The translations under genes were made by a program, and so were the position numbers. A stretch of 64,000 bases of DNA from positions 96,001 to 160,000 of IMG/VR virus record IMGVR_UViG_3300011008_000016; one strand, given 5' to 3'. A model generated the notes under the pieces. That model worked only from the letters and a program-made list of their open reading frames with translations. It searched no databases and had not been told where the DNA came from. Source of the DNA: a virus (lineage: Duplodnaviria > Caudoviricetes). Of this stretch, positions 1 through 64,000 are shown piece by piece (the first letter of the stretch is position 1; the number at the start of each line of letters is the position of its first letter).

Positions 1-679
1 CTAAAAATCCACATATTACGCATTGAATTGGCTCATTAGATTTATACGTTGTAGATACAGTGATATCGAAATAATCACCAATGAATAAATCCTCAAATGT
101 ACCATCTGATATCATTTGACAAATTTGATTAATCGTATAAACATTCGTCAAGTCTTTTCCGCGATATATTGAATTATGTGCCCCCGCATTATTTGCAACT
201 GTAAACAGCGTTGCAGGGATATTATTCAGTTTATTTTCAGCAGTTGTAAGTCTTGTTCCATGATTTGTAATATTCCCTTCTGCTGTACTCATGCGCGTTG
301 TTAGATTTGAGATAGACGTTCCTTGTGAACTATTAATACTTTCAGTAGAACTCATCCTCGTTTTTAAATCTGAGACATCCGATTGTAACGTTGCTATATC
401 TTCAGAAGTATCTGGAACATCTAAATTTGCAACGGTAGTCTCCAAAGTTGTAAGGCGAGTCTTAACATTTTCATTATCCGCTTTAAAAGACTCAAATGAA
501 GTCAGTATATTATCGGGTACAAACTCTTCTAAGAATTCTGCTTCTGTTCCAGTGTATCCATTTCTCTTAGCAACTTCATACGAAGATTCCCCTTTATCAC
601 CACTAATCGCAGCGATTCCTTCGTATTTCCCAGTATCGGGATTCACTACTTTAAGCGTTTCTTTTCGAATAGCTAACAT
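1..679 (-). CDS. Tail-fibre/receptor-binding protein, paralog of 1316-2526 (runs off window edge)
   Basis: Manual translation from ATG at 679 (SD AAAGGAG): MLAIRKETLKVVNPDTGKYEGIAAISGDKGESSYEVAKRNGYTGTEAEFLEEFVP...NNAGAHNSIYRGKDL...DGTFEDLFIGDYF, colinear with the 2526 ORF. Missing from the ORF track because there is no stop in the window. Confidence 0.85.
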   Translation of the reverse strand, partial: MLAIRKETLKVVNPDTGKYEGIAAISGDKGESSYEVAKRNGYTGTEAEFLEEFVPDNILTSFESFKADNENVKTRLTTLETTVANLDVPDTSEDIATLQSDVSDLKTRMSSTESINSSQGTSISNLTTRMSTAEGNITNHGTRLTTAENKLNNIPATLFTVANNAGAHNSIYRGKDLTNVYTINQICQMISDGTFEDLFIGDYFDITVSTTYKSNEPIQCVICGFL

Positions 680-710
680 AGTTAATCTCCTTTCTTAAAT
701 TAACAAATAA

Positions 711-747
711 GAGAGTAACCGAGTATTTTTGTTACTCGGTTACTCTC
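711..747 (-). terminator. Inverted-repeat hairpin upstream of fibre paralog
   Basis: GAGAGTAACCGAGTA-loop-TACTCGGTTACTCTC; related hairpin at about 2556-2592. Confidence 0.6.
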
Positions 748-860
748 AAATTGCCTTATTTTATTCCGGTAAACCCCAATTTATACTCCTTAATTTTCAC
801 TAAAAAGTTTATTGAAATCTACCTTAAAAAGAAAGGAAACTACACTTTATTCGGGTAGAA

Positions 861-1097
861 TTAAGCTTCCGCTTCTGCCGCATCCAAAGCTTTAAGCTGG
901 TCCTGAAGTTCGTTAATCTCATCCCGAATTGCCTGCCGCTGTTCCATAATTGCGTTCAGATCATAAGGCATCGGTTTTCCCATTCTTTCATATTCAAGAC
1001 ACTTCGTTACTGCCCAATCACCAACACGGGAAGCAGTAGAGCCAAGGTCCACCGTCAAATCAACAATTCTCTGATTGATCCTCTGACGTTCATCCAT
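861..1097 (-). CDS. Small coiled-coil phage protein downstream of fibre gene (possible fibre chaperone)
   Basis: ORF track 861..1112; start moved to ATG 1097 after SD GGAGG; GDWAVTKCLEY...PYDL...RQAIRDEINELQ. Confidence 0.7.
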   Translation of the reverse strand: MDERQRINQRIVDLTVDLGSTASRVGDWAVTKCLEYERMGKPMPYDLNAIMEQRQAIRDEINELQDQLKALDAAEAEA

Positions 1098-1240
1098 TTT
1101 TATTACCTCCATTAGATTTCGATTATAAATTCGACGGCGGGCTATTAACCATAGCCCGCCGTGGTTTCACAGATTATTCTTGATAACCTAATTTGCTTGG
1201 TTCATTGTTTCAATAACTCTTAATTTGTTGCTCGCAGAAT

Positions 1241-1309
1241 CGTTCACTCGCCCCACACGGGGGCGAGATTGAACGATACGGTCCCTTGTCCCTACGGGAC
1301 TGCGGGACC
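1241..1309 (-). promoter_or_regulatory. Two GC-rich hairpins immediately 3' of the DGR variable region (retrohoming cis elements)
   Basis: On the - strand: GGTCCC..GTCCC-GTA-GGGAC..GGGACC (1309-1280) and CGTTCA..CTCGCCCC-CGTGT-GGGGCGAG-TGAACG (1275-1241), starting 6 nt after the TGA at 1316. Confidence 0.7.
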
Positions 1310-1315
1310 TAGCGA

Positions 1316-1426
1316 TCAACCGATTAAGAAATACGGGCGCACACCGTACGAGTTGGACGCGTGGCTGTAACCGGAATGGCCATGGTAGTTGCAAACCGCA
1401 AAGGTCGTCGAGTGCGCAACGGCTCC
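1316..1426 (-). repeat. DGR variable region (VR) candidate
   Basis: Frame 1426->1316 reads GAVAHSTTFAVCNYHGHSGYSHASNSYGVRPYFLIG*, a C-type-lectin-type C-terminus. Putative variable codons are all NNY. The segment is GC-richer than the rest of the gene. Confidence 0.75.
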
Positions 1427-2526
1427 AGATGAGCAATCTTAGCCGCCGGATTCAGACGGAACAGGTTGAACTGGGTGTTATTTGCTCCGATATCATAGAA
1501 CGAAGAACTCATAACGGTAGAACCATACAAATTCACTTCACTCATCAGACGAAGCTGTAAGCTAACCCATTCCCATCCACTCGCCGCTCCAGTTAAGCCA
1601 GCACCTGCCATAGAAGCACTGTTATTAGAAGCGTTCGAAATTAAACTCTTGTAAGAGAGCAGGTGACTACTTCCAATTACATTAGCAATCGCAGTTGCAT
1701 ATGCAGGAAGCGTTGTAGAATGCATGACTGTTGACTTATATCCACCGGTCACCACATCCGAAGTATTCATCTGAGCGGTTGTCTTGAAGCAGTCCGCAGG
1801 AACAATCGTTGCATGGTGCTTGGTCAACTCCGTATCACCGTTCCCAAGGAAGGTATCAAAGTCAGCCAATACGCACTTAACAACCTCACTACCTCCAATA
1901 GAGGAGTTAATCGTTATTGTGAAAAAGTCACCGATGAATAAATCATCGAAGCTCCCGTCGGCAATCTTAGCACAAATCTGGTCAACCGTATAGATATTGG
2001 CCAGATCCTTTCCTCTAAAGATAGAGTTATGTGCACCGGCATTGCTCTCCACAGACATTCCACCAGTCTGTCCAGATAAACCAGAGATGTTACTCTCAGC
2101 CGTAGTCATCCTTGACTGTAAGCTACTGATATCAGACGTATGGGTGCCAATAGTGGTACCCTGTGTAGAAACGGTACCCTGCAATGTAGAAACATTTCCC
2201 TGAACGGTGGACATGTTGCTCTTTAACGTAGATACGTCGGAGGTCAGAGAAGATACATCCGGAATATCCAGATTGTTTACCGTAGTCTCCAACGTACTAA
2301 CACGCGTTTTCGTGTTTTCAACATCAGCCTTAAACTCCTCAAAGGACAGTACCACATTCTCAGGTACGAATTCCTCTAAGAATTCAGCCTCTGTTCCAGT
2401 AAACCCAAGCCTCTGGGCGATTTCGTAGGAAGATTCTCCTCTGTCCCCAGTGATAGCAGCGATACCTTCGTATTTGCCACTATCGGGATTTACCACTTTA
2501 AGTGTTTCCTTACGAATAGGTAACAT
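1316..2526 (-). pseudogene. Tail fibre/receptor-binding DGR target gene, frameshifted at about 1426
   Basis: Heptad stalk followed by a CLec-type domain (DLFIGD...GGY..S.M...L.SE...YG). The track ORF ends out of frame; the natural GVRPYFLIG* end lies in another frame and the W-x-W-L motif expected before it is missing. Confidence 0.7.
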
Positions 2527-2664
2527 AATTAATCTCCTTTCGATAAATTATTGATGAAGGCAACCGAGCAAAGATATTACCCGGTTACCCTCATTTTTGA
2601 AACTATAAAAGTTTCCATTTTTGGTGTCCAAGTAACCTTTACGACTTACGTGGTTAAGAACCCT

Positions 2665-4050
2665 TTAAAAATCGTCGTCAACGTCACCGTCACCATCAAC
2701 TGTAGGAACAGAAGAAGGTGTGATAGTTTCTGACTCAGACGAATTTGTCAATGCTTCCAGCTTTGCATCTATATAATCCGTCAGACCGAAGTCTGTCTTG
2801 TAGATGACCACTGGTGTCTTCGCCAAGAAGTAGTACTTCGAGTACGTATAGATTTCTTCATTGTCCTCGATATCTTCCCAATAAATGGTAATCTTGTACT
2901 TCTCCTCGTCCTTAGGGATAAAAACAAACGGCTCCCTATAGACATCCTGCTTCTTGTATGTATCATCAACTGCGTTGAAGACACTAAACTTGATAGCAAT
3001 TCCTTCCGGAATGTAGATGAGCCGCTTCCTATTCTCGATGAATTCATCCGTACAAATTGCATTCCGCCTCTCAGTCCTGTTCCCAATACCATTAATGTAT
3101 CCACTCATGATAAATGGGATTTCAGTTAATTCATTCCCAGAAAGGCTGATTGCATACGGATTTGGTGTAGACCACAGCTTTAAGTCATTGGTCTTGATGA
3201 AGTCCTTAACATTCTCAATCGTAAGATGGTTAATGTCCGTAATGGCAATACGATATTTCTTTGTCGTATCAACACTGGCGATACCATCCGAATTAAGAAT
3301 ATGGGTTGCCGAACTGAAAGTATCATCAGCGTTATACGCCAAGATACCAATTGTCCTAAGACTGGAGCACGAATATTCCACCATATCATCCAAAGTGATA
3401 TAACCCTTTGAACGAACCATGTGGTTATGTGCATTAATCTCAAGACCATTGTAAACGTCAAGTCCGCCGTACTCCCACTCGCATTCTGCAAGGATATCCC
3501 TCAGATATCCGTTCTTGAAAGCGCTGCTATCGGTGAAGGAAACCATACCATTATTGGCATTCCGCATCTCCCTCTGGATTTTCTGGCTACTCCAAGTATC
3601 CTCGTTGCTTACTTCCAAATCTTTGATTTCAGGAATATATACCATTTCATCCCGTTCAGAAGTATCGATCCAAGCCTTTGCAAATGTAGGTGGCTCATTG
3701 TCGCCGACATAGATGTCCCTGTACTTTTTGATTTGTTCACGGACAGCTTCGCCAGCGCTTGAATAGGTCGTTGTACCATCTATTCCAATACGGATATCAG
3801 CAAGTTCTGCATCACCTGTCGTTGACCCGTCAGTTAAGGATACGATCTGGCTAATCCGGTTACGCTCAACCGCTAAATCAGAATTTACCTGATCAATAAG
3901 CGAAGCTAACGTTCCAGATATTGCTTTATTCTTTTCGGTTGCATCTAATGCGTAGAAACCGACTTTATCGATGTTGGAATCATTACGAATCCGATTACCG
4001 AGACGAATCTGTTCCGTAAGACGGTCCATTAATAGATCGTGTAATCGCAT
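2665..4050 (-). CDS. Putative tail/fibre structural protein
   Basis: N-terminal [15 protein letters not shown]...AGEAVREQI segment typical of phage tail proteins; late-type promoter at 4080-4091. Confidence 0.6.
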
Positions 4051-4079
4051 ACCTACTTATCTCCTTTCTAAAGTATTTT

Positions 4080-4091
4080 TATAGGTTTGTT
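4080..4091 (-). promoter_or_regulatory. Late-type promoter AACA-N6-TA
   Basis: AACA AACCTA TA upstream of 4050. Confidence 0.55.
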
Positions 4092-4101
4092 AAAGATAAA
4101 A

Positions 4102-4146
4102 AGCCAGTACGACGCAAACCGTACCTCTGATAAAGTCGTACTGGCT
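4102..4146 (-). terminator. Intrinsic terminator after endolysin
   Basis: AGCCAGTACGAC / GTCGTACTGGCT arms with a U-tract on the - strand. Confidence 0.65.
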
Positions 4147-4188
4147 CTTGTCTTTATTGATTTGTTTCGTCTTACACTTTCATATCCA

Positions 4189-4998
4189 TCAAATCATTTT
4201 AGAAAGCGTAGCAGGTCCAACAATACCATCTGCTTTCAGACCATTCTTCTCCTGATAAGCAATGACTGCACTTCTGGTTCCTGCTCCAAAGAGTCCATCT
4301 TCCGGAACACCAACCTTCATCTGTACGAATCGTACTGTTTCTCCCTTAGAGCCAACTACGTAACGACCTGATACCTTATTGAAGGTAGCATTCAGAGAAA
4401 TCTTGTTCATGACAGCTTTGGTCTTCGGACCAAACTTACCATCTTCAACAAGAGAACCTAACTTATCAGCATTAATCGCCTTCTGGAATAACAGACAAGA
4501 GTTGGAAGCAATCGCCGCACAACTTGTCTTGAATCCAGTATCAATCTGAGCAGAACCATCTGCTGCTGTAAGGAACAGAGCCTGTTCTTTTGCACGCCTT
4601 GTCACCAGACCTGCAAGTGTATTTCCTCCAGCCTTGCAGTATTTCGGAATAGAAGCTGCAATCTGGTCAAGAGTCCTATTTGCACAAAGAGTCTTCAGAT
4701 TTCCCTGACCGCAATTAAATGCAAAAGATACCAATGCATCAAACTGATTCTGATTCAGAGAATCCGTTACCGGAACATAGACTCTGTTATTTACATAACC
4801 TTCAAATTTCTGAAGGTCTTGCTTAAGTAGATTTTCTGCCTGTGCCTGAGTAATTGTCATACCAGCCTTAACATCAGCACCTGTATGACCATAACCAATC
4901 GTGAGCACACCCGCAGAGCATTTGTAAGTTGTCAAACGGCATCCTTCACATGACATGATAAGGTTGACACCGTTCTGACTTGTTTTACGATTTGCCAT
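4189..4998 (-). CDS. Endolysin: GH24 lysozyme with C-terminal peptidoglycan-binding domains
   Basis: EGCRLTTYKCSAGVLTIGYGHT, NQNQFDALVSFAFNCG, LAGLVTRRAKE; C-terminal DG.FG..T and DGIVGPAT repeats. Confidence 0.92.
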   Translation of the reverse strand: MANRKTSQNGVNLIMSCEGCRLTTYKCSAGVLTIGYGHTGADVKAGMTITQAQAENLLKQDLQKFEGYVNNRVYVPVTDSLNQNQFDALVSFAFNCGQGNLKTLCANRTLDQIAASIPKYCKAGGNTLAGLVTRRAKEQALFLTAADGSAQIDTGFKTSCAAIASNSCLLFQKAINADKLGSLVEDGKFGPKTKAVMNKISLNATFNKVSGRYVVGSKGETVRFVQMKVGVPEDGLFGAGTRSAVIAYQEKNGLKADGIVGPATLSKMI

Positions 4999-5024
4999 TT
5001 CTATTACCTCCTTATATTATTTAG

Positions 5025-5498
5025 TTATGAACCTGATTCCTCTTCTGCCGTAGGATTCAATACCTTACCCTGTTCTGTAAGCAACTTCGTGATGTCGTTA
5101 ATACGATCAATCAAGATGTCAACTGTATTTTCCAGAGCTGTAATCCTATCCAGAGCCAAGAATGAAGTCCATGAACCAACTGTAGTTGTTCCGTTATCGA
5201 CAACAACGATGGAGTGCCATTCCGATGATAATCCGGAACTATTAACGCCCTTAATAACAATAAGAGCGTTTGAAGCAGAGTAGATTATAACTTGCTTTAC
5301 GCCCCAAGCCAAATCCGTTGGAGCATTTGTTGTTGATGAACTTACTAACTGCGGACGATTTACAGAACTCAACGGGTTCGATAAATCAATCCCCTTTGCA
5401 TCAGATGCTACACCATTCGATGAAGCTGCCTGTATGGTTTGGGCATTAAGTCTGTCGTCTTCCTTAATGCCATCCTTGGTAAGTATAGCCCTTCCCAT
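5025..5498 (-). CDS. Hypothetical virion/fibre-associated protein
   Basis: 157 aa ORF with SD; C-terminal coiled coil resembling that of 6688-7143 (IDR.N). Confidence 0.6.
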   Translation of the reverse strand: MGRAILTKDGIKEDDRLNAQTIQAASSNGVASDAKGIDLSNPLSSVNRPQLVSSSTTNAPTDLAWGVKQVIIYSASNALIVIKGVNSSGLSSEWHSIVVVDNGTTTVGSWTSFLALDRITALENTVDILIDRINDITKLLTEQGKVLNPTAEEESGS

Positions 5499-5601
5499 AA
5501 AGATTTTTCTCCTTTCCTTTATATTTACTTAAATGAGAAGAGGAAGTCTTTTTCAAACTCCCTCTTCCATTTAGTTTTTAACCTGAAAGCGTTTATTCCT
5601 C

Positions 5602-6669
5602 TTAAATGCAGAAAGTGGGAAGGAGCCGATACTCACTGGTAGAATCTCCACTGTTGATGTCTCCGTCTGCCTCAATAAATGCATACTGAGTTCCATTTGC
5701 TTTCGCAGGAGAACGGGTCCAATGGTTGTCGTAACCAGTGACCATATCGCTCTGTTTCTTCTTACGGTTGACAGGATTCTTGTAGTACTCGTACTGATCA
5801 CCTTCGTTGACTACACCGACTGTTACGTCGTTACCCACGTATTCAGATTCAGACAGGAAGAATACCTTATCCGAAACAACAAGCAAATCACTGGACTTAT
5901 TACCAGCACTACAGGTCTTATCAACAGCCTTAATCAGAGCCTGAAGCTGAGGATTCAAAGCATCGAAGAATCCATTATTGCACCAAGCCCTACGTTTACA
6001 ATCTCTCCAGCCGCCAACATTTGTAATACGCGTATGCATAACACCAGCACTACCAATACCATTGGACAACTGAATAGTAACAGCAGCCTTTCCACCGCCA
6101 GTGAGATAATCATGATTGAATCCGATAATGGTTGCCATCTGAGTCATCGCAGCATGGGACTCTAGAACGCCATTAACAGCCTCGATTGTATTATACGTAA
6201 TCGGTCTCTGATCGCCAACATTCCAGAACTCGGCAAGGTCAATAATTCCAGCATAATGACGCTTCAGCATAATACCGATTTCTTCCAGAGTAGCCTCCGC
6301 AAACGGTACAATACCGGTCAGGCTTCCATCTGCCTTCACATCCACATAGATTTTATTTGCAATCGGGTCAAAGGTTGTTTCAACCTGCTCCAGAAGAACT
6401 CCGTCTGCCGAATATCCGTATACAGTATACGTATTATTTCCATTATCAACAAGAACTTCACGAGCCCCATCTGTGTAATCCACAGAGATTTGGTTGGTCC
6501 CAACATTCCATGTCGCCCTCTTATCATCATACCGACCCATAAGCTTACTGTTCAGGAGAGCGGTCAGATAAGAAGGAGCGAAATTCTTGAGACTTCTGTC
6601 ATAAAGGTCAATAGCAATATCAGGGATGTCGCCATGTAACGGCTCATCCAAATACATTGTAACTGCCAT
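5602..6669 (-). CDS. DUF6273-like C-type-lectin-fold protein (possible receptor-binding protein)
   Basis: IIGFNHD, NVGGWRDCKRRAWCN, DKVFFLSESE, HWTRSP...LLPTFCI* motifs. Confidence 0.7.
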   Translation of the reverse strand: MAVTMYLDEPLHGDIPDIAIDLYDRSLKNFAPSYLTALLNSKLMGRYDDKRATWNVGTNQISVDYTDGAREVLVDNGNNTYTVYGYSADGVLLEQVETTFDPIANKIYVDVKADGSLTGIVPFAEATLEEIGIMLKRHYAGIIDLAEFWNVGDQRPITYNTIEAVNGVLESHAAMTQMATIIGFNHDYLTGGGKAAVTIQLSNGIGSAGVMHTRITNVGGWRDCKRRAWCNNGFFDALNPQLQALIKAVDKTCSAGNKSSDLLVVSDKVFFLSESEYVGNDVTVGVVNEGDQYEYYKNPVNRKKKQSDMVTGYDNHWTRSPAKANGTQYAFIEADGDINSGDSTSEYRLLPTFCI

Positions 6670-6687
6670 GTCATTTCTCTCCTTTCG

Positions 6688-7143
6688 TTATGATTTTGCA
6701 TTCAAAACTTCCGTGACACGATTTAGAGCATCGCTCAATTCATTAACACGGTCGATAATTGTATTTATGGTTTTTGTAATTCCAGCATAATCTAATTCTG
6801 CTGAAATGTTGTAAAGTTTCGAGCCTTGTGACTCATTTGTACCATACCCAAGTGCCTGAAGATCTTTTGCATCTTTATCGATGATAACCCATGCCACAGC
6901 GGGGTCATTTTTGTCATCATCTGGCAATGAGCAGTATGTGCTCCAAACACAAGCGTGTAGCTTAATACCATCGCCGTTAATACCACCGATATCGGTAGCT
7001 TTGGCATCGGTCAGTATCCAGACAACGTAAGGATTATGTCTATCGGCATATGATAACTTTCTATAATCGGCGACAGTAATTTTCTTGTGGCGTATACCAC
7101 TACCACCACCACCACCGTTCAAATATGCAAGTCCCATATCCAA
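6688..7143 (-). CDS. Hypothetical structural protein (Gly-rich N-terminus, two short repeats)
   Basis: GGGGGSG, repeated Y..L...D..NP.V.W; late-type promoter at 7194-7205. Confidence 0.65.
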   Translation of the reverse strand: MDMGLAYLNGGGGGSGIRHKKITVADYRKLSYADRHNPYVVWILTDAKATDIGGINGDGIKLHACVWSTYCSLPDDDKNDPAVAWVIIDKDAKDLQALGYGTNESQGSKLYNISAELDYAGITKTINTIIDRVNELSDALNRVTEVLNAKS

Positions 7144-7193
7144 CGGTCTCCTTTCTTAAAATTTTTGGTTTTAATTCGTAGATGCACTGAATT

Positions 7194-7205
7194 TATATTT
7201 ATGTT
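7194..7205 (-). promoter_or_regulatory. Late-type promoter AACA-N6-TA
   Basis: AACA TAAATA TA. Confidence 0.55.
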
Positions 7206-7266
7206 CCAGACCCTCAATGCTATTGCCTTTGTAGACATACAAAAAAGAAAACATATACAAAAAAAC

Positions 7267-7298
7267 AAGACAGTGGGAACCGAAGTTCCCACTGTCTT
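7267..7298 (-). terminator. Intrinsic terminator
   Basis: AAGACAGTGGGAAC-CGAA-GTTCCCACTGTCTT with a U-tract on the - strand. Confidence 0.8.
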
Positions 7299-7303
7299 TC
7301 CCA

Positions 7304-8533
7304 TTATTCATCCTCTGTAAGATTTGCATATTCTGCCGATATAAGAACGTACTCGAATAGGAATACTGCAACCATACTGAATTTGTCAATTAATGGATTG
7401 ATGGCTGGTACAAGTGATTGTATTTTTTTGACAATCGCACCACCCTCAAACATGTCAACATGCATTCCAATAAGTTCAAAATCGTGTATAAGTTTATGGA
7501 GTTTCGGCATATCTGTATCACCAACTATAAAGTTTTCTGAATCTGCAAATCCCTGCATCACATGATGAACCAAATTCTCACGAATAGATTCAATAAATGG
7601 ATATATTTCCATGTATCGAGTAATCAACTTATATGCAGCTTCTTCTCCATATGTCACATACGGTAGATAATTATACACGACATTTGAAAATTGAGATGTA
7701 TAAAGTTCATTCATGAATTTATTATCATGGAATTCATATTCCTTCTCAAACTTGAGCGTTGGCAACATAATATATCGCCCATTAGTCATAGCGTCTAAAT
7801 CTTGATATTCTTTAATATCATCAACTAAATATTCACTGTAGCCGTTATGCCAGAATTGTGTCCATGAAATTCCGGAGTAGATAATCTTCTTGAAATAAGT
7901 ATCTATAACGGTAATTTCACATCCTCGGGCAGAAGTAAATAATCTATGGAGAGTTGTCCACATTTCATCGAAATCAAGATGCTTGCTGATAAACGTTTCA
8001 GCTATATGCTTTTCGAAATCTTTATTCCCAGCAGACATAAAGGAGTAATAGGTTTCTGCATCATCCCGTGTTTTGTAAATCCCAAGGACATTGTCAATTT
8101 CAAATGAACCTGGCTCAGAATCATAAACCATATAAGCTTTGATGAATCTATTCCTGATAGGAATCTTTCTTATTCCAGAACCTTGACACTTCTTACAAGA
8201 CGAAATGCCGTCAGCATCTACAACAACTCCAGAACCTTCACAATCTGGACAAACTTCATGTTCAAAATTCATATTATAAATCTCGAATGCTTTTCCATCA
8301 TATATTTTTGAAAATCGAGAATTCATTTCCTTGATAACTTCGTCAGGGTAAGTTTCATGATCCCCTTTTGTATTCATTGTAACTGCATAGAATATTCGAT
8401 CCTTTAAATCTTCTCGGCTCGTAATATCATAGTTACACGTAGGTGGTTCCAGTCTACATCCCCGAGAATGTTTACATATCTCACACATTGGATAGTTACT
8501 ATCTATCCTTGCTTTCATTTTAGTTCGTTTCAT
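7304..8533 (-). CDS. Hypothetical protein with DnaJ-type zinc-finger motifs
   Basis: CPDCEGSG...CKKCQGSG (CxxCxGxG twice) plus an N-terminal Cys cluster; start set to the ATG after SD AAAGGAG. Confidence 0.7.
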   Translation of the reverse strand: MKRTKMKARIDSNYPMCEICKHSRGCRLEPPTCNYDITSREDLKDRIFYAVTMNTKGDHETYPDEVIKEMNSRFSKIYDGKAFEIYNMNFEHEVCPDCEGSGVVVDADGISSCKKCQGSGIRKIPIRNRFIKAYMVYDSEPGSFEIDNVLGIYKTRDDAETYYSFMSAGNKDFEKHIAETFISKHLDFDEMWTTLHRLFTSARGCEITVIDTYFKKIIYSGISWTQFWHNGYSEYLVDDIKEYQDLDAMTNGRYIMLPTLKFEKEYEFHDNKFMNELYTSQFSNVVYNYLPYVTYGEEAAYKLITRYMEIYPFIESIRENLVHHVMQGFADSENFIVGDTDMPKLHKLIHDFELIGMHVDMFEGGAIVKKIQSLVPAINPLIDKFSMVAVFLFEYVLISAEYANLTEDE

Positions 8534-8577
8534 TAATTGAGCTCCTTTCACTTAATTTTATCTTCCAAATAAATTAA

Positions 8578-8611
8578 TTAGTAGGAGCGACATTCATATC
8601 ACTCCTACTAA
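8578..8611 (-). terminator. Terminator closing the SLOG-PARG-MazG operon
   Basis: TTAGTAGGAG / CTCCTACTAA arms. Confidence 0.65.
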
Positions 8612-8621
8612 CGAACTTGTA

Positions 8622-9122
8622 CTACTCCTCGATGATTTCATCTACCGCTTTTGAAACGTCGTACTTTTCCGTATAAATACATTTCTCGTTTTTGAATATA
8701 TCTTCTAATGATAGGACTCTTCCGTCTTTACCATGGATTTCATTTAAGACTTTTTCAGTCACAATCTTATTCAACCTATTCTGCTTGACATAACAAGCCG
8801 CTTGGAAATCTCGGTAACTTATATTGAAAATAACTTTCATCATATCAATACATACTTGAACATCTGCCATTTCTTCTAACAGATTAATGGAGTCACCTTG
8901 ACCTCGGAGAATTTTTGTAAGTGATTTAATTAATTCACTACATTCTTCGATACAGATATGGATATCATTCTCTCCATTGGGCATTTCGGGCATATCTTCT
9001 GGTTTTGCAAGCATCATATGCAATTTATACGTATCCTCAAGTCCTTTTTTCTTAAAAGGTTTCACATACGTCTGAGAAGTAAGCACTTGTTTCAGTTCTT
9101 TGATGAAAGTTTCTCTGTCCAT
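8622..9122 (-). CDS. MazG-like nucleotide pyrophosphohydrolase
   Basis: CIEECSELIKSLTK...LLEEMADVQV pattern; ATG at 9122 overlaps the upstream stop (TAATG), SD GGAGG. Confidence 0.8.
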   Translation of the reverse strand: MDRETFIKELKQVLTSQTYVKPFKKKGLEDTYKLHMMLAKPEDMPEMPNGENDIHICIEECSELIKSLTKILRGQGDSINLLEEMADVQVCIDMMKVIFNISYRDFQAACYVKQNRLNKIVTEKVLNEIHGKDGRVLSLEDIFKNEKCIYTEKYDVSKAVDEIIEE

Positions 9123-10006
9123 TAGTAATCCTCCAGTACTTTTACCCCATACTTCTTTCCAACTTCGCAAAATGCTTTGTAATTGTTATCGTTGTTGTAG
9201 AATGTCCTTGGGATTGCAAAGAATACCTTACGAAATCTATAGGCAAACTTAAACCGACTATCGGTCAAAGTTAGACTATGGAAAAATGAATCGGCTACAT
9301 CCATCGGATCATTTTTAAACACTCCGCAACCAAATGCTCCGAGAATCAAATCCCAGAAATCATAGAGAGATGCTACATTTAATAATGCGACAATTCGCCA
9401 TACCAGCTCGTCAATGTATAGTTCATCACATGAATCGTGACCATTACGTATATAAGCCCCAAGATTTGGAGCAGCCATCGTAATAACTCCAGCCTTTGTA
9501 GTGTCATCGACTTTGTTCTCATCAAGGGTTCTATCTATAAATGTTATCTTGGTAGATATAATGGCATCCGAGCCGTATAAACCATGACTTAACATATTCT
9601 TATGAGGGATATAGAATTCGTCTTTCATAGTATTTAATGAATATATCAGTGTACTATGATGACAAAGAGCCTCTTCTTGGGCAGATGAACCACTATAAAA
9701 CATTCCGCCCGGATGTTTATATGATGCAAAATTCAAAACCCCGACGGGAACATCTTCCGGTTCATTTTTCTTATGTTTAAATAAACAGGACACCGTATCC
9801 GTTGGAACAATATAAATTTCCGCAGGTTTCGCAAAAGTAGTATAAGAATCATCGTCTGGTACTTTTAAAGTTATATTTTCTGAAACGTAGTAAGTATGGT
9901 CTATAGATTCTTTAATTTCGTCAACATAATTGTCCGTGAGATGATTTATCCATTGTTGGGCAAGTACTTGACGATCGTTTTTTGTAAAGCGTGACAAATT
10001 AATCAT
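9122..10006 (-). CDS. TIGR02452/DUF2263 bacterial-type poly(ADP-ribose) glycohydrolase (macrodomain)
   Basis: LNFASYKHPGG...AQEEALC and LILGAFGCGVFKNDP signatures. Confidence 0.88.
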   Translation of the reverse strand: MINLSRFTKNDRQVLAQQWINHLTDNYVDEIKESIDHTYYVSENITLKVPDDDSYTTFAKPAEIYIVPTDTVSCLFKHKKNEPEDVPVGVLNFASYKHPGGMFYSGSSAQEEALCHHSTLIYSLNTMKDEFYIPHKNMLSHGLYGSDAIISTKITFIDRTLDENKVDDTTKAGVITMAAPNLGAYIRNGHDSCDELYIDELVWRIVALLNVASLYDFWDLILGAFGCGVFKNDPMDVADSFFHSLTLTDSRFKFAYRFRKVFFAIPRTFYNNDNNYKAFCEVGKKYGVKVLEDY

Positions 10007-10514
10007 ATATAATTTCTCCCTTTGAATTGATAATGTTCATTACGGGTTTCTTTTTAAAATCGGCATAGGATATACAGTGAAATGTTCCACCCTTCTTCTC
10101 ACCATTCCATACAGCAATAACTTCATCAGAATGATTTACCATATACCGATTACGTTCTTCTAAACATCCTGGAACGTAATCAGAATCGGTTACATAAACT
10201 ACTTCATCTGCCCGTTCCAAAATATTATTGAACCTCCAGATGTCTTCATCGTCGAACCAAGGTTCTGTCAAATTATGACAAGGAACTGCACAATGAAGTT
10301 GTATTTTGTATCCTTTCTTATCCCGTAAGTCTAATACGGCTAATGCAAATACGGTGTCAACTCCGAGAGCCATACCCGTGATAGCCGTTGTACATTCTTT
10401 TTCAACCAGTATTCGTTGAAATACGTCATGTAATTCTACCCACCTGGGATTTCCAAGGTCATAACCATATAGTTTCTTTGGTCTATGACCAGTAACACAA
10501 ATGGTCTTTGCCAT
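9999..10514 (-). CDS. YspA-like SLOG-family protein
   Basis: ICVTGHRP, GMALGVD, RNRYMVNHSDEVIAVWNG, GGT motifs. Confidence 0.88.
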   Translation of the reverse strand: MAKTICVTGHRPKKLYGYDLGNPRWVELHDVFQRILVEKECTTAITGMALGVDTVFALAVLDLRDKKGYKIQLHCAVPCHNLTEPWFDDEDIWRFNNILERADEVVYVTDSDYVPGCLEERNRYMVNHSDEVIAVWNGEKKGGTFHCISYADFKKKPVMNIINSKGEIIYD

Positions 10515-10551
10515 TAATTTTTCCTCCCGTTCTATTTATTTGATAAGAGAA

Positions 10552-10559
10552 TAATATAG
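10552..10559 (-). promoter_or_regulatory. Early-type promoter motif CTATATTA
   Basis: Recurs upstream of about 10 - strand genes; resembles the phiKZ/AR9 early TATATTA element. Confidence 0.6.
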
Positions 10560-10562
10560 TTT

Positions 10563-11126
10563 TCAGAATGCATATAACGAAATAAATACATCTAATGGAT
10601 GTTTATTTTTACGGAAATTCATAGCTACCATAAAAGCGTATGAATCTCCTTTCTTTTCAAATAAGCATACCTTCTCCATCTCTTTCTCACTCCATTCATT
10701 ATAGAATTCAGGAGTTATCTTTAATCCATACTCTGCATAAACGTCATCGGATTGTATCTGAAATTCCTCAGTATCTACATCTAATAGAAAAGCTCGTCTT
10801 TTTCGTACAGCATTCGTACTCTCTGATAAATAAGATGGAAAATAATCTTTAATAGTAGTGGTTTTATTCCAATGAGCAAAAAATACAGCAGCCAATTTTC
10901 CAGTATCTATAGAATATACAGGTACGAGACCAAATAGCCCCTGATTGTATTCTTTTGATACATCATTTTCGTACAGTATTACATGGTCTTGCGGACCATA
11001 CAAAAATTTATCACCAAATGTAAATAAATTTTCAGTTGGTGATTTTTCTTTTATATCGTTAATTGTCTCATATATCATTACGTCAATACGGTATCTTATC
11101 GGTCCCGTTCTGGGCCATCTATCCAT
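10563..11126 (-). CDS. Hypothetical protein
   Basis: 187 aa ORF, SD AAGGAGG, GACA-N6-TA at 11153-11164. Confidence 0.7.
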   Translation of the reverse strand: MDRWPRTGPIRYRIDVMIYETINDIKEKSPTENLFTFGDKFLYGPQDHVILYENDVSKEYNQGLFGLVPVYSIDTGKLAAVFFAHWNKTTTIKDYFPSYLSESTNAVRKRRAFLLDVDTEEFQIQSDDVYAEYGLKITPEFYNEWSEKEMEKVCLFEKKGDSYAFMVAMNFRKNKHPLDVFISLYAF

Positions 11127-11248
11127 GTTATTATCCTCCTTAGGTATAAATTTATTAGTCTGTCAAAATAAGTACAAAAAATAAAAGTAAGGTATCCCAG
11201 TCATTTTCTGGGATACCTTTTCATCATTCGTATAAAAAGTCTGTCGAG

Positions 11249-11572
11249 TCAATTTTGAGCACAGTGTTTGGCAATGTAATTGAAACTGGCATCAGAGCAC
11301 GATGTCATCATTGTCGCATTGTCAGTTTGGTAGAATATATGAAATTCACCATTTCTCAGATTTACAAATACGAGATTGTCACCTCTTCCAACGTAGGTTG
11401 AAACTGGGTTAGGATAAGATTCATTCATTGCCTGTTCCATAGCATGATAAATACCATCAGCTAAGCAAGAAGACCTATTTGCTATCTCTTTAATGATAGA
11501 ACCCATAGTGTTTTCATCTACGTGCTCGGTAACTTCAGCGTATAAGTGTTTTTCGATAGATGGTTCATTCAT
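11249..11572 (-). CDS. Hypothetical protein
   Basis: 107 aa ORF, SD GGGAGG, terminator downstream. Confidence 0.7.
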   Translation of the reverse strand: MNEPSIEKHLYAEVTEHVDENTMGSIIKEIANRSSCLADGIYHAMEQAMNESYPNPVSTYVGRGDNLVFVNLRNGEFHIFYQTDNATMMTSCSDASFNYIAKHCAQN

Positions 11573-11638
11573 CGTATCACACCTCCCTTTCTACCTTAAC
11601 TTTAGATAGATAAAGATAATCTAAAGTCTTGATAAATT

Positions 11639-13699
11639 TTAATACTTCAAATTCAACTTAACTTTATCATATGTGCGGTTAAGTTGATTTCGAATCCTCA
11701 TAAGCTCGTATTTCTTCTGCTTATTGTCATCACCTCTGCTGTCTTCAATTTTCTCGTTGACGATCTGGATTTCATCCTCTAATTCTTTAAGGATTTTTTG
11801 TCTTTCATTTGTGTCCAGATATTTATCGGTAGCAATATAAGCAATGAACGCAATTCCTGCAAGAATTGCAGCAGGAGTAAATACTGTTCCAACAGCGGAC
11901 ATAGCACCTAACCCAATACCACGTTTAATCCAACGCAGAATCTTAGGATAAGCCCATCCGCCTTTCAATATAATGTTCCTACGTTCATTAGCATCTGCTT
12001 GTTTGACTTTTTCAATCTGTTGATTGAAAAACTTTTCCATAGGATCAACGGTTCTTTTGACTGCCTGTCCTACTCCTTCCGTTTTATCCTTTGTAGCAGA
12101 CTTAGCGAATGCCTGATTCGCTTTACTTTCAGCCCGACGAGCCATTTTACCAGTTTTAGAACCACCGGATTCAGACTTTTTGTTGTTGTTCAGATGCTCA
12201 ACTGTTTTATATCCTGCGTATGCACCAACTGCGGTTGCTACCGCATTTATTGCAGGGTTTTCCAATACTGGATCACTGATATCTGTTTCCATAATGAGTA
12301 CAGAACCATCATCGGATTCCTCTACATAATAGTTTTCATTTATAATAGAAGAAACTCTTGCAAATTGAAGCATTGCTTCATTAATTTCTTCATCAGAATC
12401 TGCATCCCAAATATCAGAAAGAACCGTACCAACCCTTCTCGATGCTACAGGGAATGGTGTTAATTCTCCTATTCCTCTTTGGTTTGGACAAAATCCAGTT
12501 TCAGCAGTTGAGGGTGCACATACGGCTGGACCACCAGCGGTTGCCTCTTCTTTCACCTCTTCATAAGCGGAATCCATCACTTCTGCAAATAATTGGTCTA
12601 AATGTTGAAGATTTTCAAGCATCTCCTGGTTGTCTCCACATCTTTTTTGAACAAATTCAAGAACGGCTCCAGTAGTTGCAAGTAAAGGAACATCTTTAAA
12701 GCTTTCATGTGTAAATTCGTATTTCGCTGTATTCTTATAGCAGTTCAAGAACTGTAGCACGGATGTCTTGTCGCAAGTATCTGTTACAATACAAATGACT
12801 CCATGTAACAATCCGTCTCCAGATAACATATCCTGACCGACAATGTTTTCAAACGTTGCAAATAAATCAAGTCCATTATCTTCTGAACTAACAACAGATT
12901 CCATTGTAGGAATTCCTGTAGAAGATTGGTATGTATAATCGGATGGTGCAAGTTCGCCAATCCAAGCAAGCTTTGCCTCCATCGCCATATAGTTTGTTTT
13001 ACCATCTTCTACGTTGCCCAACCTGTTGTTGACTGACTCTAATATAGAGCAGTATGCTTTCAGTTCAGGATTGATATCTGACTGATGTTCCAAGACACCC
13101 TGATTTGCAAGACCAATAAAATCATTCATAGATTCAGAAACTGGAACCATCTTAGCTAGTTTATGAATATCATGAACTCCTTTTCTGGCACAAATCTCAT
13201 TGGTTATTCTATCATACGCTTTTGCCTTTTCAGTTGCGTTGCTTCCATATAAACGATAACCTATACGATCATATTGATTTTGTAATGCGGTTTTTAATAT
13301 TTCGGCAGGCATGACTGTAACAGCATATAGAATTACAGCAATGATTAACGTAAACGTTGTCGTAAGAGTAACTCCTCCCACAATTAACAATCCATCAATT
13401 GTGAGTAAAACTTCGGTAATGTCCTTTCCTCCTTCAGCTAAGAAGTTTAAGACAGCATCACCAAACTTTCTGATGTATTCGTCTCCACTTTCAGCAAAGA
13501 TGGTGGCTTCTCTTTCTATCTCAGCTTTAGGTTTAACGTATTGGCTTCCATCTCCTTTGGATTCCAATATTGACAAAAAGTCTTTATTTTCCAAAAGAAT
13601 GGGAAGCATTTGATGTCTATAGGTGCTTTCCAGAGTTCTGTACTCTTCCATAGTACAGTCTGAAAAACGTATTTTACGTTCTAAATTTGATATAGACAT
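11639..13699 (-). CDS. Putative internal head/virion protein with hydrophobic hairpins
   Basis: Many x-(L/M)-E motifs (ILES, AMEA, TMES, IMET, VLEN) like phiKZ-type prohead-protease sites; two hydrophobic segments; late promoter at 13741-13752; start moved to the ATG after AAGGAGG. Confidence 0.65.
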   Translation of the reverse strand: MSISNLERKIRFSDCTMEEYRTLESTYRHQMLPILLENKDFLSILESKGDGSQYVKPKAEIEREATIFAESGDEYIRKFGDAVLNFLAEGGKDITEVLLTIDGLLIVGGVTLTTTFTLIIAVILYAVTVMPAEILKTALQNQYDRIGYRLYGSNATEKAKAYDRITNEICARKGVHDIHKLAKMVPVSESMNDFIGLANQGVLEHQSDINPELKAYCSILESVNNRLGNVEDGKTNYMAMEAKLAWIGELAPSDYTYQSSTGIPTMESVVSSEDNGLDLFATFENIVGQDMLSGDGLLHGVICIVTDTCDKTSVLQFLNCYKNTAKYEFTHESFKDVPLLATTGAVLEFVQKRCGDNQEMLENLQHLDQLFAEVMDSAYEEVKEEATAGGPAVCAPSTAETGFCPNQRGIGELTPFPVASRRVGTVLSDIWDADSDEEINEAMLQFARVSSIINENYYVEESDDGSVLIMETDISDPVLENPAINAVATAVGAYAGYKTVEHLNNNKKSESGGSKTGKMARRAESKANQAFAKSATKDKTEGVGQAVKRTVDPMEKFFNQQIEKVKQADANERRNIILKGGWAYPKILRWIKRGIGLGAMSAVGTVFTPAAILAGIAFIAYIATDKYLDTNERQKILKELEDEIQIVNEKIEDSRGDDNKQKKYELMRIRNQLNRTYDKVKLNLKY

Positions 13700-13740
13700 T
13701 TCTATTATCCTCCTTCTTAAAATATTCAATCTCAATAGAT

Positions 13741-13824
13741 TAGATATTTGTTCCCTATACCACTATTTATCGCTCTTATATAATCCACCACGGTCTATAA
13801 ATACTTTTTACAAACATCAATATA
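13741..13824. promoter_or_regulatory. Divergent pair of late-type promoters
   Basis: AACA AATATC TA on - (13752-13741) and AACA TCAATA TA on + (13813-13824). Confidence 0.55.
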
Positions 13825-13895
13825 ATTGCAGAATGTGCATCGAAATCAGTTACATGACCTTTTGTAAAATATCTTAGGAAAGGAGGTACTCTTGG

Positions 13896-14429
13896 ATGGC
13901 ATATTCAGAGGAGAAAGATCTAATTCAGAATATGAAAGATCTTGAAGGTCGTATCAACTCTGCTATGAATGAGGTTGACAGTATACGACCGGATATCGAA
14001 ATGATACGATCCATCAAATCTGATCTCGAAAGCCTTTCTGATGCAACAATTGCTGTTGTTAATCAGTATGAGACTACCTTGAGAGATAAAGATGAAGAGT
14101 ATGCTGATTTACTCATCAGATGTAAATCACAATTCAGACAAGTAACAGATGATGTTGAATCCCTTGTCAGTTTGGAAGTGAATTTCACCGACATTAAAGA
14201 TAAGATATTACTGTGCCTTGAGCTCAGTGAGCATATATCGAATTTAGTTAAGGGTCCATTTGTATTAATGAAACCCAATAACTACATTCAGGTAGATGAT
14301 AGGATTCCATATAAACACTATTTAAAGGTTATCGATGCAATTGACATCGATGGCTCTGGAGGTGGGGTTCCTGCCTCTGGTCGTTACATTGTTAGTCCAA
14401 CTCTTGGAATCAGCTATGATGCCAAGTAG
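13896..14429 (+). CDS. Coiled-coil hypothetical virion protein
   Basis: SD AAGGAGG; heptad pattern; first gene of the + strand operon. Confidence 0.7.
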   Translation: MAYSEEKDLIQNMKDLEGRINSAMNEVDSIRPDIEMIRSIKSDLESLSDATIAVVNQYETTLRDKDEEYADLLIRCKSQFRQVTDDVESLVSLEVNFTDIKDKILLCLELSEHISNLVKGPFVLMKPNNYIQVDDRIPYKHYLKVIDAIDIDGSGGGVPASGRYIVSPTLGISYDAK

Positions 14430-14476
14430 TTTGTACTATAAATAAACTAAATTCTTTTTAAGGAAGGAGAACTACT

Positions 14477-15646
14477 ATGAGTGATCTTAATCAGGTAAGG
14501 ATTCAGGTCCTTGACGCAGAAACAGGTACAGTCATCGATAACGTTGATGTGAAGACATCTGACGGTGCTGTCTATCTTCCTGACGGAAGTACCCTTCGTA
14601 GCTGGATTGCCCAGAATGAAGAGGCGTTTTCCGAGTTTCAGCAGAAGGTAACTGCGCACCTTGCAAAGCAGCACGTTGATCCGGCTAAGGTCGATTCCCT
14701 GTTCACGGGTCTGGCTTATAACGGAAATACGGGCGTATTTACAATTACTAAGCACAACGGCGAAACCGAGGAGATTGACACCCTTCTGGAGAAGGTGACG
14801 GTCAACTTTACTCTGGTTGATGGAACCTATGATGCTGTTTCCAATCCGACTGGTGATCCGAGTGCTCAGGACTACTTCGAGGAGAGTGCTGGCTCTTACG
14901 TGGCAACCGAGGATACCGAGGTTCAGGCTGGTAAGACCTACTATGTTGACAATACTGCTCGCGAGTATCTTGCTCTGACGGCTCAGGATGGCACGGTTCA
15001 GAAGCTGGATGTCACGAAGCTGGTTGATGTCTACAAGGGCAGCAATGCAAACGGCATTACCGTTGCGGTTGCGGCTGACAAGACTATCTCTGCTTCTATC
15101 AATGACGATTCTATCAGCTATACGAAGCTTGATGCTGAACTGAAGGCTAAGGTTGATGCTGAGTACAGCCTGCCTGCGGCTACTACGAGTGAGCTTGGTG
15201 GCGTTATCGTTGGTAACGGTCTGGCTGTTGCGAACGATGGAACTATCTCTGCAAACAACATTACTTACGGCGGAAATGCGGTTTCTATGGCTCTGTCTGA
15301 GACTGAGAATACGGTTGTTACTTCTGTTTCCGGTCCTGCTGATGCTGTTGTTACCACGACTGTTGACACGGCGGTTGCTCCTCTGGTTGTTTCCGCTACG
15401 TTCAGCGGAGCTCAGTCTGCGAATGCTTCTGCTACCTATCAGTGGTATAAGAAGACCATCGGCACTGATGTTGCGTTCAGCGCTATTTCTGGTGCTACTG
15501 GTGCAACTCTGGCTGCGGCTAACATCGACGTTACTACCGAGGGAAGCACGATTTACTACTGCGTAGTTGGTGCTACCGGCACTGATGTCGTTGCTGATCC
15601 TGTAACTTCTAAGAGGGTTACGGTTGTTGTAAACGCAGCGGCTTAA
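14477..15646 (+). CDS. Head fibre/decoration protein with C-terminal Ig-like domain
   Basis: LPAATTSELGGVIVG fibre repeat; TYQWYK...ISGATGATL...YYCVV Ig-like pattern; strongly biased codons. Confidence 0.75.
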   Translation: MSDLNQVRIQVLDAETGTVIDNVDVKTSDGAVYLPDGSTLRSWIAQNEEAFSEFQQKVTAHLAKQHVDPAKVDSLFTGLAYNGNTGVFTITKHNGETEEIDTLLEKVTVNFTLVDGTYDAVSNPTGDPSAQDYFEESAGSYVATEDTEVQAGKTYYVDNTAREYLALTAQDGTVQKLDVTKLVDVYKGSNANGITVAVAADKTISASINDDSISYTKLDAELKAKVDAEYSLPAATTSELGGVIVGNGLAVANDGTISANNITYGGNAVSMALSETENTVVTSVSGPADAVVTTTVDTAVAPLVVSATFSGAQSANASATYQWYKKTIGTDVAFSAISGATGATLAAANIDVTTEGSTIYYCVVGATGTDVVADPVTSKRVTVVVNAAA

Positions 15647-15750
15647 AGCTTAATGCTTTAATAACATACGACGAAACTGGTATGGGAGGTCGCAATTTTA
15701 TTGTGATCTCCCATACTTTCAATCAAAAATAAGCAAAAGGAGGCGGTATT

Positions 15751-16191
15751 ATGCCTAATTTATACAAAGTGCAGCACGAAGATTCTGCGGGCAATATAAT
15801 CCTTTATGCCTCTTCAGCGGAAATTACTGCGTTTGATTCATCAAAATGCACTAATTTGGATGCTAATAACTCGCAGGATGCTATCGTTGCTATAAATCAA
15901 AAGGCTGAGGGTAAGGCCAAGATGCTGACCTTCACTACAATCATTCGTGCCTCAGCCTTTGAAGGTGTTACTGCACCTTATACACAAAGTATCGATGTTA
16001 CCGGGATTCTTGCTACAGATACACCTGATGTTGGTGTTAGACTATCGTCTGATATCACAGAGGCATTGGCTCAGCAGGAATCATTCGGTAGCGTGACTAA
16101 GATAGAAACCGGTAACGGTAAAATTACCGTATACTGTTACGAAGATAAACCCAAAGTGGATATTCCTGTACAAATGAGAGTATTCCGTTGA
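15751..16191 (+). CDS. Putative fibre-associated structural protein
   Basis: APYTQSIDVTGILATDTP motif common in phage fibre C-termini. Confidence 0.65.
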   Translation: MPNLYKVQHEDSAGNIILYASSAEITAFDSSKCTNLDANNSQDAIVAINQKAEGKAKMLTFTTIIRASAFEGVTAPYTQSIDVTGILATDTPDVGVRLSSDITEALAQQESFGSVTKIETGNGKITVYCYEDKPKVDIPVQMRVFR

Positions 16192-16224
16192 GGGTTGTGT
16201 GACACATTGACTGGGAAAACATTG

Positions 16225-16269
16225 AAAGAACCATAAGGTGGATTTTTATATCCACCTTATGGTTCTTTT
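16225..16269. terminator. Bidirectional terminator between convergent genes
   Basis: AAAGAACCATAAGGTGGAT / ATCCACCTTATGGTTCTTT arms. Confidence 0.8.
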
Positions 16270-16353
16270 CTGAATGAAAATAAATAAGAGTCGGATACCT
16301 TCGCATCCAACTCTTATAACTTTCGTTGTATTTTGTAGTAGCCTGTATGTAGA

Positions 16354-16929
16354 TTACTTCAGCCAAGTAAAGGCATAGCCGCACAGTACTTCCTGCTTGC
16401 TGCTGAGGAGATCGGTGATAGAGAACTTTCCAGTCATATCATTTGCGATAACCAAACCGACCTTAACGGACGGCTCCTTAACAACCGGTGTAACCTTTGC
16501 CGCAAAGATGTAATCAGTACCCTTTGTAACCTGCGTTCCGAGCAGAGCAACAGGCTCGACATTAGCACCAACAAAGCCTTCCTTAGCAGTTTCGAATGCA
16601 GCCTTCACATCTTCCGGAATGTCTGTCGTTGTATTAATGGCAACGCCGCCAAGCTCTCCGCCGCCCAACACAACACGCTCGATGTTCACCAATGTGCAAT
16701 CCATACCCTTTTCATTGAAGATAATAACGACCACGTTCTTCGTGTCTTTACCGGTCGTGATAAGCTGCTCCGCCAGCACCGCATGATTCGTTCCGTTTAC
16801 CACCTGCGAACCCAGATACAGAATAGGAGTATACTCCGCCCCAATGAGCGTGTCAGCCAACTTCCCGACAGCCGTCGCAACCTTCTCTGGCATATTCTTT
16901 GAAATCTTGATGTCCCAACTTCCTAACAT
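16354..16929 (-). CDS. Tandem two-domain cystatin-like protein
   Basis: GSW...LGSQVVNGTNH and GGV...LGTQVTKGTDY repeats (QxVxG-like); start at the ATG after AAGGAGG; promoter at 16981-16992. Confidence 0.6.
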   Translation of the reverse strand: MLGSWDIKISKNMPEKVATAVGKLADTLIGAEYTPILYLGSQVVNGTNHAVLAEQLITTGKDTKNVVVIIFNEKGMDCTLVNIERVVLGGGELGGVAINTTTDIPEDVKAAFETAKEGFVGANVEPVALLGTQVTKGTDYIFAAKVTPVVKEPSVKVGLVIANDMTGKFSITDLLSSKQEVLCGYAFTWLK

Positions 16930-16977
16930 AATTTTTATCCTCCTTTTGGATTTCATTTATTCAAGGGAACTATTTCC

Positions 16978-16995
16978 CTCTAAAAATATGTTATG
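16978..16995 (-). promoter_or_regulatory. Late-type promoter, 18 bp identical to 61183-61200
   Basis: CATAACATATTTTTAGAG contains AACA TATTTT TA. Confidence 0.65.
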
Positions 16996-17080
16996 CCTGA
17001 TTCAAAATCTAAATTTATACAAAAAATAAATCAGAAATCGGGATTGGACATTTTTCACATCCAATCCCGACACATATATA

Positions 17081-17536
17081 TTATTTGTATTCCTTATATT
17101 CAATGGAACCTTCCACCTCGGTAGCTTTGCCGTTCGTCAATGTGTGGTAAACCAGATTCCCATCCAATCGAATTGAAGTATCACCTATCGTAATAATAAG
17201 TTCGTTTTCCTTTACCTTATCCATAGAAACACTTGCAATTACCTTGTGTTCATGACTAACGATCTTATCTTTCTCTCCTTTTGGATAGTTGATGTGTTGA
17301 CCACAGTTGTGACAGTAGAACGGTTTCTTCTCGAAGTGATGTCCACATCTCGGACAAGCATATCCTTCGTAAGATTTTGGAACAATTGCTTTGATAGTAA
17401 TCTGCCGTTCGATTGCGGATTTAGCGACCTCCAATGATTCTCTTTCTTTGACAGACCCCTTAGCAGTTCCAGATTTGAGTTTGTTTAACCTTGTACGTAC
17501 AAACTCCAGCGCGTTTTCATAAATCTTCTGTTTCAT
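17081..17536 (-). CDS. Zinc-ribbon protein
   Basis: CPRCG...YCHNCGQ. Confidence 0.75.
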   Translation of the reverse strand: MKQKIYENALEFVRTRLNKLKSGTAKGSVKERESLEVAKSAIERQITIKAIVPKSYEGYACPRCGHHFEKKPFYCHNCGQHINYPKGEKDKIVSHEHKVIASVSMDKVKENELIITIGDTSIRLDGNLVYHTLTNGKATEVEGSIEYKEYK

Positions 17537-17567
17537 AACGACATAAATTCCTCCTTTCGTGTCGCCT

Positions 17568-20288
17568 CTATTCCCTTATAAGTTTGTAGTCCTCTGGAGT
17601 AAAGTTTTGACTCGGGACATGAACGATGAACTTATTTTCGGACGCAGAGATGACACTATCAGTGGTTTGTAGAACATTCACATTGTACATATCAAACATA
17701 GAGTTATGGGAAATTAAGAATATCTGAGTTGCATTGATAGTCTTCATATACCTCTCTATGATATCAATATACTTAGAACGTCCATATTTATCTAATGCCG
17801 TATCCATTTCATCCAGAAGCATAATGTTATAAACTTTTGACACCAATCGAATAAGGACTAATGAAAAAGCTAATGACAGCATTGCTCGTTCACCATCCGA
17901 AGCTTCTGATATATCTCCGATAATAACTCCATTTTTCTTATATGGAATGGTGAACTCTTTATCGTCAATAATAAGTTTGTCTGGGTCTTTAATCAGAGTA
18001 ATACTCGGATAAGCAACATGCATTAATTCATTAATAGAATCGATCATCTGATTTCGAATGACATCATCTATAAATTCTACAGGAATTCCTTTTGATGGTG
18101 ATACCGCATCACGAATCATCATTGCTTCTGCATATTTATCGGTCAGAAGTTTCTTCTCTTTCTCAAGAGAATCAATTGCATCAAGAGTATTTCTTAATCG
18201 ATTTAGTTCCCTATTATTGTTATCCAACTGAAGTCGGATTGAAGAAGCTTCTGATTGTATTTTGTTAAGCTGTAAGGATAGGGAATCAAAATTCTTTTTA
18301 CACTCTTCCATTGAGTTAAGTTGCTTCTGAACTTCTTGAATTTCTTTCCTACAACCTTCTAATTCTTTTGCTAACTCAATTTCAGAAGCTAAATCTTTTG
18401 AAGATTGATTAAAGCTCTCCAATTCAGATTTATTGAATTCCAAATCCTTTTGATGATGAACAATAACTTCATCGGTTTCTTTAATTGCTTGAATAGTCCT
18501 CTCTAAATCCACTTTCATAGAATCATATAGAGAGATAGTTGTTTCAAGACCGGCTAATTGATCTTTAGTTGTTTTTTGTAAAGTGAGTAATTGTACTTTA
18601 CGAACTGCTTGTTCCAAATAGGATATCATGGATGACATTAATTCTGTATTGTAAATCTGTCTATCCATTTTCAAATATTCCAACACGAATGTTTCTGGAT
18701 CAAAAATATCCTTCGGAACAAGTTTAAAGTATTCATCGTGTTTATGAAGATATTTATAGAGTTTTTCTAATGAATAATAGATTACTCTATTATCTTCTGC
18801 AACTGCAAGTTTGTCTCGTTCCACATTGAATATCTTATCAGCCTTCTTCTTATCTGCGGACATGATTTCTACACTATTCTTATAGAACTTATAATAAGGA
18901 CACATGTCATACGTAGTACAAACATACGGGTCCTTTGAAGAAATCTTTGGAATCTTAATAGAACCAGAAATTCGGTTGGTTGCCTCCATTGTTTCAATTT
19001 TTTCCAATATAGCTTGATAAGCAACATCTAATTCAATTCCAAAATGTTTATTCTGTAAGAACTTCTTCAGGATTCCCTCAATAAGACTTTGGTCTCGTAC
19101 CTCAGTAATTAAATCGGTACATAGACCTCTAAGTTCATCCAAATAAATACTTGCAGTAACAAGGTTTTCTTTCTTTTTAGTGTAATCAACCCCATCTTCT
19201 ACGTCAATGTCAGACAGTCCGACCAATTCAGCTTCAATACTGGCAAGCAATTTCTCAAGTTCTATTTTGTTTGTACTATTCTCCATTCTATGAATGGAGT
19301 CTTCCAAACTATTCTTTGAACTGAGTTTAACTTCTTTGAAATCCAGTTCTGATTTAATCGTAGACTCTAATGAATCTATCCTTAGTTGAGTAGAAATAAT
19401 GTTCTTTGTAATATCATTTTGTTCGTTTTCCAATACGGCAACGTCTTGTGAGGTTTTTCTCTTTGCTTTCAGTTTTTCTACTTGAGTGAGTAATTCTGTT
19501 ATTTTACCTTCGCATAATTCATATTGTTCATAAGCCTCCTTGTTAATATCCAAATTGGCTTTTACGGAACCTTCATTTCGTAAAACATTAGCTAAATTAT
19601 CATCTAACTCAGCAATAATATGCTCAATCTGATGAATTTGATTTACAATATCATTTTTGTCATAGGAACCGTATCTATCTAACTTATCTACAACATTCGT
19701 TAAGACAGATTTTAAATCCCTAACAACTACCGTTGCATTCTTGTAATAGGTCATATAAATATTGAGTTCAGAGAATATCTTTACAGCAAGTTTCTTTCGT
19801 TCACCCGATGTATATTCCACCATACTTTTGACACTATTACCGAGAGCCAATAATGTAAGGAATGATTCATCAATGTAGAAATATTGCTGAACCAATTCCT
19901 TAAATGTCGTTACTAATCCGCTTGGATTCAGTTCTTCCCCATTTACAGAGAAAAAGCTTTTTGTTTGTATAGAATCATCCTGTTTCCGTTGGTATATATG
20001 CATACATTTAATGATAAGATCATCCATTCTATACCGGATAATCTTTCGACCATCTCGTTTTGCAATGATTAAATCTCCATTCGCTGATTCATCGCCAGTT
20101 GCTGAATTGAATGCAAATGGATGAATACACTTCAATATGGATGACTTCCCGGAGCCACTATCTCCTACAAGTAAATAGGTTTGATGTGGCATCTCGGAAA
20201 AATCCAAATAAAGTTTATCAATATGCATCCCAGTATGAATCTTAGCGAAATTTTCAAGATATAAATCTAAAACTTCAAATTCTTGCAT
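17568..20288 (-). CDS. sbcC: SbcC/Rad50-like SMC ATPase
   Basis: Walker A GDSGSGKS, long coiled coil, central C..YDMCPY hook-like site, ASDGE signature, LLDEMD Walker B, ISH. Confidence 0.92.
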   Translation of the reverse strand: MQEFEVLDLYLENFAKIHTGMHIDKLYLDFSEMPHQTYLLVGDSGSGKSSILKCIHPFAFNSATGDESANGDLIIAKRDGRKIIRYRMDDLIIKCMHIYQRKQDDSIQTKSFFSVNGEELNPSGLVTTFKELVQQYFYIDESFLTLLALGNSVKSMVEYTSGERKKLAVKIFSELNIYMTYYKNATVVVRDLKSVLTNVVDKLDRYGSYDKNDIVNQIHQIEHIIAELDDNLANVLRNEGSVKANLDINKEAYEQYELCEGKITELLTQVEKLKAKRKTSQDVAVLENEQNDITKNIISTQLRIDSLESTIKSELDFKEVKLSSKNSLEDSIHRMENSTNKIELEKLLASIEAELVGLSDIDVEDGVDYTKKKENLVTASIYLDELRGLCTDLITEVRDQSLIEGILKKFLQNKHFGIELDVAYQAILEKIETMEATNRISGSIKIPKISSKDPYVCTTYDMCPYYKFYKNSVEIMSADKKKADKIFNVERDKLAVAEDNRVIYYSLEKLYKYLHKHDEYFKLVPKDIFDPETFVLEYLKMDRQIYNTELMSSMISYLEQAVRKVQLLTLQKTTKDQLAGLETTISLYDSMKVDLERTIQAIKETDEVIVHHQKDLEFNKSELESFNQSSKDLASEIELAKELEGCRKEIQEVQKQLNSMEECKKNFDSLSLQLNKIQSEASSIRLQLDNNNRELNRLRNTLDAIDSLEKEKKLLTDKYAEAMMIRDAVSPSKGIPVEFIDDVIRNQMIDSINELMHVAYPSITLIKDPDKLIIDDKEFTIPYKKNGVIIGDISEASDGERAMLSLAFSLVLIRLVSKVYNIMLLDEMDTALDKYGRSKYIDIIERYMKTINATQIFLISHNSMFDMYNVNVLQTTDSVISASENKFIVHVPSQNFTPEDYKLIRE

Positions 20289-20289
20289 G

Positions 20290-20568
20290 TTATAAATCCT
20301 CTCTAACTGGTATCATTTGATAATTTTTAAACTTCTCTTTGCGACGATAATATGGGTTTGTGATGATGTCTTTTAATTCGCCAGAGACATAATCAAATAC
20401 CCATTCGTTTTTCGTCATTTGTCCATAGACACCTGAGTTTGTTCCATTCCATCGGTTAAGATGTACCGAGAGAAATTTTTCTCCAGTCTCGATACATTCA
20501 AACGCTGATAGTTCATATTGAATGTGAAATTTCTTTAGAAATTCTACAAAGTCCTTTAAACAATCCAC
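20290..20568 (-). CDS. Hypothetical protein
   Basis: 92 aa ORF, GTG start, SD GGAGG. Confidence 0.6.
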   Translation of the reverse strand: MDCLKDFVEFLKKFHIQYELSAFECIETGEKFLSVHLNRWNGTNSGVYGQMTKNEWVFDYVSGELKDIITNPYYRRKEKFKNYQMIPVREDL

Positions 20569-20583
20569 CTTGTATCATACCTC

Positions 20584-20772
20584 CTAGTATATAATATCGT
20601 TAATACCGAGTTTTTCGGTTAGTTCAAATAAAGTATTTGATACAGACAAATCTTCAGCAAAGGTATTAGTTCTAATTCCTTCAGCCATTTCGTCTGCCAT
20701 TTTAAATATAGTCTTCAGAAGATTAAGTTCTGCTTCAGTAAACTCATCTTCTGTAAATGGTTTTCTATTCAT
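20584..20772 (-). CDS. Hypothetical protein
   Basis: ATG after AAAGGGAG. Confidence 0.6.
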   Translation of the reverse strand: MNRKPFTEDEFTEAELNLLKTIFKMADEMAEGIRTNTFAEDLSVSNTLFELTEKLGINDIIY

Positions 20773-20853
20773 AATCGTCTCCCTTTCCAAATATAAAAAA
20801 GTAAGGTGACAAAGAATGTCACCTTACTTCTAAGTTTGTCTCTTCACAAGATG

Positions 20854-21456
20854 TCACTGTACATGAACCGATACTTTCGTTGGGTTTTTAGCATCCGATG
20901 TATCTTTTGCTCCATAGTGGTAGTTTACATCATCCGAAAACATTTGAGATTTTGCACTATACTGCCGCCGATTCATTCCAAGGACAAAATTTCTAACCTG
21001 TTCAATGTTATCCGCAAAAACTCGCATTACTGTTAAAGCATCTTTTACATTTCGTCTTTTACTGAGTAAATCCCTTTGCATATCGAACAACTCAACTTTT
21101 TGTTCTGTTGTGAACTGTTGTCCTGATAAGCTTGGAGTCATTCTGTGAGAAATGTCCGATAGTTGATCTTCTAACTCTCGAAATTGAGCATTTGTCTCTG
21201 CAATCTTTTCATTCATAATAAGACAAATTGTGTCCAGAAACGAAATGCTAAAGTCAAGCTTATAGTCCGCAAAACTTGCAATGCCATCTAACGAGGTTGT
21301 ATCGAAATATTTATCCAAAATCTTTTGTAATGCGGTCACTTCTGTATCAGTTGCGTTTAATCCAAATAACGAATGACCTTCTGCATATTCTCTACCATCT
21401 ACGAGACTTACATGATACCCGAAATCCTTATCGGATTTGAATACTGTCTCATTCAC
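20854..21456 (-). CDS. Coiled-coil hypothetical protein
   Basis: 200 aa ORF, SD AAAGGAGG. Confidence 0.7.
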   Translation of the reverse strand: MNETVFKSDKDFGYHVSLVDGREYAEGHSLFGLNATDTEVTALQKILDKYFDTTSLDGIASFADYKLDFSISFLDTICLIMNEKIAETNAQFRELEDQLSDISHRMTPSLSGQQFTTEQKVELFDMQRDLLSKRRNVKDALTVMRVFADNIEQVRNFVLGMNRRQYSAKSQMFSDDVNYHYGAKDTSDAKNPTKVSVHVQ

Positions 21457-21468
21457 TTTATTCCTCCT

Positions 21469-22491
21469 TTAATCCAACGTTCTATCGTTGGTTGTCATAT
21501 TAAGTCCAGTCATCTTATACCAAACCCCGTCTTCCCGACTGATAACTTTAAATGTATATTCCAAATCGATGATCTCACACCAATTAATGAAATACGGTAA
21601 CGTCATCTTCTGTTTACTTTTCAATGCTGATTTCATGTTGTTAATAAGATGCTGGGTTGGACTTTTCTTTCGATAATCCTTTAAGTCGATAAGCTTCTGC
21701 CAAAGTGCTAACTTTATACCACGTTTTAACGGGTCTTCGCCTTTCACACAAGGTACTGTAAAACACTCCTTTGTCTCATCCGGTATATCTTCCCAAGGAT
21801 ACTCTTCTTTGTTATTAAGAACAATAACACTTCCCATAGGATTTGGTACATCAACATCAATATTGTCGATTGTAATTTCCCAATCCAAATCGAAACTATT
21901 ACACCATGATAAGAATTTTAGGATTGACATATTCTTCGTTGCACCATTTAATGCACTTTTAATATTGTCAAGCCCATGCTTCTTATCGAATGAACCTCGA
22001 TACTCATTAAGTACTGGCTTCATATGACGAAGCATAAGTTTAATGATTCTCTCCAAAGGATCGTCTGTTGGTTCTAAGTCCGGCATATAGATTTCTCCGA
22101 TTGGAGTTATCTTAATATTACCTGACCGAATGATGTTGTTATTCTTCTTATAGTTTTCGGCATATAACATTGCCATTTCTTCAAATGTTTTACTGTCGTT
22201 TATTCTCTCTTCATATTCTTCTCTCGACAATATAAACTTCTTATGATACTGGTCTGCAATGTCTTCTGTATGTGGTTCTACCATATATTTATCACCTATC
22301 TGTACGATAAAACCAGGCTTGACATCACTAAGAGAACCATGTGGTATCACACGATAAATTGCATCCCCGATTAGATAAACGTGCTTATCATCTAATCGGA
22401 ATGGTCTTACTGTTGATTCATCAAGTTCCACCACGGGAAGCACTGAGTCTTCCCATGGATCACAGAAAATAGGGTCTTTCGTAAGTAACAT
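21469..22491 (-). CDS. Protein with two tandem HTH-like repeats
   Basis: DPLERIIKL...NIKSALN...KFLSWC..FDLDW and DPLKRGIKL...NMKSALK...YFINWC..IDLEY. Confidence 0.65.
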   Translation of the reverse strand: MLLTKDPIFCDPWEDSVLPVVELDESTVRPFRLDDKHVYLIGDAIYRVIPHGSLSDVKPGFIVQIGDKYMVEPHTEDIADQYHKKFILSREEYEERINDSKTFEEMAMLYAENYKKNNNIIRSGNIKITPIGEIYMPDLEPTDDPLERIIKLMLRHMKPVLNEYRGSFDKKHGLDNIKSALNGATKNMSILKFLSWCNSFDLDWEITIDNIDVDVPNPMGSVIVLNNKEEYPWEDIPDETKECFTVPCVKGEDPLKRGIKLALWQKLIDLKDYRKKSPTQHLINNMKSALKSKQKMTLPYFINWCEIIDLEYTFKVISREDGVWYKMTGLNMTTNDRTLD

Positions 22492-22823
22492 TACTTATCA
22501 CCTTCCTGTTTAAGTGCCTTTTTATCATTAGGCATATCCCTTTGTTTCTTAATCGCCTCTTCTAATTTCTTCGGGTCATTGAATACTTCTGCAATCTTGA
22601 GCAGATTCTCATACGTATTTACCATTGTATTCATATGGTTGATGATTAATGGATTCTTTTCAACTTCTGGTAAATTATGATACTCTGCCCAGACCGCTGT
22701 TAAAGCTGCCATTTCTTTGTTGATGAGTCCTACATAATCCTTCACCATATCCCCAGATATAGGAGGGATAGCCATTGTTTCTTTGAAAAGCTCTTCTAAA
22801 TCTTTCTCTTTGTTGTATTCCAT
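22491..22823 (-). CDS. Hypothetical protein
   Basis: 110 aa ORF with SD, coupled to the next gene. Confidence 0.65.
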   Translation of the reverse strand: MEYNKEKDLEELFKETMAIPPISGDMVKDYVGLINKEMAALTAVWAEYHNLPEVEKNPLIINHMNTMVNTYENLLKIAEVFNDPKKLEEAIKKQRDMPNDKKALKQEGDK

Positions 22824-22854
22824 TGTATTTATACCTCCCGTTTTTTATTGTAAT

Positions 22855-23097
22855 TTACGTTTGATTGCTGGCTATAAACGTAGCCAACAATGTAAGCTGA
22901 TATTCATATAACTTGAAATTAGATTTTGCAAGCATAATTTTAAGTAACTGCTTAATTGCATCAATATTGTTACTGTCTGCATCTTGAACCATCTTTTGAA
23001 ATTCTTCAGGTGTGGGTTTTGGGACTTCATTAAAGTTCACCATAGGTAGTGTAGTCATTCGTATTTTACCTGTCACTCCTTTCTTATAAGTCATCAA
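22855..23097 (-). CDS. Hypothetical protein
   Basis: Short ORF in operon; start uncertain. Confidence 0.5.
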   Translation of the reverse strand: MMTYKKGVTGKIRMTTLPMVNFNEVPKPTPEEFQKMVQDADSNNIDAIKQLLKIMLAKSNFKLYEYQLTLLATFIASNQT

Positions 23098-23824
23098 GTG
23101 TTTCTGGTTTCTTTTGTTCTGGTGGCGGAGTCTTTACAAATTCTTTTTCCAATGCATTTCCAAAGAGACTCCTACCTTGACCATACTTATTCTTTGTTTC
23201 TGGTGGTTTTTGTTTCTCTATTTCATTTAATGTAGTTTCCACCGACATTTTCTTCATTCCAATATAACACTGTAATACCGATAATCCTAATTGATAAACG
23301 TCAATATGTTCAAATAAATCCATCATACCTTCAAATTCATCAATAGATAAATCTGCTTGGTTCTCTTCTCGATTGATAGTGACATTTACCCCTGGGTATG
23401 AAACGTTGTGTCTGTCTGTTGTAATTGTTGGGATGAACCTTAATAGTTGACCCATTCCAAGAGGAATTACAACCGCATCCCGGTCATCTGTTACTATTTC
23501 TGAGATTTTCCCTTGGGCATCATATCGGTATAAATCATCTCTTTGAAAGTTTCGATAGAATTTACGAAACCCTAATCGAAGTTGATAAATATTCTTCTGA
23601 GTAATAATAACCTGATGATGTTTATCCCAAGGGGTATCTTTTGGTGTATAACGTATCACTACATGTGAATGAGGGTTAATTTTATAGAAATCCCCCCGTT
23701 CATTTGAATACTTACTAAACGCATAGTTGCCATTATTGTCAACTACCGTTACCGTAAGTAATACTGATAACAATGGGTCCCTGTATGGGATGGGACCATA
23801 TAGTTGACTGCTAATGGTCTGCAC
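23084..23824 (-). CDS. Hypothetical protein
   Basis: 246 aa ORF, GTG start with SD. Confidence 0.7.
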   Translation of the reverse strand: MQTISSQLYGPIPYRDPLLSVLLTVTVVDNNGNYAFSKYSNERGDFYKINPHSHVVIRYTPKDTPWDKHHQVIITQKNIYQLRLGFRKFYRNFQRDDLYRYDAQGKISEIVTDDRDAVVIPLGMGQLLRFIPTITTDRHNVSYPGVNVTINREENQADLSIDEFEGMMDLFEHIDVYQLGLSVLQCYIGMKKMSVETTLNEIEKQKPPETKNKYGQGRSLFGNALEKEFVKTPPPEQKKPETLDDL

Positions 23825-23842
23825 AGCTCTATCCTTTCTAAA

Positions 23843-24121
23843 TCACGATTCCCCTTTACCATAGAGCTCTATTAACTCTTCTGGTATATCGACTTCTTTC
23901 AGCATATCCAGTAACTGAATGTTTTCTTCAGGACTTATAGTATCGGTTATCAGATTGAGATTCTCTTCTGAAAATAATGAATCAACCGGAATCTTGATAG
24001 TTTCTCCCGTCTGAAGCTTCATCACAAACAAATGTCTATTATCATCCTTTGTAAATGTAAAGGATGAAGGATTCTTCCCTTTTGTTGCTTTGAGTACATT
24101 TTCTAAACCATTAAAAATCAT
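23843..24121 (-). CDS. Hypothetical protein
   Basis: 92 aa ORF, SD AAAGGAG. Confidence 0.65.
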   Translation of the reverse strand: MIFNGLENVLKATKGKNPSSFTFTKDDNRHLFVMKLQTGETIKIPVDSLFSEENLNLITDTISPEENIQLLDMLKEVDIPEELIELYGKGES

Positions 24122-24146
24122 TATAGTTCTCCTTTCTTAAATTTAT

Positions 24147-24458
24147 CTAAGCCATTGATGTTGTTTCCTCTTGTTTCTCCATTTCTGTATAAATATCCAC
24201 CAACCTTTCAGGATGTTCTGCATTATATCGCATGATTTCATCTAACATAACCTGGAGGTCATGTGGTAATGGTTGATATTCAGTTTCATCAAAGTTGTCC
24301 ATTAGATTAGATAATGAGATTTCAGCGGTTGAGTTGTCTATAAATGTTATGAGAACATATCGACCATCCTCTTTATCCAAAATATTAAGCTTATTAATGA
24401 TACGGTCGGTCGGTGATATATCTATGCCACAGATGTTTATGCTGCTCACCCCTTTCAT
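24147..24458 (-). CDS. Hypothetical protein (start uncertain, possibly ATA at 24440)
   Basis: Track ORF start overlaps the RNAP gene and its terminator; SD AAAGGGGTG lies 6 nt before the in-frame ATA. Confidence 0.55.
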   Translation of the reverse strand: MKGVSSINICGIDISPTDRIINKLNILDKEDGRYVLITFIDNSTAEISLSNLMDNFDETEYQPLPHDLQVMLDEIMRYNAEHPERLVDIYTEMEKQEETTSMA

Positions 24459-24519
24459 TAAAATAATCCCAAGCCAAATTATTTCTTGGCTTGGGATATA
24501 TATCTCTTTAATATTGTAT

Positions 24520-26169
24520 TCAATCCGCCTCTTCTTTATTAAGAGGTTTGATTGATATATTGTCAATGAATTCCAATGCGTTGTTAAACTTAACTGGATC
24601 AATGGTAATTGCATCATCGTTTTGGTCTGCTGTGATAACTCCAAGAGTTACCATCAGATTGAAGAATGCATCTTCTGGTTCTGGCGGTGCGCCCTTAAAG
24701 AATAATCCGTCCGTTTCACAAAGCGGATTAATATAATTCGTAATACCAGGATCAGATGCGCTACAAGTATCCAGTCCCAAAATACCAATATGACTTGGAT
24801 GTAATGCTCTCTGCCGTGCTGCAATATTCCTTGAATTCTTATTCCCCAGAGAGTTTGGTCCTTTCATTGTGACCTTAAACTTCTGGAAGAAATTCATGTC
24901 GTTGACAAGGTCATCATACTTCATAAGACCAGATGTATGAATCTTAGAAATGACCTCATTTCCTTTGAAACTAAAGAAGTTCCGATATTTTGTAATCAGA
25001 GCTTCCTTTGTAATCACCGTCGTATTGACAAACTTCTTGATATGCTCAGAAATAATCAGATTCACAGAAAATCCGATATATTGATTGCACCGAAGCCTTT
25101 TATAGAGGATATCCAGATTATCTTTAGCCCTTAATGTATCATAATTCTGACATATCCAACGGATAATGTTATAAATCGTATCCTTGTTATGTGTAGTTGT
25201 TCGCAATGTTTCCCGTGATGATTTATCCTGCATCCTTGCAAACAACGTCTGATATCTTCTGCCTAGTTCATAATGGGCTTCTTTCTTTGCCGTTTTCTTT
25301 GTCGCACCAATCCGAGTAATCCAAGAGTCTTTATCCTCTAATTCCTCATACATTGTTCTTGGGAGGATTATCTCTGCAATCGTCCCAACAATGTTTCGGA
25401 CATACTCAGATGCAAAGAATGCATTCTTGTCAATCTCAATCAGAATACTTTTATTCGCCTCGATATAAATCGCATCTGGACGTTTTCCAAATTCATCCAA
25501 ATCTTTTACCGAGATGATCGAAATGAACTGACCGACATTGAAATATTCAATTGTATCTCGAACACCCATCTTTGCAAAATAATACAGAAAGATATTTACA
25601 AATTCGTCCATCATATATGCATGAAATGCATGGACGTTGTGATACTCACTGTCAATTGTTCGAATTTCAATCGGGACTTTCTTGACCCTTATTGGCATAA
25701 GAGATTTCATAACCAAGTTACTACTTGTAACATAAGTTGATGTCTCTGTCAACTGATATTGGGGTGTATAACTAACACCTTTCAACAATAATTTTCCATG
25801 TTCATCTGGAATTGGAATCAATTCCTTAACTGTAAAGTCCAACTCTACTGGACTACCTTCGAATTCATCACTGACATGGAATTTCATGATTAATTCCCCA
25901 ACCCGACTCTGTTCAACATGAACAAACTTTTGTTTCTTGTCTGCTTGTTTCTTTGAACGAGTCCGTTCATAGGAACTCATCTCCATCTTATCCACATCAA
26001 TGATGAACTTACTCCCGACAAAGGAGATTGTATCAAGTACATCGTGAATACATGAAAAACAATCGACGACATAATCTTCGATTGGTTTCTCAAACTCACG
26101 ATTCATAAGTCTCTGATTAATCCGACTTTCGTCTGGATTTTTATAGTGCTCATAAATCCTATGAATCAT
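24520..26169 (-). CDS. Non-virion multisubunit RNA polymerase beta subunit, N-terminal part
   Basis: LLLKGVSYTPQYQL and RQRALHPSHIGILGLDTCSASDPG (beta H.S.YGR...T..G equivalent). Confidence 0.85.
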   Translation of the reverse strand: MIHRIYEHYKNPDESRINQRLMNREFEKPIEDYVVDCFSCIHDVLDTISFVGSKFIIDVDKMEMSSYERTRSKKQADKKQKFVHVEQSRVGELIMKFHVSDEFEGSPVELDFTVKELIPIPDEHGKLLLKGVSYTPQYQLTETSTYVTSSNLVMKSLMPIRVKKVPIEIRTIDSEYHNVHAFHAYMMDEFVNIFLYYFAKMGVRDTIEYFNVGQFISIISVKDLDEFGKRPDAIYIEANKSILIEIDKNAFFASEYVRNIVGTIAEIILPRTMYEELEDKDSWITRIGATKKTAKKEAHYELGRRYQTLFARMQDKSSRETLRTTTHNKDTIYNIIRWICQNYDTLRAKDNLDILYKRLRCNQYIGFSVNLIISEHIKKFVNTTVITKEALITKYRNFFSFKGNEVISKIHTSGLMKYDDLVNDMNFFQKFKVTMKGPNSLGNKNSRNIAARQRALHPSHIGILGLDTCSASDPGITNYINPLCETDGLFFKGAPPEPEDAFFNLMVTLGVITADQNDDAITIDPVKFNNALEFIDNISIKPLNKEEAD

Positions 26170-26208
26170 GATTACTTACTCCCTTCGTTATTTATAGTTA
26201 CATAATAT

Positions 26209-26736
26209 CTATTTGTTATTTGTATCCGGAATTTCGGTCATAATAACATGATGAGTTGTTGTTTCACTCTCAGCATTATCATCAACCGGATTATGCGTAT
26301 TGACTATTGTGAATTTATGCCCATTGAGATTAACGATATCTCCTGTTTCAAGACCAATCTTGTTTACCCAGTCCTCAGATTCCTTTACGATATCCTTTAT
26401 ATCATTCCAAGAAAATTCTTTTCTCTCTCGTCCGTGTACTTCTTCAAATGTATGGGTTGGCTCATTGTATTCATCAACATTCTTGATTTCATCTTTACTA
26501 AAAGCCCAAGTGATTCCATAATCCTTATAATAATACATGTTACAATCAGGACCCGGAAAACCCCATACGTAAACAAGTCCTATGCTTGACATCCGTAAAG
26601 AATTGTCCCTTATGAAAATGATTTCATCCCGCTTTTTATCGCCATTAACATTGATGAATGGATGCCCATGCATATAGCCGTAGATTCCATTTACATCATC
26701 AGATAGGAATTTTTCTCTAATTTCATCTGTTGTCAT
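26209..26736 (-). CDS. Hypothetical protein
   Basis: 175 aa ORF with DYGITWAFSKDE motif. Confidence 0.7.
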   Translation of the reverse strand: MTTDEIREKFLSDDVNGIYGYMHGHPFINVNGDKKRDEIIFIRDNSLRMSSIGLVYVWGFPGPDCNMYYYKDYGITWAFSKDEIKNVDEYNEPTHTFEEVHGRERKEFSWNDIKDIVKESEDWVNKIGLETGDIVNLNGHKFTIVNTHNPVDDNAESETTTHHVIMTEIPDTNNK

Positions 26737-26921
26737 TAGACATCCTCCTCTGTTTTTTGTGAATCAACGTAAATATCAATTACGCAATATTTTGGAAACC
26801 CAACAATTTTACCTCGAATCATGTTTGATTCGGGTTTACTGTTTTCATCTGGGACAAATTCATATTTCATATCAATTGATTTGTCGCTGTATCGTTCACA
26901 CAAATTATGAATTAACGACAT
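26736..26921 (-). CDS. Small hypothetical protein
   Basis: 61 aa, TAATG coupling at both ends. Confidence 0.5.
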   Translation of the reverse strand: MSLIHNLCERYSDKSIDMKYEFVPDENSKPESNMIRGKIVGFPKYCVIDIYVDSQKTEEDV

Positions 26922-27040
26922 TATATAATCATATTGATTTTGACCTTCCGCTTCCTGTGCATCACATTATGAACATATGAAGCAAATGTCTGTTCTCTCA
27001 TATAATCATCCGTATAGATTGATGGTAACATTAAACTCAT
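26921..27040 (-). CDS. Small hypothetical protein (39 aa, below track cutoff)
   Basis: MSLMLPSIYTDDYMREQTFASYVHNVMHRKRKVKINMII*, SD GGAG, stop overlaps the next ATG. Confidence 0.5.
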   Translation of the reverse strand: MSLMLPSIYTDDYMREQTFASYVHNVMHRKRKVKINMII

Positions 27041-27124
27041 AACTATTCTCCGTTTTAATCTAAAAAAGATACCGGGAACAAAATTCCCAGTATCTTTTTC
27101 TTTTGAAGTGAATCGGTTTTGCGT

Positions 27125-27394
27125 TTAGCTAACTGTAACTACAGAATAACTCTGCTTATGACAGTCCTGAATCTCCTTGATGATATTCATCGGTACTTCG
27201 CTTGTTCCGTTATCATCAACAAAACGAAGGCATGAACCATCCTGGCTCGTTCCTGTGCAACGAACTTCCTTGAAGACTGCCCCTGATGCTGTTACTACAT
27301 TTATAATGCCATCATTTTCAATGACATATTTGGTCTTGTCTTGACCGTCTTTTACAACGACGGTCGCACCGACACCACGTCGTACACTATTCAT
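27125..27394 (-). CDS. Small beta-rich hypothetical protein
   Basis: 89 aa, SD AAGGAGG. Confidence 0.65.
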   Translation of the reverse strand: MNSVRRGVGATVVVKDGQDKTKYVIENDGIINVVTASGAVFKEVRCTGTSQDGSCLRFVDDNGTSEVPMNIIKEIQDCHKQSYSVVTVS

Positions 27395-27431
27395 TTGAAT
27401 AACCTCCTTAGTTTTTATTGAGGTGTTCTTC

Positions 27432-28220
27432 TTACATCTTCTCTGTCAAATCGTCACCCTTTGCATTATCCTTCTTGAAAATCTGATTCGGGGTGATATA
27501 CAACGTATAATCAACCGGGTCTCCTTCTTCGATTCCACCTTCCTTACTGATGCCAACCTTCAGCAAGTCGGCAAAGTTGATTTCAACGCCGATTTCTCCA
27601 TCATCCTTATGCTTAATGAGCCACTCCTTTGTCTGTCTAAAGAAGTGAACCACAACAAGCGGTAACAAGAACCACTGATCCGGAGTTGTTAAAATACCAT
27701 AATTCGACAACTCCTTCCAAGCCTCCATCGAAATGTCCTTAATGGTTTCCCTTTCTTCAAAGAACTGAATCGGGAGAGCCGGGCACTTTTCTTCTTCCAA
27801 AATATTCGCTATATCAAGCGGAACTTCATCCTGATAAGGCAAGGATGCATTCTCATACTTGAATTCGCTCCTGCAATGAATAACTGGAGTCAAATTCCCG
27901 AATTTGTCTGCATCAGAAGTTGCTGTATACTGAACTCCCAGCTCCATCAAATCACCGATAACAACAGAGGATTCGCCATCTTTCATTGCATCTGATTTGC
28001 TAATTTTACTGAATGATGCATGAACGAATTCGATAACCATCCTCGGGATTGCTTCCCAAAGCTTTACTTTCTTCAACTCACTGAAGTTGTCATTGAGATA
28101 GTTCTGAGTTGCCTGTGCAATCTCACGAATCTCCGCACGATTGTCGGAGATATCAAGAAGGGGATACTTACGTTCCTTCTCGATATGCTGCTGCTTGATT
28201 TTTTCTTCTAACGAAGTCAT
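27432..28220 (-). CDS. Protein with two internal repeats, possibly HU/IHF-like DNA-binding
   Basis: Helix-helix-beta repeat (IP.MV..F...VVIGDLMELG / LP.VV..F...INFADLLKVG); early promoter at 28283-28290. Confidence 0.55.
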   Translation of the reverse strand: MTSLEEKIKQQHIEKERKYPLLDISDNRAEIREIAQATQNYLNDNFSELKKVKLWEAIPRMVIEFVHASFSKISKSDAMKDGESSVVIGDLMELGVQYTATSDADKFGNLTPVIHCRSEFKYENASLPYQDEVPLDIANILEEEKCPALPIQFFEERETIKDISMEAWKELSNYGILTTPDQWFLLPLVVVHFFRQTKEWLIKHKDDGEIGVEINFADLLKVGISKEGGIEEGDPVDYTLYITPNQIFKKDNAKGDDLTEKM

Positions 28221-28323
28221 TACTCTTGTCCTCCTTTTATTAACTGAATGTATTGTTCTAACTTCTTTCGAAGCTATAACCTTAATATAGTAATTATCGA
28301 ATTGTTAAATTCTTAATAACTTT

Positions 28324-29202
28324 TTAGACTCCTTCCATATAGGCAGTCGTCATAATTAAGAATCTAACTTCCGTTGATTGTGAAGTATCCAGTAAAGTCA
28401 AATTATCCATGTCTGGTACTGCTACACCATTTGTAGAATACATATTTCGTACAAATGATGTCATTTTGTCATCTGGTTTTTGTTGATGAAAGTTCACATA
28501 TCCTCGAACGATATATCTTTTAAATGGTTCCATATCTTCTGGTTGATTTACTAAAGTAGCAAATAATTGTAAACTTTGATTAAAGAATAAGGACATTGTT
28601 AATATATCCGTTTTATGACAAAACGTTATACCGAATGCCCGAACGAGATTATACGGACTTTTATAATCCAACATAAATAAAGTAAACCAAGATAACCGAT
28701 ATGTGATTTCATATAAATTAGAAATAGCACATAAGTCGTATGGTGATATGTGAAGAACTGGAATAGCATATCGACGATCGACCGTAGACCAACCAGACGT
28801 AATTAAATCCCTGGTATCTTGTGTCCTATCGTATAAATCTTCTGCTGTTCCCTGTTCTACTACATTGAGATGGAACTGGAAATTGATATCATAAAGTGGA
28901 CCACCAATTACCAGGTTTTCTGATTCTGGAGCTGGTCGTTCACCAATAAATGCAATGTTTACAATAGGGACATGAATACTATAATACTTATCCGTTGTAT
29001 CATCCCACATGAGCATTATAATACCTTCTGTCCCGACACATATTATATGGAATAAATCTGCGAATGTTTTTATATCAAACTCCGCAGCATCATTCCAGTT
29101 TGCTTTCAATACACCATAACACTGTGCAATTAAACCAGATAATGGAGTTTTTATGACTTCTTGGGAGAGCTTATATAATCTCTCTTTATCTTTGTCCTCC
29201 AT
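28324..29202 (-). CDS. Hypothetical protein
   Basis: 292 aa ORF downstream of ligase. Confidence 0.7.
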   Translation of the reverse strand: MEDKDKERLYKLSQEVIKTPLSGLIAQCYGVLKANWNDAAEFDIKTFADLFHIICVGTEGIIMLMWDDTTDKYYSIHVPIVNIAFIGERPAPESENLVIGGPLYDINFQFHLNVVEQGTAEDLYDRTQDTRDLITSGWSTVDRRYAIPVLHISPYDLCAISNLYEITYRLSWFTLFMLDYKSPYNLVRAFGITFCHKTDILTMSLFFNQSLQLFATLVNQPEDMEPFKRYIVRGYVNFHQQKPDDKMTSFVRNMYSTNGVAVPDMDNLTLLDTSQSTEVRFLIMTTAYMEGV

Positions 29203-31471
29203 ATCCCCATTTCTCCTTTGCTTCTGATAATTTTAACATTGGAGTTCCCCATTTCTCTGCTTTTACCATTTTTCCAGATGGTTTTTCCATTGGTTCATCC
29301 GGAATAATCAACCATATAGTATCCTTATTGAATGAATCTCTGACTTCTATATTTTTCTCCTTGAGAAAATCCTCAAACTCCGTTGTATCGTGTGTTGAAG
29401 TAAAACATACAGACCCATCATATTTCCTCTTTTCCTCATATGGAAATATCTCCACTTGATCACAAATATCCTCAATGAGTTCCATTTTATGTTCAATTCC
29501 TTCGATAATCACTTGAGAGTTCTTTGGACCAATACCAGAAATCTTACACATCGGTACAATCAATTCTTCCAGATTACCCAAATTGCCAATTATATTTACA
29601 TTTCGGCAAACCTTTTCCATTGTCTTTAATCCGATTCCGGGAATTCCAATTGCTCCAAGTAATTGATGTGGGTACAAATATCTTGCATCCGAGATACCCA
29701 TAATGATATTTTCTACAGATACATTACCAAGTTTTGGTAATGCACACATTTCATCTTTGTGAAGATAGAGTCTATACAAATCCCCGATAGAATTCAATAG
29801 ACCTTCCTCAACTAACATCGTTATTGTCTCGATTCCAAGACCACCTTTAATGTCCAGTTTTCTTATATAATTCATGATATGTCCAACTAATTTTGCAGGA
29901 CAATCTGAGTTTGGACAAACCTCATCTTTGATTTCTGCACCGCATATCGGGCAATATTCTGGAAATTTAATCAATTCTCCACCAGATTCTTTACAATCCT
30001 TTGGCTTGAAAATTGACGGGATAATGTCATATCTGATGAGAACTTCATCACCTTTATGAAGCTTGAGCCTTTCCAGTTTTGCCTGATTAGAAACAGTCAC
30101 ATTTGAGATTGTATTTCCATTTATAACAATCGGTTTCAATCTTGCAACGGGAGTTAATCTTCCTGCAATTGGACCAACTTGGAAATCGACATCTTCAACG
30201 ATAGTTTTCTTTTCACCAGCCGGAAACTTAAAGGCCACTTGGAACATATTCTTATCATTCTTTCGTCCAAGTAGGTCAATAATATCACCATCCAAGAACG
30301 TAATGACAATTCCATCATATGGTGTGTTATCCGCTTCTGCAATCCCTTTCACACGTTCCATTTCGCCAGATATTACATCAATTGCACTTTCTATATTCGT
30401 TAAATCTATATATACTGGTATAGATTCTGTAAACATATATTGATACCGATCGTTAATCTTACCAATATAATACCATTCACAGCATCTATTTTTAGAATCA
30501 TAAGACATTGGCTTATTTGATGCAATTTGGAAATGTTGCATAAGCAAGTATTGATTCAATCCTTCATCAGTTCCCGAATCATTCTCAGATACATTTGATG
30601 CAGACTGATTGCATATAGACGTAACAGCAGAACGTCTATTACATTTATCTGTCTTCATGGTCTTCTTATATGCTTCAAATTGATTCGTTGGCATATAAGT
30701 TTCAACCTTAACCCCATATTCTGTATTAGGTGGATAACTTATAGTATCTAAGAAAGGTAAAGCCATATCCAACTTTAACCAGCCAAAATCTACTTGTTTA
30801 TTCCTGTCCGGATAGAACTTACAAAATAATGGGGTTATATCTTCTCCAAGATTATTGGTTACATTCCCTCTGGTTAAAATATGTTCAACGGTATTATTTT
30901 TACATTCTATGATATGCGATACACCATCATATTTCAAATCTACCAGAATGGGAATACTTTTTACATCTACTTTGGTTCTATCAAGACCTGCCGCTTTTAT
31001 TTGACGCAGCACATTGTTAAGATACCATTCCAACGATTTTCTTGAATCCTTTGGTGGTACTTCATCATTCCAGAAGAAATGAACTTTTGCTAATGACCCC
31101 CTAAGCTCTGGAAACTTATGAGGTCGTTCCCCAATACCAACGACATTTGATGTAGGGGAACCTATTAATTGTACACCCTCTAAATCAGCATATTTTTCTA
31201 CGAGCATATCATACATTGTATCGGTAATTAATGCTGGTATCTCCATCTCATTCTCAACATAAGAACAGATTTCAATAAACCAGTTTAAACATTCTGAATA
31301 TAAGATTCCTTGTTTATTTGCTGGTAATATATCTTCCTGTAGTAAATACTCACCGAGTTCCTCTGCATCATTTCTGAAACGGTATATCAAGTCTTCAGTA
31401 ACATCGGACATTCGTTCAGTAATACATCGATGAATAGTTGCCACAGATTCAATCATTTTTTCTATAACCAT
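29186..31471 (-). CDS. ligA: NAD-dependent DNA ligase
   Basis: KYDG, TRGN, DGIV, AFKF, GRLTP, CPICG..CPNSDCPA zinc finger, HhH, C-terminal BRCT. Confidence 0.95.
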   Translation of the reverse strand: MVIEKMIESVATIHRCITERMSDVTEDLIYRFRNDAEELGEYLLQEDILPANKQGILYSECLNWFIEICSYVENEMEIPALITDTMYDMLVEKYADLEGVQLIGSPTSNVVGIGERPHKFPELRGSLAKVHFFWNDEVPPKDSRKSLEWYLNNVLRQIKAAGLDRTKVDVKSIPILVDLKYDGVSHIIECKNNTVEHILTRGNVTNNLGEDITPLFCKFYPDRNKQVDFGWLKLDMALPFLDTISYPPNTEYGVKVETYMPTNQFEAYKKTMKTDKCNRRSAVTSICNQSASNVSENDSGTDEGLNQYLLMQHFQIASNKPMSYDSKNRCCEWYYIGKINDRYQYMFTESIPVYIDLTNIESAIDVISGEMERVKGIAEADNTPYDGIVITFLDGDIIDLLGRKNDKNMFQVAFKFPAGEKKTIVEDVDFQVGPIAGRLTPVARLKPIVINGNTISNVTVSNQAKLERLKLHKGDEVLIRYDIIPSIFKPKDCKESGGELIKFPEYCPICGAEIKDEVCPNSDCPAKLVGHIMNYIRKLDIKGGLGIETITMLVEEGLLNSIGDLYRLYLHKDEMCALPKLGNVSVENIIMGISDARYLYPHQLLGAIGIPGIGLKTMEKVCRNVNIIGNLGNLEELIVPMCKISGIGPKNSQVIIEGIEHKMELIEDICDQVEIFPYEEKRKYDGSVCFTSTHDTTEFEDFLKEKNIEVRDSFNKDTIWLIIPDEPMEKPSGKMVKAEKWGTPMLKLSEAKEKWGYGGQR

Positions 31472-31580
31472 GATAACACATACCTCCTTAGTTTATTGTC
31501 TAAAGCTTAATATATATCTAAAAAATATCTATACGAATACAAAAAAGAATAGGGTTACATCTTGTAACCCTATTCCGTTA

Positions 31581-32969
31581 TTAAGCCGGTCGTTCGATTA
31601 TGCTACGTTCCTTAATCTTTTGCTTCATGATGTTGATACCGTCGTTAAAGATACTCTCAGAACGCATTTTTCTTCCAGCATTGACTAAAGCCTTCCCAAG
31701 CCCTGCATATGAACTGGTTCCAGACGTTTCTGACATCGTAGCGTTCACTCTCTGCCGAATTTCCGGCAATTCATTGATGCTTCCGATAAGAATCTTTTCC
31801 ATTGCAGCTTCCGCCTGCTTATTATCACCGTTGCTATCAATCATACTAACAAGTAACCTGAAGTACCGGATAATATCCTCATTCTTTCCAGTTCTTGGTG
31901 CAATCATCATATAAATCGTACTACCCATGATTGCATAGTTGAGTGCTGCATCGTCTCTGTTCTCATCAATCATATCTTCAGTCATACCACTTTCCACAAG
32001 TTTCGATGAGCAGAAGTCGATAAGCTTGTTCAGATACTTCGGACGATTTCCCTGCGGAAATAATCCGTCAATCACATCGCTATGAAACTTTGCATCCGAA
32101 TTCATGAATATCGGGGTACTGCAAAGGAACTGCTCGTACACAGCATCCATCATGTTGTCTGTGAAGAATGGCTTCAATATGGAGCCGTAATTATTGATGA
32201 CTTCTGAAGTGGGATTGTCTCCCATCTCAACAAGAAGCTTCTTCACGTTCTTAATGAATTCGCTCTTCTTATTATCGTCATTCTTGCCACCATCAACAGA
32301 TTCCGTATTGTCTTTCTTACCGGTCTTCTGAGTCTCCGGCGGAATTGTTGTGTGATGAGCAGATACATCAGGTTCAATTGTTTCTACGACAACCGGATTT
32401 CCCTGTTCATCTGTAGCCTGTGATTCCTTGGCATCTTTTGCCCTAAGAACCAACTCCCGGATAACAGCGACAAGAATCGTGTTGCTCATGGCGTATCCTA
32501 ATTCCTTTGAGGATGCGTCGATTCCTGCGTTCACGAAGGACTTCTCCAACTGTTTATACTCAGTAGTAGCAGACAATTTCTGGATATCCGACAAGAATGA
32601 TTCATGTAGATCGTCATTGTTATCAAGATGCTCGTTCACAATGTCAAAGAACATCTCCAATCTTGTCGAAACCTTGAGTGGATTGCCGCTTGCTATTAAC
32701 TCCTCGTTCTTCTTCGTATATCCCTCAACAGACGGAACAACGACATCGCAGAGCTTCCCTATGGTCATCTGGTCAAGCATCACTTTACCAAGCTTTTCGA
32801 TACCATCACTAATGACGGTGGATGCCTGACCGGAAGTTCCAACTCGATTGTTGATAAAACCAACCGAGTTCTTGACCATCGCACTCGTTCCGAAATGCTT
32901 CCAGAAGAAATCTGCCGTGTGATTTACTGCGTTAATAGCGTTCTTTACATCAATGATATTCTTGCTCAT
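31581..32969 (-). CDS. Hypothetical early protein
   Basis: 462 aa, SD AAGGAGG, early motif at 33058-33065. Confidence 0.75.
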   Translation of the reverse strand: MSKNIIDVKNAINAVNHTADFFWKHFGTSAMVKNSVGFINNRVGTSGQASTVISDGIEKLGKVMLDQMTIGKLCDVVVPSVEGYTKKNEELIASGNPLKVSTRLEMFFDIVNEHLDNNDDLHESFLSDIQKLSATTEYKQLEKSFVNAGIDASSKELGYAMSNTILVAVIRELVLRAKDAKESQATDEQGNPVVVETIEPDVSAHHTTIPPETQKTGKKDNTESVDGGKNDDNKKSEFIKNVKKLLVEMGDNPTSEVINNYGSILKPFFTDNMMDAVYEQFLCSTPIFMNSDAKFHSDVIDGLFPQGNRPKYLNKLIDFCSSKLVESGMTEDMIDENRDDAALNYAIMGSTIYMMIAPRTGKNEDIIRYFRLLVSMIDSNGDNKQAEAAMEKILIGSINELPEIRQRVNATMSETSGTSSYAGLGKALVNAGRKMRSESIFNDGINIMKQKIKERSIIERPA

Positions 32970-33121
32970 TTCTCTACCTCCTTATTGTGAGAGAATGTGT
33001 TTTATTATACCGTGTGGAGCATAGTCTTTTTGCATCCATCGGTTGTATCTATAGTCTTAATATAGTAATAATTTTGATTCTAAGTGGTTAGGAATTTGAT
33101 TATTCCTAACCACTCTACTGA

Positions 33122-35398
33122 TTAACCAGCCATGTAAAGCTCAATCTGACTCTTTAATTCATCTGCTACCTCTTCTACAAGGTCATCAAAGCTCGTCATA
33201 TTTCCAATGTAAATTTCTCCAGATTCCAACAGGTCTAATCTTGTTCTTGCTAAATCCATAGCAATAATCTTCCGCATATTCTCCGTTGTCTCCAGATACT
33301 TCTTTCCATTGTAGATATGCGTCTTTATACCCGGTTCATCGCTAAGGTCAAGAATGTCATATTCATTTGCCAATTCATATCCCATCTGTAGTAAATGAAC
33401 CTCAAGCATTTCAACGTTCTTATTTGTCATAAGACCCGTTACCGGTAAATCATAGACTCCTTCATAATTATCCTGAAGAGCACTTCCCAGAGCCATTCTT
33501 GCAATTGGTGAATTCCTCTGGAATAAGAATTCTTTCACGATATACTCAGGATTCATAAACATCAGATTGTTCTCAGTCTCCTGACGACCAAATCGGACTG
33601 GCGTGTTCGAATGACGAATAATAAATTTCTTTGCATCATCCGACTTATCTGGCAATCCATAGTTATTGATTGGACCGGTGCTACGTACAGACAAACCTTT
33701 CTTTGCAGATTGCTTCATCTTCATAACGTGCATATATCCAACATATTCTGGCTTAATTTGTTTTACCCATCTCTGAGTATCTTTCTGCCAGAAATAAATG
33801 TCATACGGTTTCAGATAATCGAATGTATCATATACTTCGTTTACACAATCCCACATAAGTTTCTTATGCCAGAACGATTCAATGTGGACGTATATACCGT
33901 AATCCTCGACATACTTAAAGTATTCCAGTTTCTCCTTCTCTGTATGACAAGTCTCGATATAGTCTTGATAAACCTTATTCTTCTGGTCTTCATTATAGAT
34001 GCCAAGAAACGTGAAGAAATCCTTTTCCTTCTCTTTGGAAGTCTTCATTGATTTCATATGGTCTCTAATCTGTCGAGCCTGAGCAGTTATTGTCTGTTCA
34101 TACAACTGGAAGATATTCAATCGACCAGGAACGCCTAAAGAGTCAAAGATGACATCTGCAACTTCTCCATTTCCAAAGTGAGGCATTTCTTTTCTTGGAC
34201 GTATCTGGGAGATAACCCCTTTATTCCCATATCGTCCAACCAATTTCTGTCCTTTCGATAATCCAACTTTCCGTTTAACAAGGAAATAGATAACGATATT
34301 AGAGAACGCCGAATTATTATCGTCTTTAATCTTATAACCGGTTGCTTCACTCTTATCAAGTAATTCCTTAGACCGTTTGTTCCAATCTTTGATAGCATTG
34401 GATACATTATATCCGGCATCAATCAACTCCTGCGTTGCGTCTCGAACTCTCTGATGGAAATCAATATCCATATCAATATACCGAAGAATCTGAGAGTTAT
34501 ACTTTGTCTCAACAAGCTCTTCCCTCGGCTTATTACAGAAGATATCAATATCCACGATGGTACCGGTATTATAAAAGTTCAAATCTGATTGCATCGTCTT
34601 CTTCATATTCGATGCTTTCATATCGAACAGTACCTGAGAAGTATTGAGCATTTTCCAGATACAGAGTTTATTATTCTTAATAGCTTCTCCTATATCTGGG
34701 AAACACTTATAATGCTCATCATCGCCATAAGCGTTTCCAAGGAAGTTATTTTCGTTAATTGTAACTTTAACCAGCTCTACCTCTGTACTCACAAAGGATT
34801 TTGCAAACGTATCCGATACAACAATTGCATCTTCAATCGTGTACATATCCAACCGATATACAAAGTTGACATTCTGTCCAAACCCATAATTGTCAAACTT
34901 ATCATATGAAGTTGGTCTGGTTAAAGTAGTTCCTTTCTTAATATGATCTCCTTCTTTGAGTTCATCTAATACATGATGGTCATACTGGAAACCATATTTC
35001 TCAGGAAGATTCTGTACGTCTTGCTTATAGATAAGATCATATTCATTTCGGTCTCTATTATAGAATATGATAACCGAGGGTTGTGTTTTGCTTGGAATAT
35101 CCAAGTCCCTGAATTTTGGAATAACTCGCCAAACATCCAGATCAGACTTCGCTGTAATGTTATAGGTCGAACGATGACCAAACATATTCTCAGAGTTTGT
35201 AAAGACATACGGAAATTCAGTATGTTCTACTACAACTCTTTGCAACTGATGATTCACATCCATAATGGTACGGGAAGAATCCATGTACGCTGGATATGTT
35301 AAAGAAGATATTCCAAGAATGGAATTATCTCCTTCCAATTGTCTCTGTTTCTCTTCCAGTTGAGGCATGAGAACAGATTTACTTGGATTTAATGCCAT
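33122..35398 (-). CDS. Non-virion multisubunit RNA polymerase beta subunit, C-terminal part
   Basis: EDAIVVS, GQKLVGRYGNKGVIS, DVIFDSLGVPGRLNIFQLYE, VRSTGP, PVRFGRQE. Confidence 0.93.
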   Translation of the reverse strand: MALNPSKSVLMPQLEEKQRQLEGDNSILGISSLTYPAYMDSSRTIMDVNHQLQRVVVEHTEFPYVFTNSENMFGHRSTYNITAKSDLDVWRVIPKFRDLDIPSKTQPSVIIFYNRDRNEYDLIYKQDVQNLPEKYGFQYDHHVLDELKEGDHIKKGTTLTRPTSYDKFDNYGFGQNVNFVYRLDMYTIEDAIVVSDTFAKSFVSTEVELVKVTINENNFLGNAYGDDEHYKCFPDIGEAIKNNKLCIWKMLNTSQVLFDMKASNMKKTMQSDLNFYNTGTIVDIDIFCNKPREELVETKYNSQILRYIDMDIDFHQRVRDATQELIDAGYNVSNAIKDWNKRSKELLDKSEATGYKIKDDNNSAFSNIVIYFLVKRKVGLSKGQKLVGRYGNKGVISQIRPRKEMPHFGNGEVADVIFDSLGVPGRLNIFQLYEQTITAQARQIRDHMKSMKTSKEKEKDFFTFLGIYNEDQKNKVYQDYIETCHTEKEKLEYFKYVEDYGIYVHIESFWHKKLMWDCVNEVYDTFDYLKPYDIYFWQKDTQRWVKQIKPEYVGYMHVMKMKQSAKKGLSVRSTGPINNYGLPDKSDDAKKFIIRHSNTPVRFGRQETENNLMFMNPEYIVKEFLFQRNSPIARMALGSALQDNYEGVYDLPVTGLMTNKNVEMLEVHLLQMGYELANEYDILDLSDEPGIKTHIYNGKKYLETTENMRKIIAMDLARTRLDLLESGEIYIGNMTSFDDLVEEVADELKSQIELYMAG

Positions 35399-35418
35399 AA
35401 TTGCAGTCCATCCTTTCC

Positions 35419-36003
35419 TTATTGTATTTTTTCTACACTAATCTTGAATTGTTTATGGTGATAGCCGTAAACAAAAACTCCACAATGATCACAACCAACG
35501 ATATCTCGAATCACGCATTGTTTGCATAGTTCAGCATAACTCTTATCAGGAATTTCTATTCCACTACCATCAGTTGTTTTAAATTCCTCTACCTCCGTTT
35601 CTTTAATATCGTTTTTATCAGTTTCTTCTGATTCTTTCTGACGTTCCTTCTCAAGTTTGTATTCTTCACTGATTGATAACGTTCCTTGGGAAACTCCAGA
35701 TTTAGATGGTTTTCCTAACTTCAATGACGGGACTGTAACAAGTTGATTGTCCCTTAACTTTTCCGGAACTGGCATCTCAACTATGTCGTGAGGTTTGGAC
35801 TCTTCAAGAGATTTTTGAAGTGCCCATGTCTCATCGATATTTTTTGGTTCTGGTTCTTTTTTATTGTTAAGTGCATCTAATACCCTTCTGGTATTATCAC
35901 CTGATACATAACTATTTTTATTCCGTTCATCAAATTCCTTAAAATCTTCAATAGTCGTATTCTTTAGTTCCTTTCGACTATCAGAAGATATTAGTCCATT
36001 CAT
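35419..36003 (-). CDS. Hypothetical protein, disordered with C-terminal Cys cluster
   Basis: CKQC...CDHC; early motif at 36026-36033. Confidence 0.65.
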   Translation of the reverse strand: MNGLISSDSRKELKNTTIEDFKEFDERNKNSYVSGDNTRRVLDALNNKKEPEPKNIDETWALQKSLEESKPHDIVEMPVPEKLRDNQLVTVPSLKLGKPSKSGVSQGTLSISEEYKLEKERQKESEETDKNDIKETEVEEFKTTDGSGIEIPDKSYAELCKQCVIRDIVGCDHCGVFVYGYHHKQFKISVEKIQ

Positions 36004-36035
36004 AACATCACCTCCTTAGGAACTATAATATAGTC

Positions 36036-36620
36036 CTAAAAGCTTTTCTTGCCAATTAATCGTCCAAGATATTGTCTAAGAGAAGCTTCAGCCATATCAA
36101 GATTTACATCCATATCTTGAATGATCTCCTGATAATCTTCGTTCTGTTTCTTTAATGATTTAACAATAGAAGAATACTGTTCAATAAGACGTTGATTTTC
36201 TTCTATAAGGTTTTGATATGTATCTCTTTGCTCTCGAATCTTCTCGGTAACATCTGCCACATTCTTTTTCTCAGTATCAATTTTCTCTATCATTCGTCCA
36301 ATGTATTCTTTATTAAATTCTGCACCCAATCCGAGATCGATAGAATACAAAGTGATTACATTTTGTCTTACTGCATCTGCGATAATCACCCAAGTATCTT
36401 TAAGAAATACCTGAACATTCCCTTTTCCTCTATCGTCAATTTGTTTTCCTTCATAAATCATAGTCCCGTATCGTATCATTAAATTGATATCCGATACGAT
36501 ACGGGATTCATTATTGACGATGAATTGCGTGATATCTGCTATGTTATCTTTATCCCGCAGACGTTCAGCATATCTCTCTTTGGCATGTTGGGAAATCTTA
36601 TATGTGTTTTTATCGTCCAC
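36036..36620 (-). CDS. Hypothetical protein (HAxERxxER N-terminus plus coiled coil)
   Basis: ISQHAKERYAER; GTG start with SD. Confidence 0.7.
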   Translation of the reverse strand: MDDKNTYKISQHAKERYAERLRDKDNIADITQFIVNNESRIVSDINLMIRYGTMIYEGKQIDDRGKGNVQVFLKDTWVIIADAVRQNVITLYSIDLGLGAEFNKEYIGRMIEKIDTEKKNVADVTEKIREQRDTYQNLIEENQRLIEQYSSIVKSLKKQNEDYQEIIQDMDVNLDMAEASLRQYLGRLIGKKSF

Positions 36621-36646
36621 TATTGGACCTCCCTTCTCCCATGAGA

Positions 36647-37888
36647 TTAAAGTAAATCACGCATCATTTGTTTGATATCCATCTTCCTTTTTGCACTACG
36701 AATCAGATTGGAATCATCTGATGTATCAATAACCGGAATAAGTGAACGAAGTGGGTCTTTACAAGCCCTAAGAAGAGCTGATACAACTTCTGGCTTATCC
36801 CGAAGTTCGTTCATCATAATTCTTGTATCAAACTTTACATCAGGAGCAATCTCAAAGTGAGAACCCGGATTCCTACCAAGAATCAATCCCTTCTCCTTCG
36901 CAAAGTGCATCAATGTAATAATCTGGTCGAACCCAGATTCCTGTACGAACTCCATGGTTGCTTTCATGCCACCAATAGAAGTACGAGATTTCAGTATATA
37001 AGCATCTGTAAGCACACCATTCCATCCATTTACTTCCTCAGAAGAAATATCATCTTTTGAAGTATGAGGAAGCCAACCAATGATAGATGATGTAAGAAGC
37101 CTTGTCTTGTTACCACCAGACATCCGTTTTCCATTCAACATGAATGTCATTTGTTTCGGCTTTGAGAAACCTCCCGGTGCTGGCATATCATCATCCAGAT
37201 GAATGATGACGATTACGTTAATATTGTACTTATACATTGGCTCTAATGCATTTCTAAAGAAATTACCATTATAGATAGCATTACGACCACCTGCTGTCAA
37301 ACCATTGATTGTATCGATTGCTTCATTCTTCGATACGAACTTCATAATAGAGTCAATAATCATAACTGTTGGTACGTAGTATTTATACTCGTTGCCCCAA
37401 ATGTCTCTCTGTCCTGTACTATAGACATATTTATTCGGCTCGGCTGCCTTCTTTTCACCAAGTTTGATGATTTCACTAAGTACATTTTCCCATGTACAGT
37501 TATCTCGTTCAATTGAATAAGAATCTTCAATCTGCTGATTTGACCAACCCGTCAACGCCTGGACACGGTCATATGTTGCGCTTTTCTCACCATCTCGATG
37601 AATAACCGAGGATAATTCTCCAAACGGTTCTACTATGTTAGCTGCCGCTTGAATTGCCGCAGACGTCTTACCAGATGAGGTAGGACCTGTAAAAATCGTA
37701 AATGAACCTGCTGGGATTCCTTTGTGGACTTCTTCTACAATACTCCCATCAGGTAATTTTCTGATATAGATTGCACCGAGTAATTCATCCAATATAGGAA
37801 ACCCCAGTGGATAAGATACCGATACAACATTGCTTGCGAATAAGCCATCTTTTTTATTTTCTTCTCTTATCTCAGAAAGAAAGCTCAT
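36647..37888 (-). CDS. recA: RecA/UvsX-like recombinase
   Basis: GFPILDELLG, GIPAGS, GPTSSGKTS, MIIDSI, SGG. Confidence 0.88.
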   Translation of the reverse strand: MSFLSEIREENKKDGLFASNVVSVSYPLGFPILDELLGAIYIRKLPDGSIVEEVHKGIPAGSFTIFTGPTSSGKTSAAIQAAANIVEPFGELSSVIHRDGEKSATYDRVQALTGWSNQQIEDSYSIERDNCTWENVLSEIIKLGEKKAAEPNKYVYSTGQRDIWGNEYKYYVPTVMIIDSIMKFVSKNEAIDTINGLTAGGRNAIYNGNFFRNALEPMYKYNINVIVIIHLDDDMPAPGGFSKPKQMTFMLNGKRMSGGNKTRLLTSSIIGWLPHTSKDDISSEEVNGWNGVLTDAYILKSRTSIGGMKATMEFVQESGFDQIITLMHFAKEKGLILGRNPGSHFEIAPDVKFDTRIMMNELRDKPEVVSALLRACKDPLRSLIPVIDTSDDSNLIRSAKRKMDIKQMMRDLL

Positions 37889-38060
37889 TACAACTTACCT
37901 CCTTTTCGTTTTATAGTCTATATAATTGTATCTATAATTGTTATTAGTCAGAATTTCTATTATATAGAAAAAATAAAAAGGATAGAGAAGAGTGGTAACG
38001 TCTTACCACTCTTCCCATCTAACTGTGAAGGAACAAATGAAATAATGATATTAAGCTAAA

Positions 38061-38966
38061 TTATCGGTTACCATTTCTGCGATAGTTCTTACCACCACCA
38101 GCACCGTTAAACTTCTGCGGGAAATTTACGCTGGGATTACCCTGTCGCTTATTCTTCCCATTACCATGTTGCTGCCTGTCATTCTGTCGGTTATTGTTTC
38201 CACCGTTCTTCTTTCCATTGAACGGTTTTTCCTGCGAACGATTCCGCTGCTCATTTTTCTGCGACTGAATCTTTTCGGATTCTGCCAAGTATTCTTTTGC
38301 CTCATTGATATCAACATCAACAACGCAGTTCTTGACAATCTTGTTATCTGTACGAGAAGATAACTGAATTGCACCAATTTCCGCATCGCCCTGTGTTACA
38401 TACATATATACAGGGAACTTTAGGTTTGACCAGATAGGCCATTTCACCATAGCAAAGATAATCTGATATTCTCCTGCCGTCGCAATGAATGGACGTGTAG
38501 CGAGATTTCGGTTATCAACCACCAGTCTCGTATCATCTGCCTTATCAACAATAATAAGCACCATATCCCGAGGGAATCGCTTTTTATTGTCTGATGTATC
38601 TTCAGGGGCTTCTTCAACCTTGATGGGGATGATTTCGTCTCCCCCACCCTGCATCAGAGCCACTTTAGTATCTTTCACATAAACTGCCACTTCCGTGGTC
38701 GTCCCATCGTCATCCAGAATGTTTGCCGAAACCACTGTGTCCGTCTTCTTCAACGAGTCGGTCAGTTTTCCAATACGTTCGATAGACCGCCTGATACTCG
38801 TCGAAAGAAGGGGAAGATTTGACTTAACGATATCAACCGGAATCGAAGGTGTTTCTGAATCGCTCGGAAGCCAAAACGAGATTTTCGTCTCGTCCCCGTT
38901 CCTTTCTGTCTGAATCTCAATCTTGTTAGTCTTTCTGTCCTTTGTGAAGTTCTTAATAAAGATCAT
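38061..38966 (-). CDS. Hypothetical protein with N/G/R/Q-rich disordered C-terminal tail
   Basis: ...KKNGGNNNRQNDRQQHGNGKNKRQGNP...GGGKNYRRNGNR. Confidence 0.75.
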   Translation of the reverse strand: MIFIKNFTKDRKTNKIEIQTERNGDETKISFWLPSDSETPSIPVDIVKSNLPLLSTSIRRSIERIGKLTDSLKKTDTVVSANILDDDGTTTEVAVYVKDTKVALMQGGGDEIIPIKVEEAPEDTSDNKKRFPRDMVLIIVDKADDTRLVVDNRNLATRPFIATAGEYQIIFAMVKWPIWSNLKFPVYMYVTQGDAEIGAIQLSSRTDNKIVKNCVVDVDINEAKEYLAESEKIQSQKNEQRNRSQEKPFNGKKNGGNNNRQNDRQQHGNGKNKRQGNPSVNFPQKFNGAGGGKNYRRNGNR

Positions 38967-39102
38967 TTGTAATCTCCCTTCTTGTAACTGTAATATGTTC
39001 TATTCGCGTTAATTCGTGAATTAATTTCCTGTTATATCCCATATAAAAATAAATATGGGGATAGCCGAAACCATCCCCATATATCTGGGCACATAGAAAT
39101 CA

Positions 39103-40275
39103 TTACGCCAGATGAGACATAATCTCCCTGTCATCCATGGCAACCAGAAGACCCTTACGAACATTCTCGAATTTAGACGCATCTTCTGCGTTGAAGATTG
39201 TCGGTTCTCCATCATGTTCTTTCTTCCAGTTTCCGACAAACTTGAAGACATACGCAATCTTATCAATATCCTGCGTATCCAGCTTAGAGTAGAGCATCTT
39301 AACAAAATCCTGATAAACCCTCTTTAGAACTTCACCGTCTAAATCCTTTTCCTCTTTCGGATGGGATACCAGATACTTCCCGATAACCTTCACGCCGGTA
39401 TTATTCTTACCGAAGAACTCATCATACAACATGCCCTGAACTTCCCAGTTCAAGACATCCATATTATCTTCAGCATGAACCAGCATCTTATCGAGGAACC
39501 TCGGATAAAACGCATCGATGTTCGCTGCATTCCATTCGCTACCAACCATCGGGATTGCGATCGCCAAGTCCAATACAAGGTCACGAGTTACCCCTGTCTT
39601 GGAGCTAATATCTGTAATTTCGGCGTTCCACATCCTCGGAAGAATCTCAGTCGCATACAGCCTTACGACATCCCCATGCATCCGGTTATAATTCGTTTCG
39701 AGAGCCGTTGACAGTAAGAATCCAATGGAACGCCAAATCTTTCCATACGTTCCTTCATCATCCACCCAGAAGTTTCCTTCCAAAACCTTCTTCAACGTCT
39801 TAGAGAAATAAGACGTTGTTGAAAGCTTTACAAGCTTATTTGCCGCATCATTGAACTGCGGCGAATTTTTCTGGCTATAATAAGCCCGGATATGCCGAAC
39901 AGCATCAGGGAACCGATCAATCATGATGTCCTGAAGGGCCCTGAAGTTATCCGTATTGTCACTAAACTCATCAACGAAATCAAAGATAGCCTTTGCCCGA
40001 GGGTCATTCTTGACTTCCTTCTGGGGCTGCGGATTCCTGTCGATACCATCATCGTTTTCCATCTCAGCACGCATCTCATCGGTCAGATATGAACTTCCGA
40101 TATAGTTATATGCTGAGGTGCTATAATTCCTCTGCTGATTGTCATTCTTGTTGCTCCAACGATTCTGACTCCCGTCGTTATCGTTTCGGTTATTATTCCT
40201 ACGCTCACGACGGTTTCCACCGTTGTTGTTTACCCGTTCTCCTGCGAGAACTACTTTACCATCCAATAAACTCAT
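39103..40275 (-). CDS. Hypothetical helical protein with N/R-rich disordered N-terminal tail
   Basis: NNNGGNRRERRNNNRNDND...; early motif at 40362-40369. Confidence 0.75.
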   Translation of the reverse strand: MSLLDGKVVLAGERVNNNGGNRRERRNNNRNDNDGSQNRWSNKNDNQQRNYSTSAYNYIGSSYLTDEMRAEMENDDGIDRNPQPQKEVKNDPRAKAIFDFVDEFSDNTDNFRALQDIMIDRFPDAVRHIRAYYSQKNSPQFNDAANKLVKLSTTSYFSKTLKKVLEGNFWVDDEGTYGKIWRSIGFLLSTALETNYNRMHGDVVRLYATEILPRMWNAEITDISSKTGVTRDLVLDLAIAIPMVGSEWNAANIDAFYPRFLDKMLVHAEDNMDVLNWEVQGMLYDEFFGKNNTGVKVIGKYLVSHPKEEKDLDGEVLKRVYQDFVKMLYSKLDTQDIDKIAYVFKFVGNWKKEHDGEPTIFNAEDASKFENVRKGLLVAMDDREIMSHLA

Positions 40276-40387
40276 CTTGTACCTCCTAACTGTAAGATAA
40301 CATTGTGTGATTTATAAGTAAGACAAGGTGACATGAAAATCACCTTGTCTTCTTACCATTGTAATATATTCTTCAACCCAGGGTTAC

Positions 40388-41671
40388 TTATACAGATGCA
40401 GCACCCTTCTTTTCCATGAACTTCTTCAAAAGCTCCTCTTTCGTAGAACCACCATTGTCGGAAGCCTTTACCAGACTGGACTCATCCGCAAATGACTGTT
40501 TCGCCTTAACATCACGAAGCCTGGATGCGGTATCCAATTTACTCAGCTTTGACTTTGCCGCTTTCCGACCAAGAATCGCCTCTTCCATTTTCTGGCTCTG
40601 TGCAATGATTCTATCAATAACCATTGCGGGTTCAGTTAATCCAGAAAGAATCAATGCAACGATTCCGTTATCATCATCGGAAGGGTTCGACATATCTTTG
40701 ATATGAGAACCAAAGATTTCCTGAACGTCACTCTTTACGTTAATCTTAACATCATTGAACTCATCGCCGAGACTGTACATCAATGCAGAGGCTGTAATCT
40801 CTTTATCAGAAACCAGTTCCGCGTGACCAGAGTTCTCGTCGATGTCTTCTTTCACGGTCTTGATGAGAGAGTTATCAATGATATCCGCAATCTCCAAGTC
40901 TTCCATAGTGTGAACGAAAATCCTGCCGGGTACAGACAGCACGGTCAACATATCCCGCTGGTCCATTCCGCCGGTTCTGGTAGGATAGATGAAATCACCC
41001 TGAATCGCCCTGAGGTCTTCGACAAATGCCTGATTAATCATAGCGGCTGCACGGTTCGGAGTAACCTTTCCTGAAGGAGTCGTTTTTCCAACATAACGAT
41101 TATTATCATAAATCATATATGTCGGATTCAACTCACCAATTTCCTTGAGCCATGCTTTTGTCCCTTCAAACGCTGCCGCGCCCTCATCGTTGAACGGAAG
41201 TACTCCTGCAACGATAGTAACCTTGCTGGGATACATTGTCTGAAGCAATTCAAGCAGTTCCGTAGAAGATCCAGAGCCATAACCACCACCGGTGGATGTT
41301 GTAAGAACAATCACATCGTTACCCTCGATGATGTTCTGGAAATTCTTGTTCAGGGTGAGTCCAGTGTTACTAAGGAAGAATTCCTTTGCCTTAGCCCTGT
41401 CCTTACCTGTACCCTTTCCGTCACCAACTGGGAATTTCACAACCTTCGGGCACGTAATCTGATCCAGATCCCTCTGGCTACCATTGATTGCAATCGCATC
41501 AATTCCCAATGCCTCAGCCGCAGCAGAAGCCATCATACATCCACAGTTGCCGGTACCAATGACGGCAATCGAAAGAAGTTTCTCCTCATCTGCAATCGTA
41601 GGAATCGCTGTAGAAACGCCGTCCACAGATTCCTCATCACCTGTTGTAATGTTCGTTGTTACTTCACTCAT
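40388..41671 (-). CDS. Tubulin/FtsZ-family GTPase (PhuZ/TubZ-like)
   Basis: IGTGNCG (T1), GKGTGKDR (T3), GGGYGSG (T4), DNN (T6), MDQRD (T7). Confidence 0.9.
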   Translation of the reverse strand: MSEVTTNITTGDEESVDGVSTAIPTIADEEKLLSIAVIGTGNCGCMMASAAAEALGIDAIAINGSQRDLDQITCPKVVKFPVGDGKGTGKDRAKAKEFFLSNTGLTLNKNFQNIIEGNDVIVLTTSTGGGYGSGSSTELLELLQTMYPSKVTIVAGVLPFNDEGAAAFEGTKAWLKEIGELNPTYMIYDNNRYVGKTTPSGKVTPNRAAAMINQAFVEDLRAIQGDFIYPTRTGGMDQRDMLTVLSVPGRIFVHTMEDLEIADIIDNSLIKTVKEDIDENSGHAELVSDKEITASALMYSLGDEFNDVKINVKSDVQEIFGSHIKDMSNPSDDDNGIVALILSGLTEPAMVIDRIIAQSQKMEEAILGRKAAKSKLSKLDTASRLRDVKAKQSFADESSLVKASDNGGSTKEELLKKFMEKKGAASV

Positions 41672-41678
41672 GTTCTTT

Positions 41679-41985
41679 ACCTCCTTTTGGTAATCTGTTG
41701 TATGTTTTTCTGACAGTATTGTCAGAAATACTCATAACTGGATTTGCACCAGTTCACATAAGTGTTTACCTTATTGTGAATAATCTACCACTATTATGAG
41801 TTAATACCGTATATTCTACAAACAGAATTGCTGGGAGCATAGAAATCACTCCCAGCAAGCCATTTGTTATACGGGTAATGAAGCCCGTGTATGATGACCC
41901 AACTGTAGCCCGTATATTTATAATAAACATACATACAGAAAGGAGTTTCACACAATGTTTGTCATCACGGTTTCTTCATCAAGAG
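41679..41985. ncRNA. Multibranched structured element in the tubulin leader
   Basis: At least 5 local hairpins enclosed by long-range pairing of 41681-41706 with 41925-41945, which includes the tubulin SD. Confidence 0.5.
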
Positions 41986-41987
41986 AA

Positions 41988-41995
41988 TAATATAG
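41988..41995 (-). promoter_or_regulatory. Early-type promoter CTATATTA for tubulin
   Basis: Motif lies just after terminator 42009-42047. Confidence 0.6.
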
Positions 41996-42066
41996 TAACA
42001 AAAAAGATTATGAGAGTGGGGACATCCGTGTCTCACACCACTCTCAATGTTATGGACAAGGTAGGA

Positions 42067-42252
42067 TTACTCTTCTGAACGATCATACCCTACCATTGTC
42101 GGCCCCTGGTTTGCTTCCGGGATAGATTCAATACCGGCAACTTCCATCGTTGCAGCCAGTCCCGGGAGAACTCCGCTGTTTGCCAGATTCTGCAACACTT
42201 CCTGATTCTTGTTATTATTTCCGTACTGATTGATACTTAACGTGGCACTCAT
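42067..42252 (-). CDS. Small hypothetical protein
   Basis: 61 aa, SD AAGGAGG. Confidence 0.6.
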   Translation of the reverse strand: MSATLSINQYGNNNKNQEVLQNLANSGVLPGLAATMEVAGIESIPEANQGPTMVGYDRSEE

Positions 42253-42267
42253 TTCATACTACCTCCT

Positions 42268-42846
42268 TTAATTTTCAGATTTATCTGACTGTTCATCTTC
42301 TGACATTTTCTTATTAAACTCATCAATCAGAAGTTTACTCGCTTCTTTCATAAGTTCGCTTGCTTCTGTTGAACTTGACATAGCAAACGGAATTTCTCCA
42401 GCCTTTGGACCACGAGGAATAACAACTGCCCCATCCTGCTTTGACTGAACATTCTTTTCTTTATTCATAATCTGAAGTTTTGCCGTTTTATCATATATAA
42501 TGAAACCGTCTATTTTCACCTGGCTGATACCCTGTATCATAGATACGGCAATATTATCAATAACCCCCATATAATTTGAAGCTAATTTCACCAAACTAAT
42601 CAGACGAATGGTTCCAACATAATCCCCGTTAAAGCTTTTAGATATCTTTGTAATCTTACCAATGGTATTTTCCATAGTAGCTACAAATGGAACTCCCGGT
42701 CTGTGTAGATACTGATATACGACGGGAATATCAACTTTGTCGTGTTTTATAGCTTCATTTAAAGCTCGTACAATATGGGGATTCATATGTTTTATCTGAG
42801 TGGCTGTTCGAATTATCACAGGTGCATCTGCTGTCTTCTTTTTCAT
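42268..42846 (-). CDS. Hypothetical protein
   Basis: 192 aa, coupled to the RNAP subunit gene. Confidence 0.7.
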   Translation of the reverse strand: MKKKTADAPVIIRTATQIKHMNPHIVRALNEAIKHDKVDIPVVYQYLHRPGVPFVATMENTIGKITKISKSFNGDYVGTIRLISLVKLASNYMGVIDNIAVSMIQGISQVKIDGFIIYDKTAKLQIMNKEKNVQSKQDGAVVIPRGPKAGEIPFAMSSSTEASELMKEASKLLIDEFNKKMSEDEQSDKSEN

Positions 42847-43595
42847 CGATTCCCTTTACCTCCTTTTTTAATTGTTGATATGAGAAGATTGCTTGGTGTA
42901 ATTAAGTCTGTACTTAATCCGGCTGTCATATAATATGTATCAACTGTCTCCAAAGCTAAACGGTCTTCAATACCAGCCTGTTCTTCTATATCTTCTAATG
43001 AGCAGGACCCCGTTTTTGCAATTTGAGCATATGCATAATTCTTTCTTTGTAACCCATCTGCACGGAATCCATTAATTTCTCTAAGAATATTATCTGCACC
43101 AATAACCTTCAATGCGATATTCTCTTGATCAGATGAACGTCCATTCTTATCATGTCCAACGACCTGACCAGTTGTCGCTGATCGTTCATCAATATGGGTT
43201 GATGTACTATTTTTCTTGGAATTCGTCTGCTCCATACGCTTCTCAATATGATAACCCGTGATACATTTTTCCTTAGTGACCATAGGCTCTTCTTGAGACA
43301 TCGTAACATGAGGCAGAATCACATATTCTTCCAGAGGAATTTGAAGTACATCAGCCGCAGCTTCGATTTGTTCGATTGTAACCTCTCTCTCGAACTCCTT
43401 GATTTCTAACGTAAAGTTAATATTATTGTCATCAAACATACATTTCATGAAGTTTGAAAATTTTGTATCAGACATAGAACCGAACATCTTGCGATACCTA
43501 TTGGAATTTGTTTTGGAAGGGTCCATTTTATCCATCACAGCATATACAAGATTCTCTGCTTGTTTCCGGTTCTTTATGTTAATCTTATATTGCAT
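42843..43595 (-). CDS. Virion-type RNA polymerase beta subunit, C-terminal fragment
   Basis: ITGYHIEKRMEQ...ERSATTGQVVGHDKNGRSSDQE parallels the beta C-terminal G..Y..KL.H...R......QP......GQR.GEME region; second, distinct betaC in this window. Confidence 0.75.
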   Translation of the reverse strand: MQYKINIKNRKQAENLVYAVMDKMDPSKTNSNRYRKMFGSMSDTKFSNFMKCMFDDNNINFTLEIKEFEREVTIEQIEAAADVLQIPLEEYVILPHVTMSQEEPMVTKEKCITGYHIEKRMEQTNSKKNSTSTHIDERSATTGQVVGHDKNGRSSDQENIALKVIGADNILREINGFRADGLQRKNYAYAQIAKTGSCSLEDIEEQAGIEDRLALETVDTYYMTAGLSTDLITPSNLLISTIKKGGKGNR

Positions 43596-43632
43596 AAGCT
43601 ATCTCTCCTTTCACCAAGGGTTGGTATTTTCA

Positions 43633-43908
43633 TTATACCCTTGTGCCTTGGTGATAAAATAGATAGCATCTCTCGATTTCTTTTTTATCCTTTGCACCGA
43701 TAGTAAAGTTCTTCGATACCATCATCCCATGTTTATCTTCCATAACAGTAACTAAACCTGTTCTGTCATCAATATCTTCATAATCAATTTCTACGGTATC
43801 ATTATTTCTATAATACCAATCAACCATATCACAAAAAATAATGCTTCGACTCAAATCAAGTCGAAGCGGGGCAACTTTTCTGGTTGCCCCAACTTCAACT
43901 CCTGTCAT
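43633..43908 (-). CDS. Hypothetical protein
   Basis: 91 aa ORF. Confidence 0.6.
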   Translation of the reverse strand: MTGVEVGATRKVAPLRLDLSRSIIFCDMVDWYYRNNDTVEIDYEDIDDRTGLVTVMEDKHGMMVSKNFTIGAKDKKEIERCYLFYHQGTRV

Positions 43909-43926
43909 AACATCTTACCCCCGCAC

Positions 43927-44352
43927 TTACTTAACGTAATACTCAAAAAGCATAGAAAGATTTGGTTCCATGATAGAAGTCTTGTTTGTCTCACTCTCAT
44001 TCAGAACCAAAACATTGTACGGACTTCTCTTCATTAAAGCCCCGTCAATAATGACACCCCACTTCAATTTCCCAGCATAGTTCTTGAGCTGATTTATCAC
44101 CTTATTATCCAAATCCTTTAAATCCGATTTGAATATAAAGAATGATCTCATCTTCCACTGGAAATGAATATCTGCTGGGGTATCGCACTTGAGTTGTTCC
44201 TTTGCAAACCGAGTCATGTGCTTGACCAATTTCTCATGGTCTCCCTCCGTAGTGTCAGAAAACCCGATAATAAGACCTAACTTATCGCTCGTAACGACAA
44301 GTCCTGTCTGATTTGCAGCAGTTTTCTTATGTCTTTCGATTGTCAGTTCCAT
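43927..44352 (-). CDS. Hypothetical early protein
   Basis: 141 aa, early motif at 44391-44398. Confidence 0.7.
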   Translation of the reverse strand: MELTIERHKKTAANQTGLVVTSDKLGLIIGFSDTTEGDHEKLVKHMTRFAKEQLKCDTPADIHFQWKMRSFFIFKSDLKDLDNKVINQLKNYAGKLKWGVIIDGALMKRSPYNVLVLNESETNKTSIMEPNLSMLFEYYVK

Positions 44353-44468
44353 TGCAAAAGTCTCCTTTCTCTGTATAGTATGTACAGAAATAATATAGGT
44401 TTAAATTAAACCTTAAAAACATAAATCGACATAGATGATATAAAACCACCTATGTCGATAGTGTTCCA

Positions 44469-45812
44469 TTAAGCCAGTTTCTCTATTGTAAAAATAAAGA
44501 ACACAAAGATTGCCTTTCGGTAGTTTCCTAACGATCCGACTGTACTGACTTTCTTCCTCAAATCTAAATCCACTACCCACTTGTCAAGAAGTTTCTTTAT
44601 CTCGATAATGTTCTTATTATTTGTATTTGACTGCCGATACAACTTAATGCAGTAAACATAGAATTTATCTGTGGAAACTGTTTTCACCGAAGCATCAGGG
44701 TCTGGATTATCGGTTAAGTATAAAGACAATAGCCTTTCTACCATCTGTTTAATTTCTTCCCTGTTATCTTCTGATATTAGTGTTAATACCGCTGTTTGTA
44801 ATGTATTTGTCGAAACATCACTATTTCTTGCAGCAATTTCCATTAGTCGTCTGTCAGGACCGTTTACTACAAGGTTTGTCAATACCTTATTTGTAATTCT
44901 GTCGATTGCAAAGCTATCATTATCCGCCTCATAATAATGCTCATCAGAATAATCATCTCTTTCAGATTGAAGATAATTATCATTCTTGATGTTCTCCTCA
45001 AACTCATTACGAAGCTTTTTCATAAAACTATTGATACGAGAAGTTGCATCATTAATAAACTTCAATATATCAACATCAGATCCTTTTGCAATCCTTGTTT
45101 TATGCGTATTATAACAAGTTTGCATAATATCCATAATAGCTGCAAGAATTGTACCGGATTTCTTGAGCTTAAATCTTTGAGACAGATTCGCTACAGTATA
45201 TGCCATAACAGATTCGTTTGGTGGATACTTATAGTATTTACCAAACATGAACTGATAAATGTTTGTTACCATATAAAGAAGACCGTTATTTAAGCCTTCA
45301 TCATTCTTTATTTTTGCAAAATATCGAATTGATAAAACAATAGCTATATTGTATGGCGTATTAAAGTTTGACCAACTCGATGCCGTAATTGAGCCATCCC
45401 TATTTGTTTTCCACCCAGGATTGTTTCCCTCTATACTTGATAATGTATCTCTAATCAATGGCTCCGTTAGACCAACACATTGAACAAAATTTGTCACATC
45501 TGTTTGTGCTCGAACAGGTTTTGTAGACGGACCAATTGTAGAATAACTTGCTATGTTCTTTGCCATATATTGGTCTATGATATCCTTATATGTCTTTAGA
45601 TTTCCTTTATCTGATAAAGCTTTTTCTACTAAAGGATACAACTTTGTCCTAAGAACGGCAGAATCTCCTTTAATAGTAGCTTCCATTACATCTTCTAATG
45701 TTTCTACATTTATATCTGATGTCTCTACTAATGTATTCATTTGCTCACAAATAGTAGATATTGGTGACGATTTATAATCGTTAAGTATACTTTCAAGAGT
45801 TATCTCATCCAT
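44469..45812 (-). CDS. Putative virion (head) protein with processed N-terminus
   Basis: N-terminal TLES, ICEQ, LVET, VMEA motifs; CACA-N6-TA at 45836-45847; start at the ATG after AAGGAGG. Confidence 0.65.
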   Translation of the reverse strand: MDEITLESILNDYKSSPISTICEQMNTLVETSDINVETLEDVMEATIKGDSAVLRTKLYPLVEKALSDKGNLKTYKDIIDQYMAKNIASYSTIGPSTKPVRAQTDVTNFVQCVGLTEPLIRDTLSSIEGNNPGWKTNRDGSITASSWSNFNTPYNIAIVLSIRYFAKIKNDEGLNNGLLYMVTNIYQFMFGKYYKYPPNESVMAYTVANLSQRFKLKKSGTILAAIMDIMQTCYNTHKTRIAKGSDVDILKFINDATSRINSFMKKLRNEFEENIKNDNYLQSERDDYSDEHYYEADNDSFAIDRITNKVLTNLVVNGPDRRLMEIAARNSDVSTNTLQTAVLTLISEDNREEIKQMVERLLSLYLTDNPDPDASVKTVSTDKFYVYCIKLYRQSNTNNKNIIEIKKLLDKWVVDLDLRKKVSTVGSLGNYRKAIFVFFIFTIEKLA

Positions 45813-45977
45813 TTGTTTTACCTCCTTTCCTTGATTATAGCCTTGTGCAAACAAGAGACGGAAGGTACCAAAAATATGGAACCTTCCTTAATTACACCCT
45901 AAAAAGACTAACTAACAAAATTTCAATAATCATACGTCATCATCAACGATTGGCTTATCATTATTGAAGTTCTCCAA

Positions 45978-46217
45978 TTAATCTCTATTTCCTAAATCAT
46001 TATCTATGACGACTTTAATGCCGTCAGGATACAATTTCTGAATGTCATTCGCTAAGATGTTTGAATGCTTTGTGAGCAATTTTGCCCAACTACCATAAGC
46101 CTGATTTACCACGGAGGCACGTAGATGTGCCTCCGACCTCTTCCCTCGCGCATTGTTGATTCTAATCTGTTGTTCAACATTGCGACGTGTTGAATCTTTC
46201 ATTTTATCATTTACCAT
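45978..46217 (-). CDS. Hypothetical protein
   Basis: 79 aa ORF after gyrA. Confidence 0.5.
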   Translation of the reverse strand: MVNDKMKDSTRRNVEQQIRINNARGKRSEAHLRASVVNQAYGSWAKLLTKHSNILANDIQKLYPDGIKVVIDNDLGNRD

Positions 46218-48666
46218 CCTTCACGCGAATTCTAATGATAGAATCACCACGTCGGACTGGTGCAACTTTAGCACATTTAGCATGTCTTGAAAGCACCTTA
46301 ATACTTGACACTTCCACATCCGTCTTATCACCAGACTGCATTTGGAAAGTCAATGTAGATTGGTAAAGTTTATCTGTCATAGGAATGACTTTGAAAACTT
46401 CATCGCCATCATTTAAACGAGTCAGTTCTAACATAGCTTGCCGTTTCTTAGTTGCATTGAATGCAGAATCGAGTTCTACAATCTTTGCAAATCCCTTCTT
46501 CGTAATAATACATACTTCATGTATACCACGATTCACACAAGCGTTCTGAACCTCATCTCCGTCCGCAAGTGCCATTACACGCTGTCCTTTGGTGTTTCTA
46601 CCTGTGGATGGAGTCATTGATAATCTTAAAATGATACCGAATCCGGCTTTTGTATAGATAAGCCGTTCGTTATCACTGTCACTAAGAACTCCCATAAAGC
46701 AAACTTCATCCCCCTCATTTAAGGAGATTGCTCCGATACGAGTACGTGTTATCACGAAATCAGATAACGGAGTTGCTTTGATTAGTCCTCTCTTAGTAAA
46801 GCAATAAAGCCGATATTTTTGCGGATTATCTTTGATACTCTGAATTGAAGTTTTAATCGCTGTAATCGCTGTACCGGTCATACCTAAAAGTTCCTGTAAT
46901 TCCATTCCCTTAGCCGATGGATCAGATGCAGGGATTTTATCAATTGGTACATAACACCACTCTCCGAGGTTACTCCCAATATGAATATAATCTACCGAAG
47001 TAATGTCATGGAAATAAGCAATTACGTCATCATCAGGTTCTAAGAATCCGATACCAACTCCATTCGGAGGAAGACGTTTAATATACTTCTTTGTAACAGC
47101 TACCCGATAGTGGAATACAGGAGTCTCTGTATCTTCCGGTTTAATAATGCGACAGCATCTCGGTTTTCCGAATAATTTCTTGCCTTCTTCCAATTCATCC
47201 CAGATTACTTTCTTAATCCGTTTCGTGGATGAAAGGATATTTTCCTTTTCCTTAATACGATCATCGATTTCCGCATAGGCTTTCTGATATTCAGCAATAC
47301 TGCCTTTCTTCTGAGATTTCATTCTCATATTTGCGATGAGGTTTGCCTGATAGGATGAAAATCCAAACTTAGATGTAAGATTATCAATGATTTCGTCATC
47401 CGTTTCAGATGTCTTAATCACGTTGAAGACTTCATCGATTAACTCTTGGTTACCCAGTCTAACCAAAGCTTCTAACCGATGCTTCTCTTCTCTGATTTTC
47501 AGTAACTCTTTTGCGATTGTCCGGTGTTTGATATCCACCCGCCAATCGATCCAGGTTATTATAGCATCTTTCAGTGGTACTGCTCCACTGTCGGACATCA
47601 TCCGAGTACGGTCTGCATAATTCAATAATATCTGAGCATATGATTTTAACCCGATATTTTTATCGTTATACAACTGATCAATAACATACGTTGGATCGAC
47701 TCCTTTCTTTAGGAGAATCCAAAATTCTGTTGTTTCCAGATTACTCTTATCGGATATGTCCTTGATTCCCAGTGGATTGGTCTTTTCACGCGCTCCTATA
47801 GCACGGATAATCCCATCCATAGTAGTTTTCTCCGGGAACCCATTACATAAAATGTAATTGCCTTCTTGATGATAGACTAATTTCGCTCTTATTCGTACTG
47901 TACCGGAACCAGTCGCACATACATCTCGTATAATTCCATCATCAATAATGTCATAACCCCTTGGACTATCTGGAAACAGATAAACATTCTCCATGTCCGG
48001 ATTTTCCAAAAGTGCCTGAGTAAGTTCAAACGCTTCAATCAAGTTAAACGGAACTTTGACAAACGCATTTCCCCAAGCAATTCCCGTTGTAGGATTCAAT
48101 AAGAAGTTTGGATACCTTGCCGGTAATACAACCGGTTCCACATCACTTCTCAAGTAGTTTTGAGTCATATCAATGACCGATGCATCGAATTCCTCAAAGA
48201 AACATTTCCAAGCATATTGACTTAACCTTGCATCCAGATAACGAGGAGCGGCTGCATCATCGCCTGCAACAGAACCTTCATTTCCATCCATATCTATATA
48301 GAGTGCGGTGTTCTCCCAAGTCTTTGTTACGTTCTCAAAAGCCGTAGCAATACTCTGGTCACCGTGAGGGTGATATTTGGTCGTTGCCGGTAAAAATTCC
48401 AAAGCCTTCTGATACCTTTTATCCGGGTACAATTTCTTATCATGATACATAAACCAAAGAGTACGACGGACTACGTTAATAAGTCCATCATATATCGTTG
48501 GTAACCCTCTCGCTACGGAGACATTTGCTCCATAGCGAGTAATACGTTCAATCGTGTATTCACCAGCATCAATGTCCTCGATGTTCTGGTCATACATCTC
48601 TTGAGTTTCAACAACTTTAGCGGTATTCTTCTTTTTAGAAGATTTCTTTTTGACTGCCAAAGTCAA
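46207..48666 (-). CDS. gyrA: Type IIA topoisomerase subunit A (GyrA/ParC-like)
   Basis: RGLPTIYDGL, YHPHGD, AAPRY (catalytic Tyr), PVVLPARYPN, beta-pinwheel repeats; no canonical GyrA box. Confidence 0.9.
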   Translation of the reverse strand: MTLAVKKKSSKKKNTAKVVETQEMYDQNIEDIDAGEYTIERITRYGANVSVARGLPTIYDGLINVVRRTLWFMYHDKKLYPDKRYQKALEFLPATTKYHPHGDQSIATAFENVTKTWENTALYIDMDGNEGSVAGDDAAAPRYLDARLSQYAWKCFFEEFDASVIDMTQNYLRSDVEPVVLPARYPNFLLNPTTGIAWGNAFVKVPFNLIEAFELTQALLENPDMENVYLFPDSPRGYDIIDDGIIRDVCATGSGTVRIRAKLVYHQEGNYILCNGFPEKTTMDGIIRAIGAREKTNPLGIKDISDKSNLETTEFWILLKKGVDPTYVIDQLYNDKNIGLKSYAQILLNYADRTRMMSDSGAVPLKDAIITWIDWRVDIKHRTIAKELLKIREEKHRLEALVRLGNQELIDEVFNVIKTSETDDEIIDNLTSKFGFSSYQANLIANMRMKSQKKGSIAEYQKAYAEIDDRIKEKENILSSTKRIKKVIWDELEEGKKLFGKPRCCRIIKPEDTETPVFHYRVAVTKKYIKRLPPNGVGIGFLEPDDDVIAYFHDITSVDYIHIGSNLGEWCYVPIDKIPASDPSAKGMELQELLGMTGTAITAIKTSIQSIKDNPQKYRLYCFTKRGLIKATPLSDFVITRTRIGAISLNEGDEVCFMGVLSDSDNERLIYTKAGFGIILRLSMTPSTGRNTKGQRVMALADGDEVQNACVNRGIHEVCIITKKGFAKIVELDSAFNATKKRQAMLELTRLNDGDEVFKVIPMTDKLYQSTLTFQMQSGDKTDVEVSSIKVLSRHAKCAKVAPVRRGDSIIRIRVKDGK

Positions 48667-49001
48667 TCACCTCCTCGCATATTATTCTGTAGTATTACCA
48701 TCAGAGCAATCAAATCATCATCTGTATAACTACCCACTGAATAATCAACTGAATAATCATCAGAATCTTCGTCTTCAAAACTTAATGATATCGTCTTCGA
48801 GTGAACCGTTTCTTCATCATTACGTTCATTGACTATAAATATTCCAATCATATATACTACTGTAATAAAGGCTGTTACAATTACTTTCAAAGCAACATAT
48901 GATGTTGGAATCACAACCTGTGTTATAATAAAACTTATTATAAAAGCTACAGTGATGATTACCGTCAATGTAATTTTATGAATACGTTTCCTCATAGGCA
49001 T
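48663..49001 (-). CDS. Small two-TM membrane protein between gyrB and gyrA
   Basis: Basic N-terminus, two hydrophobic helices, acidic tail; ATG at 49001 after AGAGGG. Confidence 0.65.
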   Translation of the reverse strand: MPMRKRIHKITLTVIITVAFIISFIITQVVIPTSYVALKVIVTAFITVVYMIGIFIVNERNDEETVHSKTISLSFEDEDSDDYSVDYSVGSYTDDDLIALMVILQNNMRGGD

Positions 49002-49011
49002 TATCCCTCTT

Positions 49012-51531
49012 TTAGTTATCAATGTCATCCAGTGTAAAGTTGGCAGTTTGAACCATCTGTTTCCTGATTTTGGTCTCTTTCTTATTCTTTACGAAGAGAT
49101 TATTGAGTGTATTAGTAAACCGCTCTACATCTGCAACAGTATATCTTGCCAACCTACGGTAGTTTGGATTCATAGCAAACTTCCACATTTCATACTTGGA
49201 CATTTCGCCCCATCCTTTATACCGCCCTACGATATATGGAGAATATTTCTGACAAGTTTCCATAATCTGTCCGATAGTCATCCTATCAACATGACTAAAC
49301 TCTGAATTTTCTCCACGTCTATCATAGAATTCAAACTGGTATATACCATCGTTTGATTTATTGATAACTTCTCGTAAGAAGTTAATTGTTTCCATCATAG
49401 ATTTACTAAGGGATACTGATACAAAATCTCCTCTAAAGCAACCATAGATCATACCATCATTGAAATTCAACTCATGGTCTAACTCTTTAATATGTTTCTC
49501 AAAGTTAGGTGTAGCTGCAATGAACTCAAGGATTTCTTTCGGAACCGTCTCAAAGTTAGATACGGAATCCAATACTTCATAATACCGACGATTTGCCAAC
49601 AGAAAGCGCTTCATATTATCATTGGATATAAAATCGTCTCCTTCACTGAATTTAATCCTTGAGTATTTCACACAGTTATTTTCAAACCTATCATAGAGTT
49701 CTGCTTTTGACCAAAGATAATTCTTTTCATCAATGTCAGTTTTACTCATCTTATTTGCAGCCGCTTGAGACTCTGCTACCTTATAAAGAGGAGTGATAAC
49801 CCTGTAACAATGACCGTGTAAAATCAAATCAGAGGCTGCCCCATAAATTGACGACAATGTCAACCCTGACATATGGTCACCATCAACATCGGCATCAAAA
49901 CCAAATATAATCTTATCGTATATAAGATTTTCCTCATTGAAGTGACCGCCATAACCACAACCAAGTACATTATCCAGCAAAATAGCATATACGTTAGTTG
50001 GCTTTAATGTCCTTGATTTACTGACAGCGAATTCATGCCAAAAGTTATCGGGTTTACCTGTAAAATTAAGAATCCCTTGATAATCTGGATTGAATCTTGC
50101 CTTACGAGCTTGACCTCCAGCAGAATCCCCTTCTACCAAGTAAAGTTCCAATTTAACCTTCAGGTTTTCTTTTGGAGTGCCAATCAAGTTCGCTGCAACA
50201 TAATTCCCGATGAGTTTTGAATCCATTAATGACGGAAGAGAAGTCTTTACTTTCTTCCTCTTATTTGCTGCGTCAGTTCGTATCCTTGCATTTAACTTAA
50301 TGAACTCAATGATTTTCGTTAAGTTTTTCTTTCCGTCGGGAGTTTCAAAGTATGCACTAATGGACTCCGTATACATTTTCTTGAGTGGCTCAGTAAACTT
50401 TCTATTACCAAGTTTATGCTTGGTCTGAGACTCAAACCCTGTACTCATCGTTGTATTGAAATTGATAACTGCCGCCAATCCCATCAAAGCATCAGAAGCT
50501 TCCAATTTCAAATTGTCATTCTTCCTTTGAGAATCTTCTGCGGCACTTAGTAAATACGTTGATAAAGCAGTCTTTAATGCGTTGACATGAGTACCGCCAT
50601 CAATTTGCTCAATCATATTGGTAAATCCATATACGGCTGAGTCAGTAATCTTTGGTGAATAATTAAACGCGAATTCGACGGATAATTCTCTATCCATCTC
50701 AATTAAGTCAATAGTTACAGTTCCATCTTCCTGCTCTGTCTTAACAGGAATATTGGTTTCCTTTAGTTCCATCCGATTACTTAAAACAATAGGTTTCCTC
50801 ATAAGGTATCCAATATCATTTCCAATAATCTCCGGTATAAATCCACCGACGTTTCCTTCCTTATTCTGGTATACCTTATTTAAGATTTCTTTCCCATCCG
50901 AATCCGTTGCCTTTAATGTAATCTTGATGGTCGGTTCTAATGTAAATACAGTTCTTCGAAGCCATTCTGCAAATGTGTCAAGGGGCACATAAGCATCTTC
51001 CCCTAAGAAAGCAGTAGAAGGCTTAAAACCAACACGAAGTCCGTGTATACTTGGGTCCGCTGTTCCCATTCTATCTTCAACTTTTCTACCATTCTCAAAC
51101 CGTAGAAAACGTGATTGTCCTTCTCTTGTAGAGGTAATCTCAAACCTCTCTGATAATGCGTTAGTTGCTGTAAGACCAACGCCGTATTCACCACCAGATG
51201 CTCCACCTGAAGCTCTGTCCATTTTTGTACCAGACTGTAATACGGTACATGCATTTTCCAATTCATTGAACGGAATACCACGACCAGTATCCGTAAAGTA
51301 AGTCATACCCGTTTCGCCATCTGAGAATATCATCATATTCCCATCGGATAAGGTACGTTCATTCCGATGTTCGTCTACCATATTATTAACCATCTCATGT
51401 GCCAACTGTTCTGAACCCGCTGGTCCACGAAATGAAATGTAGAGGGTAGGCGATTTCTGAAGTTTATCGATGTCATTTTTCAACGTTGTGAATTCATCAT
51501 CCACAATCATTGACTTCTTTTTAGTCGCCAA
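49012..51531 (-). CDS. gyrB: Type IIA topoisomerase subunit B (GyrB/ParE-like)
   Basis: EMVNNMVDE, DTGRGIP, GVG..ATNALS, GGTH, VEGDSAGG, DADVDG, RYKGWGEM. Confidence 0.93.
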   Translation of the reverse strand: MATKKKSMIVDDEFTTLKNDIDKLQKSPTLYISFRGPAGSEQLAHEMVNNMVDEHRNERTLSDGNMMIFSDGETGMTYFTDTGRGIPFNELENACTVLQSGTKMDRASGGASGGEYGVGLTATNALSERFEITSTREGQSRFLRFENGRKVEDRMGTADPSIHGLRVGFKPSTAFLGEDAYVPLDTFAEWLRRTVFTLEPTIKITLKATDSDGKEILNKVYQNKEGNVGGFIPEIIGNDIGYLMRKPIVLSNRMELKETNIPVKTEQEDGTVTIDLIEMDRELSVEFAFNYSPKITDSAVYGFTNMIEQIDGGTHVNALKTALSTYLLSAAEDSQRKNDNLKLEASDALMGLAAVINFNTTMSTGFESQTKHKLGNRKFTEPLKKMYTESISAYFETPDGKKNLTKIIEFIKLNARIRTDAANKRKKVKTSLPSLMDSKLIGNYVAANLIGTPKENLKVKLELYLVEGDSAGGQARKARFNPDYQGILNFTGKPDNFWHEFAVSKSRTLKPTNVYAILLDNVLGCGYGGHFNEENLIYDKIIFGFDADVDGDHMSGLTLSSIYGAASDLILHGHCYRVITPLYKVAESQAAANKMSKTDIDEKNYLWSKAELYDRFENNCVKYSRIKFSEGDDFISNDNMKRFLLANRRYYEVLDSVSNFETVPKEILEFIAATPNFEKHIKELDHELNFNDGMIYGCFRGDFVSVSLSKSMMETINFLREVINKSNDGIYQFEFYDRRGENSEFSHVDRMTIGQIMETCQKYSPYIVGRYKGWGEMSKYEMWKFAMNPNYRRLARYTVADVERFTNTLNNLFVKNKKETKIRKQMVQTANFTLDDIDN

Positions 51532-51665
51532 TTTATTTACCTCCTTATAGTGATTGGTTAATTATTTTAGATAAAAAATAAAAACCATAAAGTATGGATG
51601 GCGGTCGTAAAACCGCCACCCAACTTTATGTTTGAATCTTTCACCCGGGTCGAAGATTCATCTAA

Positions 51666-52178
51666 TCAATAACTCTTGTTACCCATCATGGATGAATCCA
51701 GACCGATGTGACCTTTACTCCGGCCTTTCTTTCCGCCGTTGTTCTTGTTTCCACCTGCAAGCTTATCCACCATATTGTTATAATAATCGGACACCGTAGA
51801 CAGCTCCCCAATCGCATTGAAAGCACTCTCGATATTTGCCTTGTCCTCATCGGTGAGACTCGCCAGCATCTTAATCTGATGCAACATTGAATTGAACATG
51901 TAGATGCCAGAGTTCAGCTCTTCCGGCTGGAACGATTCCGACTCGAAGATTGCCCCGCATCTGGTGCAGTATGCCGTAGACTCAGAGTATTTATCCTTAT
52001 TCTGGATGAAGCCGTTAAAAGAGTGAATATTAATCACTTTGCCACGACCATTCCCCGGCTTATGATCGCATTTGCGGATAAACCTCTCCCTCGTCTGCAT
52101 TGCCTGATTCTGGAGATTCCGGTACTCCTGTTCAAAGTTCTGGTCATCATTGTGGTTGTTTCTTGTCATTTGAGACAT
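51666..52178 (-). CDS. Hypothetical Zn-binding early protein with G/N/K-rich tail
   Basis: CDH...CTRC; early motif at 52356-52363; SD AAAGGAGG. Confidence 0.75.
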   Translation of the reverse strand: MSQMTRNNHNDDQNFEQEYRNLQNQAMQTRERFIRKCDHKPGNGRGKVINIHSFNGFIQNKDKYSESTAYCTRCGAIFESESFQPEELNSGIYMFNSMLHQIKMLASLTDEDKANIESAFNAIGELSTVSDYYNNMVDKLAGGNKNNGGKKGRSKGHIGLDSSMMGNKSY

Positions 52179-52213
52179 AAACTTGTACCTCCTTTAAAAA
52201 GATTTCGATAAGT

Positions 52214-52241
52214 GTTTAGTTGTTTCCGGAAACAACTAAAC
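52214..52241. repeat. Perfect 28-bp palindrome in a structured leader
   Basis: GTTTAGTTGTTTCC-GGAAACAACTAAAC. Confidence 0.85.
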
Positions 52242-52400
52242 CAGATTAAATAAGTATGGCATCAAACTTATCAATCTGATTTACTTCTCTGTATATCAAA
52301 TATTGTAAATCTATAAGTTTCAACGCTTCTACTTATCCTCTCCAGTTCAACCGTTTAATATAGCTTTAAAATGACTATTAATTATTTTGGTTCCCTGGAT

Positions 52401-52706
52401 TTACATCATATCACGAATCGAGTGTGCATCAGCATCACTAACATCACCCATAACAACAGACTGAAGATGGTCTAATGGATGATAGTTACATACTTCGATA
52501 TCGTAATCAAATGTTTTCCTGCTACGGAATTTTACTTTTTCTTTATAGCAATAGACAGGACCCATTTTTACAAAATCAGATTCTTTACAAGGTTCTTTTA
52601 ATGCAGGATCGTTTACCCAAAGTTGTGCATTATCAAATACCAACAGGGCGATATTATCCCAACCACCACCATCGTTTACAATGGCTTTTAAGGTATCAAA
52701 ATCCAT
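52401..52706 (-). CDS. Hypothetical protein
   Basis: ATG after AGGAGG. Confidence 0.65.
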   Translation of the reverse strand: MDFDTLKAIVNDGGGWDNIALLVFDNAQLWVNDPALKEPCKESDFVKMGPVYCYKEKVKFRSRKTFDYDIEVCNYHPLDHLQSVVMGDVSDADAHSIRDMM

Positions 52707-52716
52707 AGTTATCCTC

Positions 52717-53679
52717 CTATTCTCCAAGTATAGTTAATAAATAACTATACAGTTTATTTCCATCATCCCCAACGATGTTTTTGAGCATATGATAGTTATT
52801 TACATAGGTTGTCTGTAATACAGAAAGTATATTGTAGACAAGATATGAAAATACTTCCAAAGCTAAAGTCATTGGAGCATTGTACAGAGTGACATACATC
52901 TGGACAAACGTATTTACGTTCATCTGTCCAATACGTCCCTGTACCTGAGGAATTGTTACAAGCTTAGATAAGAACTTCCCAATATCTGCAAAGTCCTCTA
53001 CTTCAAACTGATCGTTTACAACCCGAATTGAACTGATATCCGGATTCTTGAGTTCATACAGACAGAAGTTTTCCACCGTAGCTATATCTGGATTATATCC
53101 CAATACGGTATTGATAAAGTACCGTGAAACCATAAACGATACCTGATTATAAACTGACTGATCCAGCTTAATGGTATATTTCCGGTTAATGCACTCCGTA
53201 ACTGCATGAGTATAAATCTTAGTCGCAGGACGAATGATGGATGGAGATGTAAGCTTCGGATTATGAGCTATATCTAATTCCATCATACGAATTGCAAAAT
53301 AACAACTTTCCAAAGAAACTTTCAACTTCCTTGGGTCTACAGAATATTCTTCTTCCCCTGGAACGCACTCACAGTGATTCAGAAATACAATTCCAGTCTG
53401 CGCATGATTTGCGGTCTTTAAAACAATGAATGGTAAATAAAGGGGTACCTTTACCTTTTCACAGTACACCATTACCATTCGTCCATCTGCCAACGCAGCT
53501 ATCATCTGATTAAAGATGAGACTCTTTACTCGATTCTGAAGAATTTTCAAGGATGTATTTAATTTGTCTGGGGTAACCTGTACTCCAGTTTTCATTATTT
53601 CTGCAATACGTTCAGTGATACTATTGTTACTATTCATCAAATTCCACTGATAAGAATTTGACAGATTTGCATAAGCCAT
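52717..53679 (-). CDS. Putative virion structural protein
   Basis: 320 aa, CACA-N6-TA at 53709-53720. Confidence 0.6.
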   Translation of the reverse strand: MAYANLSNSYQWNLMNSNNSITERIAEIMKTGVQVTPDKLNTSLKILQNRVKSLIFNQMIAALADGRMVMVYCEKVKVPLYLPFIVLKTANHAQTGIVFLNHCECVPGEEEYSVDPRKLKVSLESCYFAIRMMELDIAHNPKLTSPSIIRPATKIYTHAVTECINRKYTIKLDQSVYNQVSFMVSRYFINTVLGYNPDIATVENFCLYELKNPDISSIRVVNDQFEVEDFADIGKFLSKLVTIPQVQGRIGQMNVNTFVQMYVTLYNAPMTLALEVFSYLVYNILSVLQTTYVNNYHMLKNIVGDDGNKLYSYLLTILGE

Positions 53680-53795
53680 AATAGTAATCCTCCTTCCTTG
53701 TGATAATTTATATTCTTGTGATTAGGCTACTTTATTACAAAAAAGAATGGGGTGGAGTACGAAACTCCACCCTATCATTCCCATATGTGACAAAC

Positions 53796-54209
53796 TCAGC
53801 CGACATCTTCTCCTTCAGCCTCAGCCATTGTATAATGATGATCAACAAGACCGTTCAGAGCATCAACAACTTCATCTGTGGAGATATTTGATTCGTTCAT
53901 TACATTAAGCAGAATATCGGAAACTTTTGCACCCTTACTGAAAGAATTATTCTTCCAATATCCATACAGAGTAACCAGAATCGTTGCCCCTGAAGAGATA
54001 AGATAAATTACAGAAGGGGATATTTCCGGTAATGAGTAAGAGCCAAAGGTCACGGCAATCTGATTTAACCAAACAATACCCAATGCAATCAGACGTGCAA
54101 TCGCTCCAATCTGAACCTTACCTTCCTTCGCATCAGAAGATGCTGCTTCGATCATGCCTTTGAGTTCGGAAGCTGTACTAACAACCTCACTTATTTTGTC
54201 ACTTCTCAT
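53796..54209 (-). CDS. SPP1-family holin
   Basis: IARLIALGIVWLNQ...YWKNNSFSKGA; CACA-N6-TA at 54237-54248. Confidence 0.85.
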   Translation of the reverse strand: MRSDKISEVVSTASELKGMIEAASSDAKEGKVQIGAIARLIALGIVWLNQIAVTFGSYSLPEISPSVIYLISSGATILVTLYGYWKNNSFSKGAKVSDILLNVMNESNISTDEVVDALNGLVDHHYTMAEAEGEDVG

Positions 54210-54280
54210 AGTAGCAATCCTCCTTTCACTATGATTTATTTTTATGTGGAATTCGGATTGAAACCGTTTATGAAAGATTA

Positions 54281-54988
54281 TTATCCCTTTGGGATAATGT
54301 CGAATACCTCATAGACTTTATACTTATCGTCCCTAACCACTAACCGGTCATCATCTATTATATAGATATCATCCCCGTATAGTATAGTAGATTTTAACAT
54401 AGTTCCAATATGGAAAACAATGGAAATCCCATCTTTGATATTGTTTGTAGGTACCAATTTAGCCCCACTATACTGACCAGCTATATCATATGTTTTCCCT
54501 GATGGGGTCTCGATATAAATATCATCCTTGTTATTAGTGTTCCATGCTCGTATAGCGTGAATATCAGGATTATAGTGAGTATTAAAGAATTCAGAAATTG
54601 TATTTCCACAGAGTCCCTCACTTTGTCTACCAAATGCCAATTGAAGTATAACATTCTTTTTGGTTGGTCGTCGTTCTGTGACATTGACTTTCTCGAATCT
54701 CCATTTCTGAGTGACATCTGGATATTTATCGTGATCAACTTCGCTTAGAAACATATCATAAGGTCTCGCATATACCGTTTTTTCGGTTGCTGTAACTGAT
54801 TCATATATGATAAGAGATGATTTATCTTCTGAATGAAGTGCAGTTCCCAAAATGCGATAAATATTTCCCTTAAAATGCCGGACGTAATCCCCCTCATTTA
54901 AATCCCTATCTGGATTTCCATTTTCATCATAAACTGTATTAACTTCTATGTCATCTTTACTATAAGATTTACATTCTCCAATAATCAT
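54281..54988 (-). CDS. DUF1653-domain protein
   Basis: YVRHFKGNIY...ALHSE...YARPYDMFLSEVDHDKYP..QKWRFE. Confidence 0.85.
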   Translation of the reverse strand: MIIGECKSYSKDDIEVNTVYDENGNPDRDLNEGDYVRHFKGNIYRILGTALHSEDKSSLIIYESVTATEKTVYARPYDMFLSEVDHDKYPDVTQKWRFEKVNVTERRPTKKNVILQLAFGRQSEGLCGNTISEFFNTHYNPDIHAIRAWNTNNKDDIYIETPSGKTYDIAGQYSGAKLVPTNNIKDGISIVFHIGTMLKSTILYGDDIYIIDDDRLVVRDDKYKVYEVFDIIPKG

Positions 54989-55075
54989 TGCTTTTCCTCA
55001 CTTTCGACAAAGTAAGTTATGGGTCAGAGAAAAATCCCCAACCCATAACTTCTATATAGTTTGAGTCTACACCCG

Positions 55076-55873
55076 TTACCGTTCAATGATGATATGTTCG
55101 GTAACCTCCTGTGCATAGTCATTGATATCCTTTACAGATGGACTGTGCAAAACTCCGTCCTTCCAATACGTGATTCCAGAAAGAATCTTTGCAGCCTTTT
55201 CAATGTTGTCATCCCGATAAATCTTATTATACCGGTCCTGCCCTGCCTGCACAATTACCATCAAGAATGTTTTGATGAAACTATGCGTAATGAGCTGCGA
55301 CCTGAACTCACTACTAACCAGCATATTCTGGTAAGATGTTACTGCTGCCTGATGATCATTGTCGAGCATAGCATCAACGATTTCGCGGTCAAACTTATTG
55401 ACAAAGAAGATAGCCGGTTCGCCAGTATCCAAATCCGTATAATCAACAACTTCCAACTGACGCTGTTTTGCTGTCATTCCAAGATAACGCCGCATAGTTT
55501 CTGCATCCTCATCCGGAAGCCCAAATGCTCTCGTGATATCCTTTGTGTTTAATACGATAGAGCAATTCCCCGGAGTACCATCTTCATTTTGCGGTTCCCT
55601 GATAAACAAAACATAGTTCGTTGCCCCAGAGATGTCATCAAAGTTCAGCTTCATAAGATCAGCAGGAGATGTCACACCGCCTTCTTCTCCCTGAGCAGGT
55701 TGTGCCATTTCATATCCGACAACCATACCTTCCTTAGCAAAATCCTCTAAGGTCTTGCCTTCCTCAAATGTAGCACTGGTAATGTACGCTGTGCCGATTG
55801 TTTTGTCTCCGATTCGAATTCCTTCTCCAACCTGAGAATTCAAAATCTGAATTCCGTTTACAGTAAATTTCAT
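55076..55873 (-). CDS. Hypothetical protein
   Basis: 265 aa, SD AAGGAGG. Confidence 0.75.
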   Translation of the reverse strand: MKFTVNGIQILNSQVGEGIRIGDKTIGTAYITSATFEEGKTLEDFAKEGMVVGYEMAQPAQGEEGGVTSPADLMKLNFDDISGATNYVLFIREPQNEDGTPGNCSIVLNTKDITRAFGLPDEDAETMRRYLGMTAKQRQLEVVDYTDLDTGEPAIFFVNKFDREIVDAMLDNDHQAAVTSYQNMLVSSEFRSQLITHSFIKTFLMVIVQAGQDRYNKIYRDDNIEKAAKILSGITYWKDGVLHSPSVKDINDYAQEVTEHIIIER

Positions 55874-55939
55874 ATTAGTTATCCTCCTTAAAAAAGATTT
55901 TTCGTTGCTTTATTACATGGTTACTAAACCAATAATTAT

Positions 55940-56857
55940 TTACACAATCTGGAATGTTCCATATCCATGGAAAGCTTGTTTAAATAACTTATTCATTGGA
56001 AGCTTTTGCTCTTCTTGAATTTGGATAAACTGCTTAGCATTACAGATTCCAAATAACTCTTGGTTACTTACATTTAATATATAAATATTTGAGCTTACAG
56101 ATTTAAACTTTTCAAAAGCCCGAACAAATGCAAGTATTTTAACCAAGTTGGGTACATCTTCGCTTTTCTGTAAGAAATCCTTGATATAAACACCAGTTTC
56201 GTTCATTTCAATAATGAACTCTGATTCTGGACCATATCTGCAAGATATTGAATTCTTAGCACGAGGTTCAATAATAATCTGTCTAAACTCATTCTTCATT
56301 TCCTGTTGAATAATCTTACCAAGTCTCGTAAGAGGTGGCTCTATTCCTATTGGAGTATCATTTACCGTTTTTGGTTCAGATGTAACCTTATTTCTGGTAC
56401 CGACATACTCTTCAGCATTGTCATCATCACTCACAGATAGTATATAAAACCCATACTTTGAGATATCATCATTATAAAATGCTTTAAGCTTGTTATAGTA
56501 CCCTAAAGGTATAGTGATATATCGCTCATCTTCTTTAACTGGGGCATTACAAGAGACACAAGCTTGCTGAATAGCAATAGTGTTACCAGTTAAAGAGATA
56601 AGGACAGTTACTTTATCCTGAGACATAATATGTCTAACAACCTTTTCATATATAGGTCTAATATACGTCTCTGTAATTGGGATGACATCATCTATCACAA
56701 ATACATTGTTAATGTCTTTTACTTTGAGTTTAATGACATCGTCCAATACTAAGTAATAGAATTCGTCTCCTTCATTCATCGTTGGTTTATAGAATAACGT
56801 AATCTTAAACCCAGATTTGAAAAGGTCAAATAACTTATTTTTCTTTGACCTTGACAT
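55940..56857 (-). CDS. Hypothetical protein
   Basis: Start moved to MSRSKK after GGAG. Confidence 0.7.
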   Translation of the reverse strand: MSRSKKNKLFDLFKSGFKITLFYKPTMNEGDEFYYLVLDDVIKLKVKDINNVFVIDDVIPITETYIRPIYEKVVRHIMSQDKVTVLISLTGNTIAIQQACVSCNAPVKEDERYITIPLGYYNKLKAFYNDDISKYGFYILSVSDDDNAEEYVGTRNKVTSEPKTVNDTPIGIEPPLTRLGKIIQQEMKNEFRQIIIEPRAKNSISCRYGPESEFIIEMNETGVYIKDFLQKSEDVPNLVKILAFVRAFEKFKSVSSNIYILNVSNQELFGICNAKQFIQIQEEQKLPMNKLFKQAFHGYGTFQIV

Positions 56858-57407
56858 ACTCTTGTAACTCCATTTCTTTCTTTTGCAGAATTCCTTTAAT
56901 GTACTTATTGTTATCAATAATACATTCGATGGTATTCATAATAACATCATGAAATGTATCAGATAACTCAACTCCAAAGTCTCCTTTCATAAAGTTGTAA
57001 TAATCTTCAGTGGAAAGTTTCTTTGGAAGTCCATCATCCGTAACGGACTCTTCTTCACAACGAGCCATTCTATCAGAAATGAATTCGATCAATTGAATCA
57101 AAGTCATTCCTTTTAAGCCGTTTTTATAATAAGCCGGACAATAGTCATTCATAGCATCATGAACGCCTTTTAAAAGTTGCTTATTTTTATTTCGTATAGA
57201 TGGAATGGGACTATTAGCTTTAACAGCTATTACCATTTCCGTTTCTTCTGAGTAACTGTTATCATGTCTCCTACTTCGAGCCATTAAATCTTGAGCAATA
57301 ATGCTCATTTTCATGGCAACTCGACTTCTGTGAGCAAGTAGCTGTTTAAGAACAACATTCTTGTCCTCTCTACTAATCTGCTCTGTTTTCGTTGTATCAC
57401 TTGCCAT
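56835..57407 (-). CDS. Divergent HD-like (DUF5662-type) protein
   Basis: LAHRSRV...RSRRHDNS...GMTLIQLIEFISD. Confidence 0.55.
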   Translation of the reverse strand: MASDTTKTEQISREDKNVVLKQLLAHRSRVAMKMSIIAQDLMARSRRHDNSYSEETEMVIAVKANSPIPSIRNKNKQLLKGVHDAMNDYCPAYYKNGLKGMTLIQLIEFISDRMARCEEESVTDDGLPKKLSTEDYYNFMKGDFGVELSDTFHDVIMNTIECIIDNNKYIKGILQKKEMELQEYVKVKEK

Positions 57408-57430
57408 TTTTCATTACCTCCATTCATATT

Positions 57431-57889
57431 TTATAGATTCGTGGGATACGCCTTATTTCTATTATCGACCAAATCATCATGATATACTGTAAGTATTTCA
57501 TTAATAGCGGTGTCGATATCTTGTGTGAATATCTTTACACTTTTTGATGGTGTAAAGTTGGCAATGGATTTGCAGTTATTGATATACATAATCCACGACC
57601 ATAATTCCGGAGTACCATATTCATCCATGGATAGAAGTTTTGGTTTCTGATAATATCGAAGTTCTTCTTCATCATCCAATGGTCTGGTTGTAATATAATC
57701 TGTAAGGACATGATAAAACTTACAGATAAGAGATTGATGCGGAACGACAATATGCCTTACAGCATCCATATCTGAGAACCTTGTTTTAAACTGCATATTC
57801 CCATGAGAATCGTCAATATCAATACCTTTACGAACCTCGTCAGGGATAGTATATGCTTCATTTGGTTCGTATGTACCTACAAAAGCCAT
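57431..57889 (-). CDS. Putative baseplate wedge protein (LysM/T4 gp53-like)
   Basis: KPKLLSMDEYGTPELWSWIMYIN. Confidence 0.7.
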   Translation of the reverse strand: MAFVGTYEPNEAYTIPDEVRKGIDIDDSHGNMQFKTRFSDMDAVRHIVVPHQSLICKFYHVLTDYITTRPLDDEEELRYYQKPKLLSMDEYGTPELWSWIMYINNCKSIANFTPSKSVKIFTQDIDTAINEILTVYHDDLVDNRNKAYPTNL

Positions 57890-57893
57890 AATA

Positions 57894-58304
57894 TCACACC
57901 TTTCCGATAAACTTTATTTCAGACGCATCACTATAGAGTATTTCTGCAATAAACTGATTACCTTTTTCAATTTGAAACACACCTTCAATCATCTCTGCCT
58001 TTTCTGTGAAATCTGGATGCTCATTAGGGTAATGCCCTATGGTTATATAACCCTGAGTCATAACTTGTTTCGGCATAGATACCCTACAGTCTGATGCATT
58101 CGCCTCCATAGATTCCACGGTAATTGGTATTTTTTCTTGCCATAAGCCACCGTTTATTTGAGGCATATACTTTGGAATATATGCTTTAATCTCTTCAGGA
58201 ACCGGTTTTATTCGTTCAACATTCTTGAAGTATTCAAAGTTATCGTTATTATAATCGGTAACATTAGTTGTATTGGCATTCTCTGCTATATAAGCCATAC
58301 TCAT
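57894..58304 (-). CDS. Putative virion/baseplate protein
   Basis: IKAYIPKYMP; CACA-N6-TA at 58327-58338. Confidence 0.55.
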   Translation of the reverse strand: MSMAYIAENANTTNVTDYNNDNFEYFKNVERIKPVPEEIKAYIPKYMPQINGGLWQEKIPITVESMEANASDCRVSMPKQVMTQGYITIGHYPNEHPDFTEKAEMIEGVFQIEKGNQFIAEILYSDASEIKFIGKV

Positions 58305-58453
58305 CTACCACCTTTCTTCATAGTATTAATTCGGTGTGACTTACTTGATTAAATAGTAGAATCGTGCGAGCATATGTACATTTATTTAATACTTACTATG
58401 GGAACAGGTACATTACCCGTTTCCATATTATTTGGCTCAAAGGAGATTTTGTT

Positions 58454-59668
58454 ATGGCACAGTTCTCATTAAATAAGATGCAGGGTGTGGCATCAGATGA
58501 GTTTCGTTACTGGTACAAACATCCTGAATCAAGAAAACGACCATGGTTTGAAATCTCCGGACCAGCAGGTTCAGGTAAAACCACTGTCGTAAAACATATA
58601 ATTCGTGAATTAGGACTCAAAGATTCAAATGTTGTATTTATGGCGTTTGTTGGAAAAGCCGCATTAGCATTAAGATTATCTGGAGTTAATGGTAGGACAA
58701 TTCATAGTGTCATTTACCGTATCATTCGACATTATAAACGAGATAAAGATGATAATGTAGTTTACTACAAAGGACAACCTATCATAGAGACTTCATTTGA
58801 AAAAGTAGAAGCTTTACCAAAAGATATTGAACTATTAGTTGTCGATGAGGGTGGTATGGTTGATTCCAATATAGGAGCAGACATATTGTCATTCGGCATA
58901 CCAACGTTGGTATTGGGTGATTTGCATCAATTACCACCTGTATTTGGTACAAGTCTATTCTTACATCAACCAGATGTAATACTAAATGAGATTATGAGAC
59001 AGCACAAAGATAGTGCAATCATATATCTCTCTCAACTTGCAATGCATGGTATTCCTATACCGTATGGTTCTTATAACCATGGAGAATGCAGGGTAATCCG
59101 AAAAGAAGCATTAACAGATGATGATTTAAAGGCATTTGACCTTATCATTTGTAGTACGAATCGAACCAGAGATACAATCAATTGGTATATGAGAAAAAAT
59201 ATCTATGGAATAGATTCAAACTCTATTTCCATTGGAGACAAACTTATTTGTCGTCAGAATTGTTGGGATACTTTATTAAATGACCCAAAGATTGATGTAG
59301 ATATAGCTCTTGTTAATGGTATGATAGGAACAGTTACAAGCGTTGATAGAAATAAAAAAGGAAGTGGTGGTGGACATTTATCCATTGGATTCAAACCAGA
59401 ATTTTCTGATGTTAGTTTTACGGATATACCTATTAATCCAACATACGTGCTCAGTGAATATGACTATCGGAAAACAATAAATCCAAGGTTTTCCCCGGAT
59501 GTTACGTTTGAACTTGGTTATTGTTCAACCTGTCATTTAGCACAAGGTTCTCAATATCCGAATATTCTTATCTATATAGATTCCTCTATGACAGATTCTG
59601 ACTATTCAAGAAAATGGCTATATACAGCGATTACAAGAGCACAAAAAAATCTAACTATAGCAGTTTAA
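58454..59668 (+). CDS. SF1B Dda/RecD-like DNA helicase
   Basis: GPAGSGKTT, TIHS, VVDEGGM, GDLHQLPPV, MRQ, GYCSTCHLAQGSQY, LYTAITRA; start at the ATG after AAAGGAG. Confidence 0.92.
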   Translation: MAQFSLNKMQGVASDEFRYWYKHPESRKRPWFEISGPAGSGKTTVVKHIIRELGLKDSNVVFMAFVGKAALALRLSGVNGRTIHSVIYRIIRHYKRDKDDNVVYYKGQPIIETSFEKVEALPKDIELLVVDEGGMVDSNIGADILSFGIPTLVLGDLHQLPPVFGTSLFLHQPDVILNEIMRQHKDSAIIYLSQLAMHGIPIPYGSYNHGECRVIRKEALTDDDLKAFDLIICSTNRTRDTINWYMRKNIYGIDSNSISIGDKLICRQNCWDTLLNDPKIDVDIALVNGMIGTVTSVDRNKKGSGGGHLSIGFKPEFSDVSFTDIPINPTYVLSEYDYRKTINPRFSPDVTFELGYCSTCHLAQGSQYPNILIYIDSSMTDSDYSRKWLYTAITRAQKNLTIAV

Positions 59669-59688
59669 ATTTGCAGTAACATAAAGAT

Positions 59689-59868
59689 AATTAGTAGGTT
59701 AATGGTAACTTACTGATTCCTTACCCGAGGTAACGGGGACTCTTACTCTTGAGCATGTCCTGTCTGGTTGAATCAGGACATCTTCCTTTTAAAAGATTTC
59801 ATCGATAAAATGACTCAGTTGCACGGATAGAAAGGTGGTTACCGACAGCCACCTTTCTCATTCCGTTT
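59689..59868 (+). ncRNA. Candidate structured small RNA
   Basis: AACA TAAAGA TA at 59678-59689; four hairpins with G-U pairs favouring the + strand; terminator-like 3' stem; no ORF. Confidence 0.5.
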
Positions 59869-59957
59869 ACATACAAAAAATAAATTCTGGGGTAGTGAAC
59901 CATTTATTAGGTTCACTACCCCTTTTGTTTTGTATTAGAAAAACTGCACAACCCCGC

Positions 59958-60290
59958 TTATTTATAAACAATCTCGCTTCTGCCGAACGATATTAGTTGC
60001 TTTACAGTGACATATACATGTCCAGTTGTCTTTGTTAAATCGAAATCACCCTCAAGTCGAAGAGCAATATTCTGATGGCGACCACGAATCTTAGCCTTCA
60101 AATCAAACTTACGAAAAGCTGTGATATTCGTTGTAAAAGCTACATTGTCAGAATCCACATCGGATAAACGGAACTTCATAGAAACAAGATTCCCATATTC
60201 ATATACAGGAATAAATTCCATTTTCATATCGTCCACGATTGCCAGATTGTACTGTAACTCATTAACAGTAAGCATAGTTGTTGTCTTCAT
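59958..60290 (-). CDS. Hypothetical protein
   Basis: 110 aa, SD AAAGGAGG. Confidence 0.7.
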   Translation of the reverse strand: MKTTTMLTVNELQYNLAIVDDMKMEFIPVYEYGNLVSMKFRLSDVDSDNVAFTTNITAFRKFDLKAKIRGRHQNIALRLEGDFDLTKTTGHVYVTVKQLISFGRSEIVYK

Positions 60291-60314
60291 AGTGTAAATC
60301 CTCCTTTGTGATTA

Positions 60315-60500
60315 TTAGAAAATTTCCATTGATTGGTTTTTACGACCAAAAATGTTACCTTTAGTTACCATTCCATCTTCTGGATTCTGAATACCAATAT
60401 TACGACAAACTTTAAGAAGTCCTTCACAATTATTTTCAGGTTTCTCTGAAGAGTTAAGAAAGTTGCTAATTTCATTAATCATCTCAGTTCTCTGTAACAT
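60315..60500 (-). CDS. Small hypothetical protein
   Basis: ATG at 60500 after GGAGG. Confidence 0.6.
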   Translation of the reverse strand: MLQRTEMINEISNFLNSSEKPENNCEGLLKVCRNIGIQNPEDGMVTKGNIFGRKNQSMEIF

Positions 60501-60514
60501 TATAATACCTCCAT

Positions 60515-60853
60515 TTATGAAAGTGATATTGCAATCTGGCATAATGTCTGATAAACGTCCCAGTGTGCATCATACCAAAGCTCACTTAAAGTTTTAACCT
60601 CAAACTCATTTGCAATTCTTCCAGCTATTTGATTAGCTTTGGCGGAAAAATTCTTCAACATATCCAATTGATATTCTGACATGTTCCATATTAATGCATT
60701 TATTGCATTCACATCTTTGGAGGCAATTATTTCAGAATTCTTCTGGAGATATTCTTCAGCCTCTTTCTTTCCCATTTCAGCAGCCTCATCTTTCATAGTG
60801 TTAAAACTTTTCCCATTGCTAACATTGATTCCCATTTCATTAATTCTTAACAT
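60515..60853 (-). CDS. Hypothetical early protein
   Basis: 112 aa, early motif at 60935-60942. Confidence 0.7.
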   Translation of the reverse strand: MLRINEMGINVSNGKSFNTMKDEAAEMGKKEAEEYLQKNSEIIASKDVNAINALIWNMSEYQLDMLKNFSAKANQIAGRIANEFEVKTLSELWYDAHWDVYQTLCQIAISLS

Positions 60854-60974
60854 AACTTTTATCCCCTTTCGTGTATAAACTGGAGCATAGTAAATTTGTT
60901 ATAGTAGCTCCATTAGTTTCCTTATATACAGAATTAATATAGTACTAAAAAGCTTGCGAAACGGATTTTTCACA

Positions 60975-61186
60975 AAACAGAGATAGGTGTACAGAATCTA
61001 TTAATTCCATACACCTATCTCATTTTCCATCCGCCGCTTTCATAGCGGCAATCCCGACCCAGCCGCGACACATATCGCATCGGCATATTCCATATTTTCC
61101 AAGGGGCATTTACACCCATCCATTTTCACCGAAGCCCGCCGCTGGATATACACCGGGTATACATATGAGCAGATATCTTCCGCTCT
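60975..61186 (-). ncRNA. Candidate GC-rich structured small RNA
   Basis: Late promoter at 61186-61197; at least 5 hairpins with G-U pairs on the - strand; terminator 60980-61021; no SD-led ORF. Confidence 0.55.
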
Positions 61187-61270
61187 AAAAATATGTTATG
61201 TAAAATTTATTTATTTATTAATAAAAAAGAATTCAGTAGAGGATATCTTGTATTCCCTACTGAATTCTTT

Positions 61271-62896
61271 CTAATGCACTGGTTCCAAATCAAATATATC
61301 ATCAGTAACCATATCTTTGTCCATTAAAGGATTTTTATGAGTCGACCGACCTCTACTTCCACCAAATAACATATTCGCATCAGCACCTTCCATATTAGTA
61401 TCAAGACTAATGATTCCTTGAGGCTTTGATAATAGAATATCATCTACCAAAGAGAACTCATTATCTCTATGGAAAGGTTGGTTGAAATATGTCAACTTCG
61501 TAGATGGTCTATAGCGTTCCTTTAACCGAGTGAATGTTAGATAAAGCAATTGATTGTCTCGTTTTCTTTCCAAGTTCAGTCCAATTGTCATATCAGGATT
61601 TTCCATAACTTCATATGCAGAACCAACATTTTCACCACCGACAAATTTAGCTAAATCTGCTTTACCTTCTCTGGCAGCGGCATTAATTGTTGCGAGTGCA
61701 CTTCTGTTATACTGATGAGCTGATACGACTGGTATCTGATAATCAATTGCTACTTGTCGTAATTCATTTGTAACATTCTTGAGCATCTCTTTCTCGTCTC
61801 GGGCTTTTTGGTGTGGAAGAATACGCTTTATGTAGTCGAAGCTAACCATGATAATTTCTTTACCTGTCATTTCAACTTCGTCAATGATATCTCTGAGGTC
61901 ATCTGTGGTGATACTCATATTCGCTCTATATACAAACAGAATACCAATATCATCATTTGCAATAACCTTCTTATCCTTGAGTTTGTCGACAATGTCACTC
62001 GGTTTACTCTTCTCTACATCCGTATCTTCTACTGCCATATTCCAAGTACGAGCAAAAGACTCATCGATGGTATTTTCCATCGTAATATATAATACATATG
62101 GTTTCGCACCCTCGTGTTTCGGTTTGAATGTCTTTGCATTGTATTTCGCACAGTCGATTACAATCTTTAGTAGCATTGCAGATTTGAAACCGCCTGTAAC
62201 TCCAAGAAAGACATACAATTTACCGGGACGAAATCCAGGTGATAACATTTCGTTTAACATTTGAATACCAGTTATGATGATAGATGATGCATCTCCTAAT
62301 CTATCTACAATTTCAGAGACACGCTCAACAATATTTGGGTCATTAAAATCCAGCATCCCAGTATTCCAAACTGTTGAAATTTCTCGTTTCGCTGTCATAT
62401 AACAACGAATCCAATTTAGTACCTTAGCATTGACTTCTGCGAATGTAATAAAATTTCCCTCTTCTACTTCTTCAATGATCTCTTTCATATCAGGGATTGT
62501 ATTAATCAATGTTCCGTGTGTTAATCTATCTTCTATAAAGTTCGTTATGAAATCAATCTCCTTATAATTAAGAGACTTATAACGATCCAGATTTTTCAAT
62601 ATTTCTTCGACAACCGGATTTTCTCCATCTGGTGTACAATAACTGAGAATGATACCTTCATCTTCGTACTTTTGGTCAAGCTTTGCATCTAAAGCTTTTA
62701 ATATGAAATTAACCCGTTCCATAACTACTGGACGAGTTTCATAATTTTTATAATCGCATGTTTTCAGTAGCTTTTGGATATTCCTCAAGTTCAAATTGTT
62801 AATACTCTTTGTTTTCTTGAAGATATATCCAATGATTTTGTTTAACATTGAAACATCCCATCGGATGTTCAATGGTTCATGATTCATAACATCCAT
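61271..62896 (-). CDS. dnaB: DnaB-like replicative helicase
   Basis: TGIQMLNEML..GF, GVTGGFKS, YITMEN, FDYI, PVVSAHQYNR. Confidence 0.9.
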   Translation of the reverse strand: MDVMNHEPLNIRWDVSMLNKIIGYIFKKTKSINNLNLRNIQKLLKTCDYKNYETRPVVMERVNFILKALDAKLDQKYEDEGIILSYCTPDGENPVVEEILKNLDRYKSLNYKEIDFITNFIEDRLTHGTLINTIPDMKEIIEEVEEGNFITFAEVNAKVLNWIRCYMTAKREISTVWNTGMLDFNDPNIVERVSEIVDRLGDASSIIITGIQMLNEMLSPGFRPGKLYVFLGVTGGFKSAMLLKIVIDCAKYNAKTFKPKHEGAKPYVLYITMENTIDESFARTWNMAVEDTDVEKSKPSDIVDKLKDKKVIANDDIGILFVYRANMSITTDDLRDIIDEVEMTGKEIIMVSFDYIKRILPHQKARDEKEMLKNVTNELRQVAIDYQIPVVSAHQYNRSALATINAAAREGKADLAKFVGGENVGSAYEVMENPDMTIGLNLERKRDNQLLYLTFTRLKERYRPSTKLTYFNQPFHRDNEFSLVDDILLSKPQGIISLDTNMEGADANMLFGGSRGRSTHKNPLMDKDMVTDDIFDLEPVH

Positions 62897-62902
62897 GGGT
62901 AG

Positions 62903-64000
62903 TTATTCCTCCCTACTCTTTATTCTATTATCTTTTGGATTTATTACCTCCAGAATGTTTTCTAAAGGAATGTTAGCTCCGTTTTTTCTTTTGATATAAG
63001 ACGCTATACGAGCTTCATTCCTCATAGTTTTGTCATACAAGTAGGGACGTTCTTCTATTTTCTTTTCTGTAACTTCTTCTAAATTGATATCTTCTTCATT
63101 TTCTGTATCCTCTTTATTTACAATGTCCATCATTAAGTGTACTTTCGGAGTATTACCAAATGACGACATAATGAAATCCTTTATTGTAATGAAGTTGGGC
63201 AAAGATGAATCAATGACAACCAATAGCCGAAGTTTATCTGCACCATCAATCTTCTTATTTATTCTTTGACGAATTCGATTATTTAATTCATCCAGTTCCA
63301 CTTCTTTCTTTATAGAAATAGCAACTGTTGGAAGTATTGGTGCATATTCATTCTCTAAATATTCTTCAAATGCCAATTTCGTACTGGTGTCATACCATGT
63401 GAAATACATTCCACAAGGACCATCTTTATCAAATTCCCATCTGCTAACGGGACCAATTGATTTGAATCTTCCATCTGGACCAGCAGCTTTATTGTAATGC
63501 CAGTGTCCGAAATAACAATAATTCCCAATCTCACATAACTGGTCGACGTCGAATACAGTAGCCGAAGAATGTTCTACTGTATTCTTTCCTTTCATATACC
63601 ACATAAGGCTTGTAGGACCATGACCAAATATAAAGTCATAATGACGTGAGAAGTATTCTTTATAATAGATATTGCTATCAACAACGTATTCTTCTGGAAG
63701 ATATAAGATATCCATACCTTTAAATGATTCTGTATCAACGGTATGAATAAAGCGAATACGGTCTTTATCTAAGATTTGATCGCATATGACCTCTAAGGTT
63801 TCTAATTGCTTTGCGTCATGACCACTGGTGCCTTCTATAAATCGAAACTGGGTATCATATTCTCTGGTCATGTCGAAAAGTTCTTTCATTATATTAAAAT
63901 ACAACTTGACCGTATCTGACGATAGATACTCTTTCATATCAAAAGTATCTCCTGCAACAACGAAAAGGTCAAGTTGTTTTGTTTTATCAAGTTTATGCTT
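62903..64000 (-). CDS. sbcD: SbcD/Mre11-like metallophosphoesterase nuclease (5' end outside window)
   Basis: Frame stays open to 64000: VVAGDTFD, GTSGHD, FGHG, FGHWH. Confidence 0.85.
   Translation of the reverse strand, partial: KHKLDKTKQLDLFVVAGDTFDMKEYLSSDTVKLYFNIMKELFDMTREYDTQFRFIEGTSGHDAKQLETLEVICDQILDKDRIRFIHTVDTESFKGMDILYLPEEYVVDSNIYYKEYFSRHYDFIFGHGPTSLMWYMKGKNTVEHSSATVFDVDQLCEIGNYCYFGHWHYNKAAGPDGRFKSIGPVSRWEFDKDGPCGMYFTWYDTSTKLAFEEYLENEYAPILPTVAISIKKEVELDELNNRIRQRINKKIDGADKLRLLVVIDSSLPNFITIKDFIMSSFGNTPKVHLMMDIVNKEDTENEEDINLEEVTEKKIEERPYLYDKTMRNEARIASYIKRKNGANIPLENILEVINPKDNRIKSREE

Follow-up and report, generated by a model that had tools for sequence, protein, structure and literature searches.

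A putative late non-coding RNA gene carried as a cassette between two helicase genes of an uncultured AR9-like phage

A segment of approximately 235 bp between the DnaB-like and Dda-like helicase genes of an uncultured phage is, on balance, probably a real late gene for a non-coding RNA, transcribed on its own and gained by this strain in the form of a cassette. The window analyzed here is the 64,000-nucleotide (nt) stretch corresponding to bases 96001-160000 of a 244,309-bp IMG/VR virus record (IMGVR_UViG_3300011008_000016, G000), the genome of which has a G+C content of 37.3%. The DnaB-like helicase gene (ORF 61271-62896, minus strand) is the upstream neighbor of the RNA unit. Its product is 27-29% identical to the helicases of AR9, PBS1 and Staphylococcus jumbo phages, and therefore the phage is considered an uncultured, distant member of the AR9-like group, jumbo phages whose genomes are transcribed by their own polymerases. 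Six related IMG/VR loci, whose helicases are 48-81% identical, were used for comparison, and four of them are from near-complete genomes (G001-G004). Judged from its sequence, the unit would be an unclassified, new example of a phage small RNA gene.

An intrinsic terminator of the DnaB-like helicase gene was read from the sequence at 61223-61267 on the minus strand (hairpin 61267-61229, T-run 61228-61223), and approximately 20 A/T bases separate it from the late-type promoter block CATAACATATTTTTAGAG at 61183-61200 (minus strand). The block contains AACA at 61197-61194, followed by TATTTT and by TA at 61187-61186, and the predicted +1 is A61186. The late promoters of AR9, used by its non-virion RNA polymerase, have the consensus AACA-(6N)-TA/G, in which transcription starts at the terminal base (Lavysh et al. 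2017, PMC5312081), and the window promoter fits this consensus exactly, with the start at the final A. The whole 18-mer at 61200-61183 (minus strand) recurs with 18 of 18 bases at 16995-16978 (minus strand), ahead of a GC-rich late gene described as 'cystatin-like' (16354-16929, 56% G+C), the transcript of which also opens with a hairpin. This identity had been pointed out in the preliminary description and was confirmed here. The 12 non-consensus positions are identical in the two blocks as well, which points to copying of the promoter and not to convergence. Upstream of the genes of this genome, AACA-N6-T[AG] was found 24 times in the forward and 12 times in the reverse orientation, compared with 18 ± 4 in shuffles, which is a weak to modest enrichment, and many of the forward sites precede, by a consistent 19-32 nt, a start codon that is served by a strong ribosome site. 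The RNA unit is most likely transcribed from the minus strand as a unit of its own.

A variant of the promoter block, ATTACATATTTTTAGAG, in which TACA takes the place of AACA, is found at window positions 78537-78553 of the plus strand (genome 174537-174553), ahead of a 5′ hairpin (AGGGAAATTAATCCCTT) and a small gene. The two-domain 'cystatin-like' gene is one of several adjacent genes (window 14477-16929) with 55-56% G+C, compared with 37% for the genome. Its closest cellular homologs, from rumen and gut Bacillota MAGs, are approximately 30% identical, and thus no host can be named from them.

The unit ends in an intrinsic terminator at 60970-61021 (minus strand), which has a 19-bp stem and a 4-nt loop (61021-60980) followed by the tail UGUUUUGUGA, in agreement with the strong terminator described earlier. 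The 11-mer AAAAUGAGAUA, at 61026-61016, crosses the junction into the 5′ arm of this terminator. Right after the tail starts an early-type module (60881-60975, minus strand) consisting of the promoter and 5′ UTR of a three-ORF operon, with the motif AATCCG...CTATATTAA (box 60942-60934), which occurs at least 10 times in the genome. The CTATATTAA box of this phage clade is similar to a portion of the early consensus of AR9, AAATATATATTAT-(6N)-G (PMC5312081). The operon itself lies outside the RNA unit and encodes three orphan ORFs of 112, 75 or 61, and 110 aa (59958-60853, minus strand), for which no family and no relatives were found; PHROGs and Pfam scans of the gene downstream of the RNA unit gave no significant family, and a search with the 112-aa ORF recovered the same phage only. 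Since these three ORFs have their own early promoter, the RNA is regarded as a separate unit and not as their leader. The preliminary view of an ORF-less RNA unit on the minus strand with its own late-type promoter and terminator is thus supported, and the unit is separate from the downstream genes.

The 95-nt block at 60975-60881 of the minus strand (AATCCGTTTCGCAAGCTTTTTAGTACTATATTAA...), which includes the small hairpin GGAGC/GCTCC, has a copy with 98% identity at genome positions 215406-215499, or 119406-119499 in window coordinates, located ahead of another, unrelated gene. Both copies begin immediately 3′ of a terminator, and such joints between terminator and early promoter may be recombination points that shuffle gene cassettes. 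The bipartite early-type motif AATCCG-N-TTC.CA.AG.TTTT....CTATATTAA is found, for example, at 60934-60942, 33065, 68594, 99995 and 100575 in window coordinates, and ACTATATTAA is the most enriched word upstream of genes in the whole genome, apart from ribosome sites.

The gap between the DnaB-like and Dda-like helicase genes, where the RNA unit is located, varies among the relatives. It is approximately 250-300 nt in locus L003 and 195 nt in L008, contains a small ORF in L007, and in L005 consists of other DNA, approximately 770 nt long, which is ORF-less and GC-richer. In this last locus, an early-promoter module lies directly 3′ of the helicase terminator, and in the window the promoter-to-terminator unit of approximately 235 bp sits exactly between these two elements. 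This placement between elements that adjoin in L005 indicates that the unit behaves as a discrete cassette, and suggests more generally that RNA units of this kind can be strain-specific cassettes inserted between a terminator and the next promoter. The L005 segment between the two helicase genes (5618-6384) of that sister phage has no ORF of 40 aa or longer and gave no match in Rfam; near 5708 it contains a ACTATATTAA promoter of the early type, and two of its stretches are richer in G+C (0.44-0.51).

The sole other copy of the RNA that was found is identical and comes from a second (ENA) assembly. Neither blastn nor a DNA search nor a covariance model (R1) recovered the RNA in the four near-complete relatives G001-G004, and it is missing at the syntenic position of each of the six related loci. 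Model R1, searched against G000-G004, five rumen and gut Bacillota MAGs and 150 Clostridia, recovered the RNA itself and one chance match (E = 0.09), and blastn against phage and plasmid collections gave no match. Scans of IMG/VR with 17- or 18-mers of the RNA returned either nothing or chance coding matches (GGGWKM and IAAMKA codons), and among the 119 stretches obtained in a metagenome scan with a loose gapped pattern, none extended past the pattern. A 19-nt exact match in G001 was rejected as a chance match within a coding region. The RNA was thus found only in this strain.

The predicted non-coding transcript is approximately 210 nt long (60973-61186, minus strand; G 65, U 57, A 55, C 35), its limits being set by the promoter and terminator. 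The stretch of approximately 165 nt from promoter to terminator has 51% G+C, and the approximately 145 nt that follow the 5′ hairpin are G/U-rich. Recounting of 61021-61180 gave 81 G+C in 160 nt, the number reported previously, and the local peak is 0.527 compared with 37.3% for the genome. The 5′-terminal hairpin, GAGCGGA-AGAUA-UCUGCUC (61167-61185, minus strand), begins 1 nt past the +1, and both this hairpin and GCCGCU-AUGAA-AGCGGC at 61033-61050 (minus strand) have pairing probabilities of approximately 1. Between them, a central branched region (61053-61157, minus strand) contains the hairpins GGGUGU/AUGCCC and GCGAU/GUCGC, and its fold is weakly supported (z from -0.97 to -1.54). The linker GGAUGGAAAAU at 61022-61032 (minus strand), which carries the third GAAAAU box, is predicted to be single-stranded (unpaired probability 0.6-0.8), and the other two boxes are at 61127-61122 and 61099-61094. 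All five pairs of hairpin arms named in the preliminary description are present in the sequence and four of them form in the minimum-energy fold, but the pair AUGUAUAC/GUGUAUAU does not.

The whole unit including the terminator folds far better than shuffled sequences (z = -5.27), whereas the body without the terminator has z = -1.54, with 14 of 200 shuffles folding as well, the central domain has z = -0.97, and the opposite strand has z = -2.43. The strong fold signal of the whole unit comes from the terminator, and the fold of the body is ordinary, so that the idea of an unusually structured RNA does not hold for the body.

With regard to short words, the counts given previously (eight GGA, four AUGGA and three GAAAAU) were right. 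In comparison with dinucleotide shuffles, GAAAAU was found 3 times against an expected 0.25 (p = 2 × 10-4) and AUGGA 4 times against 0.9 (p = 0.009), and UGGAAAAU, also enriched, is present in two copies, each 2-3 nt past a hairpin; all three words were picked post hoc. The RNA unit contains no tandem or longer direct repeats, the sole output of TRF being a run of ATTT within the spacer of the promoter. Exact complementarity to the phage genome extended over 13 nt at most, and nothing stood out as an antisense target; full-length duplex energies with ribosome sites and with the neighboring late RNA were uninformative or at shuffle level.

In the explanation we favor, the unit would be an autonomous, strain-specific accessory cassette, which the non-virion RNA polymerase of the phage would transcribe late into a stable non-coding RNA of approximately 210 nt that may act in trans. 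Its restriction to one strain, the weak genome-wide enrichment of the promoter motif, the ordinary fold of the body, the lack of alignment with a unit in the relative G001 (see below), the post hoc choice of the enriched words and the absence of conspicuous complementarity speak against this explanation. Candidate functional features are limited to the hairpin at the 5′ end, the terminator and three G-GAAAAU-R boxes that are exposed. The purine boxes, each of which leads into an AUG, are the candidate active sites; they resemble ribosome-binding and start regions, and the RNA may thus titrate, as a decoy, a factor that reads such sites. Should the RNA be made and have a binding partner, an accessory role late in infection, as a regulator or decoy, would follow; otherwise the unit would be expressed junk framed by strong signals. 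In the searched passages of the AR9 transcriptome study (PMC5312081), a stand-alone RNA gene of this kind was not found, and the late antisense transcripts described there overlap genes, unlike the window unit. In AR9, small ORFs follow dnaB, and no comparable RNA unit is present there.

A second unit of this type was found in the relative G001 (IMGVR_UViG_3300035498_000344, 64376-64566). It is ORF-less, approximately 190-205 nt long with 55% G+C, and closed by a 17-bp terminator. At G001 positions 64363-64379, 16 of 17 promoter bases are shared with the CATAACATATTTTTAGAG block and are followed by AGAG, so that the first four transcribed bases are the same. The unit (1501-1725 of L160, corresponding to 64363-64587 of G001) is identical in IMGVR_UViG_3300043000_000016 (660-880 of L165, minus strand). 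It occupies a different locus, ahead of an RNA-polymerase beta-like gene, and the corresponding position of G000 (16392-16580) is occupied by a terminator alone, without such a unit. The 11-mer AAAAUGAGAUA is at the terminator base in both units; each genome has approximately one occurrence of it, a frequency close to that of its reversed control. Alignment of the two units gave a global z of 1.5, which 42 of 500 shuffles reached, and a z of 0.7 for the bodies only, and model R1 of the window RNA did not recover the G001 unit. The predicted fold of the G001 RNA has its ends paired in three stacked helices, a 9-bp all-GC hairpin and a body z of -2.55; thus, paired ends in G001 contrast with a local 5′ hairpin in the window RNA, and G+C is 55% compared with 48-51%. 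The two units share expression signals (promoter and 11-mer) and not cargo, which means that such RNA units can have common expression signals yet differing bodies. The window unit would belong to a loosely defined group of ORF-less RNA units with late promoters that are dispersed across the phage clade.

The main rival explanation, which we regard as possible though unlikely, is that the unit is an expressed remnant without function: a GC-rich, moron-type cassette that lost its coding cargo or gained junk and kept its expression signals. Its layout of promoter and 5′ hairpin is the same as that of the GC-rich 'cystatin-like' protein gene, the RNA is a singleton with a body that folds no better than shuffles, the bodies of the two promoter-sharing units in the window and in G001 are unrelated, and the space separating the two helicase genes differs from relative to relative, all of which favors a remnant. 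However, no frame with a protein homolog marks a decayed gene, the sequence is identical in two assemblies, and short words are enriched in it.

It is improbable that the transcript is a short mRNA for a micropeptide (27 aa, MDGCKC...; 34 aa, MGVNAP...; or 29 aa, MPLGKY...). All three minus-strand frames are open for approximately 100 nt, and GGUGA is found 3 and 7 nt ahead of the first two AUGs, but the micro-ORFs have no AGGAGG-type site, whereas the genes of this phage typically have AAGGAGG (59 of 145 upstream regions), and the GGUGA/AUG stretch is partly paired in the predicted fold. Protein searches with the 37-aa and 51-aa frames of the RNA unit covered 1.84 billion representative proteins and a collection of 5.8 billion clusters; no homolog of comparable or greater length was obtained, and the single match, 12 stretches of a 754-aa protein, was taken as spurious. 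No gene caller predicted a protein within the unit. The G001 unit has only frames of 7-18 codons, unrelated to the 27-aa MDGCKC... frame, and conservation of this micro-ORF, which the preliminary description had named as an alternative to an RNA, was thus not observed in it. The lack of a homolog and of any frame common to G001 makes a micropeptide unlikely.

Another possibility, highly unlikely in our estimate, is that the hairpin modules of the RNA mimic a class 1 CRISPR repeat and tie up Cas proteins of the host, as in an RNA anti-CRISPR. An RNA anti-CRISPR that mimics sgRNA, rAcrIIA1, is described in a recent report (bioRxiv 10.64898/2026.06.03.729762). Like RNA anti-CRISPRs and solitary repeat units, the window unit would be a small RNA of a phage, expressed from a promoter of its own, in which a hairpin and a handle form a module with the shape of a class 1 repeat, namely AUU-GCCGCU-AUGAA-AGCGGC-GGAUGGAAAAU, and a looser one, GGGUGU-AA-AUGCCC-CUUGGAAAAU, is also present. 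Both modules combine a GC hairpin with an A-rich handle of 10-11 nt, and a hairpin precedes each of the two UGGAAAAU copies by 2-3 nt. Type I-C repeats have the form GUCGC-stem-loop-stem-GCG-UGGAUUGAAAU (Table 1 of PMC4521832); the first module (module B) has this layout, with the tail GGAU-G-GAAA-AU and a length of 31 nt compared with 31-33 nt. On the other hand, the likeness was seen post hoc, and such an appearance is common to all GC hairpins that carry an A-rich tail. The two modules differ in their stems, and no CRISPR repeat that matches them is known. A search for the spaced UGGAAAAU pattern in 400 Clostridia genomes yielded one true array, in which the word is internal and not at the repeat end, the IMG/VR matches to the module were chance coding matches, and no CRISPR-DR family was found in Rfam at E up to 10. 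A likeness of the 5′ end to a Cas9 repeat (UUUUAGAGC) was rejected, being within the promoter block common to a protein gene.

A joint reading of the two units carries the same slim chance. It takes the window and G001 units as alleles of a mobile 'RNA moron', the body of which would be a decoy that mimics a class 1 CRISPR repeat and acts against host defence; the late promoter, the initial AGAG and the terminator base AAAAUGAGAUA may then frame an exchangeable GC-rich body. If true, this would be the first decoy of RNA anti-CRISPR type in an AR9-like jumbo phage, and it would reveal a cassette system that swaps decoy RNAs.

We give very little credence to the proposal of the preliminary description that the RNA is a sponge of the CsrB/RsmZ type, with repeated GGA by which CsrA of the host would be titrated. 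The smaller members of the CsrB, CsrC and RsmX-Y-Z sponges are comparable in size to this RNA. Like these sponges, it is predicted to be non-coding, has a Rho-independent terminator and has some single-stranded GGA, and among its eight GGA and four A(N)GGA, A.GGA is found 4 times against an expected 1.45 (p = 0.046). However, GGA itself is not enriched (8 compared with 5.6 in dinucleotide shuffles, p = 0.13). The statement that GGA lies mostly in linkers was also not borne out, since only two or three of the eight are predicted to be unpaired (those at RNA positions 87, 159 and perhaps 155), and none of the five hairpin loops (AGAUA, GUAAAU, GAUAU, AUGAA and AAUA) contains GGA. A search of Rfam 15, which had been proposed as a check, was performed on the window, the six related loci and the G001 unit; it gave no family at the gathering threshold, with only noise at E up to 10, and no CsrB/Rsm-type match in sequence or structure. 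In addition, CsrA (PF02599) is not encoded in G000 or G001, and the RNA element is not conserved in relatives. The argument from flagellotropy fails to transfer, as the identity of the helicase to its AR9 and PBS1 counterparts is no higher than 27-29%. Motif counting alone, in this case of GGA, yields false sponge candidates.

Scarcely any credence is given to an element acting at the DNA level or through an R-loop, that is, a transcript-primed origin near the replication genes, for which T4 oriF and oriG and ColE1 RNA II are the known examples used for comparison. The transcript is G-rich (G 65 compared with C 35), and it is located between the DnaB-like and Dda-like helicase genes. Against this, the promoter is of the late class and the site is where two gene sets converge, the cumulative GC skew has no turn at the site, iterons and tandem repeats are absent, and the element is missing from relatives, which must replicate too.

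Several known classes of RNA were rejected. The order of promoter, RNA, terminator and small protein gene is like that of type III (ToxI-like) toxin-antitoxin (TA) systems, but unlike in these systems a separate promoter serves the downstream gene, and a ToxI-like antitoxin RNA is excluded by the lack of tandem direct repeats of approximately 35-45 nt. For 6S RNA, phi29 pRNA, a tRNA-like RNA and tmRNA, there was no match in Rfam or ARAGORN, the latter finding no tRNA or tmRNA in the RNA unit, and the predicted fold is branched and not a rod with a central bubble. A packaged structural RNA, mentioned earlier as another possible role, gained nothing in support, as no Rfam family, pRNA-like or otherwise, was matched.

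Other ORF-less units in this clade were noted as well. Of the 130 candidates from a generic screen for a late promoter followed by a terminator, most were 3′ ends of genes, and the screen was used only to pick the GC-rich intergenic ones. In G002, an ORF-less stretch of approximately 258 nt with 47% G+C (223684-223941, minus strand) is located behind ACCATAACAAAAAAATA and has a 12-bp GC-rich terminator; its sequence is unrelated to the window RNA. At genome positions 72965-73075 of the minus strand, approximately 23 kb before the start of the window, a tiny late-promoter unit (ATAACATTTTATTAA; position 73060) of approximately 85 nt and 52% G+C is ORF-less and contains three hairpins, including a GC-rich terminator. 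In the window itself, a unit with AACA-N6-TA is located directly 3′ of the Dda-like helicase gene (59680-59925, plus strand; AACATAAAGATA, +1 near 59691). It is ORF-less and approximately 165-230 nt long, has two possible terminators (59829-59858 and a bidirectional one at 59889-59922), and seems to be conserved, as a similar terminator hairpin is found at the syntenic place in L003.
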